Notes under the pieces: generated by a model
Database searches by the model: none
Told to the model about the DNA's origin: nothing
Seen by the model: the letters and a program-made list of their open reading frames with translations, nothing else
DNA from: Octopus vulgaris
Lineage: Eukaryota
DNA length: 64,000 bases
Direction: 5' to 3'
NCBI GenBank assembly: GCA_951406725.2
Contig: OX597831.1
Span: 19,778,001-19,842,000 of the forward strand
Shown: one piece after another, positions 1 to 64,000 of the stretch
Numbering within the stretch: position 1 is the first letter of the stretch
How the letters are laid out: each line of letters starts with the position of its first letter
Translations under genes and position numbers: made by a program

Positions 1-57
1 AGTCTTTGACTATTTGTTCTCTCTCACTAGACCGCTGGTAGCGGAAAATTTTTCTAG

Positions 58-102
<45 letters not shown>

Positions 103-105
<3 letters not shown>

Positions 106-440
106 GGTAAAGACCCCCTTCGGTCATGAATGACCATGGGATTGCACCTAGAAAGTTACCCTCCTAGACACAAGTCCGGGCAAGGTTGTTTATGGAAGGC
201 TAGCAGTCGCCCATGCATACCGGCCTCCCCTCTCCACGCCACCAGTGTTATCCAAGGGAAAGACAAAGGTCGATACAGCTTGGCACCTGTGACGTCGCAA
301 CTCATTTCTACAGCTGAGTGAACTGGAGCAACGTGAAATAAAATGCCTTGCTCGAGAACACAACACGCAGCCCGGTCCGGGATTCGAGCTCACAACCTCA
401 CGATCGTAAGCTCGACGCTCTAACCACTGAGCCATGCGCC
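103..440 (-). mobile_element. tRNA-derived SINE flanked by (TA)n
   Basis: Minus strand starts GGCGCATGGCTCAGTGGTTAGAGCG...GCTCGAATCCCGG (A/B boxes), followed by a ~260-bp non-tRNA body. Confidence 0.85.
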
Positions 441-441
441 T

Positions 442-486
<45 letters not shown>

Positions 487-523
487 ATATATGTATATAT
501 ATATATATATGTATATATATATG

Positions 524-554
<31 letters not shown>

Positions 555-579
555 GTATCTATATATGTATATATATATG

Positions 580-626
<47 letters not shown>

Positions 627-628
<2 letters not shown>

Positions 629-938
629 TGGCGCAATGGCCTAGTGGTTAGGGCAGCGAACTCGCGGTTGTAAGATCGCGGTTTCGATTCCCAGACCGGG
701 CGTTGTGAGTGTTTATTGAGCGAAAAACACCTAAAGCTCCACGAGGCTCCGACAGGGGGTGGTGGCGATCCCTGCTGTACTCTTTCGCCACAATTTTCTC
801 TCACTCTTTCTTCTGTTGGCCTGCTCGCTTAGCCAGCGGGGTGGCGTCATTTGAAGGCTAAAACAATGCAAAGCGCATTGTGACCAGCGATGTGTAGCAA
901 CATCTGATAGCCTGGTCGGTCATGGTGATCATGGTGAT
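627..938 (+). mobile_element. tRNA-derived SINE (second family)
   Basis: GGCGCAATGGCCTAGTGGTTAGGGC...GGTTTCGATTCCC head; ends in (CATGGTGAT)2; same head recurs at ~42920-43007 (+) and ~17490-17558 (-). Confidence 0.85.
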
Positions 939-1102
939 ATATATATATATATATATAATTTCATATTTATATTGTATTTATTATTTTAGATTTACTGTTT
1001 TATATTTATATTTCACATATTATTTTACATATTCATATACTATGTTATATATTATTTTATATATTCATATATTATTTTATATATTTTTATGAATGAATAT
1101 AA

Positions 1103-1138
<36 letters not shown>

Positions 1139-1319
1139 TGTATGTATGTATGTATGTATGTATGTATGTGTGTGTGTGTGTGTGTGCATGCATGTATGTA
1201 TAAAACGTAAAAGACTTCATTTTTCTCGGAAGTTAAACTACTACACCTGTTTGTTGTTCCTACACCTGTCTTCGCCTTTTGTTTTTTTATAAATTTCAAC
1301 TATACATACATATATATAT

Positions 1320-1390
<71 letters not shown>

Positions 1391-1490
1391 GGAGTAAACA
1401 CATAAATGTGAAACAAAGTGGAAAAAAAGAGTACTCAAATACCAGTGGTAGAGTAATATGCTCTATTTAAAGCAGCAGAAAATTCAACAA

Positions 1491-1534
1491 AATCTGTTAC
1501 TCTGAGTTTCTCGTTGCCGTTCATCAGACAGATT
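1491..1534 (-). ncRNA. Type-I hammerhead ribozyme motif
   Basis: aatctgt-CTGATGA-acggcaacga-GAAActcagagTA-acagatt; stem I 7 bp. Confidence 0.8.
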
Positions 1535-1538
1535 CTAG

Positions 1539-1588
1539 CAAAATCTGTCTGATGAACGGCAACGAGAAACTCAGAGTAACAGATTTTG
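1539..1588 (+). ncRNA. Type-I hammerhead ribozyme motif
   Basis: caaaatctgt-CTGATGA-acggcaacga-GAAActcagagTA-acagattttg; 10-bp stem I; GUA site, predicted cut after 1578. Confidence 0.85.
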
Positions 1589-1614
1589 TTGAATTTTCTG
1601 CTGCTTTAAATAAA

Positions 1615-1652
<38 letters not shown>

Positions 1653-1713
1653 TCAGGGTGAATACTCGATAATTGTAAGCACCTGTATATACCATTTAGT
1701 GGTGTAGAAAAAT

Positions 1714-1808
<95 letters not shown>

Positions 1809-4134
1809 TACATATATACATATATATATATATACACATACACACACACATATATATACATATAAAAATTTTAACTCGTGTATATATATATACTTGTGTT
1901 TGTACCAGCTAATATTGCCCACGTAATGTAGCGATTCAGCGTAAGAAATCGATAAAATAAGTGCACACCCTAAAAACATCCCTCTGAGAACGCTTTGATG
2001 GACTATAATCTTCAAGCCCGTGCTGCAACATGGCCGCATTTCAATAACTAAAGCAAGCAAAATAAAACAAACATAAATGAATAACTGAACCAGAAGAAAA
2101 CGTCTTGATTGCATCACTGTAAGCACTAATCTTCAAAAATCTAATCTGTAATCTCTGTTCAGTTTAATCTTCAGTCTTCATCCAGACTTCCCACTAGTTT
2201 GTCCATTATGCAACACATCTTTACCACTGTGTTATAAAACATAAAGATTTTTAAGATTGTACGCACTGTTTTCCAAGTTATTAATACTACAGCGTATCAC
2301 CAGACTAAGATAATAAACTGCTGTCTTTATTGGATATTTATCATCCTTCATCCAGATCTATTTCTTTTAGATTATATTTTGTTTTCGAGAAAACCTTGAC
2401 CGGTCTTTCTTAAGTTATTACAAAATTCAATTATTACGAGTGTTCCGACGAACAAATTTAATCTTTGATTTAAAGAGAAAAAAAAATACAAGTTATTGAT
2501 TCTCACCAGGAGAGGGCGGGAGGCAGTGAAAAGCCGATAATAGCAACTGAGCTATGAGATGACGCAATGAGCGGTTGTGTGGAAGGGGGAAATTATTTGG
2601 TTAAGATGGAGTTTTATGATAAAATGCCAGATTTGTTCACTATCGTCGTGGTAGACATCTCTTGAAACTAGCAGCAGATTGCATGCATTCCCAGTTGCAT
2701 CTGCGAGGGTGTGGAGCCGCTGATAAAAACAAGATAAGGCCAAGAGAGATGTCATGGACAAATTCAGACCGGCAGTTTTGTTAAATATAGAGGTGAAGAT
2801 ATAGGCCAAGGTGCCTGCTAAAAGGTCGACACTAGTATCTTCCAATTTAAGGATGACCAACCTAAAACAATCTCCACCTCGTATGATACACGTAGAGAAG
2901 GGTCGTTTTAGATCTGACTTTCACAGAGGTCTGGTCAATTTAAATCAATCTGAAATATCCAAACGGTCTACCATTGCTATCTGGTGGCTACACTTAAATT
3001 TCATTTTCAGCAGCATCTCTTCGTTGGTCCAAACTAAATGACACCAACTGAAATTGTTTCAAATTACGAACTTGGTCCATCAAGGATATCCCTCACGTCG
3101 CTCATGCACGTTTTTTTTTTTTTTGTGTGTTCTTGATCCACAATTACTGAATGAAGTTCGGTACGTTGCTCCTTACGACGTATTGCACAAAAGGGACGTG
3201 GATGTACGCAAAAACTGCGTTGCTGTCAAACATTTCAGAAACCAAAATGGTGGCGGCACATTTCTGAAAGCATTTAAAGTGAGTACAAAAGTATATTTAT
3301 ACCAGGGCAAGTGTATGGGCCTACAATTCGGCACCTGAGAAGGCAGTTCCACAACACATTCATAATTTTCATCAAATTCTGGACATTACTATCTCAAGCG
3401 GCGTTAGGACTCATAAGACCTGTACTCAATTTCTATAGCGTAAAAATGACCGAAATCATTGAATGGGAGGCCAGTCTGTCGCAGGGTTGCTCATTCACAG
3501 CTAAGTGAACTGCTCAAGGATACAACACACAACCCAGTCCTTGAATCGAAACCACAATCTTGCGACTATGTGTGCAACACCCTAACCACTAAGCGAGGCG
3601 CCTTCTGTTTGCTGTTAAATATAGGTCAAGGTACTTGGAATCTAATTTATTTCGGATATTCAGGTGGAAAGAAACTGTGGCGAGATTAAGATCAGGGTCG
3701 TACATCTCTCAGAAATATCCTTAGATAAAGTTGTTCGACGTCACTTTGCGAACTTGATCAACGCTTTGGGGATCTATGGCCGTTTGATTGTGCGCCTTGC
3801 TCCAAGCTACATCGTAAGCAAACCGGAGCATCCGCCTACGAGGTCTCTGATGCCTTCAGCTGGTTAGAGCGTTGACCTGCTGTCAACGTCGCCCATGCTA
3901 ATGTCTTGGAATGAGTGTTATGGCAAATGACACCCAGAAATGAATTCATATCAAAAATGCTACCGGGCGGCTCAAGGTCTCAACTAATGGGTAATGTCAA
4001 ACATTAACCCTTGCAGTCTATAGGGATTTAACACGAGAGTTACATAAAAGTCTTTAGCCTGACTATAAAATGAAAATAAAAATGATTAATCTTTCCTTGC
4101 TGTAAGCACGAGGTTAAGATGCTTGTGCATGAGT

Positions 4135-4545
4135 ATTTTGTGTTTGTGTTTGTCCTCCCCTCCGCTTGACAACCGATACTGGTTTGTTTACGCCCTCGTA
4201 ACTTAGCAGTTCGGCAAAAGGGCCGATAGGATATGTACCAACATTAAGAAGGAAAAAGAAGTACTAGTGTTGATTTATTTCACTACAACCCTTCAAGCTG
4301 CTGCTCCAGCAAGGCCGCGACCCAATTACTGAAAAATTTAACAGATAACAGATGTCATTATATAACATTTTTCGTTATAGGCGCAAGCATAGCTGTGTGG
4401 TAAGAAGCTTGCTTCCCAACCACATGTTCCGGGTTCAGTCCCACTGCGGAATACCCTGGGCAAGTGCCTTCTTCTATAGACCCAGGCCGAATAAAGACTT
4501 GTGAGTGGATTTGATAGACGGAAATTGAAAGAAGTACGTTGTATG
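4135..4545 (+). mobile_element. Fragments of the dominant SINE (3' half, then a 5' half)
   Basis: cttgacaaccgat...gtaacttagc tail and GCTGTGTGGTAAGAAGCTTGC...GGGTTCAGTCCC head; another tail at ~5010-5225. Confidence 0.75.
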
Positions 4546-5759
4546 TAAGTATATATATATATTATATTATATTATATTATATAATATTATATAATATTAT
4601 ATTATATTATATTATATTATATTATATTATATTATATTATATTATATCATATCATATTATATCATATCATATTATACTATATTATATTAGAGGAAAAATC
4701 AAACCTAGCCAGAACGAGTATCTCAGGTGATTTAAGATCATTTAATATTAAGGTAAGGTGAATTTGAAGTCTTACAGCTGTTTCTGTAGTAACCCAAGTG
4801 GTTGTCTGCAGATCTGTATCCTGGATATTCTGCCACAAGGTATGAATATTTTATACGGTGAAAATTTACAGTTTATAAAGAATAAAATAGAATAAGAAAA
4901 ATATAGGCAAGAGAATAATATTCACAACTCATCTTTTTCCAGAGAATATGGATGTTGGTCAGTACTTCCATGAAGGTACAGGTTTTTAGATATATATATG
5001 TATATATATCAATGTGTGTCTGTGTTTGTCCCCCCATACCAGTACCGCTTGACAACCGATGCTGGTGTGTCTACGTACCCGTAACTTAGCGATACGGCAA
5101 AAAAAAAGAGATCGATAGCATAAATACTAGGCTTTAAAAAACTAAGTGTTGGGAGGATAAACATTCAACGAAGCGGTGCCCCAGCATGGCCGTCGTCAAA
5201 TGCCTGAAGCAACTAAAAGATATAAAGACGTCATTATATGTCATTATATGTTGCGTTCAAGTACTTTCACAACGGCCCCACCCGACCGCTTCGGATGTCA
5301 GGAGTATGTAATAGTATAATCAACGGGGTCTTTTTATCCCTCCCATCTGTTTTGATGAGATCAAGCCCTTATCTCTCGCTCTCTCTTTCTCTTTCCGTTT
5401 TTACATTTTTTTTTCATTTTCTTCTTCTTTTCTTTTTTTTAAGTACCACTTGAAGTAGAAAGTACGGAAAACACTGTCTCTCTTTCTTACAGGTTTGAAA
5501 TGATTGGCAATAAATATTGTCCACACACGCACGCACATACACACACATGTATGTTTATATATCCACACGCGCGCAAATACACACACACACATACATATAT
5601 GTGTGTGCTTGCGTGTACCTATGTGTTTGTATATATATATTATATACTATATATGTATGTATATAAACATACTTATACATTCACATACACATAAATACAT
5701 ATCATACATTATACACACACACACACACACATATATATATATGTATGTATTATTTTATT

Positions 5760-6140
5760 CTTTTATTTGCTTCAGTCATTTTGACTGCGACCATGCTGGA
5801 ACACCGCCTTTTAGTAGAACAAATCGACCCCAGGACTTATTCTTTGTGACCCTAGTACTTATTCTATCGATGTTTTTTGCCGAACCGCTAAGTTTCGGGG
5901 ACGTAAACACACGAACACTAGTTGTCAAGCGATGGAGAAAGGAGGACAAACAGACACATAAATACGTGTATATATATATATATATACACACGACGGGCTT
6001 CTTTCAGCTTCTGTCTACCAAATTCACCCACAAGGCTTTGGTCGGCCCAAGGCTATAGTAGAGACTCTTGACGAAGGTACCACGCAGTGAGACTGAACCT
6101 GGAATCATGTGGTTGGGAAACAAGCACCTTACCACACAAC
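5760..6140 (-). mobile_element. Dominant tRNA-derived SINE
   Basis: Matches the full copies at 9155-9556 and 39245-39634. Confidence 0.8.
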
Positions 6141-6148
6141 CACATACA

Positions 6149-6202
<54 letters not shown>

Positions 6203-6576
6203 TAATATAAATATTTACACTCACATAAATGTGTGTATATGTGGGTGGGTGCTTGTGGGATGCGCGTGCGCATGTGTATGTAGCCAAGCCCTCATCTTCT
6301 TTTCAAGTACTACTTGAAGAGGATGATGTAGGTGGAGGGGCATTAGCTGTCCGTCAGTAAATTGGTTGAAATATAGATGAGAATGGCGAACATGGCCTAG
6401 TTGCTTAAATCTCGATTTATGAGAGCAAACTGTGCGCATTTTTATTAAAGGTTTTAGCCACGGAGTAATGGGCAATACCAATGACCCTTTATTTTTCATA
6501 GTACTGGAGACAGGTGAGAAGAAGAGAGGCTTTTTTTTACTCGAACAGGAGACCCGACCCGAATGAATGCAATAAA

Positions 6577-6998
6577 TTAAAATACTCCGTTAAAAGCACC
6601 TGATTTAAATAATCCATTCAGAGCAGCTGATTTAAATAATCCAGTCAGAGAACCCGGTTAAGAGAATGCGTTAAAGAGACCCAAGTAAAATATTTTGTTA
6701 AATACACTCGGTTAAAATGAACTGTTAAAGATATCCCATTAAAATAATTCTTTAATGGTATCAGATTAAGATAGTCTCTTTAAAATACCCGTTTAAAATA
6801 ATCCGTTACAGACTCTTGGTTAAGATAATCCGCTTAAAACACGGAAATAAAAGAAATTGGTAAATGTATCCGATTAAAATACTTCGTTAAAGTCACCCGT
6901 TTAAATACTCCTTTACAGACACCTCATTAAAATAGACACCTAATTAAAAGAATTTGTTAAATACCCTCGATTTAAATAATCTGTTCAAAGAACCCGAG
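6577..6998. repeat. Degenerate minisatellite, ~27-bp unit of alternating 13/14-bp TTAA-led halves
   Basis: TTAAAATAATCCG / TTAAAGAGACCCGG-like subunits recur about 30 times. Confidence 0.7.
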
Positions 6999-7364
6999 TG
7001 CTAACGAGTATATAAGATATTGTTAAACTGGCTGAGGATTCATGACTAACATCCGAGATTACAGATCACAAAAGACTGCCTTTATATCAAAGGTATCCCG
7101 CCCTGCCTTTTACCAATTTAGGCAATTCACCGCCCTCAATTAGCATTCCATTTTTTTTTTGTACTGTATTGTCTTCTATTTGTCCTTGTGTCAGCCCAAA
7201 ATCGAGCAGACATGCAATCTAGGGCATTCCATCATTTTGGAATTATGAAAAGGTCAAGACTTACAATCTGCAATGTGTCGTCTCCATATTCATGGCGGGA
7301 GATGCTTGATTTGAAGGGGGTTTTTTTCTCAGATCAACTTGTCCACATAAATTCTCTTTCGTTG

Positions 7365-7526
7365 CATTTTTTACATTATTTACATTCGACAGATATTTCT
7401 CCTCATTTTGTTTGTTGTTAACATAACGTTTCGACTGATATACACTTCAACCTTCATTAGGTGTCTTGGGGAAATTTCGAACGTGGGTTCTCATTCCTCA
7501 GGTATTTTTCGATATTATTATTATTA

Positions 7527-7575
<49 letters not shown>

Positions 7576-7744
7576 CATTATTCTTATTCAGGTCACTGCC
7601 TGGAATTGAATTCGGAATCTTGGGGTTAGTAGCCCGCGCTCTTAACCACTACGTCATATGCCTGCTGTGTTAACAACAAACAAGATGAGGACAAATATCC
7701 GTCAAATGTAAATAATGTAATCATCTCTTAAATATCGAACTGAA
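7365..7744 (-). mobile_element. tRNA-headed SINE-like element with degenerate hammerhead and inverted terminal duplication
   Basis: Head 7662-7588 with A/B boxes, (AAT)n, hammerhead-like motif 7464-7421, inverted repeat 7371-7425/7666-7720, 12-bp direct repeat TCTCTTTCGTTG at 7353 and 7745. Confidence 0.7.
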
Positions 7745-7934
7745 TCTCTTTCGTTGGTTCGTTCGTTTCAGTCATTGGACTTGAAAGGGTAAATGGAACA
7801 AATCGAACCTGCCACTAATGTTTTCAATTTGGTATTTATCCTATGGAGCCTTTTACCGAACCGCTAACTTACGGGGATGTGAATTAGCCAACAAGTTCAA
7901 ACATATACACACACATACATACATACAAACATAT

Positions 7935-8005
<71 letters not shown>

Positions 8006-8418
8006 CTTCTCTTTCTATCAATTTACCAGTCAACCAAATGCACTCACGTGACTTTGGTCGGCCCAGGCTATAGTGGATACGTATCCAAGTACCGCAGGTT
8101 GAAATTGAAACCAAGACCACAAGGCTGGGAAGTAGGCCTCTTGTTTACACAGCCACGCCTGCGCCTATATAGTTTAGATTTTATAATTCGTGTCAATTTC
8201 TGGATTCCTGTATTTTTTCTTGTATTGCTGTTTATTTTATTTTTTCTTAATACAGCCATTACATCTTTCGTTTTTGGATTTGGTTTGCAAGATTCTTTAT
8301 ATGAGTTCGTGCGTTGAAGCATATTCTGTTGTGTCTGCGGAGAGTCGTTTTCTTTTTGTGGCTTATAATTTAACACACTCACCGGTAAACTTTCCACTTA
8401 CTTCTTATTTTTATTTTC

Positions 8419-8455
8419 CTAAAATTTTCGTTGCGTCTTGCAACCTTTTCAATAG
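8419..8455 (-). ncRNA. Minimal hammerhead motif, U3-A8 variant
   Basis: cta-TTGAAAA-g-gttgc-aagac-gcaac-GAAAatTT-tag. Confidence 0.55.
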
Positions 8456-9154
8456 TCTTTGAAATGAATCTCCCCAGATACAGCAGAATCAACCATCACA
8501 TCGTTTACTGTTGAAGGTGGTCTTCTGTGGAATTTTTTACAAAATAACCTGCACAAAAGATTTGTTTAGAGTAATCAAATTTATGTGCTGCAAATTAGCT
8601 CACTCTGTCTATCAAATTAACGTTACCTGAACAAGTGCACAGTGTACCACACGTCAGGTGTCAAAGTTATCGCAGAGTAAAGAGTGGAGAAGTGTTTTGT
8701 TCAAGTACTGGAACTGAAATCATGATCTAGAGATCATGAGCGCAACACCATGCGCCCTCGACCCGTTTACTATTAGTAATGTATATGTTCCTATGCACTC
8801 CAAATCTTATTCATTATTGACTCTAAATTATTTTGCACTGCCATAGATCTTTATATTCCTTCTGTACCATATTTTGGCTGGAAGGGGGCTGCATGTAAAT
8901 ATGACAAATACAAGCTTTTCATCGTCGCTTATATAATCAGGTGTGTTTCTTTATTTTATATCCATAACCCCACTTTTGTGAACTGCGACCTCGTTTACTT
9001 ACAAGTTTCCAACAGAACAATGACTAGTTTCCTTCAGGAATTGAACCAGCGACATCATGGTCATGAGTAAGTCGAATGCCCTAATTATTGACCCACGTCC
9101 CTTCACGATCAGTTTTTTAGAATAGTTCAAATACTGAACATGATGTAGTTTCTC

Positions 9155-9556
9155 TTTTACTCTTTTACTTGTTTCAGTCATTTGACTGCGGCTATGCTGG
9201 AGCACCGCCTTTATTCGTGCAAGTCGACTTATTCTTTGCAAACCTAGTACTTATTCTATCGGTTTCTTTTGCCGAACCGCTAAGTTACGGGGACGTAAAC
9301 ACACCAGCATCGGTTGTCAAGCGATGGTGAGGAGGAGACAAACACAGACAAACAGACATACACAAACACATATACATATATATACGTATATACAACGGGC
9401 TTCCTTCAGTTTCCATCTACCAAATCCACTCACAAGGCTTTGGTCGCCCCGAGGCTATAGTAGAAGACACTTGCGCAGGGTACCACGCTGTGAGACTGAA
9501 CCCGGAATCGTGTGGTTGGTAAGCTAGCTACTTACCACACAGCCACTCCTGCGCCT
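9155..9556 (-). mobile_element. Full-length dominant SINE
   Basis: GGCGCAGGAGTGGCTGTGTGGTAAG head, internal microsatellite, GGCGGTGCTCCAGCATAGCCGCAGTCAAATGACTGAAAC tail. Confidence 0.9.
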
Positions 9557-9931
9557 ATGTTTACTTGTTTAACTATTTATTATTTTTTTTATAGGCGTAG
9601 GAGTGGCTGTGTGGTAAGTAGCTTACTAACAAACCACATGGTTCCGGTTTCATGTACGTCTGTGTTTGTCATACTAAAACAAATAAAATTAAGAACTGCA
9701 ACAAATTCAGTGTAAAAGTGTAGAGGCAGAGGCAGACAGAGACAGGCTGACAGTCAGACAGAGGCAGATATACATCAGCACCCTGGTTGGTACTTATTAC
9801 ACCTAAGTTTGCACGGAGCAACGTGAAATGTCTTGCTCAAGGACACACCACGCGTCCTATCTAGGAATTGAACATGCAACGTTATGATCGTGAGCTGAAC
9901 ACTGTTACCATTCAGTCGTGCGCCGTTACTG

Positions 9932-9962
<31 letters not shown>

Positions 9963-10118
9963 ACACCAACTATAAACAAACATGCCCCCACTGAAATGTA
10001 CAGATGATCCTACTCTCTCTCTCTCTCTCTCTTTCTTTCTCCTTCTCTCTCTTTCTTTCTCCTTCTCTCTCTTTTTATCTATACTAATGTGTTCATTAAT
10101 TAAATTCTATGTCTTTGT

Positions 10119-10203
10119 GCAGCTGAAGATTGCTCTACATTTTAAATTGATGTAATGATTGTATTGTTCAATTAAATGGAGTTGCATGAAACGATTGTAC
10201 TGC
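10119..10203 (+). ncRNA. Hammerhead motif with long stem II
   Basis: gcag-CTGAAGA-(58 nt)-GAAAcgattgTA-ctgc. Confidence 0.7.
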
Positions 10204-10241
10204 GTTGCCTCTGGATATCCTTGCTGCTTATTTTGATTTTT

Positions 10242-10316
<75 letters not shown>

Positions 10317-10453
10317 CTGCTTGACTGAGTGGGTGTGTGTGTGTCTCTGCGTGTGTGTTTCTTTCTCGCTCTCTATCTGAATGTGTGTGCGTCGCTCTCT
10401 CACTCTCTCTCTCTTTCTCTTATTCTCTCTTTCTCTCCCTTTTTCTTTTTCTT

Positions 10454-10489
<36 letters not shown>

Positions 10490-10828
10490 CCGAATTTACG
10501 TGGCCGCTAGACCTGCTAGAATTAGTAGTCAAGTTTTCTTCAAATCACTCTCAACCTACTTAATAAAGGAAAAGCACACAATATCTAAACTAAAGGAGAG
10601 ATGATCATGGCTGGAATGTCTTAAGGTCAAAAGCCGGTGTGCCCATTAATGACTGACCAGGAGCCATACAACAATATCAGAGTTTATTCAGATAACACAC
10701 ACACACACAAACAAATACACACACACACACACACAAACAAATACACACACACACAAACACACACACACACAAACACATACATATGCACACAAACAAAAAC
10801 ACACAATCATACATATATACACACGCAT

Positions 10829-10860
<32 letters not shown>

Positions 10861-11744
10861 TCATACACTAATACATTCACACAGACACGTAATAGTACAC
10901 ACGATCATTAGCCTACACTTACAGGCACACATACACACATACACACACATACACACACAAACACACACAGACGCACGCGCGCGACACACACACACACATA
11001 AAAACACGCTCCTTAGCCAATATACACACACAAGTAAACATACACACGTACACATAAATGGGGACATACACACGCTCACACACACACATACACATACAAA
11101 CACACACACACACAGACGGACGCACACACACACGCATATGCGCGCGCGCACATAAAAATACGCTTCTTAGCCAATACATACACGCGCGCAAACACACGTA
11201 CGTACACAAGAATAGACACACACACATACACACAAATTCTTCCTTATTTTCTCTCTCTTTTTCTTTCTCTCTTTCCCTCCTTCCCCTTCTCTCCCTCTCT
11301 CTCTCTCCCTCTCTTTACATGCCACTGGGTCTCTTAAAACTGAATGATGCATTGTCCTACATATCCCTACCACTTCTAAACCAAGAAGTCAGTTCAATGG
11401 CCGCTACTGGATCCACGGACTCAAAACGGCTGCCCAATGCGGTCGATAATGCGATTATTTCAATATAATAGAACTGAATTTGTATTAGTGTTTATCAATT
11501 TCGTTAAGTATCTTTAACTATTTCTCATTAAAAAACAAGTCAGTAATCAAACACACACAAACAGGAATGGCTGTGTGGTAAGTAGCTTGCTTACCAACCA
11601 CATGGTTCCGGGTTTAGTTCCACTGCGTAGCACCTTTGGAAAGTGTCTTCTACTATAACCACGGGCCGACTAAAGCCTTGTAAGTGGATTTGGTAGACAG
11701 AAACTAAAAGAAGCCCGTCGTATATATATACACACACTCACACA

Positions 11745-11780
<36 letters not shown>

Positions 11781-11807
11781 TACATACATACATACATACA
11801 TACATAC

Positions 11808-11848
<41 letters not shown>

Positions 11849-12169
11849 TATATATGCATATATCGGTACAGGGCGTTACCAATGGTGCAAATACCAAGAA
11901 ATACGTAAAAAACGAGAAAAAATGGAAAATAGGACAAGTAAACACAGAGAAAGGACCCTTCATATGTTGTCGGCTGTCTAATCTACCCATCATTTCGAGT
12001 ATTCAATGACAATATGATTCTTGAAAGACAATTGCTCCCATAAATTCTAAAATTAAATTTAGGATTTATGGAAGGTCAATAGTGGGAACAAAAACTGATA
12101 GTAGACACATACAAGGAAACCGAACGAAAACAAATGTGGAGTGCCGTTAGAACAGAACGATATATATAC

Positions 12170-12245
<76 letters not shown>

Positions 12246-12250
<5 letters not shown>

Positions 12251-12460
12251 ATCCAAACATGAAAACACAAAGAGAAAACACAACAACGCGAGGACGTGGA
12301 ACAAATATAGTATTATTGGACGCTCAAGAAGGAAGGGAAGAAGGAAGGTTTAACGTTTCGAGCGGAGCTCTTCGTCGGAAACATAGGAGAAGAAAAGATC
12401 CAGAGAAGGGAAGACAGATGAAAAAAAATCGCCAACGGTACACACGAGGTCACATTTTGA
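12246..12460 (-). mobile_element. Short repeat with minimal hammerhead-like motif (12348-12382, U4C core)
   Basis: gttt-CCGACGA-a-gagc-tcc-gctc-GAAAcgTT-aaac; second copy at 41057-41230. Confidence 0.65.
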
Positions 12461-12658
12461 ATGTTTACATACATACATACATACATAAATACATACATAC
12501 ATACATACATACATACATACATACATACATACATACATACATAAATACTTACGTTCATACATACATACATTCATTTGCGTGTGTGTGTAGATAGACGGAT
12601 AGATACATAGATAGCTAGACATGAATACATACATGCATACATACACACTCACGCATAC

Positions 12659-12703
<45 letters not shown>

Positions 12704-12871
12704 TGGTGAGAGTGTGAAACCGGCGAAAATTTCCGGTTTAATGTGAAAGAATGGCAATCTAGATAAACACAGAGGGATTGCACATAACTACAAACACACG
12801 CGCACACAAACATACGAACACATACATACATACATACATACATACATACATACATACATACATACTTACTA

Positions 12872-12947
12872 CTCTGTTATTGATGTTGAAATTCCAAGGA
12901 AGCAACCTTGGATCTAGGTTAGAAACCGGTTCTTTCTCTATTAGCAG
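12872..12947 (-). mobile_element. Short retroposon 3' end with (ATGT)n tail
   Basis: Homologous to 58250-58326 and 62412-62493; each is followed by (ATGT)n-like repeats. Confidence 0.6.
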
Positions 12948-13327
12948 ACATTTTATCTTTATATATTCCAATAACAATGACAGCAGGTATGTGTAAACAC
13001 AAATAGATTGTCTAGCCTGTACGTGGTTACTAGTTCTGCTAGAAACAGCAACGAAATAGCAACGAAACGGCCAGATGACGAAATCCCGTTTCTCGCATAA
13101 CCCTCTCGGCAGCAAACGAGCCGGGGTGCTTTCCTTGGAAAACACTTTTACGTACTTTTACGACATCGGCCAACTGGAAATGTGGTCCCCTATATCGATT
13201 TTTGCCTGAGATATTGCGAACTGTATGTATGTATTCTGCATATTCATATACGCTTACGTTAACATTTGGCTAAATACAACGTATAACTAAACATGTTTAG
13301 CGGAACACACGCTGACATAATCACACA

Positions 13328-13665
13328 GCAGGAGTGGCTGTGTGGTACGTAACTTGCTTACCAACCACATGGTTCCGGGTTCAGTTCCGCTGCGTGGCAC
13401 CTTAGGCAAGTGTCTTCTAATATCGCCTCGGGCCGACCAAAGCCTTGTAAGTGGATTTGGTAGACAGAAACTGAAAGAGGTCCGTCGTATAAGTGTGTAT
13501 TTGTGCATGTGTGTGTTTGTGTATCTGTGTTAGTACCGACAACATCGCTTGACAACCGATGCAGGTGTATTTACGTCCCCGTAACTTAGCGGTTCGGCAA
13601 AAGCGACCGATTGGATACGTACTAGGCGTACAAAGAATAAGTCCTGGGATCGATTTGTTCGGCTA
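13328..13665 (+). mobile_element. Dominant SINE, 3'-truncated
   Basis: GCAGGAGTGGCTGTGTGGT head and conserved body. Confidence 0.85.
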
Positions 13666-14007
13666 ATGGCTGATAGAGTATATATATTGGTTGGGGGGGG
13701 GGCGGGTATGTATGTATACTCCGTATATAACAGGTACTTAGTGTTCAAGGTTAATTGGATTATTAGAATATTGCAGAGATTTGGGGTTTGGAACAAAATT
13801 CTGGGTTATCAGTCTATATATAAAAAGTAAGATTTCAATTCATTAAATGCTTCATATATTTATATATGTAAAAGAAATATTTCGATATAGGTATATGTGT
13901 GGGTGCATATGCATACACACATATACCGATATATTCGCATATATACGGATACATAGATATTCATATACAAGAAACAACATATATATATTTGTATGTATGC
14001 ATGTGCA

Positions 14008-14110
<103 letters not shown>

Positions 14111-14288
14111 TTCTATACATACATTCATACACACAGACACACACACACTCATACACAAGGCTTTGGTTGGCCCGAGGCTATAATAGGTGACATGCAGTTG
14201 GACAAAATCCGGAACCACGTGGTTAGGAAGCATTCTTACCATGCAGTCATATATATATATAGTCGAAAGACACCTGTTGTTGTTGTTG

Positions 14289-14359
<71 letters not shown>

Positions 14360-14665
14360 TTATTTTGTATTTATATTTGTGAAACATCGTCTGTTTTTCG
14401 TCCTTGGTTTCGTATAAATCCGATGCTTTCTTCCAAGGAATCTAATGCTCTTAGCTTAGTTTTTCCTTGAGGCAGGCCAGATTGGAGCAATCTCAAGATT
14501 AATCAGCCGAAATTGCGAGGATGATCCGCTTCTTGACTGAGGATAGAAAGCTTTGAATGACCCGTCCTTGTTTTATTTTTCTTTGTATCGTCTATCTGGA
14601 CGTTTTGTTGTCCTTTTATATCACCTAGTTGTCCGGATGTTTTGCGTTCTTGTCCCATTTTGTAT
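14360..14665 (+). repeat. Dispersed repeat, same family as 47010-47890
   Basis: ccagattggagcaatct...cagccgaaattgc...gactgaggatagaaa...ttttgcgttcttgtcccattt shared with 47700-47890. Confidence 0.7.
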
Positions 14666-15315
14666 TATATATATATATATTGATACATACATACATACAT
14701 ATATATAAACTGAAAGAAGCCCGTTGTATGTATAAAAACATGTGTTTGTGTGTGTGTGTGTGTGTTCGCGCGCGTTTGTATGTGTATATCGTTTTTGTCA
14801 CTGTTTGGCCCACGACAATCACATAACAACCGCTGTTGGTGTGTTTCCGTCCCCGTAACTTAGACGCTCGATAAATGATGCCGATATAATAAGTAGTATG
14901 CTTAACAAAAAAAACAACAACAAATAAAACAGATATTGGGGTCGATACATTCGGCTAAATATTCATTAAGGCGGTGCTCCAGCTTGGCCGCAGTCTAATT
15001 TCTGAAACAAGAAAAAGATAAAAGACACAGATGTATATATGTATGTATGTATGTATGGATGGATGGATGGATGGATGGATGGATGGATGGATGGATGGAT
15101 GGATGGATGGATGTTTGTATGTATGTATGAATGTTATACAGTGTGCGTTAACAATAGAATAATTCTTACCTTATTTTGAAAAATATATTCCAACAACATT
15201 AAAGAAATAAATTTGAAGTCGATGCGATTTTTTCTTACAACAAAACTTTAATATCAGAGAGTTTATAAATGATGTATATGTCACTGTGTGTTTATGTGGC
15301 TGTGAGTGAGTGCAT

Positions 15316-15349
<34 letters not shown>

Positions 15350-15550
15350 GTGTGATTTTGTGCCAAAACTTTGATCTTCAGCTTCCCGTTCATTTCTTAT
15401 CGATTATGGCTTATATAATCAGTGCTGTAGATGTTGTCTGAATGTCAGAAAGATCTGTGTGTACGTGTGTGTGATTTGCATACCTTTTCATATCTCACAA
15501 GTTTCAGCGAAGTATCTGTCCATTAACTTATTGATATTTTGTTAATTAAT

Positions 15551-15691
<141 letters not shown>

Positions 15692-16199
15692 GTATATGTA
15701 TATACACATAAATACACACACGAGTAAACACATCGATGCAAAACAAATGTGGTGGAGATTGTACCCGAATACCGACGGTACAATAAGGTGCTTTTTTATT
15801 AAAGCTGCAAATGTGACGTTTTTGCTGCTTTAATAAAGACTGTGTGTGCGTGTGTGTGTGCCGGTGTGTGTGTGTGCGGGTGTGTGTGTGTGCGTGTGTG
15901 TGCGCTCAAGCAAAGCTAAGTGGTGATGTACATATATCTGTGTATGTGTGTGGGTATGAATGCATCTATCTATCTATCTCTACATGCAGCCATCCATCCC
16001 TCCCTACATACATATATATATATATATATATACGTACATACATACATGTATCGATAGATAGATAGGTAAACTGATATATACATATATCTATCTATATATA
16101 TATATATATATATATAGGAATGTATGTATATACGTAACGATTTATATATATATGTGTGCGTGTGTGTATGTTTGTGTGCATAAACATACACACACATAA

Positions 16200-16292
<93 letters not shown>

Positions 16293-16293
16293 C

Positions 16294-16372
<79 letters not shown>

Positions 16373-16584
16373 CAGATAGATAGATAGAGTGACTGTAACG
16401 TTTATGTCTACAGATATGGATGTGTGTATGTGTATTGTGAGTACGTACATACATATACAGTTTATATATTTTAACAGACAGACACACACACACACACACA
16501 CACACACACAAGTCAATCACACACGCAAACACACATATGAACATATGAACTACTGACAATTTGGGTTTGTGTATATATATACAC

Positions 16585-16651
<67 letters not shown>

Positions 16652-16971
16652 TACATAAATACATATATTATATACGTATACGCACATACATATATTATAT
16701 ATATACATATATACATGCATGCATATATTATATATATATATACATATATATACATACATATATATACACATATATTTGTTTATATGTATATCATATATAT
16801 ACAAATATACACATATACATATATTTATATATATATGTATATAGATATCTGTATATATAAATAAGTATATATATATATATATATATGAATATAAAAATAT
16901 GCATAGATGAGGTGACCACCTGCTTTTACGACCATGTGTAATTCTATGAACATGTGTGTGTTTGTGCTCGC

Positions 16972-17044
<73 letters not shown>

Positions 17045-17199
17045 TATATGTGTCTATGTGTGTATATATGTGTGTGAGTGTGTGTCTGCGGAAAAAGTTT
17101 GTATGCAACTCTTCCATTGTCTATAACTGGTGAGTTAAGTTTTGAAATACTGGCAGGGATACGTAGAACATGCAAACTATACACACTCACACATCATAT

Positions 17200-17558
17200 A
17201 CATCCGTGGCACTCCGTCGGTTTCAACGACGAGGGTTCCAGTTGATCCGATCAACGAAACAGCCTGCTCTTGGAATCAACGTGCAAGTGGCTTAGCACCC
17301 CACGCACACGTGTACCCTTAACGTAGTTCTCGGGGAGATTCAACGTGACACAGAGTGCGACAAGGCTGGCCCTTTGAAATACAGGTACAACAGAAAAAGA
17401 CGGAGACAAAGTTGTGGTTAAAGAATACAGTAGGTTCTCCCCTCTGCCGCAGCCTCGCGGACTTTTAGGTATTTTCACTCAATAAACACTCTGGCAATCG
17501 AAACTGCGATCCTACAACCGCGAGGTTGCTATCCTAACCTCTGGCCCATTGCGCCTCC
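17200..17558 (-). mobile_element. tRNA-derived SINE (head as at 627, different 3' body)
   Basis: Minus strand GGCGCAATGGGCCAGAGGTTAGG...GTTTCGATTGCC head. Confidence 0.75.
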
Positions 17559-17599
17559 GCATCACACACACACATATACATACATATATATATATATAT

Positions 17600-18270
<671 letters not shown>

Positions 18271-19265
18271 GGTACACACGCACACACACATACGCACACA
18301 CACGTAGATAGATAGATAGATCGATAGATACATACATACATACATACATACATACATACATACATACATACATACGCATACATACATTGACGTATAAGCA
18401 TTCACACAAACAGCCCCCCACACACACACACACACACATATGCACACAGACTCACACTTAGACACACGTGTATTTACAATGGCACGTGTATAGAGTGTGT
18501 CTGTCTGCCTGCCTGTGTGTGTTTACGAGTGTGTGTCTGTGTGTCTGTCTTTATGTGTTTGTGTGTGTGTGTTGATATGTTTCGTGTCTGTGTGTATGTG
18601 CTGATGTGCTTGTTGTGTATGTTTGTGTGTATGTGTGTGTGTTGATATGTTTGTATGTGTGTGTGTGTTTGTGTATATGTGTGTAATATGTGTTTGTGTC
18701 TCTGTGTGTTTGATGTGTTTGTGTCTGTGTGTTTGTGTCTGTGTGTGCATGTGTATGTGTGTCTACATGTGTGTCTTGATGTATTTGTGACAGTGTGTGC
18801 GTTTGTGTGTATGAGTGTGTTTCATGTGTGTGTTTCATGTGTGTGTTTCATGTGTGTGTGTTTGTGTGTGTGTACTGATGTGTTTCTTGAATGTGTGTGC
18901 GCATGCGTGTGTCGATGCGTTTGTGTCTGTGTGTGCATGTGTCTGTGTGTTGATGTGTTTGTGTATGCTTCTGTGTGCATGTGTGTGTGTGTTGATGCAT
19001 TTGTGTGTGTGCATGTGCTTGTCTCAAGACACAAGCTTCCTCTACCCAGGAACACAACTGATATAAATATAGAACTGCATTTCAATAGATCGATGACCGT
19101 TCATTGTCGAAAGGAATTCACTGAAAGAACCGTCAAAATCAGTCTATATTACTTGACACATGTTTCTCTGAGAATGCGCGCTTGCAAACTTATATACATT
19201 ACTTAGCCCCCCACCACCACCACATACACACACATACATACATACATACATATACATATATATAT

Positions 19266-19296
<31 letters not shown>

Positions 19297-19367
19297 AATA
19301 TATATATATACATATATATACATATATATAATATACATATATATGTATATATACATATATATGTGTA

Positions 19368-19422
<55 letters not shown>

Positions 19423-19441
19423 ATATACATATATATGTGTA

Positions 19442-19482
<41 letters not shown>

Positions 19483-19511
19483 ATATATGTATATATACAT
19501 ATATATGTGTA

Positions 19512-19567
<56 letters not shown>

Positions 19568-19598
19568 TTCAAATTACTAAGTCTTTCTAAATTTTTAA

Positions 19599-19652
<54 letters not shown>

Positions 19653-20238
19653 ATATGTAAGGGTGTTCAAAAGTCTCTCCGCAGTGAATTTTTCCTTCCT
19701 AACTCTCTAAGGGTCAGACTCTCCACAATATATTTCAAAACATGTCTAGAAAAGTCAACTTTTGTATTGAAAAATGAAGGACACTTTCAACACCTCTTAT
19801 ATAGTTTTTTAAAGTCTTGTAAAGACTAATATATCCCCTTGTAGTCTTATACCATCTAAATATATATTTTGCAAAAAATAAATACGGACTGTAGAGAGAC
19901 ATATATATATATATGTATGTATGTATGTATATGTATGTATATTTGTGTATGAGCGTGTGTGTATGATGAAAATATATATATACACTCACACACGCACACA
20001 CCAGTGTTTATTCGTGTGTAAATTTTAGAAGACCTCGTTTTTTTTTCCCGAAAATATTGATTTTGTCTTTTTTAAAATTGACGATCATTATTTTGTAGAT
20101 GTTACACAAAAGATTCACAGGGAAGTGCATAAGTATTATGTGTATTTGTTTGCGTGTTCACATGTACATATGTATGTCTATATATACATAAATACATATA
20201 TACATGTATATATATATATACATATAAATATATACATG

Positions 20239-20270
<32 letters not shown>

Positions 20271-20384
20271 CATGTATATATATATATACATATATATATA
20301 TACATGTATATATATATATACATATATATATATACATGTATATATATATATACATATAATTATATATATATACATATACATATA

Positions 20385-20419
<35 letters not shown>

Positions 20420-20455
20420 GAATATATATATACATATATGTATGTATATATATAC

Positions 20456-20499
<44 letters not shown>

Positions 20500-20660
20500 A
20501 TATATATATACATGTATACAAATATATATATACATATACATATATACATATTTATATATATACATATATCTATATTTACATATACTTGTATATACATATA
20601 TGTTTATATACATATATATACATATAACAATTATATATATATATATATACATATATACAT

Positions 20661-20711
<51 letters not shown>

Positions 20712-21059
20712 CATATATAGGTGCGTGTGTGACCGTGTTTTTTACGTGTGTAGTAGTTATTTTGCATGACTTGTATGAGTTTTCAACATATTAAAAAGCA
20801 ATAAGCATGTGAATGTGTTTGTATTATTATCAATTACATCAACTTCTAATTTCCCGATGTAACAAATAAAACATAAATTATAACGAAACCAATGTGACAA
20901 TGCAGTGGGACAATGCAGTGGGACAATGCAGTGGGACACGGGTGAATGACATTGTAAGTGGAAGTTCCAAAACGATGGATAAAGTGTTTGTCAGGGGTGT
21001 TTTTTTCTGTGTTTTACATTTTTTTTTCTTTAATTTTCCTTTTTCTGTTTTCCCCTTTA

Positions 21060-22208
21060 TCAACAAGCCGTCTGGCTGTGCATATAAGTTGTGGTGGAAT
21101 TCACAGTGCTTTGAAAGTTGTACATAACAGAAGATCCGGGCGTGTTAAGGACGTCATAAGGTTTTGGTGTACACCAGCAAAATAAATATCGATTATAGTA
21201 TTTTCGAAACTGGTTGCTTAAGAAATAAAGAGCGAACGGGTTAACACAAGAATTTATGAAGGCCATACAAAAACTGACAATTTTGAACATCATCCAAAAC
21301 GGATTAAATTCTTCATCGAAATAAAAATACCAGAAGAGATAAATATGTCTGGGGAGCCAGCAGATAGCAAATAACACGACAAACGAAAGAACTGCCTTGG
21401 CAACTTTCATTCGAGTTTCGATCTGTTTTTTATAACTTGCTTTGCCGTTTGAATCTCCTGGTATTTGTTTGGCGCTTAATATTAGAATGCGAGCCATTAA
21501 CACATAGAAAATTCCTATAATAATCAATGGGATCATAAAGAAGACGAAAAATTTTAACATGATCATCATTCGTGGATACCACATTGGAAGATGGCCGTTG
21601 ACGTCAACGGTTGGATAGAGTATGCAAATTCTTGCCGAATAGAGAGTAACGTTGTGTGATCCTTCAATGACTGTAGATGAACTTAAATCGGGTATTGCCA
21701 ATAGCAGGGCAACCACCCATAAGCATCCGGCGGTGGTTACTGCTCTCACAATCAATCTCGACTTGTGTTTCGCCATCGGGTCCACAATGGCTATATAGCG
21801 GTCAGCGCTAAGAGCCGTCAAGGTAAACACGGATACTCCTAATGAAACGGTTTGCAGATACTCGTTGATCTTACACATCACTTCGCCAAACGGCCATTCA
21901 GGTAGAATGAAAACCAAAGAATTGAATGGAACAGAAATAAGGATAAGAAGCAGATCCCCACACGAAAGGCTGACGATGTAAATATTTGGGACTACTCTCA
22001 TCTTACGGTTCCGAAGCACTGTGTAGATAAGAGTACCATTTCCAACAATACCAATAACAAAAACAAAACCAAATAAAATTGGCACCACAATTTGTTTGGG
22101 AGTGATTTCTCTATGAGACGGGTCAAAATCATCATAAAAATCGCCTTCTCCTGAATCATAAGTGAAATTCGAACTCAGATTCAAAGATGTCTTGTTGATC
22201 AACCCCAT
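21060..22208 (-). CDS. Class A neuropeptide GPCR, bombesin/GRP-, CCHamide-, excitatory-peptide-receptor-like (382 aa, single coding exon)
   Basis: Seven hydrophobic helices; GN in TM1, LSCGD in TM2, WPFG..C in ECL1, LSADRY, CWLP, NSCVNPFALY; N-terminal N-glycosylation sequons. Confidence 0.93.
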   Translation of the reverse strand: MGLINKTSLNLSSNFTYDSGEGDFYDDFDPSHREITPKQIVVPILFGFVFVIGIVGNGTLIYTVLRNRKMRVVPNIYIVSLSCGDLLLILISVPFNSLVFILPEWPFGEVMCKINEYLQTVSLGVSVFTLTALSADRYIAIVDPMAKHKSRLIVRAVTTAGCLWVVALLLAIPDLSSSTVIEGSHNVTLYSARICILYPTVDVNGHLPMWYPRMMIMLKFFVFFMIPLIIIGIFYVLMARILILSAKQIPGDSNGKASYKKQIETRMKVAKAVLSFVVLFAICWLPRHIYLFWYFYFDEEFNPFWMMFKIVSFCMAFINSCVNPFALYFLSNQFRKYYNRYLFCWCTPKPYDVLNTPGSSVMYNFQSTVNSTTTYMHSQTAC

Positions 22209-22477
22209 TGTTATTTTTTGCTGTTTTTGTTGTTTGTTTTAGTTGTTTTGTTGAATTTTTCTCTCTCTCTCTCTCTCTCTGTATGCGTGTGTGTGTGTGT
22301 GTGTGTGTGATTTGGTAGGAATTCAAAGATGGATATTATACAGATAACCTTCAACTTGTCAGGAATATCAATTGGCGATTTAATCAACTCTCTTCATTTG
22401 AAATGTAAAAATAAACAAACTCTTCCGCCAGTTATCGAACAATACTCCTCTCAGATTTTGTCGGTGTTTATCTTGGC

Positions 22478-22695
22478 ACATTTAGGAATACTCCGAGTTT
22501 CAGTAAAATTCACAACACGATTAGGAACGAAAAAAATTGTCACAATTATTCCATTGAAAGTAACACTGCTGTTGTTGTTGTTGTCGTTGCTGTGTTGACA
22601 CATTTAAGAATGCTCCGAGTTTCATTAGAATTAGAAACGTGACTATGAAAAAAACATTGTCACGGTTATTTTAATGAAAGTACCACTGCTGCTGC
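22478..22695. repeat. Diverged 121-bp tandem duplication upstream of the GPCR start
   Basis: acatttaggaatactccgagtttca...gaaagtaacactgctg at 22478 and a variant at 22599. Confidence 0.75.
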
Positions 22696-23733
22696 TGCTG
22701 CTGCTGTTGGTGGTGGTGGTGGTGGTGGTGGTGGTAGTGGTGGTGGTGGTGGTAGTGTAGTTGTTGTTTCTATTGTTGGTATTGTTGTTGTTGTTGTTGT
22801 TGTCGCCGATGGCAGTTGTCATCTGTTTATCTGGACACGGTTAAAAACACGCCCAACTTCATCGCGTCTAACAACGCATCTGCTGCCAACTTACGTCGAG
22901 AAATCTTCCAAATGATTCGATGCTCCACCGATTTCAAAGTTTTACTCACTTCTTCATCAAAATATTTCAGCTCCCCTTTTTTCTTTTTTCTTTTTTCTTC
23001 TTTACTCAGACTCCTTTTTTCCTTAAACACTTTTATTCTAAAAAGAACGAAATTTTTGAGATTTCCGGTTTATTTCACTTTTATTTATTTTTTTTTAATT
23101 TAATTGGCTTCCGTTTCTTAAGTAGCTGTTGTTGTTGTTGTTGTTGTTGTTGTTGCTGCTGCTGATGTCACAGCTGCCACCACTGTTGCTGCTGCTGCTG
23201 CTACTGCTACTACAATCGTTACCTTTGATGCTGCTGTTGTTACAACGCTGCTCCTTCTAACAGCTGCTATTGATGTTGTTCTTGTTGTTGGCTGTTATTT
23301 ACTTTTGCTTATAACTGCTGCTGCTGCTGTTGCTCCTGCTGCTGCTGCTGCTGCTGCTACTGCTGATGCTGATGCTGTTGTTGTTGCTGTTATTGTTGTT
23401 GTTGTTGTTGTTCTTTACCGCTGCAATATTCCTGGCCGGACAAACAGACGGACAAAAGTCTTCTGCTGTTGATCATCGGAGATGTTTTAATTAGTTTTAC
23501 TTCCTTTTTTTTTAACTCAATTTTTTTTCTTTTGCTCGGATATCGTGTATCTAGGACTACATCATTCGATGTCTTCTTTCTTTTCTTCTATTTAAGAAAG
23601 TTGGGAATATACCAAAAGTATATAGCAAGTCCCTCTCTCTCTCTCTCTCATATATTTATAGATCTATACATACTTTAACTACATCTTTATGCAAATACAT
23701 ACATGTATACATACATATATATATATATATTTA

Positions 23734-23775
<42 letters not shown>

Positions 23776-23967
23776 CACATATATAAATATAGAACAAGTA
23801 GAAAGATAAATTTTATTCGACGTTTTTAAATGCTGAACAGTATATATAAAGGATAAAATCCTTTTCGGAGCAGAAATATTTGCCGGGAACCAACGTAATA
23901 TATACAAATATATATGTGTGTGTGTGTGTGTAAATTATTAGATATTTAAATTTGATTCCCCTTCTGT

Positions 23968-23998
<31 letters not shown>

Positions 23999-24246
23999 CA
24001 AATATGTTCTGTATATATGTAGCTGTTTGTAAATTATATAATATACATAATTTGATTGTCAAGACAAGCTTTTCTTTTGCTTTATCTGTTTTGTTTTGTT
24101 GTTTGTTTTTCTTTTTGCAATTTCTTTTATTCCATTCAATTTGCTGTCTGTGGAGATTTTACAAGATAGATCCACGTGAAAATTGATTTCATTTTTCCTT
24201 CAGGTTTAGCAATCGGAAGCTTGGATAACTTTCAAAATTATATATG

Positions 24247-24311
<65 letters not shown>

Positions 24312-25420
24312 AACACACACGCACACTTACAAAGCCCGTGTTGGTTGTATTCAAAGTATGCTCGTATCGTACCGTTAAAAGTGTATGGTAAAAAAAATCT
24401 CCGTTTTTTTCTTCGGACAATGGCCAGTCCAGTAACGTTTGAATATCAGTCTGTACGAGTTGTAGATGCGTGTATTTATAAATAAATGTGATCATGTATA
24501 TACATATATATATATATATATATTTCTGTATGTATGTATATTTGTGTGTGTGTGATCTTTCTGTCCTTTTTTTCTTTCTTCCTCACTCTGCCAATTAGTT
24601 GTTAAATAATAAGTAAAAGAAAGATTCTGATGAGGGAGATGACAATGGCGCGGAGGCGATGAGGATGAAGATGATGATGATGATGGTATCGTTTTTCTTC
24701 TTTTTGTTTTTGTTTTTCTTTTCTTTTATTGTGTGAAGATGAAGAACTGATATAACTTCGATTCACTGTCGGAGCGAAGAAGCGAGTGTTTACAAAATAA
24801 CCTTCAAGCAGCTTTTACACAGGAGTGATGGGAAGAGGGGAAGGTGGTGAGAGACAGACAGAGAGATAGAGAGGTAAAGAGCATGTGTGTGTGTGTGTGT
24901 GTGTGCTTGTGTATATTTGTGAATGTGAGAGCGAGCGAGCGCGTATGTGTGACCAGGGTGTTGGAGGCAGAGAGAGCGTGTGTTTGTGTGCTTATGTGTG
25001 AATGGGAGAGAGAGAGAGAGACAATGAGAGAGAGAGAGAGAGCGAAAGAGAATGTGTGCGCGTGCGAAAAGTATTATGCGCGCGTGTGCGTGACAGGGAG
25101 AGAGAGAGAGAGAGAGAGGAAATGAGAATGCGTGTGTGTTTCTATGTGTGTGTGCGTGTGTGTGCGCGCGTAGAGCATTATGTAGGTGTGTGTGCGGGAG
25201 AAAGAGAAATAGAATGTATGTGTGTGTTTCTGTTGGTGTGTACGTGTGTGTGTGTGTATGTGAATGAGATTAAAGAAAACGAATGTGTGTCTGTATGTGT
25301 GTGTGTGTGTGCCCGGAAGGTATCATGTATGTGTGTGTGTGCGTGAGAGAGAGAGAAAGAGAGTGTATGTATGTGTGTGTGTTTTATTGTAGGTGTGTAC
25401 GTGTGCGTTTACGTTTGTGC

Positions 25421-25452
<32 letters not shown>

Positions 25453-25769
25453 ATGAGTGAATGACTGAGAGGAAGAAAGTGAATGTGTGTGTGTGTGTGT
25501 GCGTGGAAGGTATTATGTGCGTGTGAGTGCAAGAGAATGTGTATGTAAGAGATATTGTGTGTGTGTATGCGTGCGTGTTTGTGTATGATTCGTTGTCTTT
25601 GTACGAGAGTGAATATACAGGTGCCTGAGTGCGTACGCATGCGCGTCCATGTGGGGATTTATATCATTGCTAGTTGTTTATATAGGTGTGTATATGTGTG
25701 GTCCCATGTGTATAAGAAGTTTGTATATTTTTGCGTATATGTGTGTGTGTGTGCGTGTGTATGTGTATA

Positions 25770-25849
<80 letters not shown>

Positions 25850-25924
25850 GTAGGTAGGTAGGTAGGTAGGTAGATAGGTAGGTAGGTAGGTAGGTAGGTA
25901 GGTAGATAGATTGATAGATAGATT

Positions 25925-25992
<68 letters not shown>

Positions 25993-26072
25993 GGTAGGTA
26001 GGTAGATAGGTAGGTAGGTAGGTAGGTAGGTAGGTAGGTAGATAGGTAGGTAGGTAGGTAGGTAGATAGATT

Positions 26073-26129
<57 letters not shown>

Positions 26130-26167
26130 GTAGGTAGGTAGGTAGGTAGGTAGGTAGGTAGATAGAT
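25770..26167. repeat. (TAGA/TAGG)n compound microsatellite
   Basis: Directly visible. Confidence 0.95.
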
Positions 26168-27713
26168 AAGTTTCTTTATTGGCCTCACAGTGCTGCACAC
26201 AGATAGGACAAGTTACAAGGTAGAGCTTTTCTTTTGGGGGATGAAAAAAAACAAAAAAACAAAAAACAAAAGAAACAAACAAAGGTGGCGTAGGTTTTCG
26301 ATCAAAAGGGATCGTAAAAGGGAAAAAAGAACAAAAAAGAAAAAAAGAAAAGAAAGAAAGAAAGAAAAGGAAAAGGAACAAAAGAAAAGAGAAATTAAAA
26401 AAAAGAAGAAAAAAGGAGGCAAAAGGGGGAAGAGGAAAAAAACGATCAATAGGGATCGTGTATCACAGTCTTATGATGTATGGTGTAAAGGGGAAAGCAA
26501 GTAAGGTTTATCCGTGGGAAGAAAAGCCTACGAAAAAGACCACGGTGACCTTGGTCAATATTGTTATATGTTACCACATTTGTTTGCAAGTGGGTAACCC
26601 TCAGTTTTCAATTTCTGGGTTCATAGGATCATGCTCAAGGTGGCTTCGTCATTCATACGTGCCATCCTTGCTACATTCACCCATCTTTTTTTAAAACATT
26701 CGCTAGACAAAACTTGCCTCTCTACTCTCACTTTCCTTTTCAAGTGGTACTTGAAGAAGTTGATGAGAGATTGACCAGAGAGGAAAGTCTTTGTCTCCAA
26801 TCCTTTCAGACGCGTCCACCAGATACATTCTTTCAACATAGCCACAAGGATGATGAAAATAGTTCTTCCTTCCCGTTTGAAGGAAGGAGGCGTGACAATA
26901 TTGACGATAGACTCAGTTGATAAACCGACTCGTCCCACACGTGACAGCAGTCGTTCGACATAAGCCCACAGGTCGGGGATTGTTGGACACTGCACGAGTG
27001 CGTGCAGAACGGTTTCGTCGCTCTGACCGCATCTCGGGCAGGTCGGCCCCGTGTTTCTCGAGCCGTGTCTGTAGAGCTTATCCCGAACGGGTAGCGCTTC
27101 TCGGTAGCACTGCCAGGCCAGGGATCTCTGGAAGTTGTCCATGGGCCCTGGCCCGAAAGTCGTCCCGAACAGGCGGGTCAGGTACTCCAGGTTCGACGTC
27201 CAGGTTCGCCCCGAGCTCGTCGTCGTACCGCCCCTCCACTAATCCCCTATAGAATGTTTTGGTTGTGATGAAGTCACTCAAGGTCGACCCAGGACGGCAG
27301 AGTTGCTTGAGAGCAACGCGACACTCGCAGTGCCATTCGCCCTTCCTCGGCCTCTTTTTGATCCACGACTGCAGTTCGGTCATGGAAACGAGCTGCGGGA
27401 AAGCGTGCCTCACAAACGGCGACCACACCTGTTCACCGTCGTCTACGAAGAGCCTGAGATGTCGCAGTCTCAGCGCGTGTCTGCGCATCATCAACCACGG
27501 CACGCCCAGGCCTCCTTTTAACGGGTGTTGACAGCAAATGGATCGCCTGACCATCGGGACGCATCCTTTCCACAAGAAGCGAAAGAGAATGCGTTCTAGT
27601 TTTGTGATGGTAGGGTCGGGACAAGGCACGACGGTCAGGCGGTAGTAGATGACGGACGCGATGTACGTGTTTGACGGACGCGATGTACGTGTTTGACGGA
27701 CGCGATGTACGTG
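26168..27713 (-). mobile_element. 5'-truncated Tx1/L1-clade LINE (ORF2 C-terminus plus 3' UTR)
   Basis: LFRFLWKG...KGGLG motif, zf-RVT-like CPRC..ETVLHALVQC, frameshift near 27190, AATAAA just before (TCTA)n. Confidence 0.85.
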
Positions 27714-27754
27714 GGTAGATAGATAGATAGATAGACGTACGTAGGTAGATAGAC

Positions 27755-27834
<80 letters not shown>

Positions 27835-27844
27835 CTAAATCTAC

Positions 27845-28065
27845 GGCGGGGAACTGGCGGAATCGTTAGCACACCGGACGAAAAGCCCAGCGGTGTTCAG
27901 TCTACCGCTAGATTCTGAGTTACAAATTTCGCCAAGTTCTATTTTGCCTTTCATCTTCTCTAGGTTGATTAAATAAGTACCAGGTACGCACTGGGTTCCA
28001 TGTAATCGACTAGACCCCTTCCTCCAAAAACATTTCCAAGGCCTTATGCCTAGAGTAGAAACAAT
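27845..28065 (+). mobile_element. SINE, GTTAGCACGCCGGGCGAAATG family (Nin/Deu-like core)
   Basis: Similar to 32088-32310 and 44390-44960. Confidence 0.7.
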
Positions 28066-28307
28066 TATTATGAATATATAATTTTGATTCTCCTTTTGTA
28101 TATATATATATAAGCTATCAAAATATATGTTCTGTAGATGTGTAGCTGTTTGTAAATATTTTGTTGATTTTTGTTTTAATTTGCTGTTTTTCTTTCACTT
28201 TTTGTTGTTTGATTATTTCTTGTCACAATCTCTTTTAATCCATTCAATTTGTTGTCTGAAGAGAATTTATAGGATAGATCCACACAAACACTCACACACA
28301 CATACAC

Positions 28308-28459
28308 GAGTGGCTATGTGGTAAGAAACTTGTTTCCCGACCACATGGTTCCGGGTTCAGTCCCACTGCGTGACACCTTGGGCAAGTGTCTTCTACTAAA
28401 GCCTCGGGCCAACCAAAGTCTTGTGAATTAATTTAATAGACGGAAACTGAAAGCCCGTC

Positions 28460-28513
<54 letters not shown>

Positions 28514-28745
28514 ATGTGTGTGTATGTGTGAATGTGTTTCTTTTTTTGTGTATGTGTTTCTCCCCCACCCCACAATCACTTGACAACCGATGTTGGTGCG
28601 TTTACGTCCCCGTCACACTGCGGTTCGGCAAAAAGAGAACAATAGAATAAGTACTAGGGTTACGAAAATTGAGTCCTGCGGTTGATTTATTCGACTAAAG
28701 GTGGTACTCTAGCATGGCCGCAACCAAATGACTGTAACAAAAGAA
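28308..28745 (+). mobile_element. Dominant SINE
   Basis: Head, internal microsatellite and tail all present. Confidence 0.85.
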
Positions 28746-28954
28746 ATGTGTTTATTTATATATATATATATATATATATACATATATATATACATATATA
28801 TATGTGTATATATATATATGTATATGTATATATATATATACATATACATATATATATACATATATATATACACATATATATATATATTTATGTATATAAT
28901 ATATATATACTTATATATATATATACATATATATACATATATATATAATATATA

Positions 28955-29004
<50 letters not shown>

Positions 29005-29012
<8 letters not shown>

Positions 29013-29528
29013 ACAAAATAATAAATAAAACATATGCATATATACATACATATATGTACATACCCAGATCTATATGTATATATACGTGTACATAGGGGTA
29101 CAGGACATTAAAGAGAAAACGTAGAACACAATGAGAAACGAAAACATAAAAAGAAAAACATGGAAACGGACTCTTTTCAAATAACGAAAAAACAGAGTAC
29201 AAGACATACAACGCGAGGAATATTCCCCTTCTTCAGCTGCCCCTGTTTCGACTACTCCGTGTTTCGAAGGTCACGGAGTAGTCGAAACAGGGGCAGCTGA
29301 AGAAGGGGAATATTCCTCGCGTTGTATGTCTTGTACTCTGTTTTTTCGTTATTTGAAAAGAGTCCGTTTCCATGTTTTTCTTTTTATGTTTTCGTTTCTC
29401 ATTGTGTTCTACGTTTTCTCTTTAATGTCCTGTACCCCTATGTACACGTATATATACATATAGATCTGGGTATGTACATATATGTATGTATATATGCATA
29501 TGTTTTATTTATTATTTTGTTATTATAT
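29005..29528. repeat. Near-perfect palindrome, ~257-bp arms, 10-nt loop
   Basis: Arms 29005-29261 and 29272-29528; mirror-identical ORFs start at 29211(-) and 29322(+); single-arm relative at ~57725-57980. Confidence 0.9.
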
Positions 29529-29587
29529 GATCGACCGCCACGCATCCACTTCCAAGTAAGTTATATATATATATATATATATATATA

Positions 29588-30258
29588 TAAGCCCTGCCAA
29601 TATACACATATATTAGAAGTTTCTCTGACTTCTCAGATTTTTTGTATGCTGGACTACTGGTTTTAAATTGATATTAATATTAATTTATTTCCCTCATTAT
29701 CATTATTTATTATTTAAATATTGAAATAAATACGTTCTCTAGTAGTAAGCACCAACCGCAGTGAATTATTCACTGCAGCCCTTCGCCTCAGGAATTTATT
29801 AGCGCGCCAGAACCAAGACATTTGAAATTTTATCCCTAGTGTAATCGGTAAAGCTAAACACGTGTCTGTCCTGGCACGAAAAGCTGGAGTTAGCTTTTTC
29901 AGTTTACATTACAATGAACGAATGCACTGAAGAAGCACGGACATTTGAATTACGTAAGTAATTCTTTTGTTAAAGGCCGAAACCGAGGTATGCATTTAAT
30001 TCTGTTTTTTATATAAATTTTCATCTGTCCTGCCCGCCAAATTTGGTTCTGGTGTTCGCTGAATATTTTCCTCTAGAGAATTCCCTTTTAGTTTGATCGT
30101 TGATGGTCTATTTCTAGCATTCGGCCGACTTCCTAGCAGTAAGCCCTGCCAATATACACATATATTAGAATTTTCTCTGACTTCTCAGATTTTTTGTATG
30201 CTGGACTACTGGTTTTAAATTGATATTAAAATTAATTTATCTCCCTCATTATTTATTA
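29588..30258 (+). mobile_element. Retrozyme/pLTR-like element, 552-bp period, with hammerhead at 29921-29996
   Basis: ~115-bp direct repeat at 29588 and 30140; aatgca-CTGAAGA-stem II-GAAAccgaggTA-tgcatt. Confidence 0.8.
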
Positions 30259-30637
30259 TATATATATATATATATACGTGCACGCGTTCGTCTGTGTGTA
30301 TGTACGTACGTGTGTATACGTGTTTATTGTCAAGCACGCTAATATGTATGTGTGTACTTACGGAATGGGTATGTGTATATTTGTGCGCGCATGTGTCTGT
30401 GTTTGACGGTTGCACGCGTTTTGTTTGTTGTTATGTATTAGAGTGCGAGTGCACGCGACGGAGTGGATTGTGTGAGGGCGGAGACAAGTCTGTGTGAGTG
30501 AATGTGAGTGTGTGCGTGTGTGATGCGTCTGTATGCGCGTATGGAATTTTTACTACCTGGGAGTGTATGTTTATATGCAAATACCTGTTTGCGCATGCAT
30601 GTGTATTTATATATGTGTCTGTCTGTCTGTGAGTGTC

Positions 30638-30681
<44 letters not shown>

Positions 30682-30839
30682 CGTGTGTGTGTATGTATGT
30701 GTGTGTGTGTCTGTGTTTCTGTATCAGGAGTTTATATATGTGCATATATGAAAGCATTATCCAGCAAATTTTTATACCTTGTTGTAGTTGCGACCGTCCA
30801 CATTAAACTACTGCAGTCGCTATTTCACTTGCGCAAGAA

Positions 30840-31150
30840 CAACACCAGGAGGAAACAACAGGATCAACAATAGCGGTGCAGCACCAACAGCGGCAGCACC
30901 AACAGCAGCGCAACAGCAGCAGCAGCCGCAGCAGGGCTAGCCACGGCGATGGCAGCGGAAATAACTACAACAAACAACCACAGAGACAACAGCGGTGGGG
31001 GCAGCGGCAGCGACGGCGACAACGGTGGAGGCGGCAGCGGCGGTGGGGGCAGCGGCGGTAGGGGCAGTGGCGGTGGGGGCAGCGGCGGAGGCAGCGGCGG
31101 GGGCTGCGGCGGAGGCAGCGGCGGAGGCAGCGGCGACTACAGCGGCAGCA
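30840..31150. repeat. GC-rich (CAG/GGC)-derived low-complexity tract
   Basis: Imperfect triplet repeats. Confidence 0.8.
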
Positions 31151-31192
31151 AGCCATTTCCGTTTTTCCCATGCACGCACACACTCACATACA

Positions 31193-31229
<37 letters not shown>

Positions 31230-31471
31230 TCTCTCTTTTTCTCTGTCTCCCTCTCTCTCTCATACACATACATACGTACATACATATATTCTTTTATTCT
31301 TTTAGTTGTTTCAGTCATTTGACTGCGGCCATACTGGAGCACTGACTTTAGCAGAACAAATCGACCTATTCTTTGAAAGCCTTGTACTTATTGAATTGGT
31401 CCCTTTGGCCGAACTGCTAAGTTACAGGTATGTAAGCACATCAAGCGGTTGCGGGGGTGGCAAACACAGAC

Positions 31472-31577
<106 letters not shown>

Positions 31578-32087
31578 CCGTAACGGAAGACAAAATTCTA
31601 CGGTGCAGAAGTTTGCTGTGTGGTAAGAAACTTGCTTACCAACCACGTGGTTCGGGTTCAGTCCCACTGCGTGGCACCTTGGGCAAGTGCCTTCTACTAT
31701 AACCCCGGGCTCACCAAAGTAAAAGAGTAAAAGAGTATATATATATATATATTCGTATATGTATTTATGTATATATACATATGTATGTTTGTACATTTGC
31801 CCGTACCCCTCTATCAGTTGGTTGTGCAAAGTAGTAGCGGTTGGAGTTGAGATTACATTGACATGTGGGGCATGGGATATGACCCGATGCTGGTGGTGAC
31901 GAGGACAAGGGGTTTTGAAGTCAAGAAATTTAATAAGGAGTTGCTAATGCTGCTGCTGCTGCTGCTGCTGCTGTTGCTGCTGGTGATGATGGTGACGATG
32001 ATGATGACGAAGATGATGATGACGGCGGCGACTGCAATAAAAGTAATAATGCTGACGACGACGATGATCATAATGCTGATGATAATA

Positions 32088-32310
32088 AGGCGAGGAGCTG
32101 GCAGAACCGTTAGCACGACGGGCGAAATGCGTAGCCGTATTTCGTCTGCCGTTACGTTCTGAGTTCAAATTCCGCCGTGGTTGACTTTACCTTTCATCCT
32201 TTCGGGGTCGATAAATAAAGTACCAGTTTCGCACTGGGGTCGATGTAATCGACTTAATCCGTTTGTCAGTCCCCTCTATGTTTAGCCCCTTGTGGGTAAT
32301 AAAGAAACAG
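32088..32310 (+). mobile_element. SINE, Nin/Deu-like-core family
   Basis: GGCGAGGAGCTGGCAGAACCGTTAGCAC...GAGTTCAAATTCC...TTTCATCCTTTCGGGGTCGATAAA. Confidence 0.8.
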
Positions 32311-33442
32311 ATCATAATGCTGATGAAGAGGACGCTGCTGCTGCTAATGAAGATGATGATGATGATAGTCTTAGTGGTAGTAGAGGTGGTGGTGACGATA
32401 ATGACGATAATAACGATGATTATGTATAATCGCTCTCCTTATAGTCTGTCTCGACCCACCCCACCCCCACCCCCAACCTCGCTTCCCCTTTTTCTTTGAT
32501 GTCTCCAGTCTGTTTTAACTGCAGTGTGTCACAGTCAAACAAGGGCTTCAATGCTCATCACTCACCGCCTTCAGACATCCCCCTGACATCCCCCACCGGT
32601 CTCCTCACCCACCCGCATTCCCAACCCACAACACGCTCTTACTCACCCCGAGGAGGGAGCTTTACCTTGGCCCGTTCCAGCTACACGAAAACTAGCAACG
32701 AGATCTCCCTCAAATAATTAAAATCCCCGCCCTTTCTCTTTCCCCCTCCCCCACACCACTTTTTTTTCTTTTTAAGAAATGACACATTGAGTTCCAAGCC
32801 CATAGAAAACAGATGGGAGAGATAGCCACGGCTGGAATTCATTTGAGTGTATTTGTATGCGATCGGAACATTTCTGGAACTAAATAGCATACACACATAC
32901 ACACACACACGCACATACGCACGTGTGTCCACACACACGCACACATTCGCACGTACACGCACGCACACACGTACGAGGGAGTGCTGAATATTTCCTCGCT
33001 TTGGGTAGAAGGAAATACAGGAGGATCAGTCAGTTATGATTTTATTCATCCCCTCACACATTCAGACACTTATTGCAGTGGCCCTACAGTTTTTCCAACC
33101 CCTATAAAAGAACTCCGATGGTTAGGCATCCAACCAGGCCTTTCGCGATATTCTTAAATTCAGGAATTTTTCAGCATTCCTTCTTATATATAATTTCGCT
33201 ACCAAAATTCGTAAGAATCAAGGCACATCAATTCGTAGGACGCCAGAAGTGGCTGGGTACTGTGACACAGAGCTTACATTGCAATAAACAACATTGAAAA
33301 CATCAAGTATTGGAAAGATACCGTAGTTTGCAGGTACCAAATCTAGTTTAAACCATAGATCCGTCTCAGGAGTGGATCCTTGGTGAGGCACGAGCATGTG
33401 TATGTGTGAATGTGTGTGTGTATATGTGTGTATGTATGTGTG

Positions 33443-33502
<60 letters not shown>

Positions 33503-33527
33503 CATATATATATATATACATGGGGTA

Positions 33528-33580
<53 letters not shown>

Positions 33581-33645
33581 GGTATATATATACATATATA
33601 TATATATACATATACATAAATATATATATATGGCGTATGGATATA

Positions 33646-34050
33646 TCTATATATATATAAAACTCAACTTGTGTGTCTGTGTGTGTATCTGTGTGTGTGT
33701 CTGTGTGTTAACTCCCCGGCACATCTCCTAGCCAACAAATCGTAGAACCACCAAAAATGGATCACTTAAAGTTTAGGCGAATGAAAATTGAACTGCACTA
33801 TTTCTGTTCCGAAATTCATCTCGCAAGTGCAAAAATCGATAATGTGTTTGTTTAGGCCTTATCCCATGCATTGAATAGTGAACTTTACTCAGTCAGCTGT
33901 TTAACATGAACCGTGTTCACCACACGTGCAAGCATGCGTAAATTACATGAAAAATAAAAAGTCAAGATATAAAAACGAATCGCCGTAAACATTGTAGAAA
34001 TTCGGCAAAGAAAGGAATTTTCGGGATGTAGCCTGGAGGGTTTTTTCGTA

Positions 34051-34091
<41 letters not shown>

Positions 34092-34092
34092 T

Positions 34093-34172
<80 letters not shown>

Positions 34173-35694
34173 TGATTGATTGATTGATTGATTCTAGTTT
34201 CAGCTTATGAGCTGTGGCCATGCTGGGGCACCGCCATTTGGTGTTGCTACTTGGTTTCACTTCATGGAGGCTTTCTAGCAACTGCTATTTGGTGCATGAG
34301 AGAGTTCGATGCAGCTGCCCTCATCTGCCCCTCCTGCCGTGAAGTTGGTTCATCTGGGACACCTGACAGGAAGAGATCCAGCTTCATTTTAAAGACATCT
34401 GTATCCACCCCATGCAGGTCTCTCAGGTTCTTCGGGAGGATATTGAAGAGCTGTGGGCCTCGGAAGCCCAGGCTATCACAGAATCTTGTCCTACATCTTG
34501 ATGGCAGGTTTGGAGTCCTAGGCACCACGCAGTGGCGCCCAGTTCTGGCATTTGCGTAACTCTCGATGCCAAAGTTCAGGACACTTCCCTCCAGGATCTT
34601 CCAGATGTATATTATGGCATATCTTTCCCGCCTACGCTCCAGGGAATATAATTTTAATCTCTTGAGTCTTTCCCAGTAGCTTACATTCTGCATAGAGGCT
34701 ATCTTCTTTGTGTAGCTTCGTTGGATCGCCTCAAGTTCTGTGATCAACTTGACACTGGATGGTGACCATAGCTGAGAGCAATAGTCAAAGTGGCTTAGGA
34801 CAAGTGTCTTCCAGAGGACCATCATGGTTTCTTGTTCTCTTGTTCTAAAGGTTCTAAGAATCCATCCAGCCAGCCGTCTACATTTCATTGTCAGTTTAGC
34901 AACATGTACATGAAAGGTCGCGTCATCACTCATGTGAATACCCAGGTCACGCACTGATTGTGCCTCTGGGATTGCAATCCCTCCGGGTCCAGTGTATTCA
35001 TTGGGTATTGCATTCAGTTTTGCATGCTGATAGTATAAAGCTTGAAACTTTCCAGCATTGAACTGCATGCTATTCTTTTCAGCCCACTTGTATATTTCGT
35101 CCAGCTCACATTGCAGGTGTTTAGTGTCCTCAGGGTTCTGTATTGCCTGTGAAACTTTTGTATCATCTGCATAACTTGTGATCGTGGCTCTCTGCGTGGC
35201 TGAGGGCATGTCTGAGAGGGCCATTATGAACAGTAGTGGTCCCAGAACAGTGCCCTGCGGAACACCGCTCACTATTTGTGTGTTAATGGAGGTGGCCCCA
35301 TTGGCTACTACCACCTGACTTCTATCCTTCAGAAAGTCATGAAGCCATTCTCCCAGTTTTCCAACTATGTTGAGATCACGCAGTTTGTGACATATCATTC
35401 CATGATCGACTTTATCAAAGGCCTTTGCAAAGTCGAGATATATCACTTCCACATTTGAGTGGTTGAGCAGCCGTTTCAGCACCCAGTCATAGTGTTGTAG
35501 GAGCTGAGTTAAACAGCTTCTCCCTGGTCGGAAACCATGTTGGGTGTCGGGCAGCAAGTCATTCTCTTCAAGGAAGGTGATCAGCTTCCTTCTGACTATT
35601 CGTTCCATGACCTTGCTGATGTGTGAGGTCAGAGAGATAGGTCTATAGTTCTTGGCTTCCGCTCTGCTACCTCCTTTATGAATGGGGCATATTT

Positions 35695-35769
<75 letters not shown>

Positions 35770-36059
35770 TATACATATATATATATATGAGAGTTTGATA
35801 GAAGAATGTTAACTCTTCCTTCCGTAGAAGAAAAATATTCAAATCGGACCATGTTAACACCAAAAATTATTTACATCAAAACGGTGCCTTTTTTCTATGA
35901 AAATCCCTATTTTATACGATGTTGTGACTGCTGTGTCGCCATTTTTCGGTGTATTTCACTTAAAGAGAATAACAAGCTACATACTGCCAAATTTTAACTT
36001 TTCAAAAATTCCAATTCTAAAAGGTCTAAACAAACCGCAACGCCGGGGGATACTGCTAG
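33646..36059 (+). mobile_element. Putative non-autonomous Helitron split by a LINE insertion
   Basis: 5' TCTATATATATATAAAA+(GTCT/GT)n at 33646; 3' GCAACGCCGGG..TACTGCTAG at 36059, like the intact element at 55952-56333. Confidence 0.5.
34170..35698 (-). mobile_element. 5'-truncated CR1-group LINE, uninterrupted RT frame
   Basis: YRPISLTS, QHGFRPGRSC, LDFAKAFD, GVPQGTVLGP, YADD, RDLG, LERRR; (CAAT)n tail; flanked by (TA)n. Confidence 0.93.
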
Positions 36060-36180
<121 letters not shown>

Positions 36181-36296
36181 GTTTAGGAATTTGTGTTGTA
36201 AGGTTCCTGGTGTGGAACCGTGTTCTGAAACAGATATTATTGTATTTCGGGATGGTCTTTTTTCTTTTTTTTTTTTGCGAGAGAGAGGCTCCCTTT

Positions 36297-36388
36297 CTTT
36301 CCTGATGAGAAGATTGCATCTTATTGCATCTTACACCGTTTATTCCTTTGGAATAAAACCATGTTGTCTTCGAAACATATGTCGAAAG
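36297..36388 (+). ncRNA. Canonical-core hammerhead motif (GUC site)
   Basis: ctttc-CTGATGA-gaagat...gtcttc-GAAAcatatgTC-gaaag; palindromic stem III ACATATGT. Confidence 0.85.
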
Positions 36389-36439
36389 TAAAGGAATTTT
36401 ATTAACATCTTCGTTCAAATCCATTTATTTATTTATTTA

Positions 36440-36482
<43 letters not shown>

Positions 36483-36486
<4 letters not shown>

Positions 36487-37345
36487 GCTGCTATGGGTAA
36501 ATTCTCGCCATTTTATACTTTTAATTTCGTGCAAGCGCATTGTTTGTTTTTTATTTCGTCGACTCCACAGTATAGTAGGGTCAGTTGAGCACCGTCTGTG
36601 AGAAAATAACAGAACCCTGACACAATTCATTCTTCGACAGATTTGGAGACGACATGCTGTACTGCTTGACATTCGCGCCGGAAGCTCCAATACGAACATT
36701 TCAGAGTGTTTGGGTGTCAATCTGAGGACAGCACAATCTGAGGACATGTACCGAGAGTGATAAAAATCAAACATCCAGTCAACATCATGGTGTTTGGAGT
36801 GATTATTAGTGGCAGCGTCAGACTCAACACGGAAGCTTACATCAAGTACCTGGAGGAGGTAGTGCTGCCCCGGGTCAAGAGTTGGGTGCATCTTGAAGAC
36901 CCTATGTCTGGCAACAGGATTCTGCACCATGCCACACAAGCATGAGAACCCAGTCATGGCTGTCAGACAATTTCTGCGACCACATCATCCCTAACATCTG
37001 GCCACCTAACTCCCCAGACTGCAAACCCTTGATTATTATGTGTGAGGTGCAGTTGAGCGAGAAACCAACAAAACTCCTTGTAACACCAAAGATTAACTAA
37101 AGACAAGGATTATGGCAGCATTCACCAACGTAAACGAGGAGACTGTCCAGAATGTGTTGCATCAGATTCTGAAGTCGTCTAGAGGCCGAGGTTGAAACCA
37201 ATGGCGATTTTGTTGAATAAATTTACACTTTAGTGTTTCAAGATATTTTTACGTAATTTTGATAAATATATCTCTTAAAATGAAATGTCAGTGCAATTTT
37301 CATTTTTGCAAAATTTAGGTGACATCTTATTCACCTCGCATGTGT
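36483..37345 (+). mobile_element. Decayed Tc1/mariner transposon (maT/DD37D-like)
   Basis: KHPVNIMVFGVI, WQQDSAPCH, WPPNSPDCKPLDY across frameshifts; degenerate TIRs. Confidence 0.8.
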
Positions 37346-37559
37346 GTGTATGTGTGTGTGTGTGTTTGTTTGTTATTATTTGCAACGTAAAATAGAGAGC
37401 GAAGATATATACAAGGCGAAGACAAAAGTTATCTGTTTCTTTAAGTTGGACGGACCGCTTTCACCGCTAACGTACTAAAAGGTGTTACTTGGTAATTATG
37501 TAACCGAATTTTGACCTTGAATACCATAGTTGTCTGTTTTGTGTAACAGAGTAAATATG

Positions 37560-37885
37560 GTCGCACTGCTGGAAGAGTGCACCAAGAGTGTGTCTCTTGT
37601 CTTTATGCGCATCCCTTCTGTGTTCTTCAAACTCGTTGACCGCATTGAAGATCGTGTGGCGCAGGCATCACGGCCCGCAGCCAGGTTCGTCCAGCATTGG
37701 TGGTCAACATGACAGGCGGTGAGAGACTTTTTGAGGCAGTATTTGAAGCGTTTCCTCGGGGCTCCTCTCTCACGGTGGCCGGTGGATAGTTCGCCAAACA
37801 GGGCAGTCTAAGAAAGGCGATGGTTCTCCATTCTGCAGACATGCCCTGCCCATTGGAGGTCAGTAGCATGGCTTCAATGCTGGGG
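37560..37885 (-). mobile_element. RTE-clade LINE C-terminal fragment
   Basis: WAGHVCRMENHR..ALFGELSTGHRERGAPRKRFK motif. Confidence 0.75.
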
Positions 37886-37928
<43 letters not shown>

Positions 37929-38112
37929 CTAAATGGTCGGAATACGAGACTAGAAAAACAGCCAACAGCTGATGAGGAGTCGTTCCTTATGTTGTTTGTT
38001 TTGTTTTCCATTTGTGTCTTTCGCTGCTCAAAAGAATAATTTGTTCGACGTGTTTGTGCTTCGTATTTTTGTGTTGTACAAGTTTCATGACGTCCTGACG
38101 TCCTGTGCCCAC

Positions 38113-38148
<36 letters not shown>

Positions 38149-38491
38149 TGTGTGTGCGCGTGTGTGTGTGCGTGTGTGTGTATGTGTGTGTGTGCGTGTG
38201 TGTGCGTGTGCATGTGTGTGTGTGTCTATGTATATGTTTGTGTGTCTGTGTTTAGCCCCCCCCCCCCAACATCGCTTGACAACCGATGCTGGTGTCTACG
38301 TTCCCGTAACTTAGTGGTTCGGCAAAAGGGAATGATAGAATAAGTACTAGGCTTACAGAGAATAAATCCTGGGGCCGATTTGCTCGACTAAAGGCGGTGC
38401 TCAAGCATGGCCACAGTCAAATGACTGAAACAAGTAAAAGAGTAAAATAATATATATAGACAGAGAGAGACAGGGAGACGGATATACATCC

Positions 38492-38541
<50 letters not shown>

Positions 38542-39244
38542 ATATATATATGTATGTATGTATGTATATATATATATGTATGTATATGTATATATATGTA
38601 TGTATGTTCGTTTGTTTTCCACCTGCCTTCGTCTTTTGTCTATTTTCATAAAGCTTCCCGTTATATATATATATGTAAGTGTGTATGTATATGCGTAATG
38701 TATATGCGTATGTTTATGTATATATATATAACCGCGAACTAACATACAGAACTTGTTGGTTATCTGACACTTGAAGCCGGAGGAACATCAATGAGAGACA
38801 GAATAGTGGAACAGAGGATTCCTTTGATCCAACACATAAACGACCATGTAATGGTAGCAAGGTTTATTTAAAGGCGATCTTCTATTCGCTTAGCCACGAC
38901 ATGATCACGGCCTATGTACAGTCTGTTGTCTGCTGGCTCACTGTCGTCTGTCACTAGCCTCGGCTTTGGCCCTTCACTGATTATTAATCATAATCTGGTT
39001 TATTCACAGCTGATTCCTCTATCTTTATATCTCTATATCTATAACTACATCTAAGTGGCTAGTCCAATGTCGGTCACTTGTGGATACGCCCTAAAGTTGT
39101 GCAACTCTAGAATATATTATATATATATATACATTATATATATATACATTATACATTATATATATATATATACATATACACAAATACACATTCTCACTTG
39201 TGCATGTGTGTGTGTGTGATATATGTGTGTATATATATATTTTT

Positions 39245-39634
39245 TTTTTTACTTGTTTCAGTCATTTGACTGCGGCCATGCTGGAGCACTGCCTTTAGTC
39301 GAGCAAATCGACCCCGGGACTTATTCTTTGTAAGCCCAGTACTTATTCTATCGGCCTCTTTTGCCGAATCGCTAAGTGACGGGGACGTAAACACACCAGC
39401 ATCGGTTGTCAAGCAATGCTAGGGGGACAAACACAGACACACAAACACACACATACATATATACATATATACGACAGGCTTCTTTCAGTTTCCGTCTACC
39501 AAATCCACTCACAAGGCTTTGGTCGGCCCGAAGTTATAGCAGAAGACACTTGCCCAAGATGCCACACAGTGGGACTGAACCCGGAAACATGTGGTTGGTT
39601 AGCAAGCTACTTACCACACAGCCACTCCTGCGCC
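39245..39634 (-). mobile_element. Full-length dominant SINE
   Basis: Near-consensus head and tail. Confidence 0.9.
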
Positions 39635-39641
39635 TATTATA

Positions 39642-39705
<64 letters not shown>

Positions 39706-39731
39706 TATATACTAGTATATATATATATATA

Positions 39732-40887
39732 CTAACATTAAAGACCCGTCGTTGCCGGGTCATAGTGCTAGTGCATGTATATATGTGTATATATATGTGT
39801 ACATATTACATGTACATCTATATATATACAATGGTTGTATACTGTCACGTTAAATTGACAGTATACAAACATTCTATCGCGCCACCACCGTACATATCTC
39901 TATGAGATATTTAGAAATTTAATATTTCTGATATATATATATACATCTACACATAAAATACAAAATACAAAGTTATATCTTGATATCGCTAGTGTTAACA
40001 ATACTCAAAATATATAACAGACTGGAATTGTAAGCCCGTCTCTTGCAATTTCGATCAATTGTATCTTGTCGTCCCTCTTGTATAGAAGTGTGGCTACAAT
40101 CCAGCCTGCCTCTACTTCGGGGGGGGGGCATTTAAAATATTTTTCCGGGTCGTCCTACGTCCCAGATATGAAGGTAAAAATAAAATATTTCCACTTTGCA
40201 AGTTCGAGTCGAGTACTCCCTTGCACCATGATACTTTTCGAAGGTGGTTTCCTCCATGTGTTCAAATCTTTTTTCTCTACATTGTGTACTTTATAGACAA
40301 TAGTATTTTCTTTAATTTAATCTTTTATTACCCATCTGGACTATTCCATTTCTGCACGCTAATTTTATTTTAAATTTATTCCCATTCATGTGAAACCACT
40401 TATTCAAGTTCAAATCATTGATGCAATTTTATACCAATTGCTATTTTTACTTTTGTCATGTTACTTTAGTTTGATTTTAATTATTACTTACTACATACAA
40501 TTCAATTGTTATTATTAATTTTATTGTTAAAGTGAAAGTATCTGACATAAAATAGAGAAACGTTTTTGTTTCACTTTTAACACGTTATACTGAAATTGTG
40601 GAGAAGATATGATATTGCTATGGGCTCGCTCTAGGCAAGAAGTTGAACATTTTTTGGCTCATGAATCTACATGGACCCTAAGTAAGGCATGTGTAAAATT
40701 TGAATGGAATTGGTTGTCAAGTTCTCCAGTTTTAGGGAATCGTAGTAGAGAAGATATGATATTGCTGTGGGCTCGCCCAAGGCAAAAAGTTAAAATCTTT
40801 TGCCGATGACACTCCCCGGACCCTAAGTAAGGCATGTGTAAAATTTGATGGAATTGGTTGTGTAGTTCTCATGTTTTAGGGAAACAC

Positions 40888-40922
<35 letters not shown>

Positions 40923-40944
40923 TTCTCAGTTGTATATATAAAGA
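39732..40944 (-). mobile_element. Non-autonomous Helitron, copy 1
   Basis: 5' TCTTTATATATAC+(GTCT)n; 3' hairpin ACCCGGCAACGACGGGT then TTAG (CTAG in copy 2). Confidence 0.75.
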
Positions 40945-41056
40945 TATATATAGGTAGGTCATATTTTCCGTTTGTTGTCTTTTTATTTAATCCTGAAAAT
41001 ATTATTTATGTAACGCACCCACTCATTAATTTTATACAATTATATTTATATATAAA

Positions 41057-41230
41057 GTTAATCCAAACATGAAAACACAAAGAGAAAACACAACAACGCG
41101 AAGACGTGGAACAAATATAGTTATTATTGGACGCTCTGGAAGGAAGGGAAGAAGGAAGGTTTCAACGTTTCGAGCGGAGCTCTTCGTCGGAAACATAGGA
41201 GAAGGTAAGATCCAGAGAAGGAAAGACAGG
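41057..41230 (-). mobile_element. Second copy of the 12246 repeat, hammerhead-like motif at 41159-41194
   Basis: High identity to 12246-12420. Confidence 0.7.
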
Positions 41231-41322
41231 AAAATATATATATATATATATATATTTCAGCGGTGGTGCCCCAGCATGGCCGCTGCCTTCGGGCTAAAAT
41301 ATTTTTAAGGATTTAAATTTAA

Positions 41323-41393
<71 letters not shown>

Positions 41394-41525
41394 AGTTCAG
41401 CAAAATTTAGATTCAAATGAATATGGTACTTAAGTTAGATGCACCTGAATTTTGTATGGTGTTATCCATATAAATCCATGGGGTGATTATAATCAAAATA
41501 AGCAACAAGAATAACTTCGGTAATT

Positions 41526-41609
41526 TGGTACGATCGTTTCACGCTACATCATTTTATTAAATATTGTAAGTATTACAACAGTTTTAAAATGTTGAGTAAT
41601 CATCGGCCA
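41526..41609 (-). ncRNA. Hammerhead-like motif, long stem II, U4C core
   Basis: tgg-CCGATGA-...cattttA...Taaaatg...-GAAAcgatcgTA-cca. Confidence 0.6.
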
Positions 41610-41798
41610 TTTATAGAGGTTTCCATTAATACATAATTTTCATATCAATTGATAACATTATAGAGAAGGTAGATATATAGACAAAGATATCGATTTAAAT
41701 TTTAAGAACATTAAGGTAGTAGAGTTTATCTTCTGACTGAAGAATATTCATTAAGTTATTTTGAACTGCTTGAAGGTTGGGAAGTATATATATATATA

Positions 41799-42678
41799 CT
41801 AGCATTAAAGACCCGTCGTTGTCGGGTCATAGTTCTTGTGCATGTATATATGTGTATATATGTGTACATATTACATGTACATCTATATATATACATCTAC
41901 ACATAAAATGCAAAATACAAAGTTATATCTTGATATCGCTAGTGATAACAATATTCAAAATATATAACAGACTGGAATTGTTAGCTCTTCTTTTTTCTCT
42001 ACATTGTATACTTTATAGACAATAGTATTTTCTTTAATTTAAGTTTTTATTATCCATCTGGACTATTCCATTTCTGCACGCTAATTATATTTTTAATTTA
42101 TTCCCATTCATGTGAAACCACTTATTCAAGTTCAAATCATTGATGCAATTTTATACCAATTGCTATTTTTACTTTTGTATGTTACGATTATATTATACTT
42201 TAGTTTGATTTTAATTATTACTTACTACATATAATTCAATTGTTATTATTATTTTTATTGTTAAAGTGAAAGCATCTGACATAAAATAGAGAAACGTTTT
42301 TGTTTCACTTTTAACACGTTATACTGAAATAGTGGAGAAGATATGATATTGCTATGGGCTCGCTCTAGGCAAGAAGTTGAATATTTTTTGGCTCATGAAA
42401 CTACATGGGCCCTAAGTAAGGCATGTGTAAAATTTGAATGAAATTGGTTGTGTAGTTCTCCAGTTTTAGGGAATCGTAGTAGAGAAGATATGATATTGCT
42501 GTGGGCTCGCCCAAGGCAAAAAGTTAAAATATTTTGCCGATGACACTCCCCGGACCCTAAGTAAGGCATGTGTAAAATTTGATGGAATTGGTTGTGTAGT
42601 TCTCATGTTTTAGGGAAACACACAGACAGACAGACAGACAGACAGACACACATTCTCAGTTGTATATATATATAAAGA
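41799..42678 (-). mobile_element. Non-autonomous Helitron, copy 2 (internally shorter)
   Basis: TC...hairpin-CTAG termini; near-identical to 39732-40944. Confidence 0.8.
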
Positions 42679-43006
42679 TAGGCGAGCGTGGGAGTGGCAG
42701 TGTGGTAAGTAGCTATCACATGGTTCCGTGTTCAGTCTCACTGCGTGACACCTTGGGCATGTGTCTTCTACTATAGCCTCGTATAGCCTACGTATGTATG
42801 TATTTAAATGTCAAATAATAGTGAAGGCGAATAAGGCAATATTAGCCATACTAATAATGCATCCACGTTAATTAGGATATGTTGCCATTCGTTATTAATA
42901 TTACTTCCCTAGTTAAAGTAATGGCCCAGTGGTTAGGGCAGCGGACTCGCGGTCGGAGGATCGCGGTGTCGATTCCCAGACCGGGCGTTGTGTGTGTTTA
43001 TTGAGC

Positions 43007-43976
43007 GTCGTTTTCCATTCAAACTGCTTCAGTCTTTGGAATGTCATCCTCTCTGTATGTGGCCTAGCATTATGCTGATGGAAGAACACCTTTCGTCTTG
43101 AAACCAGAGAAGGTCGTTTTTTCTTCTAGCGCTGACTTAAGCCGCTGAAGCTGCTCGCAGTCTATCTCCTTTGTTATCGTTTGGTTTGGGCTTAAAAGTT
43201 CAAAGTGAACTAAACCTTTCATATCCCACCAAACAAATAACAATACCTTACGTGGGTGAAGATCTTCGTTAACTAAGGGTGCCGATGTTTCTCCTTTCCC
43301 AACCCACTGTCTTCGGTGCTTAGCATTTTTATAGAGAACCCATTTCTCGTAACCATTTGGTCCAAAAATCGTTCATTTGTGAGATGTGACAGCAAAGAAG
43401 AGCGCACATTCACTCTCTGCGCGCAGTTAGACTCGGAAAGCTTATGAGGAACTCAATGAACCAATTTGCTGGCTTTTCCGATGGCACGCAGGTGTCGATG
43501 AATTGTTGAACGAATAAATCCAAGTTTTTCTGCTAGTTCCTCAACAGTTACGATAGGATTTTGCTCCACCGCGGTTTGCAGGACATCCTCGTCAAGCTCT
43601 ACAGATCTTCCAGGATGAGAGTCGTCTGGTAGGCTGTAGTTTCAGGCTCGGAATTTCTAGATCCACTTTTGACACAGGCTTATGCTTATTGTCCGAACTC
43701 CATACACTGCATTAATATTCCTCGCACTTTCCGTTGCCTCGTTGCCATTATTGAACTCATAAAGCAAAATATGCCGAATATGCTCCTTTGTCACTTCCAT
43801 TATAGTTTTGAAAAAATAACTGTTAAAATCGCACTCTTCAAAACTTGCTCTAAGAATAAGCTCATGGAAAAACTACTACCTCCTTTTATAGCGAGTTGAT
43901 GCAGGTAATTTATCCCGTCCACCTCCGGCTTTTAGTTCATGCAAATAAAAAACCGCTAATTTATGGTATGACCCAA
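43007..43976 (-). mobile_element. Decayed mariner (Mos1/SETMAR-type) transposase
   Basis: LHPRKVLLFVWWDMKG, FFHQHNARPH, EKWVLY remnants; TIR-like end near 43955-43976. Confidence 0.85.
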
Positions 43977-44048
43977 TGTGTGTGTATGTGTGTATTTGTG
44001 CACGCACGCGCCGGTGTGTGTGTGGCATAAATATATGTATGTTATGAT

Positions 44049-44142
<94 letters not shown>

Positions 44143-44389
44143 CGGTGTTTCAACAGGTTTGTCTCGTCAGGCTCTGAGTCTAAGCCAAGATACTAGCTTT
44201 GATTAAATTTTCGACGAGCGAATTCTTTGCTGATCGATGCTTATATCTGCCAAAAATAGGTCTGAAAAAATGTGTTCTTTCCACCATGTGCAGTGAGCTG
44301 AGAAACGGATTTTATGTATTTGTTTTTAAGACGTCTTGGCAAATTTTTTTTATATTTGCGTCTATATTATCAAATTTTAATATTTTTAT

Positions 44390-45185
44390 GCAAGAATCGT
44401 TAGCAGAATCGTTAGCACGCCGGGTGAAATGCTTGGCGGTATTTCGTCTGCGGTTACGTTCTGAGTTCAAATTCCGCCGAGGTCAACTTTGCCTTTCATC
44501 TTTTCATCGATTAAATAAGTACCAGTTACGCACTGGGGACAATGTAATCGACTTAATCCGTCTGTCTGTTCTTGTTTGTCCTCTCTGTGTTTAGCCCCTT
44601 GTGGGCAGTGAAGAAATAGGTATTTCGTCTGTCTTTACGTTGTGAGTTCAAATTCTGCCGAGGTCGACATTACCTTCCGTCCTTTCGGGGTTGATTAAAT
44701 AAGTACCATTATGCACTGGGGTCAATATAATCGACTCAATCCGTTTGTCTGTCCTTGTTTGTCCCCTTGTGAGCAATAAAGAAATGAGAAACGTTAGCAC
44801 GCCGGGCGACATGCTTAGCAGTATTTCGTCTGTCTATTTGTCCTAAGTTCAAATTCCGCTGAGGTCGACAAATTAAGTACCAGTTGCGTACTGGGGTCGA
44901 TCTTATCGACTAGCCTCCTCCCCGGAAATCTTGGGCTTTGTGCCTTGAGTTGAAAAGAATATTTTTACACAAGTTAAGATGTTGACCTGGTATATCCGTT
45001 TACACACCAGGCAACTGCTTAGCGGCATTTGGTAAGTCTTTACTTTCTGAGTTCAAATTCCGATTTTGCTTTTCATCCTTTTGGGGGTCGATAAAAGAGT
45101 ACGAGTTAACCACTGGAGGTCGATGCAATTGACTCACCCCTTCCCTCGAAATTGCAGGCCTTGTTCCAAAATTTGAAACCAATAT
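44390..45185 (+). mobile_element. Cluster of ~4 tandem Nin/Deu-like-core SINE units
   Basis: Repeated gtatttcgtctg..gagttcaaattccgccgaggtc..aagtaccag blocks. Confidence 0.8.
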
Positions 45186-46344
45186 TTTTACACAAGTTCT
45201 AATCATTCGTGCATTTTTGCTTTTCATCTGATTTCTTTTACATGAAAAGTAAAACTGGGTTCGATTCCTCAGGGTCATGGGGCCGTATACCCAGTTTCCA
45301 TGGCAACATATAAGTACTTGAGATCACAACACTATCCCCTGAACAAAATGCCAATTCGTTGTTGGACTATTCATTTACCGAATAGACATCAGTAAAAGAA
45401 AATTAAGTATTTTTCTCAAGGACACAACGCCCGCTCCGTGAATCGAAACTACAATCTGGTGATCGTGAGTGCAACGCCTTAACCACTGAGCCACGCGCTC
45501 TCCAGCTTTCATATAGCGGTAATATCGGATCAGAATTTTGGCTCGTGAGGATGGTGAATTAAGTTGATTACATCGACCCTACTGTTTTACTGGTACTGAT
45601 CTGGTAGTTACAAGTTCTCGAAATTGGTAGATTAGAAATCGTCGGCCTAATATTCATATTATCGATATCTAAATAGAAATTCAAAGTCACACTTAATATG
45701 ATTTAAACTCGTAAGCTAAAGCTTTGCAAATAAATTCCTTAACGATCATTAAACAAAATCCGACTCAGCCAATCCATAAAAAAATCGTACAACAGACATA
45801 TCGACTTTTTGAATAGGCACAACGCTTCATTTACCGCGCATGGATTCGATCTCAGAACGTACGGAGTCCTAACAGTGAAACTTATTTTACTGGTCACATT
45901 ATCACTTCAACCAATCCGCTATCAGCAATTTTTTATGACTGTCCTATCAGCTGTGTAGGGTTGGGTCACAAGAAGTTAAAACAGTTTTATAACGCATTAT
46001 ATTCCATATAGACGCAGATTACAATCTGGTTGCTTTCCTAATTGCTTAAAATCGGAAACTCTTCTCATCTAGAATATCGTGTTGCAATTCTATTTACGGT
46101 AAACTCTTCCACAACTACTTTGGTCGCTACTTATTTAATTTTTTCTTTTTTTTTTTTTCGTTTTTATCTTTCCTTTGCAATGGTGATACTGAACTGCTTT
46201 AACCCTTCGCCGGCCAGTGGAACTGGAATTACACAAAAGGCTATTGAGGTTCCCTTTTTTTCTTCTTTTTGCGCATTTTCGTACTATCCATAAAGTAATA
46301 TTTGTTTAATCCTGTATATATGTTATTTCATTATTGTCCACGAG

Positions 46345-46860
46345 AGGCTAAACATAGAGGGGACAAACAAGGACAGACAAAGGTATTAAGTCGATTACAT
46401 CGACCCCAGTGCGTAACTGGTACTTAATTTATCGACCCCGAAAGAATGAAAGGCAAAGTGGGCCTCGGCGGAATTTGAACTCACAACGTAAAGACAGACG
46501 AAGCTTGCTTGTCAATCACACGGTTCCGGTTTCAGTCCCATTGCGTGGCAGCTTGGGCAAGTGTCTTCTACTATAACCTCGAGCTGACCAAAGCCTTATG
46601 AGTGAATTTGGTAGACGGAAAGTAAAAAAAAACCCGTCGTATATATATATGTGTGTGTGTGTGTATACATTTATGTGCGTGTGTCTGTATTTGTGCTCCC
46701 ACCATCGCTAGACAACCGATGCTGGTGTGTTTACGTCCCCACAACTGAGCAGTACGGCAAAAGAAACCGATAAAATAAGTCCTAGGCCCACAATAACATA
46801 AGTCCTGGAGTTGATCTGTTCGACTAAAAAAGCCTTAAAGGTGGTGCCCCAGCATGACCA
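46345..46860. mobile_element. Back-to-back SINEs (Nin/Deu-like on minus, dominant family on plus)
   Basis: Junction at ~46501. Confidence 0.8.
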
Positions 46861-46902
46861 TATACATACATACATATATATATGTATGTATGTATGTATA
46901 TA

Positions 46903-46974
<72 letters not shown>

Positions 46975-47009
46975 AAAGTGTAAGTACGCCGCTATATTTT
47001 ATATGTGAA

Positions 47010-47890
47010 AAATACAAAAATGGAACAAGAACGCAAAATATCCAGACGGTTAGGTGATTCAAATAAAGGGACAACAAAACATCCAGTTAGACGATGCAAA
47101 GAAAGCAAGTATACACACACACACACATATATATATTCGGAGTTTCTATCCTCAGTCAAGTTCCAGATTATCTTTGCAGTTTCGGCTGGTTATAACATTA
47201 GATTCATTGGAAGAAAGCAGCGAATATATACGAAAACAAGGACGAAAAAATGGAGACATGTTACTCAAATACAAATGCAAAACAACCATTGCCTTTCGAC
47301 TAAGGACGAATTAAATTAAGTTGGCGTGAGTGGAAGTAAAGCCTTACGGCAGGGATATAAGATTCAACAGGCAGGGAAGAACATAGATGTTGCACGGAAA
47401 GTAGTCGAACCAGGGAAGAAAGGTCAGGCCTGGCCGAACATCGGTCACGTGAGAAGAGAAGAGAGAGAGGTAGAAGCAAAGGGATAGAAGAATTAAGGAG
47501 GGGCGAGAAAAAATTAAAGCGCCTGCGCCTGTTAAACCTAAGATCTCTGCCGTAAGGCTTTACTTCCACACACGCCAGCTCAATTTAATTCGTCCTTAGT
47601 CGAAAGACACCTGTTGTTATGTCCTGTTAATTGCATTTGTATTTATGTAACACTTATCTGGAGAGAGGTACCGTCCTTGTTTTCGTATACATTCGCTCCT
47701 TCCTTCCAAGGACTATAATGCTCCTAACTTAGTTGGGGCTGGCCAGATTGGAGCAATCTGGAGTATAACCAGCCGAAATTGCAAAGATAATCTGGAACTC
47801 GACTGAGGGTAGAAAACTCCAAATGACCTGTCCTTGTTTTCTTTGTATCATCCATCTGGAGGTTTTGCGTTCTTGTCCCATTCTTGTATT
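47010..47890. repeat. Diverged fold-back element (two inverted copies of one repeat)
   Basis: 47293-47380 inverted to 47527-47606; 47010-47200 inverted to 47760-47890. Confidence 0.75.
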
Positions 47891-47922
47891 TTATATATAT
47901 ATGTATATATATACACATATAT

Positions 47923-47954
<32 letters not shown>

Positions 47955-47959
47955 GCATA

Positions 47960-47995
<36 letters not shown>

Positions 47996-48067
47996 TGTAT
48001 GTATGTATGTATGTATGTATGTATGTATGTATGTATGTATGTGTGTATGTATGCATGTATGCATGTA

Positions 48068-48114
<47 letters not shown>

Positions 48115-48169
48115 GTATATATATGTATGTATCTATGTATGTATATATATATATTCTTTTATTCTTTCT

Positions 48170-48525
48170 GGCTGTGGCCATGCTGGAGCACCACCTTTAG
48201 TCGAGCAACTCGACCCCAGGACTTATTCTTTGTGAGCCTAGTACTTACTCTATCGGTCTGTTTTGCCGAACGGCTAAGTTACGGGGACGTAAACACACCA
48301 CCGTCGGTTGTCATGCGAGGTTGGCGGGGACAAACATACACACATACATATATATATATACATATATACGACGGGTTTCCTTCAGATTCCATCATTCAAA
48401 TCCACTCACAAGGCCTTGGTTGGCCCGAAAATATAGTGGAAGACACTTGCCCAAGGTGCCACGCAGTAGGACTGAACCGAGAACCATGTGGCTGGTAAGC
48501 AAGCTACTTACTACACAGCCACTCC
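48170..48525 (-). mobile_element. Dominant SINE
   Basis: Consensus head and tail. Confidence 0.85.
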
Positions 48526-48536
48526 TACACCAATAA

Positions 48537-48592
<56 letters not shown>

Positions 48593-48737
48593 AATAATAA
48601 TTTAGGGTATCTAAGAAATACCATCACGTTGGAAATAGCCGCCAAAACTTGACTCTAAAACCACATTCAATGTTCATACACCACCAGGAGAGAAGACAAA
48701 AAGACAAAATAAAGTAGCAAAAAAAAATTACTGGATA

Positions 48738-48796
48738 ATTCCAGATCCCGGATTTCTGGTTCAGCATAAGAAATGCCCTGCCTTCATCAGGGGAAT
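48738..48796 (-). ncRNA. Hammerhead motif (AUC site)
   Basis: attccc-CTGATGA-stem II-GAAAtccgggaTC-tggaat; one mismatch at the base of stem I. Confidence 0.65.
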
Positions 48797-48900
48797 ATAC
48801 TCAGATAGCACATAAATACAAATATTAATATAATCAACATGCGATATACTTACATATTTATGCCCTTATGCACACGACCAGTTTATATTATATGTTAAAT

Positions 48901-48939
<39 letters not shown>

Positions 48940-48942
<3 letters not shown>

Positions 48943-50335
48943 CAACAATTGAGGGTAAAATTAATTAATTATTAATCAATTTCACCAAGTGTTCAGTATG
49001 CAAAGGGACCATTTAAGGCGAATTCAAATTATTACATTATATAAAAGGGCTTAGTAAAATAAATTACTTTGCCGCATACTGAACTCATTAGAAATAGCAG
49101 CTAAAAAACTTTTTTAAAGCTATTTCTAATACTTAAAGAAAATCTCTCTCATGTAGTGTTTGCTTAACTCAACTCACGAAAGTTTGGGGGTAAGGACATC
49201 AAAAAATCAAATGCAAAGGTTATTTGAGAACGTACGTTTCAAGATTAGTCAAAACAACACTTCTATCATCAGCTCAGAAACTCCTTGGTTTGGATTTGAA
49301 AACACTGAAAGTAAGAACATACCTTTTCGGCTTCTCATCGCTTTCGAGATCCGCTCGTAACTAACAGTGCCAACAAACCCAAATAAGCAAGCGAAGAATT
49401 TCTGTCCTCCCCTTTCCACCAGCGTGGGTTAAAATCATCAAACACTATGCTTATTTCGGTAAAATCCGAAGCATTAATTAGAGGGAGATTAATTATAATT
49501 TCAACAATTGAGGGTAAAATTAATTAATTATTAATCAATTTCACCAAGTGTTCAGTATGCAAAGGGACCATTTAAGGCGAATTCAAATTATTACATTATA
49601 TAAAAGGGCTTAGTAAAATAAATTACTTTGCCGCATACTAAACTCATTAGAAATAGCAGCTAAAAACTTTTTTAAAGCTATTTCTAATACTTAAAGAAAA
49701 TCTCTCTCATATATAGTGTTTGCTTAATTCAACTCACAAAAGTTTGGGGGTAAGGACATAAAAAAATCAAATGCTAAGGTTATTTGAGAACGTACGTTTC
49801 AAGATTAGTCAAAACAACACTTCTATCATCAGCTCAGAAACTCCTTGGTTTGGATTTGAAAACACTGAAAGTAAGAGCATACCTTTTCGGCTTCTCATCG
49901 CTTTCGAAGATCTGCTCGTAAGCTATTTCTAATGAGTTCAGTATGCGGCAAAGTAATTTATTTTACTAAGCCCTTTTATATAATGTAATAATTTGAATTC
50001 GCCTTAAATGGTCCCTTTGCATACTGAACACTTGGTGAAATTGATTAATAATTAATTAATTTTACCCTCAATTGTTGAAATTATAATTAATCTCCCTCTA
50101 ATTAATGCTTCGGATTTTACCGAAATAAGCATAGTGTTTGATGATTTTAACCTTTGCATTTGATTTTTTGATGTCCTTACCCCCAAACTTTCGTGAGTTG
50201 AGTTAAGCAAACACTACATGAGAGAGATTTTCTTTAAGTATTAGAAATAGCTTTAAAAAAGTTTTTTAGCTGCTATTTCTAATGAGTTCAGTATGCGGCA
50301 AAGTAATTTATTTTACTAAGCCCTTTTATATAATA
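48940..50335 (-). mobile_element. Retrozyme-like tandem (560-bp unit, ~1.75 copies) plus inverted segments
   Basis: Units start 48940 and 49499; identical hammerheads at 49225-49276 and 49785-49836; inverted copies 49921-50335. Confidence 0.85.
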
Positions 50336-50349
50336 TATATATATATATA

Positions 50350-51271
50350 GTGTTGCATATTTGCCATTTGAATATGGCTAACCCATAAGGGTGGATGCTA
50401 CTGTAGTTTGTAGCCCCAGGAAGATATCTCCTCCAGCTGGCTATAGACACACTATCTGTGTCCTGTCAGTATTTGTGAAGGGGAGTCATCCTCCCCGTCT
50501 TCAACACATGATACACACGTACCCGAGTTTCAAGGTGTTTACCTTTCATCAACGTGTGACAATCATGGTTGTCGATGAGAAGTCAGATCCCTTCACAAAT
50601 ACATATACTTTTTCCAGTGTCGATCTGACACTGATGTTGAAAAAGTGAAATCAAACAATGATAAATCTCAGAGCGAGTTATAAACAGTAGCGGTAACACA
50701 TCGTGACGCATATTTGCCATTTGAATATGGCTAACCCATAAGGGTGGATGCTACTGTAGTTTGTAGCCTCAGGAAGATATCTCCTCCAGCTGGCTATAGA
50801 CACACTATCTCTGTCCTGTCAGTATTTGTGAAGGGGAGTCATCCATATTCAAATGGCAAATATGCAACACGATGTGTTACCGCTACTGTTTATAACTCGC
50901 TCTGAGATTTATCATTGTTTGATTTCACTTTTCCAATATCAGTGTCAGCCGACACTGGAAAAAGTATATGTATTTGTGAAGGGAGCTGACTTCTCATCGA
51001 CAACCATGATTGTCACACGCTGATGAAAGGTAAACACCTTGAAACTCGGGTACGTGTGTATCATGTGTTGAAGACGGGGAGGATGACTCCCCTTCACAAA
51101 TACTGACAGGACACAGATAGTGTGTCTATAGCCAGCTGGAGGAGATATCTTGCTGGGGCTACAAACTACAGTAGCATCCACTCTTATGGGTTAGCCATAT
51201 TCAAATGGCAAATATGCAACACGATGTGTTACCGCTACTGTTTATATCTCGCTCTGAGATTTATCATTGTT
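50350..51271. mobile_element. Retrozyme-like 353-bp unit, tandem plus inverted
   Basis: Units at 50355/50708, inverted at ~50843/51195; hammerhead 51014-51058(+) and C3U copy 50514-50558(-). Confidence 0.85.
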
Positions 51272-51281
51272 ATATATATAT

Positions 51282-53339
51282 GTTAGTTAGTTATTTAGTT
51301 AGTTAATTTGGCTCAAAAGCAAATAGCAAGGCCATGTAGGGGGGACATGGAGTTAAGTACAGGGTGGTGTTCATGTAAAGAGTTCAGGCCACTTGAGGTC
51401 CAGGGAGGCTTTGAACAAAGCGGTCGTCGGCATCTTCACCATCTCGTCTGGCAGCTTGTTCCACGGATCCGCAACCCGGACGGAGAAAGCCCCTCTCCTT
51501 CGATTGAGATGAAATCGTCGCAGGTAGAGCTTTTCGGAATGACCCCGCAGCCGACGCTCTGGAGCAGGAGTGAAGAACAGCTCTTTCGAGAGGTTACACT
51601 TTCCGCTTATGATGTTGTGGGCGAGAATGAAATCACCACGGCGGCGGCGTTTTTCAAGAGAATAAAGGTCGAGCGTCCTCAGCCTTTCTTCGTAGGACAA
51701 ATTTTTGAGACCATGAACCATGCGGGTAGCCAGCTTCTGGACTCTTTCGAGATGCTGTATGTCTTTGAGGAGATAAGGAGAAGAGGCTTGAATCCCATAC
51801 TCCAATATTGGTCTCACCAGCGTGACATAGAGTGGTAGGAATATGGCTACTGTGAGCATTCCGAATGACCGTCGAATCAAGAACAGAATTCCGCGTGCTT
51901 TGTTGGCAGCATGGACGCACTGGGCCGAAGGCGAAAAGGAGGAATCCACCAAGATACCCAGGTCCTTTACCTGATCGGTCCTCTCCAGCAGCAGACGACC
52001 CGGCTCGAAATCAAGTTGAGTTGCAGGAGTAGAGCCGACAGGCAGATGACAGCACTTTGACACGTTCAGACACAGGTCCCAATCGTTAGACCACTTCCAA
52101 ATTTGGTGGAGGCATCGACGAAGATCCTCTATATTACCGCGAGGAGCGACCAGTTTGATATCGTCGGCAAATAGAAGGGTGTGTTGCGTGAGGTCGTCGG
52201 GCAAGTCATTTATGAAGACTAAGAACAACAAGGGCCCAAGCACTGAACCTTGAGGCACGCCACTGCTCGCACTGGAGACGTCGGACCGCGAACCATTAAC
52301 TTGGACTTGGAAGGAGCGATCTGAGAGGAAGGCACCAACCCATCGTATAATATCCGGATGGAAACTATATGCTTGAAGCTTGACAAGTAATAGGCGGTGG
52401 TTTACCGAGTCAAAAGCTTTGGCAAAGTCCAATAAAACGATGTCAACAGCATCACTATCATCGAGGATGCGCGTCACCAATTCTTCCATTACTAGTAAGT
52501 TGGTCAAGCATGATCTCTTCGGCACGAAGCCGTGTTGGGAATCAGAGATAGAGGCTGTGTTTAGGAGGTGGAGCATCATACTTTTCTTAAGGATGGTTTC
52601 GAACATCTTGCTGATTATTGATGTAAGGGAAACCGGTCGGTAGTTAAGCGGGTCTTCGCGGCTCCCTTTCTTGAAAATTGGGCAGATTATCGCTGTTCTC
52701 CAGTCTGCAGGTATATCACCCGTTGCCAATGACATATTGAATAGTCGTGTTAAGGGCTCGCAGATGACCGGAGCCAACGCTTTGATAACCCGTGGGTGTA
52801 TGCCGTCAGGGCCGTGACCCTTGTTGACATCGAGGCCTTGAATAACACGTTTGACTTCGTCCCTCGTGATGACCAATCGAAGCATTGGAGGTACCGATCT
52901 ATCAAATGGAGGGGGTTCACGACCATCATCTTGTTTGAAAATAGTTGAAAAAGCCTCGGCAAATAATTGGCTCTGTTGATAAGGGTCCTCAATCGATACG
53001 CCTGTTGAGTCTACCAACGTTGCAATCTGGTTGTTCAAGCGGGAATTCCGCTGGACATGGGCAAATAAAGGTTTTTGGATTGCTACTGGCATTTGCCGCG
53101 ATTTTGTATTCATAACTGAAGCGTTCTTTCTTTTCAATTTTCACGACTCGGTCTCGTTGAGTTTTGTACACCTCAAAAGCTGCAGTCGAATCCAGACTTT
53201 TGAATTCAGCCCAAGCAATATCTCTGAGTCGACGTTCTCGTTTAACCTTCTTCGTCACCCAGGGCTTGTGTTTCTTCTTCTTGGGAAGCCCAACGGGAAC
53301 TGCCTGGTCAGTCAAACAGATTACATATGCTTTGAGGGA
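51282..53339 (-). mobile_element. 5'-truncated CR1-group LINE (RT domain), one frameshift near 53070
   Basis: KPWVT, GPDGIHP, YRPVSLTS, LDFAKAFD, GVPQGSVLGP, FADD, LEKRRRRGD; (TAAC)n tail. Confidence 0.93.
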
Positions 53340-53382
53340 TGACATATATATATATATGTGTGTGCGTGTGTGTGTATGTATG

Positions 53383-53449
<67 letters not shown>

Positions 53450-53598
53450 ATATATATATATGTATATATATAGAGAGTGATATGTATGCATATATATATA
53501 CATACATATATGTATGTATGTCTGCATGCATGTATGTATGAATATATATATGTATATATATGTGTGTGCATATATATATATATATATACAAATATATG

Positions 53599-53643
<45 letters not shown>

Positions 53644-54930
53644 GTGTGTGTGTGTATGTATATATATATTTTTTTAATATATTTATTGATCATATAAGAT
53701 TTTTAGAATATATTTAATAATTAGTGGTTTTTAATCATTTAAATTAATTTATTTTGTATTAAGTATTATTTATCATAGTTATTTTATTAATAAATATAAT
53801 AGTATAGAGAGATTTTATTCTTTTTTTGTGACTTCATTCTATTTACACTGATAAACCATTAATATTCCCATTCACAATCTCATTGATAAAGCGTATGTTC
53901 CTCACGCTTAATGAATTCTTCGACAATTTATTCTTTTTTTGCTAATAACGTAATACCACGAGTATTCTTATAAACGCTGTAAAGACGTTTTCCGATTCAA
54001 AATTTTAGTTCATTACTAAACCTCGCTAAGATAAGTATTTATTTATATTTAAGATCTTCAAATTGTAAATTTTAATATTGTATAAGTCTTTGGTGTAATA
54101 ATATTTTCCTTATGTAAATATCGTTGTTTATGTAATGATCTAATTATCGTAATTTTCTATATTATTAGATATTAAATTTAAGTTTAATCGTAAGATACTA
54201 CTTAGCGATAGATTTGTTGTTTGATAGCAAGTATACGAGGTGTATAAAGTTAGGCTTTTGTATATACATGTTTTAAATTTCTTATAATTATATTAGATAA
54301 ACTTTGATAAACTTAGATATGTTTCGACTAAAGATTGGTCCAGGCCATGTCTAATTCAATAGCATAACTTAGTTATTGTTTTTTTAAATTGATATTCGCT
54401 AGTTATTCCCATTGATAATTATATTTATAGTATTTATAGTATTTATTCGATACTATATTACTACGAATTGATTATTTCTATAAGTATTTTACATAAGATT
54501 TCCGAAAGTTCGTTTAAGTTTGTTTATTTGTATTTTGAAATTAGCTATTTCATCTTTAAATATGAAAAATTAATTTATTAGTTTTTTATTATATGTGCAT
54601 ATATATTTATTTATAGAGATTATTTTAGATCTTAATTATAATATTTATATACATTTATATATTTTCATTGATAATTTATATATAATAGTCATTTTTAAAT
54701 ATTTATGTAATTAGATATAGATTAATACCAATATTAGATTATTGGTGGGTTTCCTACCTTATAAATTAAAATTAATATTTAACATTATAGTCGATTTTGA
54801 TATAATCATAATTGTTAAGTTTTATCTTTCTAGTTTGATAATAGAGTTTATTATAAGTAAAATTATTATATTATTTATATCTTAAAAATATTGTTTAAAT
54901 ATTTCTGATTATTTTTTAGATATTTCATTT

Positions 54931-55024
54931 AACCTGAAGATTGACTGTAGCCATAACTCGAATTATTAATTGAATTTAAATTATTGTTATTCGAATTGTA
55001 CAGCCATGAAACGATCGTATTGTT
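54931..55024 (+). ncRNA. Hammerhead motif, long stem II, weak stem I
   Basis: CTGAAGA-ttgactgta...tacagccat-GAAAcgatcgTA. Confidence 0.6.
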
Positions 55025-55251
55025 TTACTCTTTATCTTTTATTAAACTTTTAATACTTTTGATATATATTTAAAATAATATAAATTAAATTAATTTTAGG
55101 TATTGGCTTAGGATTTTCATTGTTTGATTTGCCTAATAGTGGTTTTATCTCTAATTTAATATAATATAATATAATATATTTATACTATAAAATTGAATTT
55201 AATCCTAAATCTGATTTTTCCCTGTAAGTTTGGATTTATTCCCTAATATTT

Positions 55252-55316
<65 letters not shown>

Positions 55317-55739
55317 GGCCGTAAAAGAAGTAAATATAGATTGGATAAATAGGGCGTCTGGCATCAGGATAAAAAAAGGTATTACGTTTCAGACCAGGAT
55401 GCAGAAAAGCTTGAAGGTGGAATGTTTAAAAGTGGAGAATAAGCAGTATTGGTGGGAAGAAGAAGAAGAAGAAGAAGAAGAAGAAGAAGAAGAAGAAGAA
55501 GAAGAAGAAGAAGAAGAAGAAGAAGAAGAAGAAGGCTCGGTGGAGTTCTGAAAGTGTCGTGGCAGGGAAGAGCGAGAGGAGATGAGAGAGACATTTCAGG
55601 AAGAGGGAGTGGGGTTACTTAATCTCCACGAATTTGGACCCTCGTAAGGATTCGGAGTTTAAGTTCGAATCATTTGGGCGATAGTAAGTATTTTCATATT
55701 GAGAATCTCTAGATTTCATGTCGACTACATACGTGTACT

Positions 55740-55804
<65 letters not shown>

Positions 55805-55951
55805 CTATATATGTTTCTATACACACACACACATAAGAGTGGCTGCGTGCTAAGTAGCTTGCTTCCCAACTACGTGGTTCTGATTTGTGGGTGGATTTGG
55901 TAGACGAAAACCGAAAGAAACCCGTCGTGTATATATATATATATATATATA

Positions 55952-56333
55952 TCTCTATATATAAACGGCAGTTTGTCTGTGCGTGTTTCTGTGTGTCTGT
56001 TTGCTTGTACCCTCACCCTGACCACGGCTTTCAACCGATTCTGATGAAACTTGACACACACGTAGCCCAATGTCATAATTCAAAACTAACGCAGCGAAAA
56101 TTTTGAAAAGTTCCCCCAGTTCTGAAAAAATCGATAAATTCGACATGGGGTCGAGAATCAGAAACACGAACCACAAACTGTCTAGGGGACGCAACTCCAC
56201 CTTTTTTAAATCTCAAAAAAAAATTTACCATCATTTTTTTCCATTTTTTTGCTATTTTTTGGCTATCACTCTCTAAAAATGCTTTATAGTTATTTCCCTT
56301 ACAAACCTGAGCAACGCCGGGTGATACTGCTAG
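55952..56333 (+). mobile_element. Non-autonomous Helitron (Lep1-like)
   Basis: A|TCTCTATATATAAA...(GTCT-like)...CCTGAGCAACGCCGGG..CTAG|T. Confidence 0.8.
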
Positions 56334-56359
56334 TATATATATATATATATATATATATG

Positions 56360-57675
56360 AAAAATCAAGTCAGGATAGAAAATACTAAAATAATTTTATA
56401 AAAACATTTCAGTACCGGTTTCAGTCATTGAGACTTTTTCAACTGTAACAATGAAATAATTAAATTAAAGTGGTCAGTGGCGGCTAGCTGTTGCTGTTCA
56501 ATTCATGAGAATATTTCTATTGAAAGGTTTGTTTATAGAATTTGCGTAAGTATTATACTAAAAAGCATTAGTGATAAAGTTAGGAAGTAGAAGGGGAGAA
56601 GAAGAAGAAGAAGAAGAAGAAGAAGAAGAAGAAGAAGAAGAAGAAGAAGAAGAAGAAGAAGAAGGGGGAATATGAATGAGTAGAAGTAGTGAGGTGTTGT
56701 ATGACTTAAAGTTGGCACGTTATGGGTTATAGCTGTGATTGGGGCTGATTTTTAATGGATTCTTAGGAATGTAATATTTGCGCGTGTATTTGTGTTATTC
56801 TAAAGCCAAGGTGGATATATCGTTTGTCGTAGACCGGTTCAGAAGGGGCCTGTATTTTGTAATAAAGAGAGTTTCTTTACTTATTCGTTGGCTCGGGGTT
56901 GTATCGTCCCTGAATTGGTAGAGGGGGAAAATCCTAAAGCTTGGAGTTTTGTTGTTGGCGCAAATATCTATGTGTTGGCTGAATCCTATTTTTCTGTTTT
57001 GGGGAATTTTTATCTGGATCTGTGCAGGGCCATTCTTTTACGTAAACTATTTTTTGTTTGGCCTATGTATTGCTCTTGACACCCAGAGCAGGTAGTGTGT
57101 ATATCAGGTTCTCCGAAGCACATGCGAAGTTGCTTTTCACTGTGAACTGTTGTCCCTGTTTGAAGGAGAACTCTGATCTCTCAATTAGATAATCGCATAT
57201 CCCGCAATTGGGTCTTCCACATTTTTTTACTGTCGGCTTCTGTGTTGATGAGCGTATGCTTTTTAGTATAACACCTACGCAAATTCTATAAACAAACCTT
57301 TCAATAGAAATATTCTCATGAATTGAACAGCAACAGCTAGCCGCCACTGACCACTCAAAATACGACAATCAAGGCACTCCGAAATTCTTTCCGCCCCACC
57401 TTCTCCTCATCTTTCTTCTTTTTCTTCCCTACCAAGAATTCACAACGACCTCAAACCCACAAGTGTAAAAAGAGAAACAGGGAAAGGCAGAAACAAGGAA
57501 AATGCCACTTATATTTGAACACTATACAAATATTCTTTTAAAAGACCTTTTCTTTTAATTTTTCTAAATTTAATTATTTAATTGTTGCAGTTGAAAAGGT
57601 TTCAAATGACCGAAACCGGTACTAAAATGTTCTTTATAAAATTATTTTAGCATTTTCTATCTTGACTTGTTTTTT
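56360..57675 (-). mobile_element. Penelope-like element remnant: GIY-YIG endonuclease with inverted hammerhead-bearing ends
   Basis: CGRPNCGIC...NLIY (frameshift) CSGCQEQYIGQT..LRKR...KETLFITKYRPLLN at ~56835-57250; 56360-56570 inverted to 57255-57675. Confidence 0.85.
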
Positions 57676-57975
57676 CATATATATCAACTCGTGTGTTCCT
57701 TTTCATCCTTATACATATATATATCGAAACGCAGAGTAGATGAAACCATGGCGACTGAAGAAGGGGAATTTTCCTTGTGTTATTTGTATTGTACACTACT
57801 TTTTCGTTGTTTAAGAAAAATGTCCAGTTCCTTGGTTTTGTGTTTATGTTTTCGTTTCTCATTGTGTTCGACGTTATTTTTGGTGTCCTGTACCCATATA
57901 TGCATGTATATATACATGTAGAGGTAGGTACGTACATATATGTATGTATATATGCATATCTTTTATTTATTAATT

Positions 57976-58024
<49 letters not shown>

Positions 58025-58659
58025 TAAATTCAGAATACCAAGGATTCCGAATCAAACTGGTTTAATCTATACATGTAACTTCCAAAAAATCCTTTGAGCG
58101 CCCTTCTTTTGTTTGTCTGCTCACTTGTATGTGTGTTTGTGTATGTGTATATGTGTGTGTGTTTGTGTGCATATATGTGTGTATGTATGTATGTATGTGT
58201 GTATGTATGTATGTATGTATGTATGTATATAGTCAATATTATTTCGAGATTTCTTGCCAATAGAGAAAGAGCCGGTTTCTAAACTAGATCCAAGGCTCCT
58301 TCACTGGAAATTCAACATCAACGGGTTATGCATGTATGTATGTATGTATGGATGGATGGATGTATGTATGTATGTATGTATGTATGTATGTATGTATGTA
58401 TGTATGTATGTATGTATGTATGTATGTATGTATGGATGGATGGATGGATGGATGGATGGATGGATGGATGGATGTATGTATGGATGGATGGATGGATGGA
58501 TGGATGGATGGATGGATGGATGGATGGATGGATGGATGGATGGATGGATGTGTATGTGTTTTCTTTAAAGTATGTATTTTCATGCATATAGTTGCATATT
58601 TAGATAGGCACATATATACCAAAATTATATACTTCAAGAATGTTCTACAAATCATTATA

Positions 58660-60225
58660 GTTCCACTGATGGCTTGGATCTGTTATCTTCCATTCAGCTT
58701 TCTCGTTTCTGGTTTTGAGAAGCCTAATTTCTCAAGACTGATATTTTGGCAATTTGTTACATATCACAGGGCCCCAATAATTACAGGTATAAACCTGAAC
58801 TTATAATCTGGATTCGTAACAGCAGATTTCTCAAGCGTACGTATTTTCTCAAGTGTAGGTATTTTCTTTTTCACTGAACTGGGCAGCTGAATTCTACAAC
58901 TTTACACAGTTGCTCTTTTCTATCCCAAATCTCTATGTCAGGTCTATTATGTTTTCATTTTATTAAGGTTTGCCCGGCGACATTCCACCATTATTATGAG
59001 TGGCTATGGCTTCTACCATACCGTGGGTTCTTATTTCTTTGTCCCCCCAGGTTATTCTTCCGAAGTTTCTCGTTTTACAGTGCCCTGGCTACATCATATC
59101 TCATCGATAGATAATACTGTGATTACATTTTGGGGCAGCTACCTATGATATTGGTGATATATTTGGTGTTAACTTCACAAAGTCTGCATAACTTCTGCAT
59201 CTTTGTCTCTTGCATCAGGTATTTGGTTAATATTTCCTGTTCCTGGATTGCAAGCGTATACCCTTCAAAGCGGGAGTTAGTAATCCAGCTGTTGTTCCAT
59301 GATAGACTGCTTTGAATATTAATCTTTGAATATCCTCTTGGAGCTTTCTGCTAATATATCCGTGCATAGTCATCTGCCCACATACGCTCGTCCTTTCATC
59401 TGATGATACGTTGCAGCAGAGTCGTGGAATTTCTTTGGGCGTGCATTTAAGGTTATCAAGACAAAGAATGCTGCTTTCTAAGTCTTATGATGTTAATCAG
59501 CCTCAAGTATGCCCACCTGGCCAAGGGATACGCTTCGACACTTGTTGGTTAAAAGATGATGCCGAAGGGATATGATACGACATTCAAAGGCAGTCTGGAT
59601 CGATGTTAAGCCTCTTCTGTTTTGTTATCGTTTTAGGTAGAGGCGGTCTACGTCACTGCTAATGTGGGAATTGTGTGCTGATTAAATTCGAGTTTTCACA
59701 TCAGTGGCTTGGATCTCATCAAGCGTCCAATCAAGCAGCCCAAATATTGGTATGAGTACTGGCACTACTAGCGCATTGTGGGCCATTGTTTTATTCAATG
59801 TGGAAAGTTCCGAGACCCATATTTTCTCCATTCGACTGCAATATTCTTTGGTGACATGCATTTTGTTACTGGTGCCATTGTAAGATGTGTTTTCAATTAC
59901 CCTTAGATGCATGTAACATTCCTGATCAGATACAGGGGAGACTGTTAAGCCATTGATGCGGATGTTGCTAGTGCTATTTAGTTTCTTTTCGTTTCATCAC
60001 CATATAAAAACATTTATCCTGACCAAACTTGAACCCTACATCCTTTGAGAATGTTGTAACCGGGTCAAGGATCTTTTTCATCTCATGCATATTCTCAGCA
60101 TATAGTCTCAAGTCATCCACAAAGAAACAGTTTGTAATTTTGGTATTTCTGTTTCCTTGTGAACCAGTGAGATATCCTTAAGACTTCCTTAATATGAATG
60201 ATAAGGGGTTTGCAGAAGCCCTCCC
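58660..60225 (-). mobile_element. Decayed R4/Dong-clade (RLE) LINE
   Basis: FVDDLRLY, FGQDKC, DVDRLYL, AIQEQEI, CRLC..GSC, WWN..RPDI..VEFSCP remnants. Confidence 0.8.
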
Positions 60226-60544
60226 TATATATATATAAATGTGTGTGTGTGTGTGTTCTTGTTGATGTTGGTGCTGATGCTGTAAATGTTATTGTTGCTG
60301 TTTTGGCAGGTGAAAGTTTTAGTCCTACTGCTGTGTCGTTGTGACCGTCTGCCTCTATTGCTGCTGTTGCTCCTGTTGTTGTTGTAGTGGTGGTGGTGAT
60401 GGTGTCTGCAGTAGTGTTGGTTTCCTTTGCTGTGGGAGTAGGAAAAGAAGAGAAAGAATAAGAAAAATACGGCAGAGGTAGGAGAGTAGTAGGATGTTGG
60501 TGGAATCCTTTTAAAGGGTCAAGTAACTCCCATTATACCACTCC

Positions 60545-60765
60545 CGTATTCTTCTTCTTCTCCTCCTTCTTCTTCTCCTGCATCTTCTTCTTCAATCTTT
60601 CTCTTTTTCTTCTTCTTCTTCTTCAATCTTCTTCTCCTTCTTCTTCTCCTCCTCCTCCTTCTTTTTCTCCTGCTTCTTCTTCTTCAATCTTCTTCTTTTT
60701 CTTCTTCTCCTTCATCTTCTCCTTCATCTTCTTATTCTATCTTCTTCTTCTTCTTCGCCTCCTTC
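60545..60765. repeat. (TTC/CTC)n polypyrimidine tract
   Basis: Directly visible; pure (GAA)n also at 55457-55533 and 56598-56662. Confidence 0.9.
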
Positions 60766-61211
60766 CTCGGCTACTGTTGCTTGAACCAAGGGACTCATAT
60801 CAAATATTCTTTTAGGATTGCCTACTACCAAGTATTCACAAGAGTAAAAAAAGAGACAAAGACAGAAAGAAAAAAGGAAAATGTCCCTTGTATTCGGAAA
60901 CTATGGAAATATTTAAAAAAAAAAAAACATTTCATTTCATTTTTCCACAAATTAATTGTTTTTCATGCTTTACTCTGACTTGAAAAGTCTGAAACCGGAA
61001 GTAAAATGTTCTTCATGATAAAGTTATTTTAGCATTGTCTACCTTGTCTTATTATATTCCTTATATGTGTGTGGGTGTGTGGGTGTGTCTGTGTGCGCGT
61101 GTGTGTGTGTGTATGTGTATGTATATATATATATATATATATGTACATATATATGTATGTATATATGTATATATATGTGTGTATATATATATGTATATAG
61201 ATATGTAAATG

Positions 61212-61242
<31 letters not shown>

Positions 61243-61969
61243 ATATATGTATACACTCACTCAATCAATAACTTTGGTGTGGTTCCCGTATCGTTTTGCG
61301 GAGTGTTATGACTCATTTTCTAATATTCCTCGTTACCATCGTAACGACAATGGCCTATTATCTTACTATCTTGTCTAACTGACCTCCTAAAGATACTTAC
61401 CTTAGTATATTAAAACACAAACAATACATTGGGGTGAGTCTCTGTACGTTTTTTCTAAGTATTATGGCTAAAATATGGAATGCGATACACCGTTTCGTAG
61501 TACCGGTATATTCTACAAAATGAGAAAGACCCAGTCGTTGTTTCATCTTTCAGATACATAAATAGATAGATAGTTTTACAGGTACAATGACTAGAAGCGG
61601 CCTTCACGGTCATTTTAAGACCAAAACCAGCTTCCTAACTTCATTCCTTCCCGAGATGTCGCATTCTGAATGTCGCGAAACTTTGACTGCGTTTTTCTCG
61701 GATTTTAAGTTGTGGCGCTTACGACGGTCTGTCACTAAACGCCTCAAATGTCCTCTGTTTTCAATACTTGCGATAATACATTCACATCCGCCGGATAGTT
61801 GATTCCTACAAAAGTGCACGGCTTCTGTTTTCTGTCCTTCACAAAAATATCAGGTCTGTTATGTTTCCACAAAATTAATACATTTATTGGGGGGGGGGGT
61901 CCACAATCATGTATGTCTCTATGTATAGATGGATGGATGCATGAATGTATATATATATGTAATTTTTAT

Positions 61970-62171
61970 CTGTTTCAGTCATCAGACAGTGGCCATGCTG
62001 GAGCACCAACTCCAATTTTAGTCGAAAGAATCGACTCCACTACTTATTTTTTAAGTCTGGTACTTATTCTATCGATTTCTTTGGCCGAACCGCTATGTTA
62101 CAAGGACGTAAACACACCAACACCAGTTGTCAAGTGGTGATGGGGGTAGAAACATACACACACACACACAC

Positions 62172-62216
<45 letters not shown>

Positions 62217-62360
62217 CGGGCTTCTTTCAGTTTCCGTCTACCAAATCCACTCACAAGTCTTTGGTCGACCCGAGGCAATAGCAGAAGACACTTGCCCAAG
62301 GTACCACACAGTGGGACTGAACCCGGAACCATGTGATTGGAAAACAAGCTTCTTACCACA
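61970..62360 (-). mobile_element. Dominant SINE
   Basis: Consensus head and tail. Confidence 0.85.
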
Positions 62361-63213
62361 CACCCTCTCCTCCACTTATTTATGTATGCCATTGTCCAGT
62401 TTTATTTCATGATTTCTTGCCAATGGAGAAAGAGCTGGTTTCGAACCCAGATCCGAAGCTCCTTCAATGGAGATTCAACATCAACTACAGGGTATGTTTT
62501 ATATATGTATGTAATATTATGTGTGTATGTTCTGTATGTATGTATGTATGTATGTATGTTATGTATGCATGCAAGCATGCAGGTATGTTATATTGTCGTG
62601 TATGTCATGTTTGTATGTATTACGTATGTATGTATGATATGTTATGTATGTATACATGTATGCATTATGTAGTTATGTATGTATTATGTATGTATGTGTG
62701 TTATGTATGTATGTATGTGTGTTATGTATGTATGTATATGATGTTAAGTTATGCTTGTTGTGTATGTATGTCTAAACATATAGTTGAACTTGCAAAACCG
62801 TGCGCTCTGGAAGAAATATCATTTTCCCCTACACTATTGTTCCGCCAAGTAGAAAAGCAATTTGCATTTCAAGAAAATTCGAAAATCTTCCCTTGAAACA
62901 CGATATTTAATAACTTAACGACGTTCATTTCAAATTCATTTTTTGCGGTCTAAGGGAAGTAACTCTAACAAATTTATCCCCCTTGCCAAAGCAGTTACAC
63001 AGCTCGGCTTAAATAGACTTTATGCTTGTATTACAGCACTATTGTATACAACGTTGCAGGAGTTTATACACGCATACATATATGAAACGGATGGATGAGG
63101 AGATCTGCTGCGAATCGTCCGTTTATTACGTTCCTCTTTTGTGTTTGTTATGTAATCGTCAATTTTTTCTGCCTGTTGTTTTTGTCCTCCCTTTGATTTA
63201 TTTCTGTGTGTGT

Positions 63214-63282
<69 letters not shown>

Positions 63283-63458
63283 TGTGTGTGTGTATGTTTG
63301 TCTATGTGTGCGTGTTTATGTGTGTCTATGTATACATACATACATACATATATATATACATACATATACATACATACGTATATATATATATAAATTTTCA
63401 GAATGGGATAAAAAAAACCAAGGCAGTGAGAGATTTTAGAACATTTAGAAATAGAAAT

Positions 63459-63504
63459 TCTTACAGCCGATTCGGGGATATTTATTATATCCCGTCACCG
63501 AAGA
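63459..63504 (-). ncRNA. Degenerate hammerhead relic
   Basis: tct-TCGGTGA-c-gggatat-aataa-atatccc-c-GAATcggctgTA-aga; stems kept, core mutated. Confidence 0.4.
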
Positions 63505-63951
63505 CGGTGTGAAAAAATGGTTATGCAATAGTTAATTTAGATAAGATATGAAGTAGAGAGTGGAGTGGAGGAATGAAAATAGATGTGAGATATGCAGGGA
63601 TATTGCATTTGTAGATCCATTCTTTAAGCAGAATGGTATACATGTAAGATTCCAGTTCCATTGCTTTTCTTTTCGTTTTCTTTGTTCCTCTCTTAATGCT
63701 TAGATTTGACCTTACAAATACATTCCCAACCTTTATGTCACTTTAAATATGACCCTCGATTCAATAACACCAGGTACAAACTCTATGCTTGGAATGACCA
63801 ATTTTAAATACTATTTGAACTTATTCTCAAGGAACTAGAATCTTAGTCTATCCATAGCACTTACTCAGCATTACCTGACACCTTTGCGTCTTACTGACAC
63901 CATTACCTCTCATAACCTATACATATATATATATATATATACAGAGAGAGA

Positions 63952-64000
<49 letters not shown>

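What the first reader, a model, noticed from the sequence alone, without database searches (positions are those of the whole stretch)
48940..50335. Complete retrozyme-like monomer: two identical hammerheads exactly 560 nt apart
Minus strand tgag-CTGATGA-stem II-GAAACGTACGTT-ctca at 49836-49785 and 49276-49225. Cleavage at both GUU sites (49789/49788 and 49229/49228) would release a 560-nt non-coding RNA. The ACGTACGT palindrome lets the two ribozymes pair as a dimer, as established for minimal hammerheads. The inverted block 49921-50335 is two pieces joined at an AACC microhomology (~50150), which suggests RT template switching.
Basis: partly seen in the sequence, partly recalled or inferred. 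Interest (0 to 1): 0.85.

Follow-up and report, generated by a model that had tools for sequence, protein, structure and literature searches.

The report
Hammerhead-bearing parasite of Penelope retrotransposons
This is one copy of a widespread 560-base non-coding repeat with a hammerhead-ribozyme motif, a known kind of element that likely borrows the enzyme of Penelope-type jumping genes, and its back-to-back insertions almost always pair one long end with one short end, which suggests both DNA ends are likely primed on one RNA.

Summary
Observation confirmed: two identical 52-nt type I hammerheads lie 560 nt apart on the minus strand, beside an inverted two-piece block (the microhomology is 5 nt, TAACC). 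It is not a one-off. At least 1,399 hammerhead copies exist genome-wide, plus three relatives at 65-74% identity that keep the ribozyme, a self-complementary stem III and a structured 200-nt domain. The 48935-50337 block is one insertion in (TA)n with known Penelope-like (PLE) architecture: tandem, inverted 5'-truncated arm, tail on one end. It is a new member of the non-LTR retrozymes (non-autonomous PLEs). The scan noted similar architecture in other genomes.

Added here: 61 of 65 two-arm insertions pair one long end (~295) with one short end (~198), and none pairs like with like. Opposite arms are as alike as units within an arm (0.52% vs 0.53%; 1.77% between loci). Their inner ends are mostly independent, which argues against fold-back self-priming.

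The ribozyme looks weak (GUU site, U·U at stem II base). Cleavage, circles and the helper element are not shown.

The parts
48935..50337 (.). Whole two-arm insertion, both 3' ends pointing outward into (TA)n
48905..48940 (.). Left (TA)n target; long end of the element (unit position ~290-295) merges into it
48935..49921 (-). Long arm, 987 nt, 1.76 units: positions 429-560, 1-560, 1-295
49229..49788 (-). 560-nt monomer between predicted cleavage sites; 33% GC; longest Met-ORF on the sense strand of the arm is 29 aa; folding z = -6.0
49785..49836 (-). Type I hammerhead, upstream copy: 4-bp stem I, CUGAUGA, weak stem II, GAAA, palindromic stem III, GUU site
49225..49276 (-). Type I hammerhead, downstream copy, identical
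48935..49135 (-). Structured domain (unit ~94-296) holding both end sites; z = -7.35; conserved in four families with paired changes; likely the enzyme-recruiting element (inferred). Second copy at 49493-49695
49921..49922 (.). Central junction between the arms (unit 429 joined to unit 132), no clear microhomology
49922..50152 (+). Short arm, inner piece (unit 132-362); 1 difference in 231 nt from the monomer, 0 in 159 nt from the outer long-arm piece
50148..50152 (+). TAACC microhomology; the jump removes unit 363-560 and 1-6, i.e. the whole hammerhead
50148..50337 (+). Short arm, outer piece (unit 7-197), ends at the short site; same haplotype as the outer long-arm piece
50331..50350 (.). 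Right (TA)n target

Best explanation
This is a single insertion of a high-copy, non-coding 560-nt tandem element with a type I hammerhead motif, and it is likely mobilised in trans by a Penelope-like RT/GIY-YIG enzyme that likely primes both cut ends of a (TA)n target on RNA from one source, one at a long site and one at a short site. Steps: (1) tandem copies are transcribed (inferred). (2) Paired hammerheads would cut multimers into monomers that can close into circles in at least some rounds, which would explain arrays fixed for their own variants (inferred). (3) The enzyme would bind the conserved 200-nt structured domain (inferred) and nick both strands of (TA)n (target bias shown; one 17-nt duplication seen). 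(4) One DNA end would anneal to the UAUA-rich loop at ~198 and the other to the UAUA-rich stretch at ~295 (end positions shown; pairing inferred). (5) Both cDNAs would run for independent lengths, across the ribozyme site and with occasional jumps, and be joined end to end (junction pattern shown; enzymology inferred). This copy used a template with at least two different units.
For: Family: 205 BLAST matches from 40 of 1,134 candidates scored; 1,399 motif copies vs 0 control. Target: (TA)4 on both flanks in 56 of 68 loci and on one flank in 11; 17-nt duplication at L041. Ends: 54 of 56 two-arm loci are long+short, 2 have one off-site end, none is like+like; the 26 one-arm loci split 13 long, 13 short. 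Nine further two-arm loci: 7 long+short (one short end at 208), 2 off-site. An autonomous PLE family in the same genome does the same in 8 of 8 two-arm loci. Same source for both arms: 0.52% between arms, 0.53% within, 1.77% between loci (28 loci); 9 variants seen in only one of 68 loci are fixed across both arms. Independent inner ends: 10 of 57 within 30 nt vs 6.2 expected. Constraint: variants shared by 3 or more loci hit 2 of 181 scored domain positions vs 8 of 54 at positions 5-93, while rare variants are even, 31-39 per 100. 5 of 30 pairs change on both sides. Intact RT+GIY-YIG ORFs of 775 and 781 aa with a Neptune-type CX4CXXC linker exist and end in (TA)n. Literature: tandem/inverted/tail layout (PMC8557442, PMC3846280); both strands cut and extended from internal sites (PMC11167929).
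Against: No autonomous element with homology to this unit was found among three intact families and 14 older RT loci or upstream of 17 single-hammerhead loci. The ribozyme has a GUU site and U·U at the base of stem II (weaker by established knowledge), and RNAfold does not form it. Arm inner ends do not pile up at the cleavage site. The anole enzyme does not need cleavage and primes without homology (PMC11167929). At this locus the units are different haplotypes. L020 has outer pieces of different haplotypes, and family F2 has 1 long+long locus among 14 two-arm loci. ABAB variant patterns in L037 and L038 show that arrays also change by other routes. Same-unit priming is visible only at this locus; overall outer-outer is 0.28% vs outer-inner 0.33%.
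Confidence: 0.62

Rival explanations
1. Same non-autonomous Penelope element, but the template is an uncleaved linear multimer; the hammerhead acts rarely or late, and long arrays grow after insertion by unequal exchange.
For: 100 of 112 arms read across the cleavage site, with no pile-up there (loci were chosen for holding a hammerhead, so this is biased). This locus is a haplotype mosaic. ABAB patterns. In vitro, unprocessed RNA is the main substrate (PMC11167929). 8 of 9 frog dimers did not cleave.
Against: Core, stem I and stem III palindrome are kept through paired changes in four families. 14 locus-private variants are fixed in every covering piece, up to 12 of 12 units across both arms, which needs a single-unit bottleneck followed by re-multimerisation; inverted arms are not easily homogenised by unequal exchange.
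Confidence: 0.25
2. The inverted arm arises by fold-back self-priming of one nascent strand, as proposed for rotifer Penelope elements (PMC3846280).
For: 2 of 57 junctions are exact fold-backs and 10 of 57 lie within 30 nt; one search shows two more near-symmetric centres (L342, L344). The model also explains arms sharing a haplotype.
Against: 47 of 57 junctions have inner ends more than 30 nt apart. Short arms are often longer than the long arm (up to 4,981 nt), so they cannot be copies of it.
Confidence: 0.08
3. A DNA-level satellite spread by recombination and repair at (TA)n, with a relic ribozyme.
For: Tandem arrays up to about 9 units; no transcript shown here.
Against: Fixed strand-specific 3' ends, random 5' truncation, a target duplication, a conserved RNA structure, and the same layout in autonomous PLEs.
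Confidence: 0.03

Closest known systems
Metazoan non-LTR retrozymes (Cervera and de la Pena 2020, PMC7229834; Li, Clavereau, Pollet 2026, bioRxiv 10.64898/2026.07.22.740005)
   Same: Non-coding tandem units, GC under 45%, a type I hammerhead in each unit, a highly paired monomer, co-occurrence with PLEs. Palindromic minimal stem III and a U·U at the base of stem II each occur in axolotl ribozymes (HHR_Amex1 and HHR_Amex2 respectively).
   Different: 560 nt exceeds the 170-400 nt of the 2020 paper but lies inside the 51-972 nt range of the 2026 preprint. The parts read do not describe two-arm inverted insertions or two fixed 3' ends. Circular RNA is not shown here.
EN+ Penelope-like element insertion unit, Neptune type (Arkhipova 2013 PMC3846280; Craig 2021 PMC8557442; Cervera 2014 PMC4209133)
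   Same: Partial tandem plus inverted 5'-truncated copy, tail on one end, microsatellite bias, minimal dimer-type hammerhead with a 4-bp stem I.
   Different: No ORF. The tail is ~95 nt rather than 30-40. One-sided tails are described as 'often' or 'optional'; here the pairing is near-absolute. Centres are mostly not palindromes.
Anolis Poseidon PAc in vitro (Frangieh 2024, PMC11167929)
   Same: Internal initiation at two sites that define the tail, AT-rich target, both strands cut and extended, predicted dimer.
   Different: The PAc sites are adjacent, AC-rich, non-homologous to the target, and show no strand preference. Here they are ~95 nt apart, UAUA-rich like the target, and used one per end.
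L1 twin priming (recalled, not read here)
   Same: Divergent two-arm product primed from both target ends.
   Different: In L1 the first cDNA stops near the second primer. Here 51 of 56 long arms pass the short site and only 4 of 56 end near it (3.6 expected).

Membership tests
non-LTR retrozyme | Type I hammerhead in consecutive tandem units | tested here: met
non-LTR retrozyme | Non-coding, GC under 45-50%, no LTR/tRNA parts | tested here: met
   33% GC, longest Met-ORF 29 aa sense and 50 aa antisense; no tRNA
non-LTR retrozyme | Stable, highly self-paired monomer | tested here: met
   z = -6.0, 0 of 100 shuffles
non-LTR retrozyme | Self-cleavage, at least as a dimer | not testable with these tools
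   Motif conserved across four families but predicted weak
non-LTR retrozyme | Linear and circular monomer RNA in cells | tested here: inconclusive
   Only assembled contigs of runs guessed to be RNA were available
non-autonomous Penelope-like element | Partial tandem plus inverted 5'-truncated copy | tested here: met
non-autonomous Penelope-like element | Tail at one end (two 3' ends) | tested here: met
   61 of 65 two-arm loci
non-autonomous Penelope-like element | AT-rich or microsatellite target, duplication where visible | tested here: met
   67 of 68 loci with (TA)4 on at least one flank; 17-nt duplication at L041
non-autonomous Penelope-like element | Intact autonomous PLEs in the same genome | tested here: met
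   775- and 781-aa ORFs, many identical copies
non-autonomous Penelope-like element | Sequence shared with the pLTR of a named autonomous partner | tested here: inconclusive
   None in the loci sampled; only 150 of 6,136 GIY-YIG candidates were scored
autonomous Penelope-like element | RT and GIY-YIG ORF between pLTRs | tested here: not met
   No ORF in the element
plant LTR retrozyme | Type III hammerhead in LTRs with 4-bp duplication | tested here: not met
   Type I topology, tandem layout

The most novel reading that the evidence does not exclude
Penelope-type insertion is obligate double priming on a single RNA. One enzyme complex anneals the two target ends to two fixed sites of the same (often circular) molecule, both RTs roll past each other's hybrids by strand displacement, and the cDNAs are joined end to end. 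This one mechanism would account for the one-sided tail, the head-to-head inversion and the homogeneous multimers, and the conserved 200-nt domain would be a portable loading signal for (TA)n-targeted insertion.
Probability: 0.3. Interest if true: 0.72.

Novelty: new member of a known kind. Interest (0 to 1): 0.4.

Why it matters
The element itself is ordinary for animal genomes rich in Penelope-like elements. Its value is as a clean natural record of an open question: how PLEs make tandem/inverted insertions with a tail on one end (PMC8557442 names this as the next task; PMC11167929 leaves the later steps unvalidated). Because the unit is short and recent and has diagnostic variants, the end pairing, the shared haplotype of the two arms and the independent inner ends can be counted. 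Together they favour double priming on one source RNA over fold-back self-priming and give a direct two-RNA in vitro test. It also supports the 2026 proposal that animal retrozymes are non-autonomous PLEs, by insertion anatomy in an invertebrate-type genome rather than by co-occurrence.

Tried and rejected
Rfam at gathering score: no match in the window. Pfam PF26215 is not in the library. Expression: no RNA holder listed on record; three runs guessed to be RNA hold contigs over the unit, but contigs cannot show strand, ends or circles, so this counts neither way. Helper search: blastn and profile searches of 20+20+20+20 PLE stretches found only separate small insertions of related families, none joined to an ORF; none upstream of F2-F4 copies within 1.5 kb or of 17 single-hammerhead loci. 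Pile-up of inner ends at the cleavage site: 15 of 114 in the first 40 nt vs 8 expected, but at least three are mapping artefacts of pieces that start at ~550, so rejected. Two of about six independent internal jumps (this locus and L042) start within 11 nt of the cleavage site; this is suggestive only. L1-style blocking at the short site: rejected. Same-unit priming as a general signal: not seen (the L047 and L071 rows there are a second insertion and an alignment edge). Junction overlap of 1-7 nt in 27 of 57 has no chance control and is not used as proof. Rows dropped: L036 (empty neighbour), 14 of 30 loci (same insertion listed twice), L218 (same as L196), 2 loci cut by the locus edge. Literature searches that found no description of this family or of strict end pairing. 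Repbase and Dfam could not be searched, and no supplements were read; either may list the family.

Full report
Observation. The block 48935-50337 maps to the unit as follows: minus strand 429-560, 1-560, 1-295; then plus strand 132-362 and 7-197. Both 3' ends point outward into (TA)n. The internal junction has a 5-nt microhomology, TAACC, and deletes the hammerhead from the short arm; the central junction has no clear overlap. The genome is 2.8 Gb in 227 contigs. I recall the flanking SINE and microsatellite landscape as octopus-like; that label comes from no call.

Family. The monomer gives 205 matches at up to 98% identity from only 40 of 1,134 candidates scored. A 545-nt subfamily differs by a 16-nt deletion. 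The core pattern matches 1,399 times against 0 for the reversed control, and in the 100 rows shown variation is concentrated in loop II. Three more families (F2-F4; 1,548-2,056 first-look candidates each) share unit positions ~94-299 at 65-74% identity; F2 has a period near 610 and F4 near 561.

Ribozyme. All four families keep the core, a paired stem I with different sequences, and a self-complementary stem III (ACGUACGU, ACGCGCGU, ACAGGCUGU), with GUU, GUC or GUA sites. F1 and F4 share a stem II plan: a mismatch at the base, 3 bp, a 3x3 internal loop, then a short stem. The four common stem II variants fall in loops or keep the pair as U·G. The motif is therefore under constraint and of the dimer type described for PLEs (PMC4209133, parts 1-2 of 4 read). 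It is predicted to be weak: RNAfold does not form it, and the monomeric fold is +1.2 kcal/mol against -6.6 for the best fold. Cleavage is not shown.

Structured domain. Positions ~94-296 fold at z = -7.35. On 10 sequences from four families, 96.5% of cells pair and 5 of 30 pairs change on both sides, against 34-44% pairing for slid controls. The structure was derived from the same sequences and the changes are few independent events, so this is supporting, not decisive. Shared variants avoid the domain (2 of 181 positions vs 8 of 54 upstream) while rare variants do not. The short end lies in a 28-nt AU-rich loop and the long end just past the last hairpin; both contain UAUA that could pair with a (TA)n primer (inferred). 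At L041 a 17-nt duplication is visible.

End rule. Of 84 loci, 56 were two-armed: 54 long+short, 2 with one off-site end, 0 like+like. The 26 one-arm loci split 13:13 and 2 were cut by the locus edge. Independent choice would give about half like+like. Nine further two-arm loci among 17 gave 7 long+short and 2 off-site. F2 gave 12 long+short, 1 off-site and 1 long+long of 14 (the query favoured long ends). An autonomous family with a 4,271-nt period gave 8 of 8. The neighbouring unrelated element in this window also has one longer end. A one-sided tail is known qualitatively (PMC3846280, passages; PMC8557442, passages).

Template. Across 28 loci, units differ by 0.53% within an arm, 0.52% between arms and 1.77% between loci. 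Across 68 loci, 158 shared and 14 private variants are fixed within their locus, 9 of the private ones across both arms; 49 shared variants are polymorphic, 11 of them from a second insertion in L047. Both arms thus come from one source, and arrays pass through single-unit bottlenecks, as a monomer circle or repeated jumping on a monomer would give. Post-insertion exchange also occurs (ABAB patterns). This window's locus is an exception: its two outer pieces share three family-level variants that the inner monomer lacks (0 of 116 vs 8 of 244 differences). Its template therefore held at least two different units, and both ends likely started in the same one. L020 shows the opposite pattern.

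Junctions. In 57 central junctions the inner ends are spread over the unit; 10 are within 30 nt of each other (6.2 expected) and 2 are exact fold-backs. Long arms do not stop at the short site (4 of 56), and 100 of 112 arms cross the cleavage site (biased by how loci were chosen). This disfavours fold-back self-priming and L1-style blocking as the main route. It fits the in vitro result that a PLE protein cuts and extends both strands from internal sites (PMC11167929, parts 1-2 of 4 read), although that study saw no strand preference and no target homology.

Helper. The genome holds at least three intact RT+GIY-YIG families; one has 150 of 150 scored copies identical over 207 aa. The two translated carry the CX4CXXC linker that PMC8557442 assigns to Neptune and Nematis types. 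None shares detectable sequence with this unit, so the partner is unknown.

Placement. It works like, and meets every testable feature of, a non-LTR retrozyme (PMC7229834, passages and parts 2-3 of 6; bioRxiv 10.64898/2026.07.22.740005, parts 1-3 of 5) and a non-autonomous PLE. PMC6962438 (passages) reports 235 hammerheads in giant squid without further analysis. Eight searches found no description of this family; repeat libraries and supplements were not seen. Earlier scan notes report similar anatomy in three other genomes and none for this sequence or place.

Verdict. Real, new member of a known kind, interest 0.4. The part worth pursuing is the near-absolute long+short pairing with shared haplotypes, which makes the PLE insertion mechanism testable.

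Noticed in passing
window 50347-51271: A second, unrelated hammerhead element (period ~353) abuts the first across a (TA)n run. It is two-armed, its right end is about 45 nt longer than its left, the hammerhead at 51014-51058 (+) is intact (GUA) and the other copy has C3U. 98 exact copies of its hammerhead genome-wide.
   Followed up: partly
window 1488-1591, 29920-29997, 36297-36388, 10117-10205: Further type I hammerhead-like motifs; the one at 1488-1591 is a small head-to-head pair.
   Followed up: no
L144 (744-5990), L221-L240, L313-L318: Three intact autonomous Neptune-type PLE families ending in (TA)n, with a long upstream frame before the RT-EN ORF. Two show hammerhead-like motifs with variant cores (U3-A8 in the 781-aa family, U4C in a 775-aa family), read by eye.
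   Followed up: partly
L037, L038: Alternating ABAB variant pattern along arrays: a dimer-sized duplication or a dimer circle.
   Followed up: no
L252 (G000:C26:37556455-37557017): F3 copies at ~198-nt spacing, a shortened tandem that keeps the structured domain, apparently without room for the ribozyme.
   Followed up: no
window 21063-22238 (-): Single-frame rhodopsin-family GPCR ORF, 392 aa.
   Followed up: no
window 34262-35863 (-), 51374-53140 (-): LINE-type RVT_1 ORF fragments.
   Followed up: no
   Followed up: no

What the first reader, a model, noticed from the sequence alone, without database searches (positions are those of the whole stretch)
50350..51271. 353-nt tandem/inverted unit with one intact and one C3U hammerhead
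cacacg-CTGATGA-aaggt-aaac-acctt-GAAActcgggTA-cgtgtg at 51014-51058 is a compact canonical type I. The opposite-strand copy (50514-50558) has TTGATGA. About 1.4 units in one orientation abut about 1.2 units in the other. The sequence is unrelated to the 560-bp family but the architecture is the same.
Basis: partly seen in the sequence, partly recalled or inferred. Interest (0 to 1): 0.75.

Follow-up and report, generated by a model that had tools for sequence, protein, structure and literature searches.

The report
Octopus retrozyme with Penelope insertion scars
This is a copy of a short, protein-free repeat in an octopus genome that carries a hammerhead-ribozyme sequence and was likely pasted into a TA microsatellite by the enzyme of a Penelope-like retrotransposon; it is a new member of a known class, useful mainly because its ends likely record how such elements are copied.

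Summary
Two arms of a 352/353-nt unit lie head to head (left 50350-50844 on minus, 1.40 units; right 50843-51271 on plus, 1.22 units). Each arm has one type I hammerhead; the left one has C3U. Both 3' ends face outward into (TA)n, and the right arm carries a 49-nt extra tail. The host is Octopus or a close relative. Related sequence lies on contigs of 4 of 4 public runs laid, with the tandem joint, other inversion joints and both 3' ends seen again. This is the published anatomy of Penelope-like element (PLE) insertions on an ORF-less unit, i.e. a non-LTR retrozyme. Four other inverted, tailed, (TA)n-flanked insertions lie in the window, one with a GIY-YIG-like remnant. Cleavage, expression and the partner PLE were not shown. 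Verdict: new member of a known kind, interest 0.35.

The parts
50333..50349 (.). (TA)n target, left; shared with the 560-bp element
50350..50844 (-). left arm, 495 nt = 1.40 units of 353 nt; 3' end at 50350 (unit position 51222), 5' truncated at unit position 51081
50514..50558 (-). type I hammerhead with U3 (50552), G8 unchanged; predicted U3-A17 pair covers the cut site after 50520
50700..50844 (-). inner partial repeat of the left arm; carries the family-majority dinucleotide at 50706-50707 where the other three copies carry the rarer one
50843..50844 (.). inversion joint with 2-nt microhomology
50843..51271 (+). right arm, 429 nt = 1.22 units of 352 nt; 5' truncated at unit position 51195, 3' end at 51271
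50970..51103 (+). long imperfect rod that extends stem I below the ribozyme
   Evidence: z = -6.48
51014..51058 (+). type I hammerhead with consensus core: stem I 6 bp, stem II 5 bp, stem III 2 bp plus quasi-palindromic loop; predicted cut after A51052; predicted dimer-dependent
51223..51271 (+). 49-nt tail present on the right arm only (second recurrent 3' end)
51271..51280 (.). (TA)5 target, right; adjoins the 3' tail of a LINE on the minus strand (RT ORF 51371-53140)

Best explanation
The locus is one insertion of an ORF-less 352/353-nt hammerhead-bearing repeat (a non-LTR retrozyme) that was likely copied in trans by the reverse transcriptase/GIY-YIG protein of a Penelope-like element. Shown: unit, ribozyme sequence, head-to-head arms, outward 3' ends in (TA)n, one-sided 49-nt tail, recurrence of both ends and of the tandem joint elsewhere. 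Inferred: a donor with tandem units was transcribed; the PLE protein nicked both strands of the TA run and primed two cDNAs at two internal start sites 49 nt apart (170 and 219 nt downstream of the ribozyme cut, so not at the cut); each cDNA ran through an uncut or re-ligated ribozyme for 1.2-1.4 units; the two cDNA ends were joined over 2 nt of microhomology. The ribozyme likely acts as a dimer in tandem donors; here it is likely silent, as each arm has one copy and a read-through RNA would pair with its own mirror arm. C3U is most likely decay of one copy.
For: Anatomy. It matches the PLE signature in PMC8557442 (partial tandem, inverted 5'-truncated copy, tail at one end, (TA)n preference) and the in vitro PLE reaction in PMC11167929 (both strands cut and extended in AT-rich DNA, two internal RT start sites making the tail, ribozyme cleavage not needed). 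Unit size, 42.9% GC, no ORF (longest stop-free stretch 66 aa sense, 81 aa antisense) and a stable circular fold (-114.5 kcal/mol, z = -5.7, 0 of 100 shuffles) match retrozymes (PMC7229834). 5 of the 5 inverted elements I compared in the window have a one-sided tail of about 30-100 nt and end at (TA)n; 12 of 12 ends of six elements lie at a TA run against 3.5% background (ends picked by eye). One of them holds a GIY-YIG-like remnant and a U3-A8 ribozyme, a variant described for PLEs; joint 51271 to 50920 in 2 of 4 runs; four other inversion joints; 13 contigs with TA runs behind 51268 and 11 with AT-rich DNA about ten letters behind 51215 in run X1.
Against: No autonomous PLE sharing sequence with this unit was found; the window's own PLE-like remnant shows no similarity to it, and its Pfam GIY-YIG match is weak (E 0.076, below cutoff, 1 of 3 pieces). 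Rfam gives no hammerhead hit. The tail (49 nt) is longer than the 30-40 nt described. Each joint rests on one contig at 85% likeness. Lack of listed variants in the 14 core letters is not significant (36 of 352 positions vary among the 40 rows shown, 5 hidden; about 1.4 expected). Only 1 of 9 Xenopus dimers cleaved in vitro, so sequence does not guarantee activity. No target-site duplication can be read inside (TA)n.
Confidence: 0.78

Rival explanations
1. The unit is only the pseudo-LTR end of a longer autonomous PLE, and the locus is two 5'-truncated copies of it.
For: Truncated PLE ends with opposite-strand ribozymes 100-700 bp apart are described (PMC4209133); the cores here are 468 nt apart. 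Some contigs match part of the unit and run on with unlaid sequence.
Against: The unit closes on itself after 352/353 nt in both arms with no ORF, and the same closing joint appears in 2 of 4 runs.
Confidence: 0.08
2. A LINE (such as the adjacent RT element) mobilised the unit as a SINE-like passenger.
For: A LINE 3' end with a 589-aa RT frame abuts the right arm; PMC7229834 names LINEs as possible helpers.
Against: No poly(A) or LINE-like tail on either arm; two outward 3' ends with a one-sided tail are described as PLE-specific; similar insertions lie far from that LINE.
Confidence: 0.05
3. A satellite monomer was rearranged at DNA level (fold-back, recombination), or the palindrome is an assembly artefact.
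Against: The arms differ at 10 of 353 columns, which a fold-back read would not give; the one-sided tail recurs in 5 of 5 inverted elements; both ends recur in other contigs.
Confidence: 0.05
4. A MITE or foldback DNA transposon with long terminal inverted repeats inserted at TA.
For: Long inverted arms (276 nt, 98%) and TA flanks.
Against: The ends are unequal by 49 nt, the arms are internally tandem, inversion joints differ between copies, and each arm carries a ribozyme motif.
Confidence: 0.03
5. An endogenised, RNA-replicating viroid-like circle.
For: Compact self-paired 352-nt circle with a hammerhead.
Against: Ribozyme in one polarity only; thousands of contigs laid in DNA-type runs; 0 matches in viral contigs and metagenome contigs, exact patterns only.
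Confidence: 0.01

Closest known systems
Metazoan non-LTR retrozymes (Cervera and de la Pena 2020, PMC7229834; mussel 350-390 bp, axolotl 330/350 bp)
   Same: Unit size, GC under 45%, one type I hammerhead per unit, no ORF, head-to-tail joint, self-paired circle fold, mollusc host.
   Different: Here only partial tandems with one ribozyme per arm, set head to head with a one-sided tail in (TA)n; 'inverted' does not occur in that paper's main text. Expression as circRNA was shown there, not here.
Retrozymes as non-autonomous PLEs (Li, Clavereau, Pollet 2026, bioRxiv 10.64898/2026.07.22.740005)
   Same: Same conclusion on origin and helper; monomer-type offspring copies.
   Different: That work used co-occurrence and trees in 35 genomes, no mollusc, and does not treat tails or inversions. 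This locus fails its 'active' criterion of two consecutive ribozyme units.
Endonuclease-bearing PLE insertions (Craig 2021, PMC8557442; PAc of Anolis, Frangieh 2024, PMC11167929)
   Same: Partial tandem, inverted 5'-truncated copy, tail at one end, AT-rich/(TA)n target, 3' ends away from the ribozyme cut.
   Different: No RT/GIY-YIG ORF; tail 49 nt rather than 30-40 nt; the helper is not identified.
Type I hammerheads of PLEs and animal repeats (Cervera and de la Pena 2014, PMC4209133)
   Same: Stem I 6 bp, short stem III with palindromic loop, dimer model, opposite-strand pairs 100-700 bp apart.
   Different: The known core variant is U3-A8; the left copy here is U3 with G8, uncompensated. 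Stem II is 5 bp without the bulge of minimal PLE ribozymes.

Membership tests
Type I hammerhead ribozyme | Core CUGANGA, GAAA, NUH with three stems, stem I open | tested here: met
   Right copy. The left copy fails at C3.
Type I hammerhead ribozyme | Match to an Rfam hammerhead model | tested here: not met
   No hit at gathering score or at E up to 10. Library coverage, not part of the biochemical definition.
Type I hammerhead ribozyme | Covariation in stems among family members | tested here: inconclusive
   A51027G and T51040C would turn the first pair of stem II into G-C; both appear in 3 of 4 runs, at unequal depths, and were not shown on the same contig.
Type I hammerhead ribozyme | Loop I/loop II tertiary contact | not tested
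   An internal loop lies in extended stem I; the contact was not modelled.
Type I hammerhead ribozyme | Self-cleavage after H17 | not testable with these tools
   Folding predicts a trapped monomer and a competent dimer.
Non-LTR retrozyme | 150-450 bp unit, GC under 45-50%, one type I hammerhead per unit | tested here: met
   352/353 nt, 42.9% GC.
Non-LTR retrozyme | Head-to-tail tandem organisation, repeated in the genome | tested here: met
   Partial tandems in both arms; joint 51271 to 50920 in 2 of 4 runs and many variant contigs in 4 of 4. Array lengths unknown.
Non-LTR retrozyme | No protein-coding capacity | tested here: met
   Longest stop-free stretch round the circle 66 aa sense, 81 aa antisense; no database search of these peptides.
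Non-LTR retrozyme | Expressed as linear and circular RNA | not testable with these tools
   Contigs only; no run on record as RNA.
'Active' retrozyme locus (Li 2026 criterion) | Two consecutive units each with a complete hammerhead | tested here: not met
   One per arm, on opposite strands. Not filed as an active donor.
PLE-type insertion | Partial tandem plus inverted 5'-truncated copy | tested here: met
PLE-type insertion | Tail at one end; two recurrent 3' ends | tested here: met
   49 nt; loose ends near both positions in run X1.
PLE-type insertion | AT-rich or (TA)n target | tested here: met
   Both ends.
Autonomous PLE | ORF with RT and GIY-YIG endonuclease | tested here: not met
   Not filed as an autonomous PLE.
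Non-autonomous derivative of a named PLE | Sequence similarity to the pseudo-LTR or start-site region of an autonomous partner | tested here: inconclusive
   Compared only with seven other elements in the window, one 12-nt match; no genome is held.

The most novel reading that the evidence does not exclude
Octopus retrozyme insertions record their template: they are copied by a PLE enzyme from uncut multi-unit linear transcripts primed on both target strands, not from the monomer circle that the retrozyme model assumes. The hint: the inner repeat of the left arm carries the family-majority dinucleotide while the three other copies at this locus carry the rarer one, which a single circle could not give without later conversion. 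Slow or dimer-dependent ribozymes would then be favoured among long insertions.
Probability: 0.3. Interest if true: 0.6.

Novelty: new member of a known kind. Interest (0 to 1): 0.35.

Why it matters
How retrozymes are reinserted is open: PMC7229834 proposes circles copied by PLE or LINE enzymes, and the 2026 preprint supports a PLE origin by phylogeny only. An ORF-less unit that carries the full PLE scar (inversion, one-sided tail, TA target, ends away from the ribozyme cut) is anatomical support for PLE mobilisation. Octopus offers several unrelated families with the same scar in 64 kb, so helper, start sites and circle-versus-multimer template can be tested by a genome census. The single locus is otherwise an ordinary, likely silent repeat copy.

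Tried and rejected
Rfam: no hammerhead match at either threshold. No whole genome is held, so no copy count and no helper search. Exact-pattern scans found 0 matches in metagenome contigs and viral contigs. No RNA holder listed among 24 runs; run X5 is only guessed to be RNA, so its 130-nt exact match over the ribozyme is not used as evidence of expression. Summed contig depth is higher over 51090-51260 than over the ribozyme, but it is no copy number and was not used. Earlier findings of the scan: nothing by sequence, place or words. Bacterial promoter/terminator scan at chance level and irrelevant to an animal. The MAFFT alignment of eight ribozyme candidates was poor and used only as a listing. 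Twin priming on one RNA is suggested by the 28-nt overlap between the right arm's 5' end (51195) and the left arm's start (51222), but the 560-bp element does not show it and the chance of so small a gap is about one in six; kept as a possibility only. C3U as a functional variant rejected: G8 is unchanged, whereas the described variant is U3-A8, and no variant at 51020 is among the 40 rows shown (5 hidden). Rate data for U3-G8 were not found (the paper asked for is not held).

Full report
Observation. The motif is at 51014-51058 on the plus strand and its mirror at 50514-50558 on the minus strand with T at position 3. The left arm runs 50844 to 50350 (495 nt, period 353) and the right arm 50843 to 51271 (429 nt, period 352); the two units differ at 10 of 353 columns. 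The arms meet at their 5' ends over 2 nt of microhomology. A strict type I scan finds only these two sites in the window; 10 of 200 shuffled windows gave one hit and none gave two. The ribozyme sits on a long rod (z = -6.48, 0 of 200 shuffles). Rfam has no match. The unit shows no similarity to the 560-bp element.

Host and surroundings. A receptor ORF in the window shares a 90% cluster with an Octopus bimaculoides protein, so the host is Octopus or a close relative. The element lies between a TA run at 50333-50349, shared with the 560-bp element, and five TA units at 51271-51280 beside the 3' tail of a LINE whose RT frame is 51371-53140. No target duplication can be read in TA repeats.

Both 3' ends point outward. 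The left arm stops at unit position 51222 and the right arm 49 nt further on, 170 and 219 nt downstream of the predicted cut. The same plan appears in four other inverted elements that I compared: 1389-1614 (tail about 73 nt), 29010-29561 (about 33), 48939-50332 (about 100) and 56358-57714 (about 30). All 12 ends of these, of the finding and of a direct-only element at 29590-30256 lie at a TA run, against 3.5% of background positions; I picked the ends by eye, so this is not a blind test. The element at 56358-57714 holds a frameshifted reading frame with a C-x4-C-x2-C motif and a YIG motif; Pfam gives only a sub-threshold GIY-YIG hit on 1 of 3 pieces (E 0.076) and the Atlas a lead (0.88, 10% of members). 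It carries a U3-A8 ribozyme motif in both arms.

The family elsewhere. 20 of 24 listed runs, from 12 studies and 8 organism labels, hold part of the unit; the best share is 0.53 and none is on record as RNA. I laid 4 of them on 50920-51420 at 85% likeness: 5499, 4524, 225 and 2707 contigs laid, LINE part included, with all 30 bins covered in each. The joint 51271 to 50920 appears in X3 and X2 (one contig each). Four opposite-strand joints appear, one contig each, none equal to this locus's joint; the tool warns that joints at this likeness can come from other repeats. Among 24 of 577 loose ends shown, 13 contigs of X1 continue in a TA run behind 51268, and 11 continue behind 51215 with about ten letters of a unit variant and then AT-rich DNA. 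GUC replaces GUA at the cut site in most of the depth in X1 and X3 and in a minority in X2 and X5. A51027G, T51040C and G51049A would give a G-C first pair in stem II and a fully palindromic loop III; linkage on one molecule was not shown. No variant of a core letter is among the 40 rows shown (5 hidden), but about 1.4 would be expected by chance, so this is weak.

The ribozymes. Alone, the right copy is predicted to pair C3-A6 with loop III (P 0.95); the hammerhead fold is 5.6 kcal/mol above the minimum. Two copies co-fold into the double hammerhead with an 8-bp shared stem III (-29.5 against -26.0 kcal/mol). Dimer dependence is described for such motifs (PMC4209133, parts 1-2 of 4 read; PMC7229834, passages and sections 14 and 17). 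The left copy loses the C3-G8 pair and gains U3-A17 (P 0.95), like the C3-G17 trap proposed in PMC3884650 (passages). The natural variant at this pair is U3-A8 (PMC3088659, passages). These are folding predictions; cleavage was not measured. In the 2026 preprint only 1 of 9 dimers cleaved.

Mechanism. PMC8557442 (passages) describes PLE insertions as partial tandems with an inverted 5'-truncated copy, a 30-40 bp tail at one end and a (TA)n preference. PMC11167929 (parts 1-2 of 4) shows a PLE protein cutting and extending both strands of AT-rich DNA, starting at two internal sites whose spacing is the tail, without need of ribozyme cleavage. The locus fits each point. I infer two primings on opposite strands, two cDNAs of 1.40 and 1.22 units that passed the ribozyme, and joining of their ends. 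The template had to be a circle, an uncut multimer, or several RNAs with template jumps. One hint favours a mixed multimer: at unit positions 51218-51219 the inner left copy has the letters that are the majority in 4 of 4 runs, while the other three copies share the rarer pair. Later gene conversion or a template jump would explain it as well. With one ribozyme per arm the locus cannot release a monomer, and a read-through RNA would pair with its mirror arm (276 nt at 98%), so it is likely an end product.

Comparison and novelty. By size, GC, lack of ORF, ribozyme type and circle fold (z = -5.7) the unit is a non-LTR retrozyme; bioRxiv 10.64898/2026.07.22.740005 (parts 1-3 of 5 and a term search) argues that these are non-autonomous PLEs. 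Opposite-strand ribozyme pairs 100-700 bp apart are already reported in schistosomes, hammerheads are counted in the giant squid genome (PMC6962438, passages), and 31 recently active Penelope-like families are listed for O. vulgaris without mention of ribozymes (PMC13282606, passages). Seven literature searches showed no description of an octopus retrozyme or of retrozyme insertions with tail and inversion; the library lacks most subscription papers and Repbase, the supplement of PMC7229834 and the preprint's supplements could not be read, and one file of PMC4209133 was not searched. PMC7151607 (passages) gave no C3U rate.

Verdict. A real feature and a new member of a known kind: an octopus non-LTR retrozyme copy with the PLE insertion signature (confidence 0.78). 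Not an autonomous PLE and not an active donor locus. Interest 0.35; 0.6 if the template proves to be linear multimers rather than circles (probability 0.3).

Noticed in passing
window 56358-57714: Inverted, (TA)n-flanked element with a frameshifted GIY-YIG-like reading frame (C-x4-C-x2-C upstream, minus strand 56795-57260), a tail of about 30 nt and a U3-A8 hammerhead motif in both arms whose stem II differs by an A-U to G-C change; likely a 5'-truncated Neptune/Nematis-type PLE (clade recalled from PMC8557442, not tested by tree).
   Followed up: partly
window 48939-50332: The 560-bp element has two hammerheads in its minus arm (cores 49272, 49832). Its plus arm lacks about 205 nt including the ribozyme; the jump lands 6 nt from the predicted cleaved 5' end (49222 against 49228), as a template switch at a cut RNA end would give.
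   Followed up: partly
window 1389-1614: Short head-to-head pair of type I hammerheads (cores 1527 minus, 1549 plus), each truncated just 5' of stem I, tail about 73 nt, TA runs on both sides.
   Followed up: partly
window 29590-30256: About 1.2 units of a 552-nt repeat with a type I hammerhead (core 29927, long stem II), direct only, TA runs on both sides.
   Followed up: partly
window 29010-29561 and 57725-57978: A 98.9% perfect 525-nt palindrome with a 33-nt one-sided tail, and a related single arm; holds a CTGAAGA motif but no complete hammerhead by my scans.
   Followed up: partly
window 51371-53140 (-), 34262-35866 (-), 26621-27640 (-): LINE-type reverse transcriptase frames; the first gives Pfam RVT_1 at E 1e-32, the others were not searched.
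   Followed up: partly
window 21060-22208 (-): Single-frame 382-aa GPCR, clustered with an Octopus bimaculoides CCHamide-1 / gastrin-releasing-peptide receptor-like protein.
   Followed up: partly
window 39931-40940 and 41881-42670: A duplication of about 690 nt at 95% identity with an internal repeat of about 140-145 nt; no hammerhead found.
   Followed up: no
run X5, loose end behind 51026: A second subfamily of this ribozyme with a different stem II, a palindromic loop III and a GUC site.
   Followed up: no

What the first reader, a model, noticed from the sequence alone, without database searches (positions are those of the whole stretch)
56360..57675. GIY-YIG Penelope remnant whose inverted ends carry U3-A8 hammerheads with covarying stems
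cag-TTGAAAA-agtc-tcaat-gact-GAAAccggTA-ctg (56445-56410, minus) and cag-TTGAAAA-ggtt-tcaaat-gacc-GAAAccggTA-cta (57588-57624, plus). Established: positions 3 and 8 form a Watson-Crick pair, so U3-A8 is the compensatory form of C3-G8. The first stem II pair also switches from A-U to G-C between the copies. This physically links the ribozymes to a PLE endonuclease, the likely helper class. A third decayed end lies at ~60830-61040. Plain CUGANGA searches would miss this family.
Basis: partly seen in the sequence, partly recalled or inferred. Interest (0 to 1): 0.8.

Follow-up and report, generated by a model that had tools for sequence, protein, structure and literature searches.

The report
Dead Penelope copy with U3-A8 hammerheads
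This is a broken copy of an abundant Penelope-type jumping gene whose two inverted end repeats each carry a small hammerhead RNA motif, predicted to self-cleave only in pairs; its unusual U-A core pair and the inverted layout are both already published, so it is an ordinary new example.

Summary
Both hammerhead strings lie where stated (0 matches in 100 shuffles). A twice-frameshifted GIY-YIG endonuclease end occupies 57252-56837 on the minus strand (tblastn E 3e-30; three pieces hit a PLE profile). A diverged third end lies at 60837-61053.

The locus is a 5'-truncated Penelope-like element (PLE), likely Neptune clade, followed by its pseudo-LTR, with an inverted second pseudo-LTR joined at its 5' end. 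It sits between (TA)n runs. The family is high-copy: thousands of public contigs lay on it.

None of this is new. U3-A8 hammerheads in PLE pseudo-LTRs (including the same UUGAAAA core), opposite-strand pairs, and inverted 5'-truncated copies are all in print.

'Covarying stems' is overstated. One pair changes on both sides (chance about 0.02), and both variants of its 5' base exist in the family. The right copy's other changes are private decay, including a broken stem I pair. The two ribozymes face opposite ways, so one transcript cannot pair them; it is predicted to fold into a long hairpin. The ribozymes belong to the PLE itself; no separate helper relation is shown. Cleavage was not tested.

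The parts
56334..56358 (.). (TA)n run at the left boundary, likely the insertion target
   Evidence: sequence; family contigs also run into TA repeats behind 57684 (table 7)
56360..56568 (-). 3' pseudo-LTR in the sense of the ORF; lacks the 211 nt that the right arm holds at 57356-57566
   Evidence: the same 211-nt skip in one contig of run X3, ends CA..TA, not a splice (table 5)
56410..56445 (-). type I hammerhead motif: stem I 3 bp, core UUGAAAA (U3 at 56442), stem II 4 bp starting A-U, GAAA, palindromic ACCGGU helix III, UA; predicted cut between 56413 and 56412
   Evidence: minimum-energy fold forms stems I and II (z -0.29, so no better than shuffles)
56598..56663 (-). (TTC)n microsatellite in the 3' UTR
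   Evidence: sequence
56795..57252 (-). C-terminal end of the PLE ORF: CX4CxxC linker finger, GIY-YIG with CCHH residues, stop codon; two frameshifts near 57092 and 57015; no RT part
   Evidence: family contigs show 1-nt indels at both places (table 4)
57253..57255 (.). inversion junction between the truncated ORF and the inverted arm
   Evidence: family contigs leave the window sequence behind 57252 and before 57256 (table 7)
57256..57684 (+). inverted, 5'-truncated second pseudo-LTR, ending in a short TA run
57588..57624 (+). type I hammerhead motif, decayed: core UUGAAAA (U3 at 57591), stem II starting G-C with a U.G fourth pair, stem I only 2 bp; predicted cut after 57621
   Evidence: family majority differs at 57587, 57601, 57624 (table 3)
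60837..61053 (+). separate, older pseudo-LTR remnant of a related subfamily; keeps TTGAAAA and GAAACCGG but no working ribozyme fold; not an end of the same insertion (inferred)
   Evidence: 72% over 220 nt; alignment; preceded by a degenerate (TTC)n like the main element

Best explanation
The locus is a broken, 5'-truncated copy of a high-copy Penelope-like retrotransposon, likely of the Neptune clade, whose endonuclease end and 3' pseudo-LTR are joined head to head with an inverted second pseudo-LTR, likely in one insertion into a (TA)n tract; each pseudo-LTR carries the family's type I hammerhead motif with a U3-A8 core, predicted to cut only as a pair. Shown: the motifs, the ORF remnant, the arms, the junction, the high copy number. 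Inferred: target-primed reverse transcription at a (TA)n nick, early termination in the linker, and a second, inverted copy from the same template. In the parent element, two same-strand hammerheads of a tandem transcript would pair through the palindrome ACCGGU to make helix III and cut after A17, probably with help from the element's protein, as shown for the anole element. U3-A8 keeps the core Watson-Crick pair. At this locus the two motifs face opposite ways, so a read-through RNA holds one ribozyme and the complement of the other and is predicted to fold into a long hairpin. The copy is likely inert.
For: ORF. Homologues are 750-770 aa RT plus C-terminal GIY-YIG proteins with GxKF, DKG, CX4CxxC and CCHH motifs. 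Linker spacing from CxxC to the next Cys is about 24 residues, as in Neptune and several Naiad rows and unlike Nematis rows of Fig. S2 of PMC8557442; the EN is followed by a stop and 3' UTR, which excludes Naiad. High copy: 6450, 5010, 3544 and 111 contigs laid from 4 of 24 listed runs, three organism labels. One template: both arms share 3 letters (57335, 57354, 57583) where the family majority differs. U3-A8 is not a private accident: 3 of the 24 loose-end consensus rows shown span the core and all read TTGAAAA (22, 43, 36 records). Related elements carry hammerheads at the same place: 10 descriptor hits in 56 loci, all on the ORF strand, 9 C3-G8 and 1 U3-A8, none in 5 shuffles. Dimer: the lowest-energy cofold of two left copies forms stem II and the 6-bp ACCGGU helix (-17.7 kcal/mol); the full active dimer is -15.1. 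Read-through fold: 34 of 36 and 34 of 37 ribozyme bases pair with the other arm. Literature.
Against: No cleavage data. The monomer folds are not better than shuffles (z -0.29 and -1.18). The active dimer is 2.6 kcal/mol (left) and 9.1 kcal/mol (right) above the computed minimum. Rfam finds no hammerhead in 50000-64000 (85 other matches at E<=5), though it also misses the canonical copy at 51020 and 4 of 4 relatives tested. Clade rests on EN motifs and on homologues at up to 67% identity, not on an RT tree with named references. No target-site duplication can be read in the TA runs. Only 40 of 199 variant rows and 24 of 1109 loose-end rows were visible, so fixation of U3-A8 in the family is not proven. 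The outer arms differ more than the inner arms (8/106 versus 2/100; Fisher p 0.10), which leaves room for two different template repeats.
Confidence: 0.88

Rival explanations
1. The motifs are decayed canonical hammerheads: C3 and G8 mutated in a dead lineage, and U3-A8 is not a selected, working core.
For: C-to-T and G-to-A are common decay changes; the window holds a U3-G8 copy of another family next to a C3-G8 copy (50552 versus 51020). 6 of the 8 valid hammerheads downstream of 28 related ORFs are C3-G8. A10.1-U11.1 in the left copy breaks the usually conserved G10.1-C11.1 (PMC4209133).
Against: Both arms, the 72%-diverged third end and all 3 visible loose-end consensus rows over the core read TTGAAAA. 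U3-A8 recurs behind another related ORF (L010) and in about 1300 Schistosoma copies. U3-A8 cores were reported active in vitro (passage in PMC3088659).
Confidence: 0.07
2. The inverted pair is itself a functional or mobile unit (a non-autonomous, retrozyme-like element bounded by two ribozymes and moved by a PLE helper).
For: Animal retrozymes have been proposed to be non-autonomous PLE derivatives (bioRxiv 10.64898/2026.07.22.740005). The unit has inverted ends with a ribozyme in each.
Against: Retrozymes are head-to-tail tandems without coding sequence; this unit is head-to-head and holds a frameshifted ORF piece. Family contigs continue into normal ORF or 3' UTR at the junction, and none of the 15 listed joints or 32 listed pieces reproduces it. 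Opposite-strand ribozymes cannot pair within one RNA. Inverted 5'-truncated copies are the usual PLE insertion product (PMC8557442).
Confidence: 0.03
3. The element is a Naiad or Nematis PLE, not Neptune.
For: Naiad and Neptune endonucleases are said to be essentially indistinguishable; Naiads also target (TA)n.
Against: The EN is C-terminal here and in homologues, which have DKG, not DKA; Naiads lack canonical hammerheads. Nematis rows have a much shorter linker.
Confidence: 0.05

Closest known systems
U3-A8 minimal hammerheads of Cercyon PLEs, Schistosoma mansoni (Cervera and De la Pena 2014, PMC4209133)
   Same: Type I fold in PLE pseudo-LTRs; U3-A8 core, with the same UUGAAAA string in the PLE-linked row S. 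mansoni(4) of Fig. S3; close opposite-strand pairs from truncated elements; missed by a C3-G8 descriptor.
   Different: Here stem II is 4 bp with no unpaired base after A9, helix III has a 2-nt palindromic loop (ACCGGU), one copy has A10.1-U11.1, and the host element looks Neptune-like. The mollusc rows of Fig. S3 that I saw are all C3-G8.
Neptune clade PLEs (as described in Craig et al. 2021, PMC8557442)
   Same: C-terminal GIY-YIG with CCHH, CX2-5CxxC linker with long spacing, hammerhead near the 3' end, inverted 5'-truncated copy, microsatellite target.
   Different: Only the last ~150 codons survive, frameshifted twice; RT absent at this locus; core U3-A8.
PAc Poseidon hammerhead, green anole (Frangieh et al. 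2024, PMC11167929)
   Same: PLE pseudo-LTR hammerhead relying on the 3-8 pair; model for protein-assisted cleavage.
   Different: C3-G8 core, Poseidon clade, tested in vitro; cleavage was not needed for insertion there.
Non-LTR retrozymes (bioRxiv 10.64898/2026.07.22.740005)
   Same: Type I hammerheads related to PLE pseudo-LTRs.
   Different: Tandem, non-coding, head-to-tail; this locus is head-to-head and carries ORF sequence.

Membership tests
EN+ Penelope-like element | GIY-YIG endonuclease with CCHH motif (two Cys between GIY and YIG, two His after) | tested here: met
   NLIY..CSGC..YIG, then two His; broken by two frameshifts
EN+ Penelope-like element | PLE-type RT in the same ORF | tested here: inconclusive
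   absent at this locus (no RT hit in the window); present in homologues of the EN piece
EN+ Penelope-like element | pseudo-LTRs, often with an inverted 5'-truncated copy | tested here: met
   feature stated in PMC8557442
Neptune clade | C-terminal EN preceded by a CX2-5CxxC linker with long spacing | tested here: met
   CGRPNCGIC then about 24 residues to the next Cys, compared by eye with Fig. S2
Neptune clade | placement in the RT phylogeny | not tested
   no named reference sequences were on hand as stored proteins; no tree built
Naiad clade | N-terminal EN, DKA motif, no canonical hammerhead | tested here: not met
   EN ends at a stop followed by 3' UTR; homologues have DKG and a C-terminal EN
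Type I hammerhead ribozyme | core N3UGANN8A, GAAA, UH with a Watson-Crick 3-8 pair | tested here: met
   both copies; not the third end, which lacks U16.1
Type I hammerhead ribozyme | helices I, II and III around the core | tested here: inconclusive
   left copy: I 3 bp, II 4 bp, III only as a dimer; right copy: stem I only 2 bp, fails the descriptor
Type I hammerhead ribozyme | covariation across many sequences | tested here: inconclusive
   one double change between two copies, chance 0.022; partners not visible in family reads
Type I hammerhead ribozyme | site-specific self-cleavage | not testable with these tools
   needs an in vitro assay
Non-LTR retrozyme | head-to-tail tandem non-coding units, each with a hammerhead | tested here: not met
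   inverted arms around an ORF fragment

The most novel reading that the evidence does not exclude
A high-copy Neptune family has fixed a U3-A8 core and tolerates A10.1-U11.1, and its ribozyme is switched by splicing: the pyrimidine-rich tract ending in CAG directly before U3 is a 3' splice site, so intron removal swaps the 5' strand of helix I and decides whether the RNA is cut. That would extend the intron-ribozyme overlap of Drosophila virilis Penelope to a distant clade and give a testable control for PLE RNA processing.
Probability: 0.08. Interest if true: 0.45.

Novelty: new member of a known kind. Interest (0 to 1): 0.15.

Why it matters
It adds one more animal PLE family, likely Neptune-type, to those using the U3-A8 core, and shows that both CUGANGA descriptors and Rfam undercount PLE hammerheads (Rfam missed every example tested here). 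It does not open a new mechanism. What PLE hammerheads do in vivo is still open, but a dead, inverted copy is a poor place to test it; intact family members would be better. I found no paper on cephalopod or other mollusc U3-A8 PLE hammerheads in searches, but the library lacks most subscription papers.

Tried and rejected
No whole genome is held for this window, so copies could not be counted or aligned directly.
Rfam: no hammerhead at E<=5; uninformative, as it also misses canonical copies.
Pfam on the three frameshift pieces: below cut-off; replaced by tblastn and a profile of homologues.
Pattern search in viral contigs: 0 matches. BLASTN of the arm and EN DNA against 56 related loci: no hit.
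An early idea that the inversion used a 12-nt microhomology was dropped: family contigs leave the window sequence at 57252 and the arm begins at 57256.
The 211-nt deletion in the left arm is not a spliced intron (ends CA..TA).
No RNA holder is on record; run X10 is RNA only by guess, so nothing is claimed about expression. One X10 contig runs unbroken across the possible splice acceptor (57466-57660), and none of the 15 joints shown (23 hidden) ends there.
The RT at 58560-60200 was considered as the missing PLE RT and rejected.
A covariance model from relatives was not built because the alignment misplaced at least 2 of 12 rows.
The third end has two possible readings (TTGAAAA as core with collapsed stem II, or as loop of a GAC/GTC stem with a deleted core); neither gives a working ribozyme.
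Przybilski and Hammann 2007 and Lunse et al. 2017 are not held; the first is known to me only through its citation in PMC3088659, the second only by title. Either may hold data on U3-A8 activity.

Full report
Observation. The two strings are in the window at the stated places. A pattern written from both copies matches twice and never in 100 shuffles; since it was written from the copies, the better control is a generic type I descriptor. It finds the left copy among 5 window hits, against 1 hit in 10 block shuffles. It does not find the right copy, whose stem I has only two pairs. Numbering of the right copy: U3 57591, A8 57596, G10.1 57598, C11.1 57611, A17 57621.

The coding remnant. Minus-strand translation gives three pieces in three frames. 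A search with the first piece found one homologue, P0001 (67% identity, E 2e-13). P0001 aligns over 57236-56837 in three segments. It retrieves 55 longer proteins; of three scanned against Pfam, all hit GIY-YIG at the C-terminus and two also hit RVT_1. A profile from 40 of the 56 proteins hits 3 of 1990 six-frame segments in the window, all three at this locus, covering profile positions 589-728 of 729. So only the C-terminal end survives. The pieces show the CX4CxxC linker, the two Cys between GIY and YIG, and two His. The homologue consensus has GxKF and DKG. By the features in Craig et al. 2021 (PMC8557442; passages; supplement part 54) this fits Neptune: the EN is C-terminal (not Naiad), has the linker (not Poseidon), and the linker spacing is long (not Nematis). 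No RT tree was built, so the clade is likely, not proven. The host is a repeat-rich animal; the named homologues are from bivalves, so a mollusc is a reasonable guess only.

Anatomy. Reading the minus strand: ORF end, stop, 3' UTR with (TTC)n, pseudo-LTR 56568-56360 with the ribozyme, then (TA)n. At 57253-57255 the strand flips and a second pseudo-LTR runs 57256-57684 on plus. The left arm lacks 211 nt that the right arm has. Contigs from 4 of 24 listed runs were laid on 56670-57690: 6450, 5010, 3544 and 111 contigs, from three organism labels. Loose ends show the family continuing as ORF behind 57252, as 3' UTR before 57256, and into TA repeats behind 57684. Both arms share three letters at which the family majority differs (57335, 57354, 57583), which points to one template. 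This is the layout that Craig et al. describe as common: an inverted 5'-truncated copy next to the 5' end.

The ribozyme. The left copy folds into stems I and II at minimum energy, though not better than shuffles. Helix III is the palindrome ACCGGU, too short for a monomer. Two left copies cofold with this 6-bp helix and both stem IIs as the minimum (-17.7 kcal/mol); the full active dimer is -15.1. For the right copy the gap is 9 kcal/mol. A transcript through the locus is predicted to pair 34 of 36-37 ribozyme bases with the opposite arm. The inverted pair therefore cannot be the working dimer; that role would belong to same-strand tandem repeats of an intact element.

Is U3-A8 real for the family? 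Three of the 24 loose-end consensus rows shown span the core; all read TTGAAAA, followed by GGTC (22 records) or AGTC (43 and 36 records). None of the 40 variant rows shown (of 199) lies in the core. The third end also keeps TTGAAAA. Among 56 loci with related ORFs the descriptor found 10 hammerheads, all on the ORF strand: 9 C3-G8 and 1 U3-A8 (L010), none in 5 shuffles. A looser scan behind 28 ORF ends gave 10 hits; I dropped 2 with invalid cores, leaving 6 C3-G8, 1 U3-A8 and 1 U3-G8. L010 ranks only 20th in EN similarity, so U3-A8 is scattered and may have arisen more than once (inference; no tree).

Covariation. The arms differ at 8 of 106 outer positions. One pair, 10.1-11.1, changes on both sides; a simulation gives 0.022 for at least one such change by chance. 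Both A and G occur at 10.1 in the family, but the partner base was not visible, and C11.1 sits in a CpG, where C-to-T decay is common (general knowledge). The right copy's T at 57601, A at 57624 and G at 57587 depart from a family majority of 74-100% of depth in all four runs and match neither the family nor the left copy. They are decay, not covariation.

Third end. 60837-61053 is 72% identical to the right arm, follows a degenerate (TTC)n, and lacks U16.1 and a complete stem II. Its upstream letters resemble the AGTC subfamily. It is best read as a separate, older insertion. Between it and the main element lies a non-LTR retrotransposon remnant (RVT_1 E 7e-6, zf-RVT E 0.02 on 2 of 3 pieces) that the PLE profile does not hit.

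What is known. Cervera and De la Pena 2014 (PMC4209133; parts 1-2 of 4 of the text and part 2 of supplement 2 read; supplement 1 could not be searched) report hammerheads in all PLE repeats examined, a U3-A8 variant found through the Cercyon element with about 1300 hits in S. mansoni, opposite-strand pairs 100-700 bp apart, palindromic helix III, low dimer activity, and an intron end at helix I in D. virilis. Their Fig. S3 lists a PLE-linked row with core UUGAAAA. Perreault et al. 2011 (PMC3088659; passages) report natural U3-A8 cores and cite earlier in vitro activity. Frangieh et al. 2024 (PMC11167929; parts 1-2 of 4) show that a PLE hammerhead needs the 3-8 pair and the element's protein, and is not needed for insertion in vitro. 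The 2026 bioRxiv preprint (parts 1-2 of 5) derives animal retrozymes from PLEs. PMC6765202 and PMC7151607 were seen as passages. Two earlier notes of this scan on other genomes reached the same reading; they are not independent evidence.

Verdict. Interest 0.15. The boldest reading left open is splice control of the ribozyme through the CAG before U3 (probability about 0.08); the visible read data give it no support.

Noticed in passing
window 50347-51271: A second, unrelated set of nested inverted repeats (90-98% identical) with a canonical CUGAUGA type I hammerhead at 51020 (+; stems 6/5/3 bp) and a U3-G8 copy at 50552 (-), between TA runs; looks like pseudo-LTRs of another PLE or retrozyme family. 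Rfam missed it.
   Followed up: partly
window ~8452 (minus strand): Another U3-A8 minimal hammerhead-like motif (stem I 3 bp, one unpaired base after A9, stem II 5 bp), not similar to the studied arms; fold z -2.55. Possibly a third family.
   Followed up: partly
window ~22960 (minus strand): Weak U3-G8 descriptor hit in low-complexity sequence; may be chance.
   Followed up: no
window 58560-60200 (minus strand): Broken non-LTR retrotransposon with RT, zinc finger and a C-terminal motif like a restriction-type endonuclease (R4/Dong-like by recall, untested).
   Followed up: partly
window 57530-57590: Pyrimidine-rich tract ending in CAG immediately before U3; could be a 3' splice site as in D. 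virilis Penelope; no strong GT donor in the arm and no matching joint among those shown.
   Followed up: partly
window ~51350-53330 (minus strand): GC-richer stretch that reads like another LINE-type RT fragment (by eye only).
   Followed up: no
L010:1790, L022:1929: Related Neptune-like ORFs in public metagenome contigs carry U3-A8 (L010) and U3-G8 (L022) hammerheads 250-390 nt behind the ORF match.
   Followed up: partly
L001-L056: Animal PLE sequences occur in metagenome contigs and in one contig titled as a bacterial genome (L056), likely host DNA carried along.
   Followed up: no
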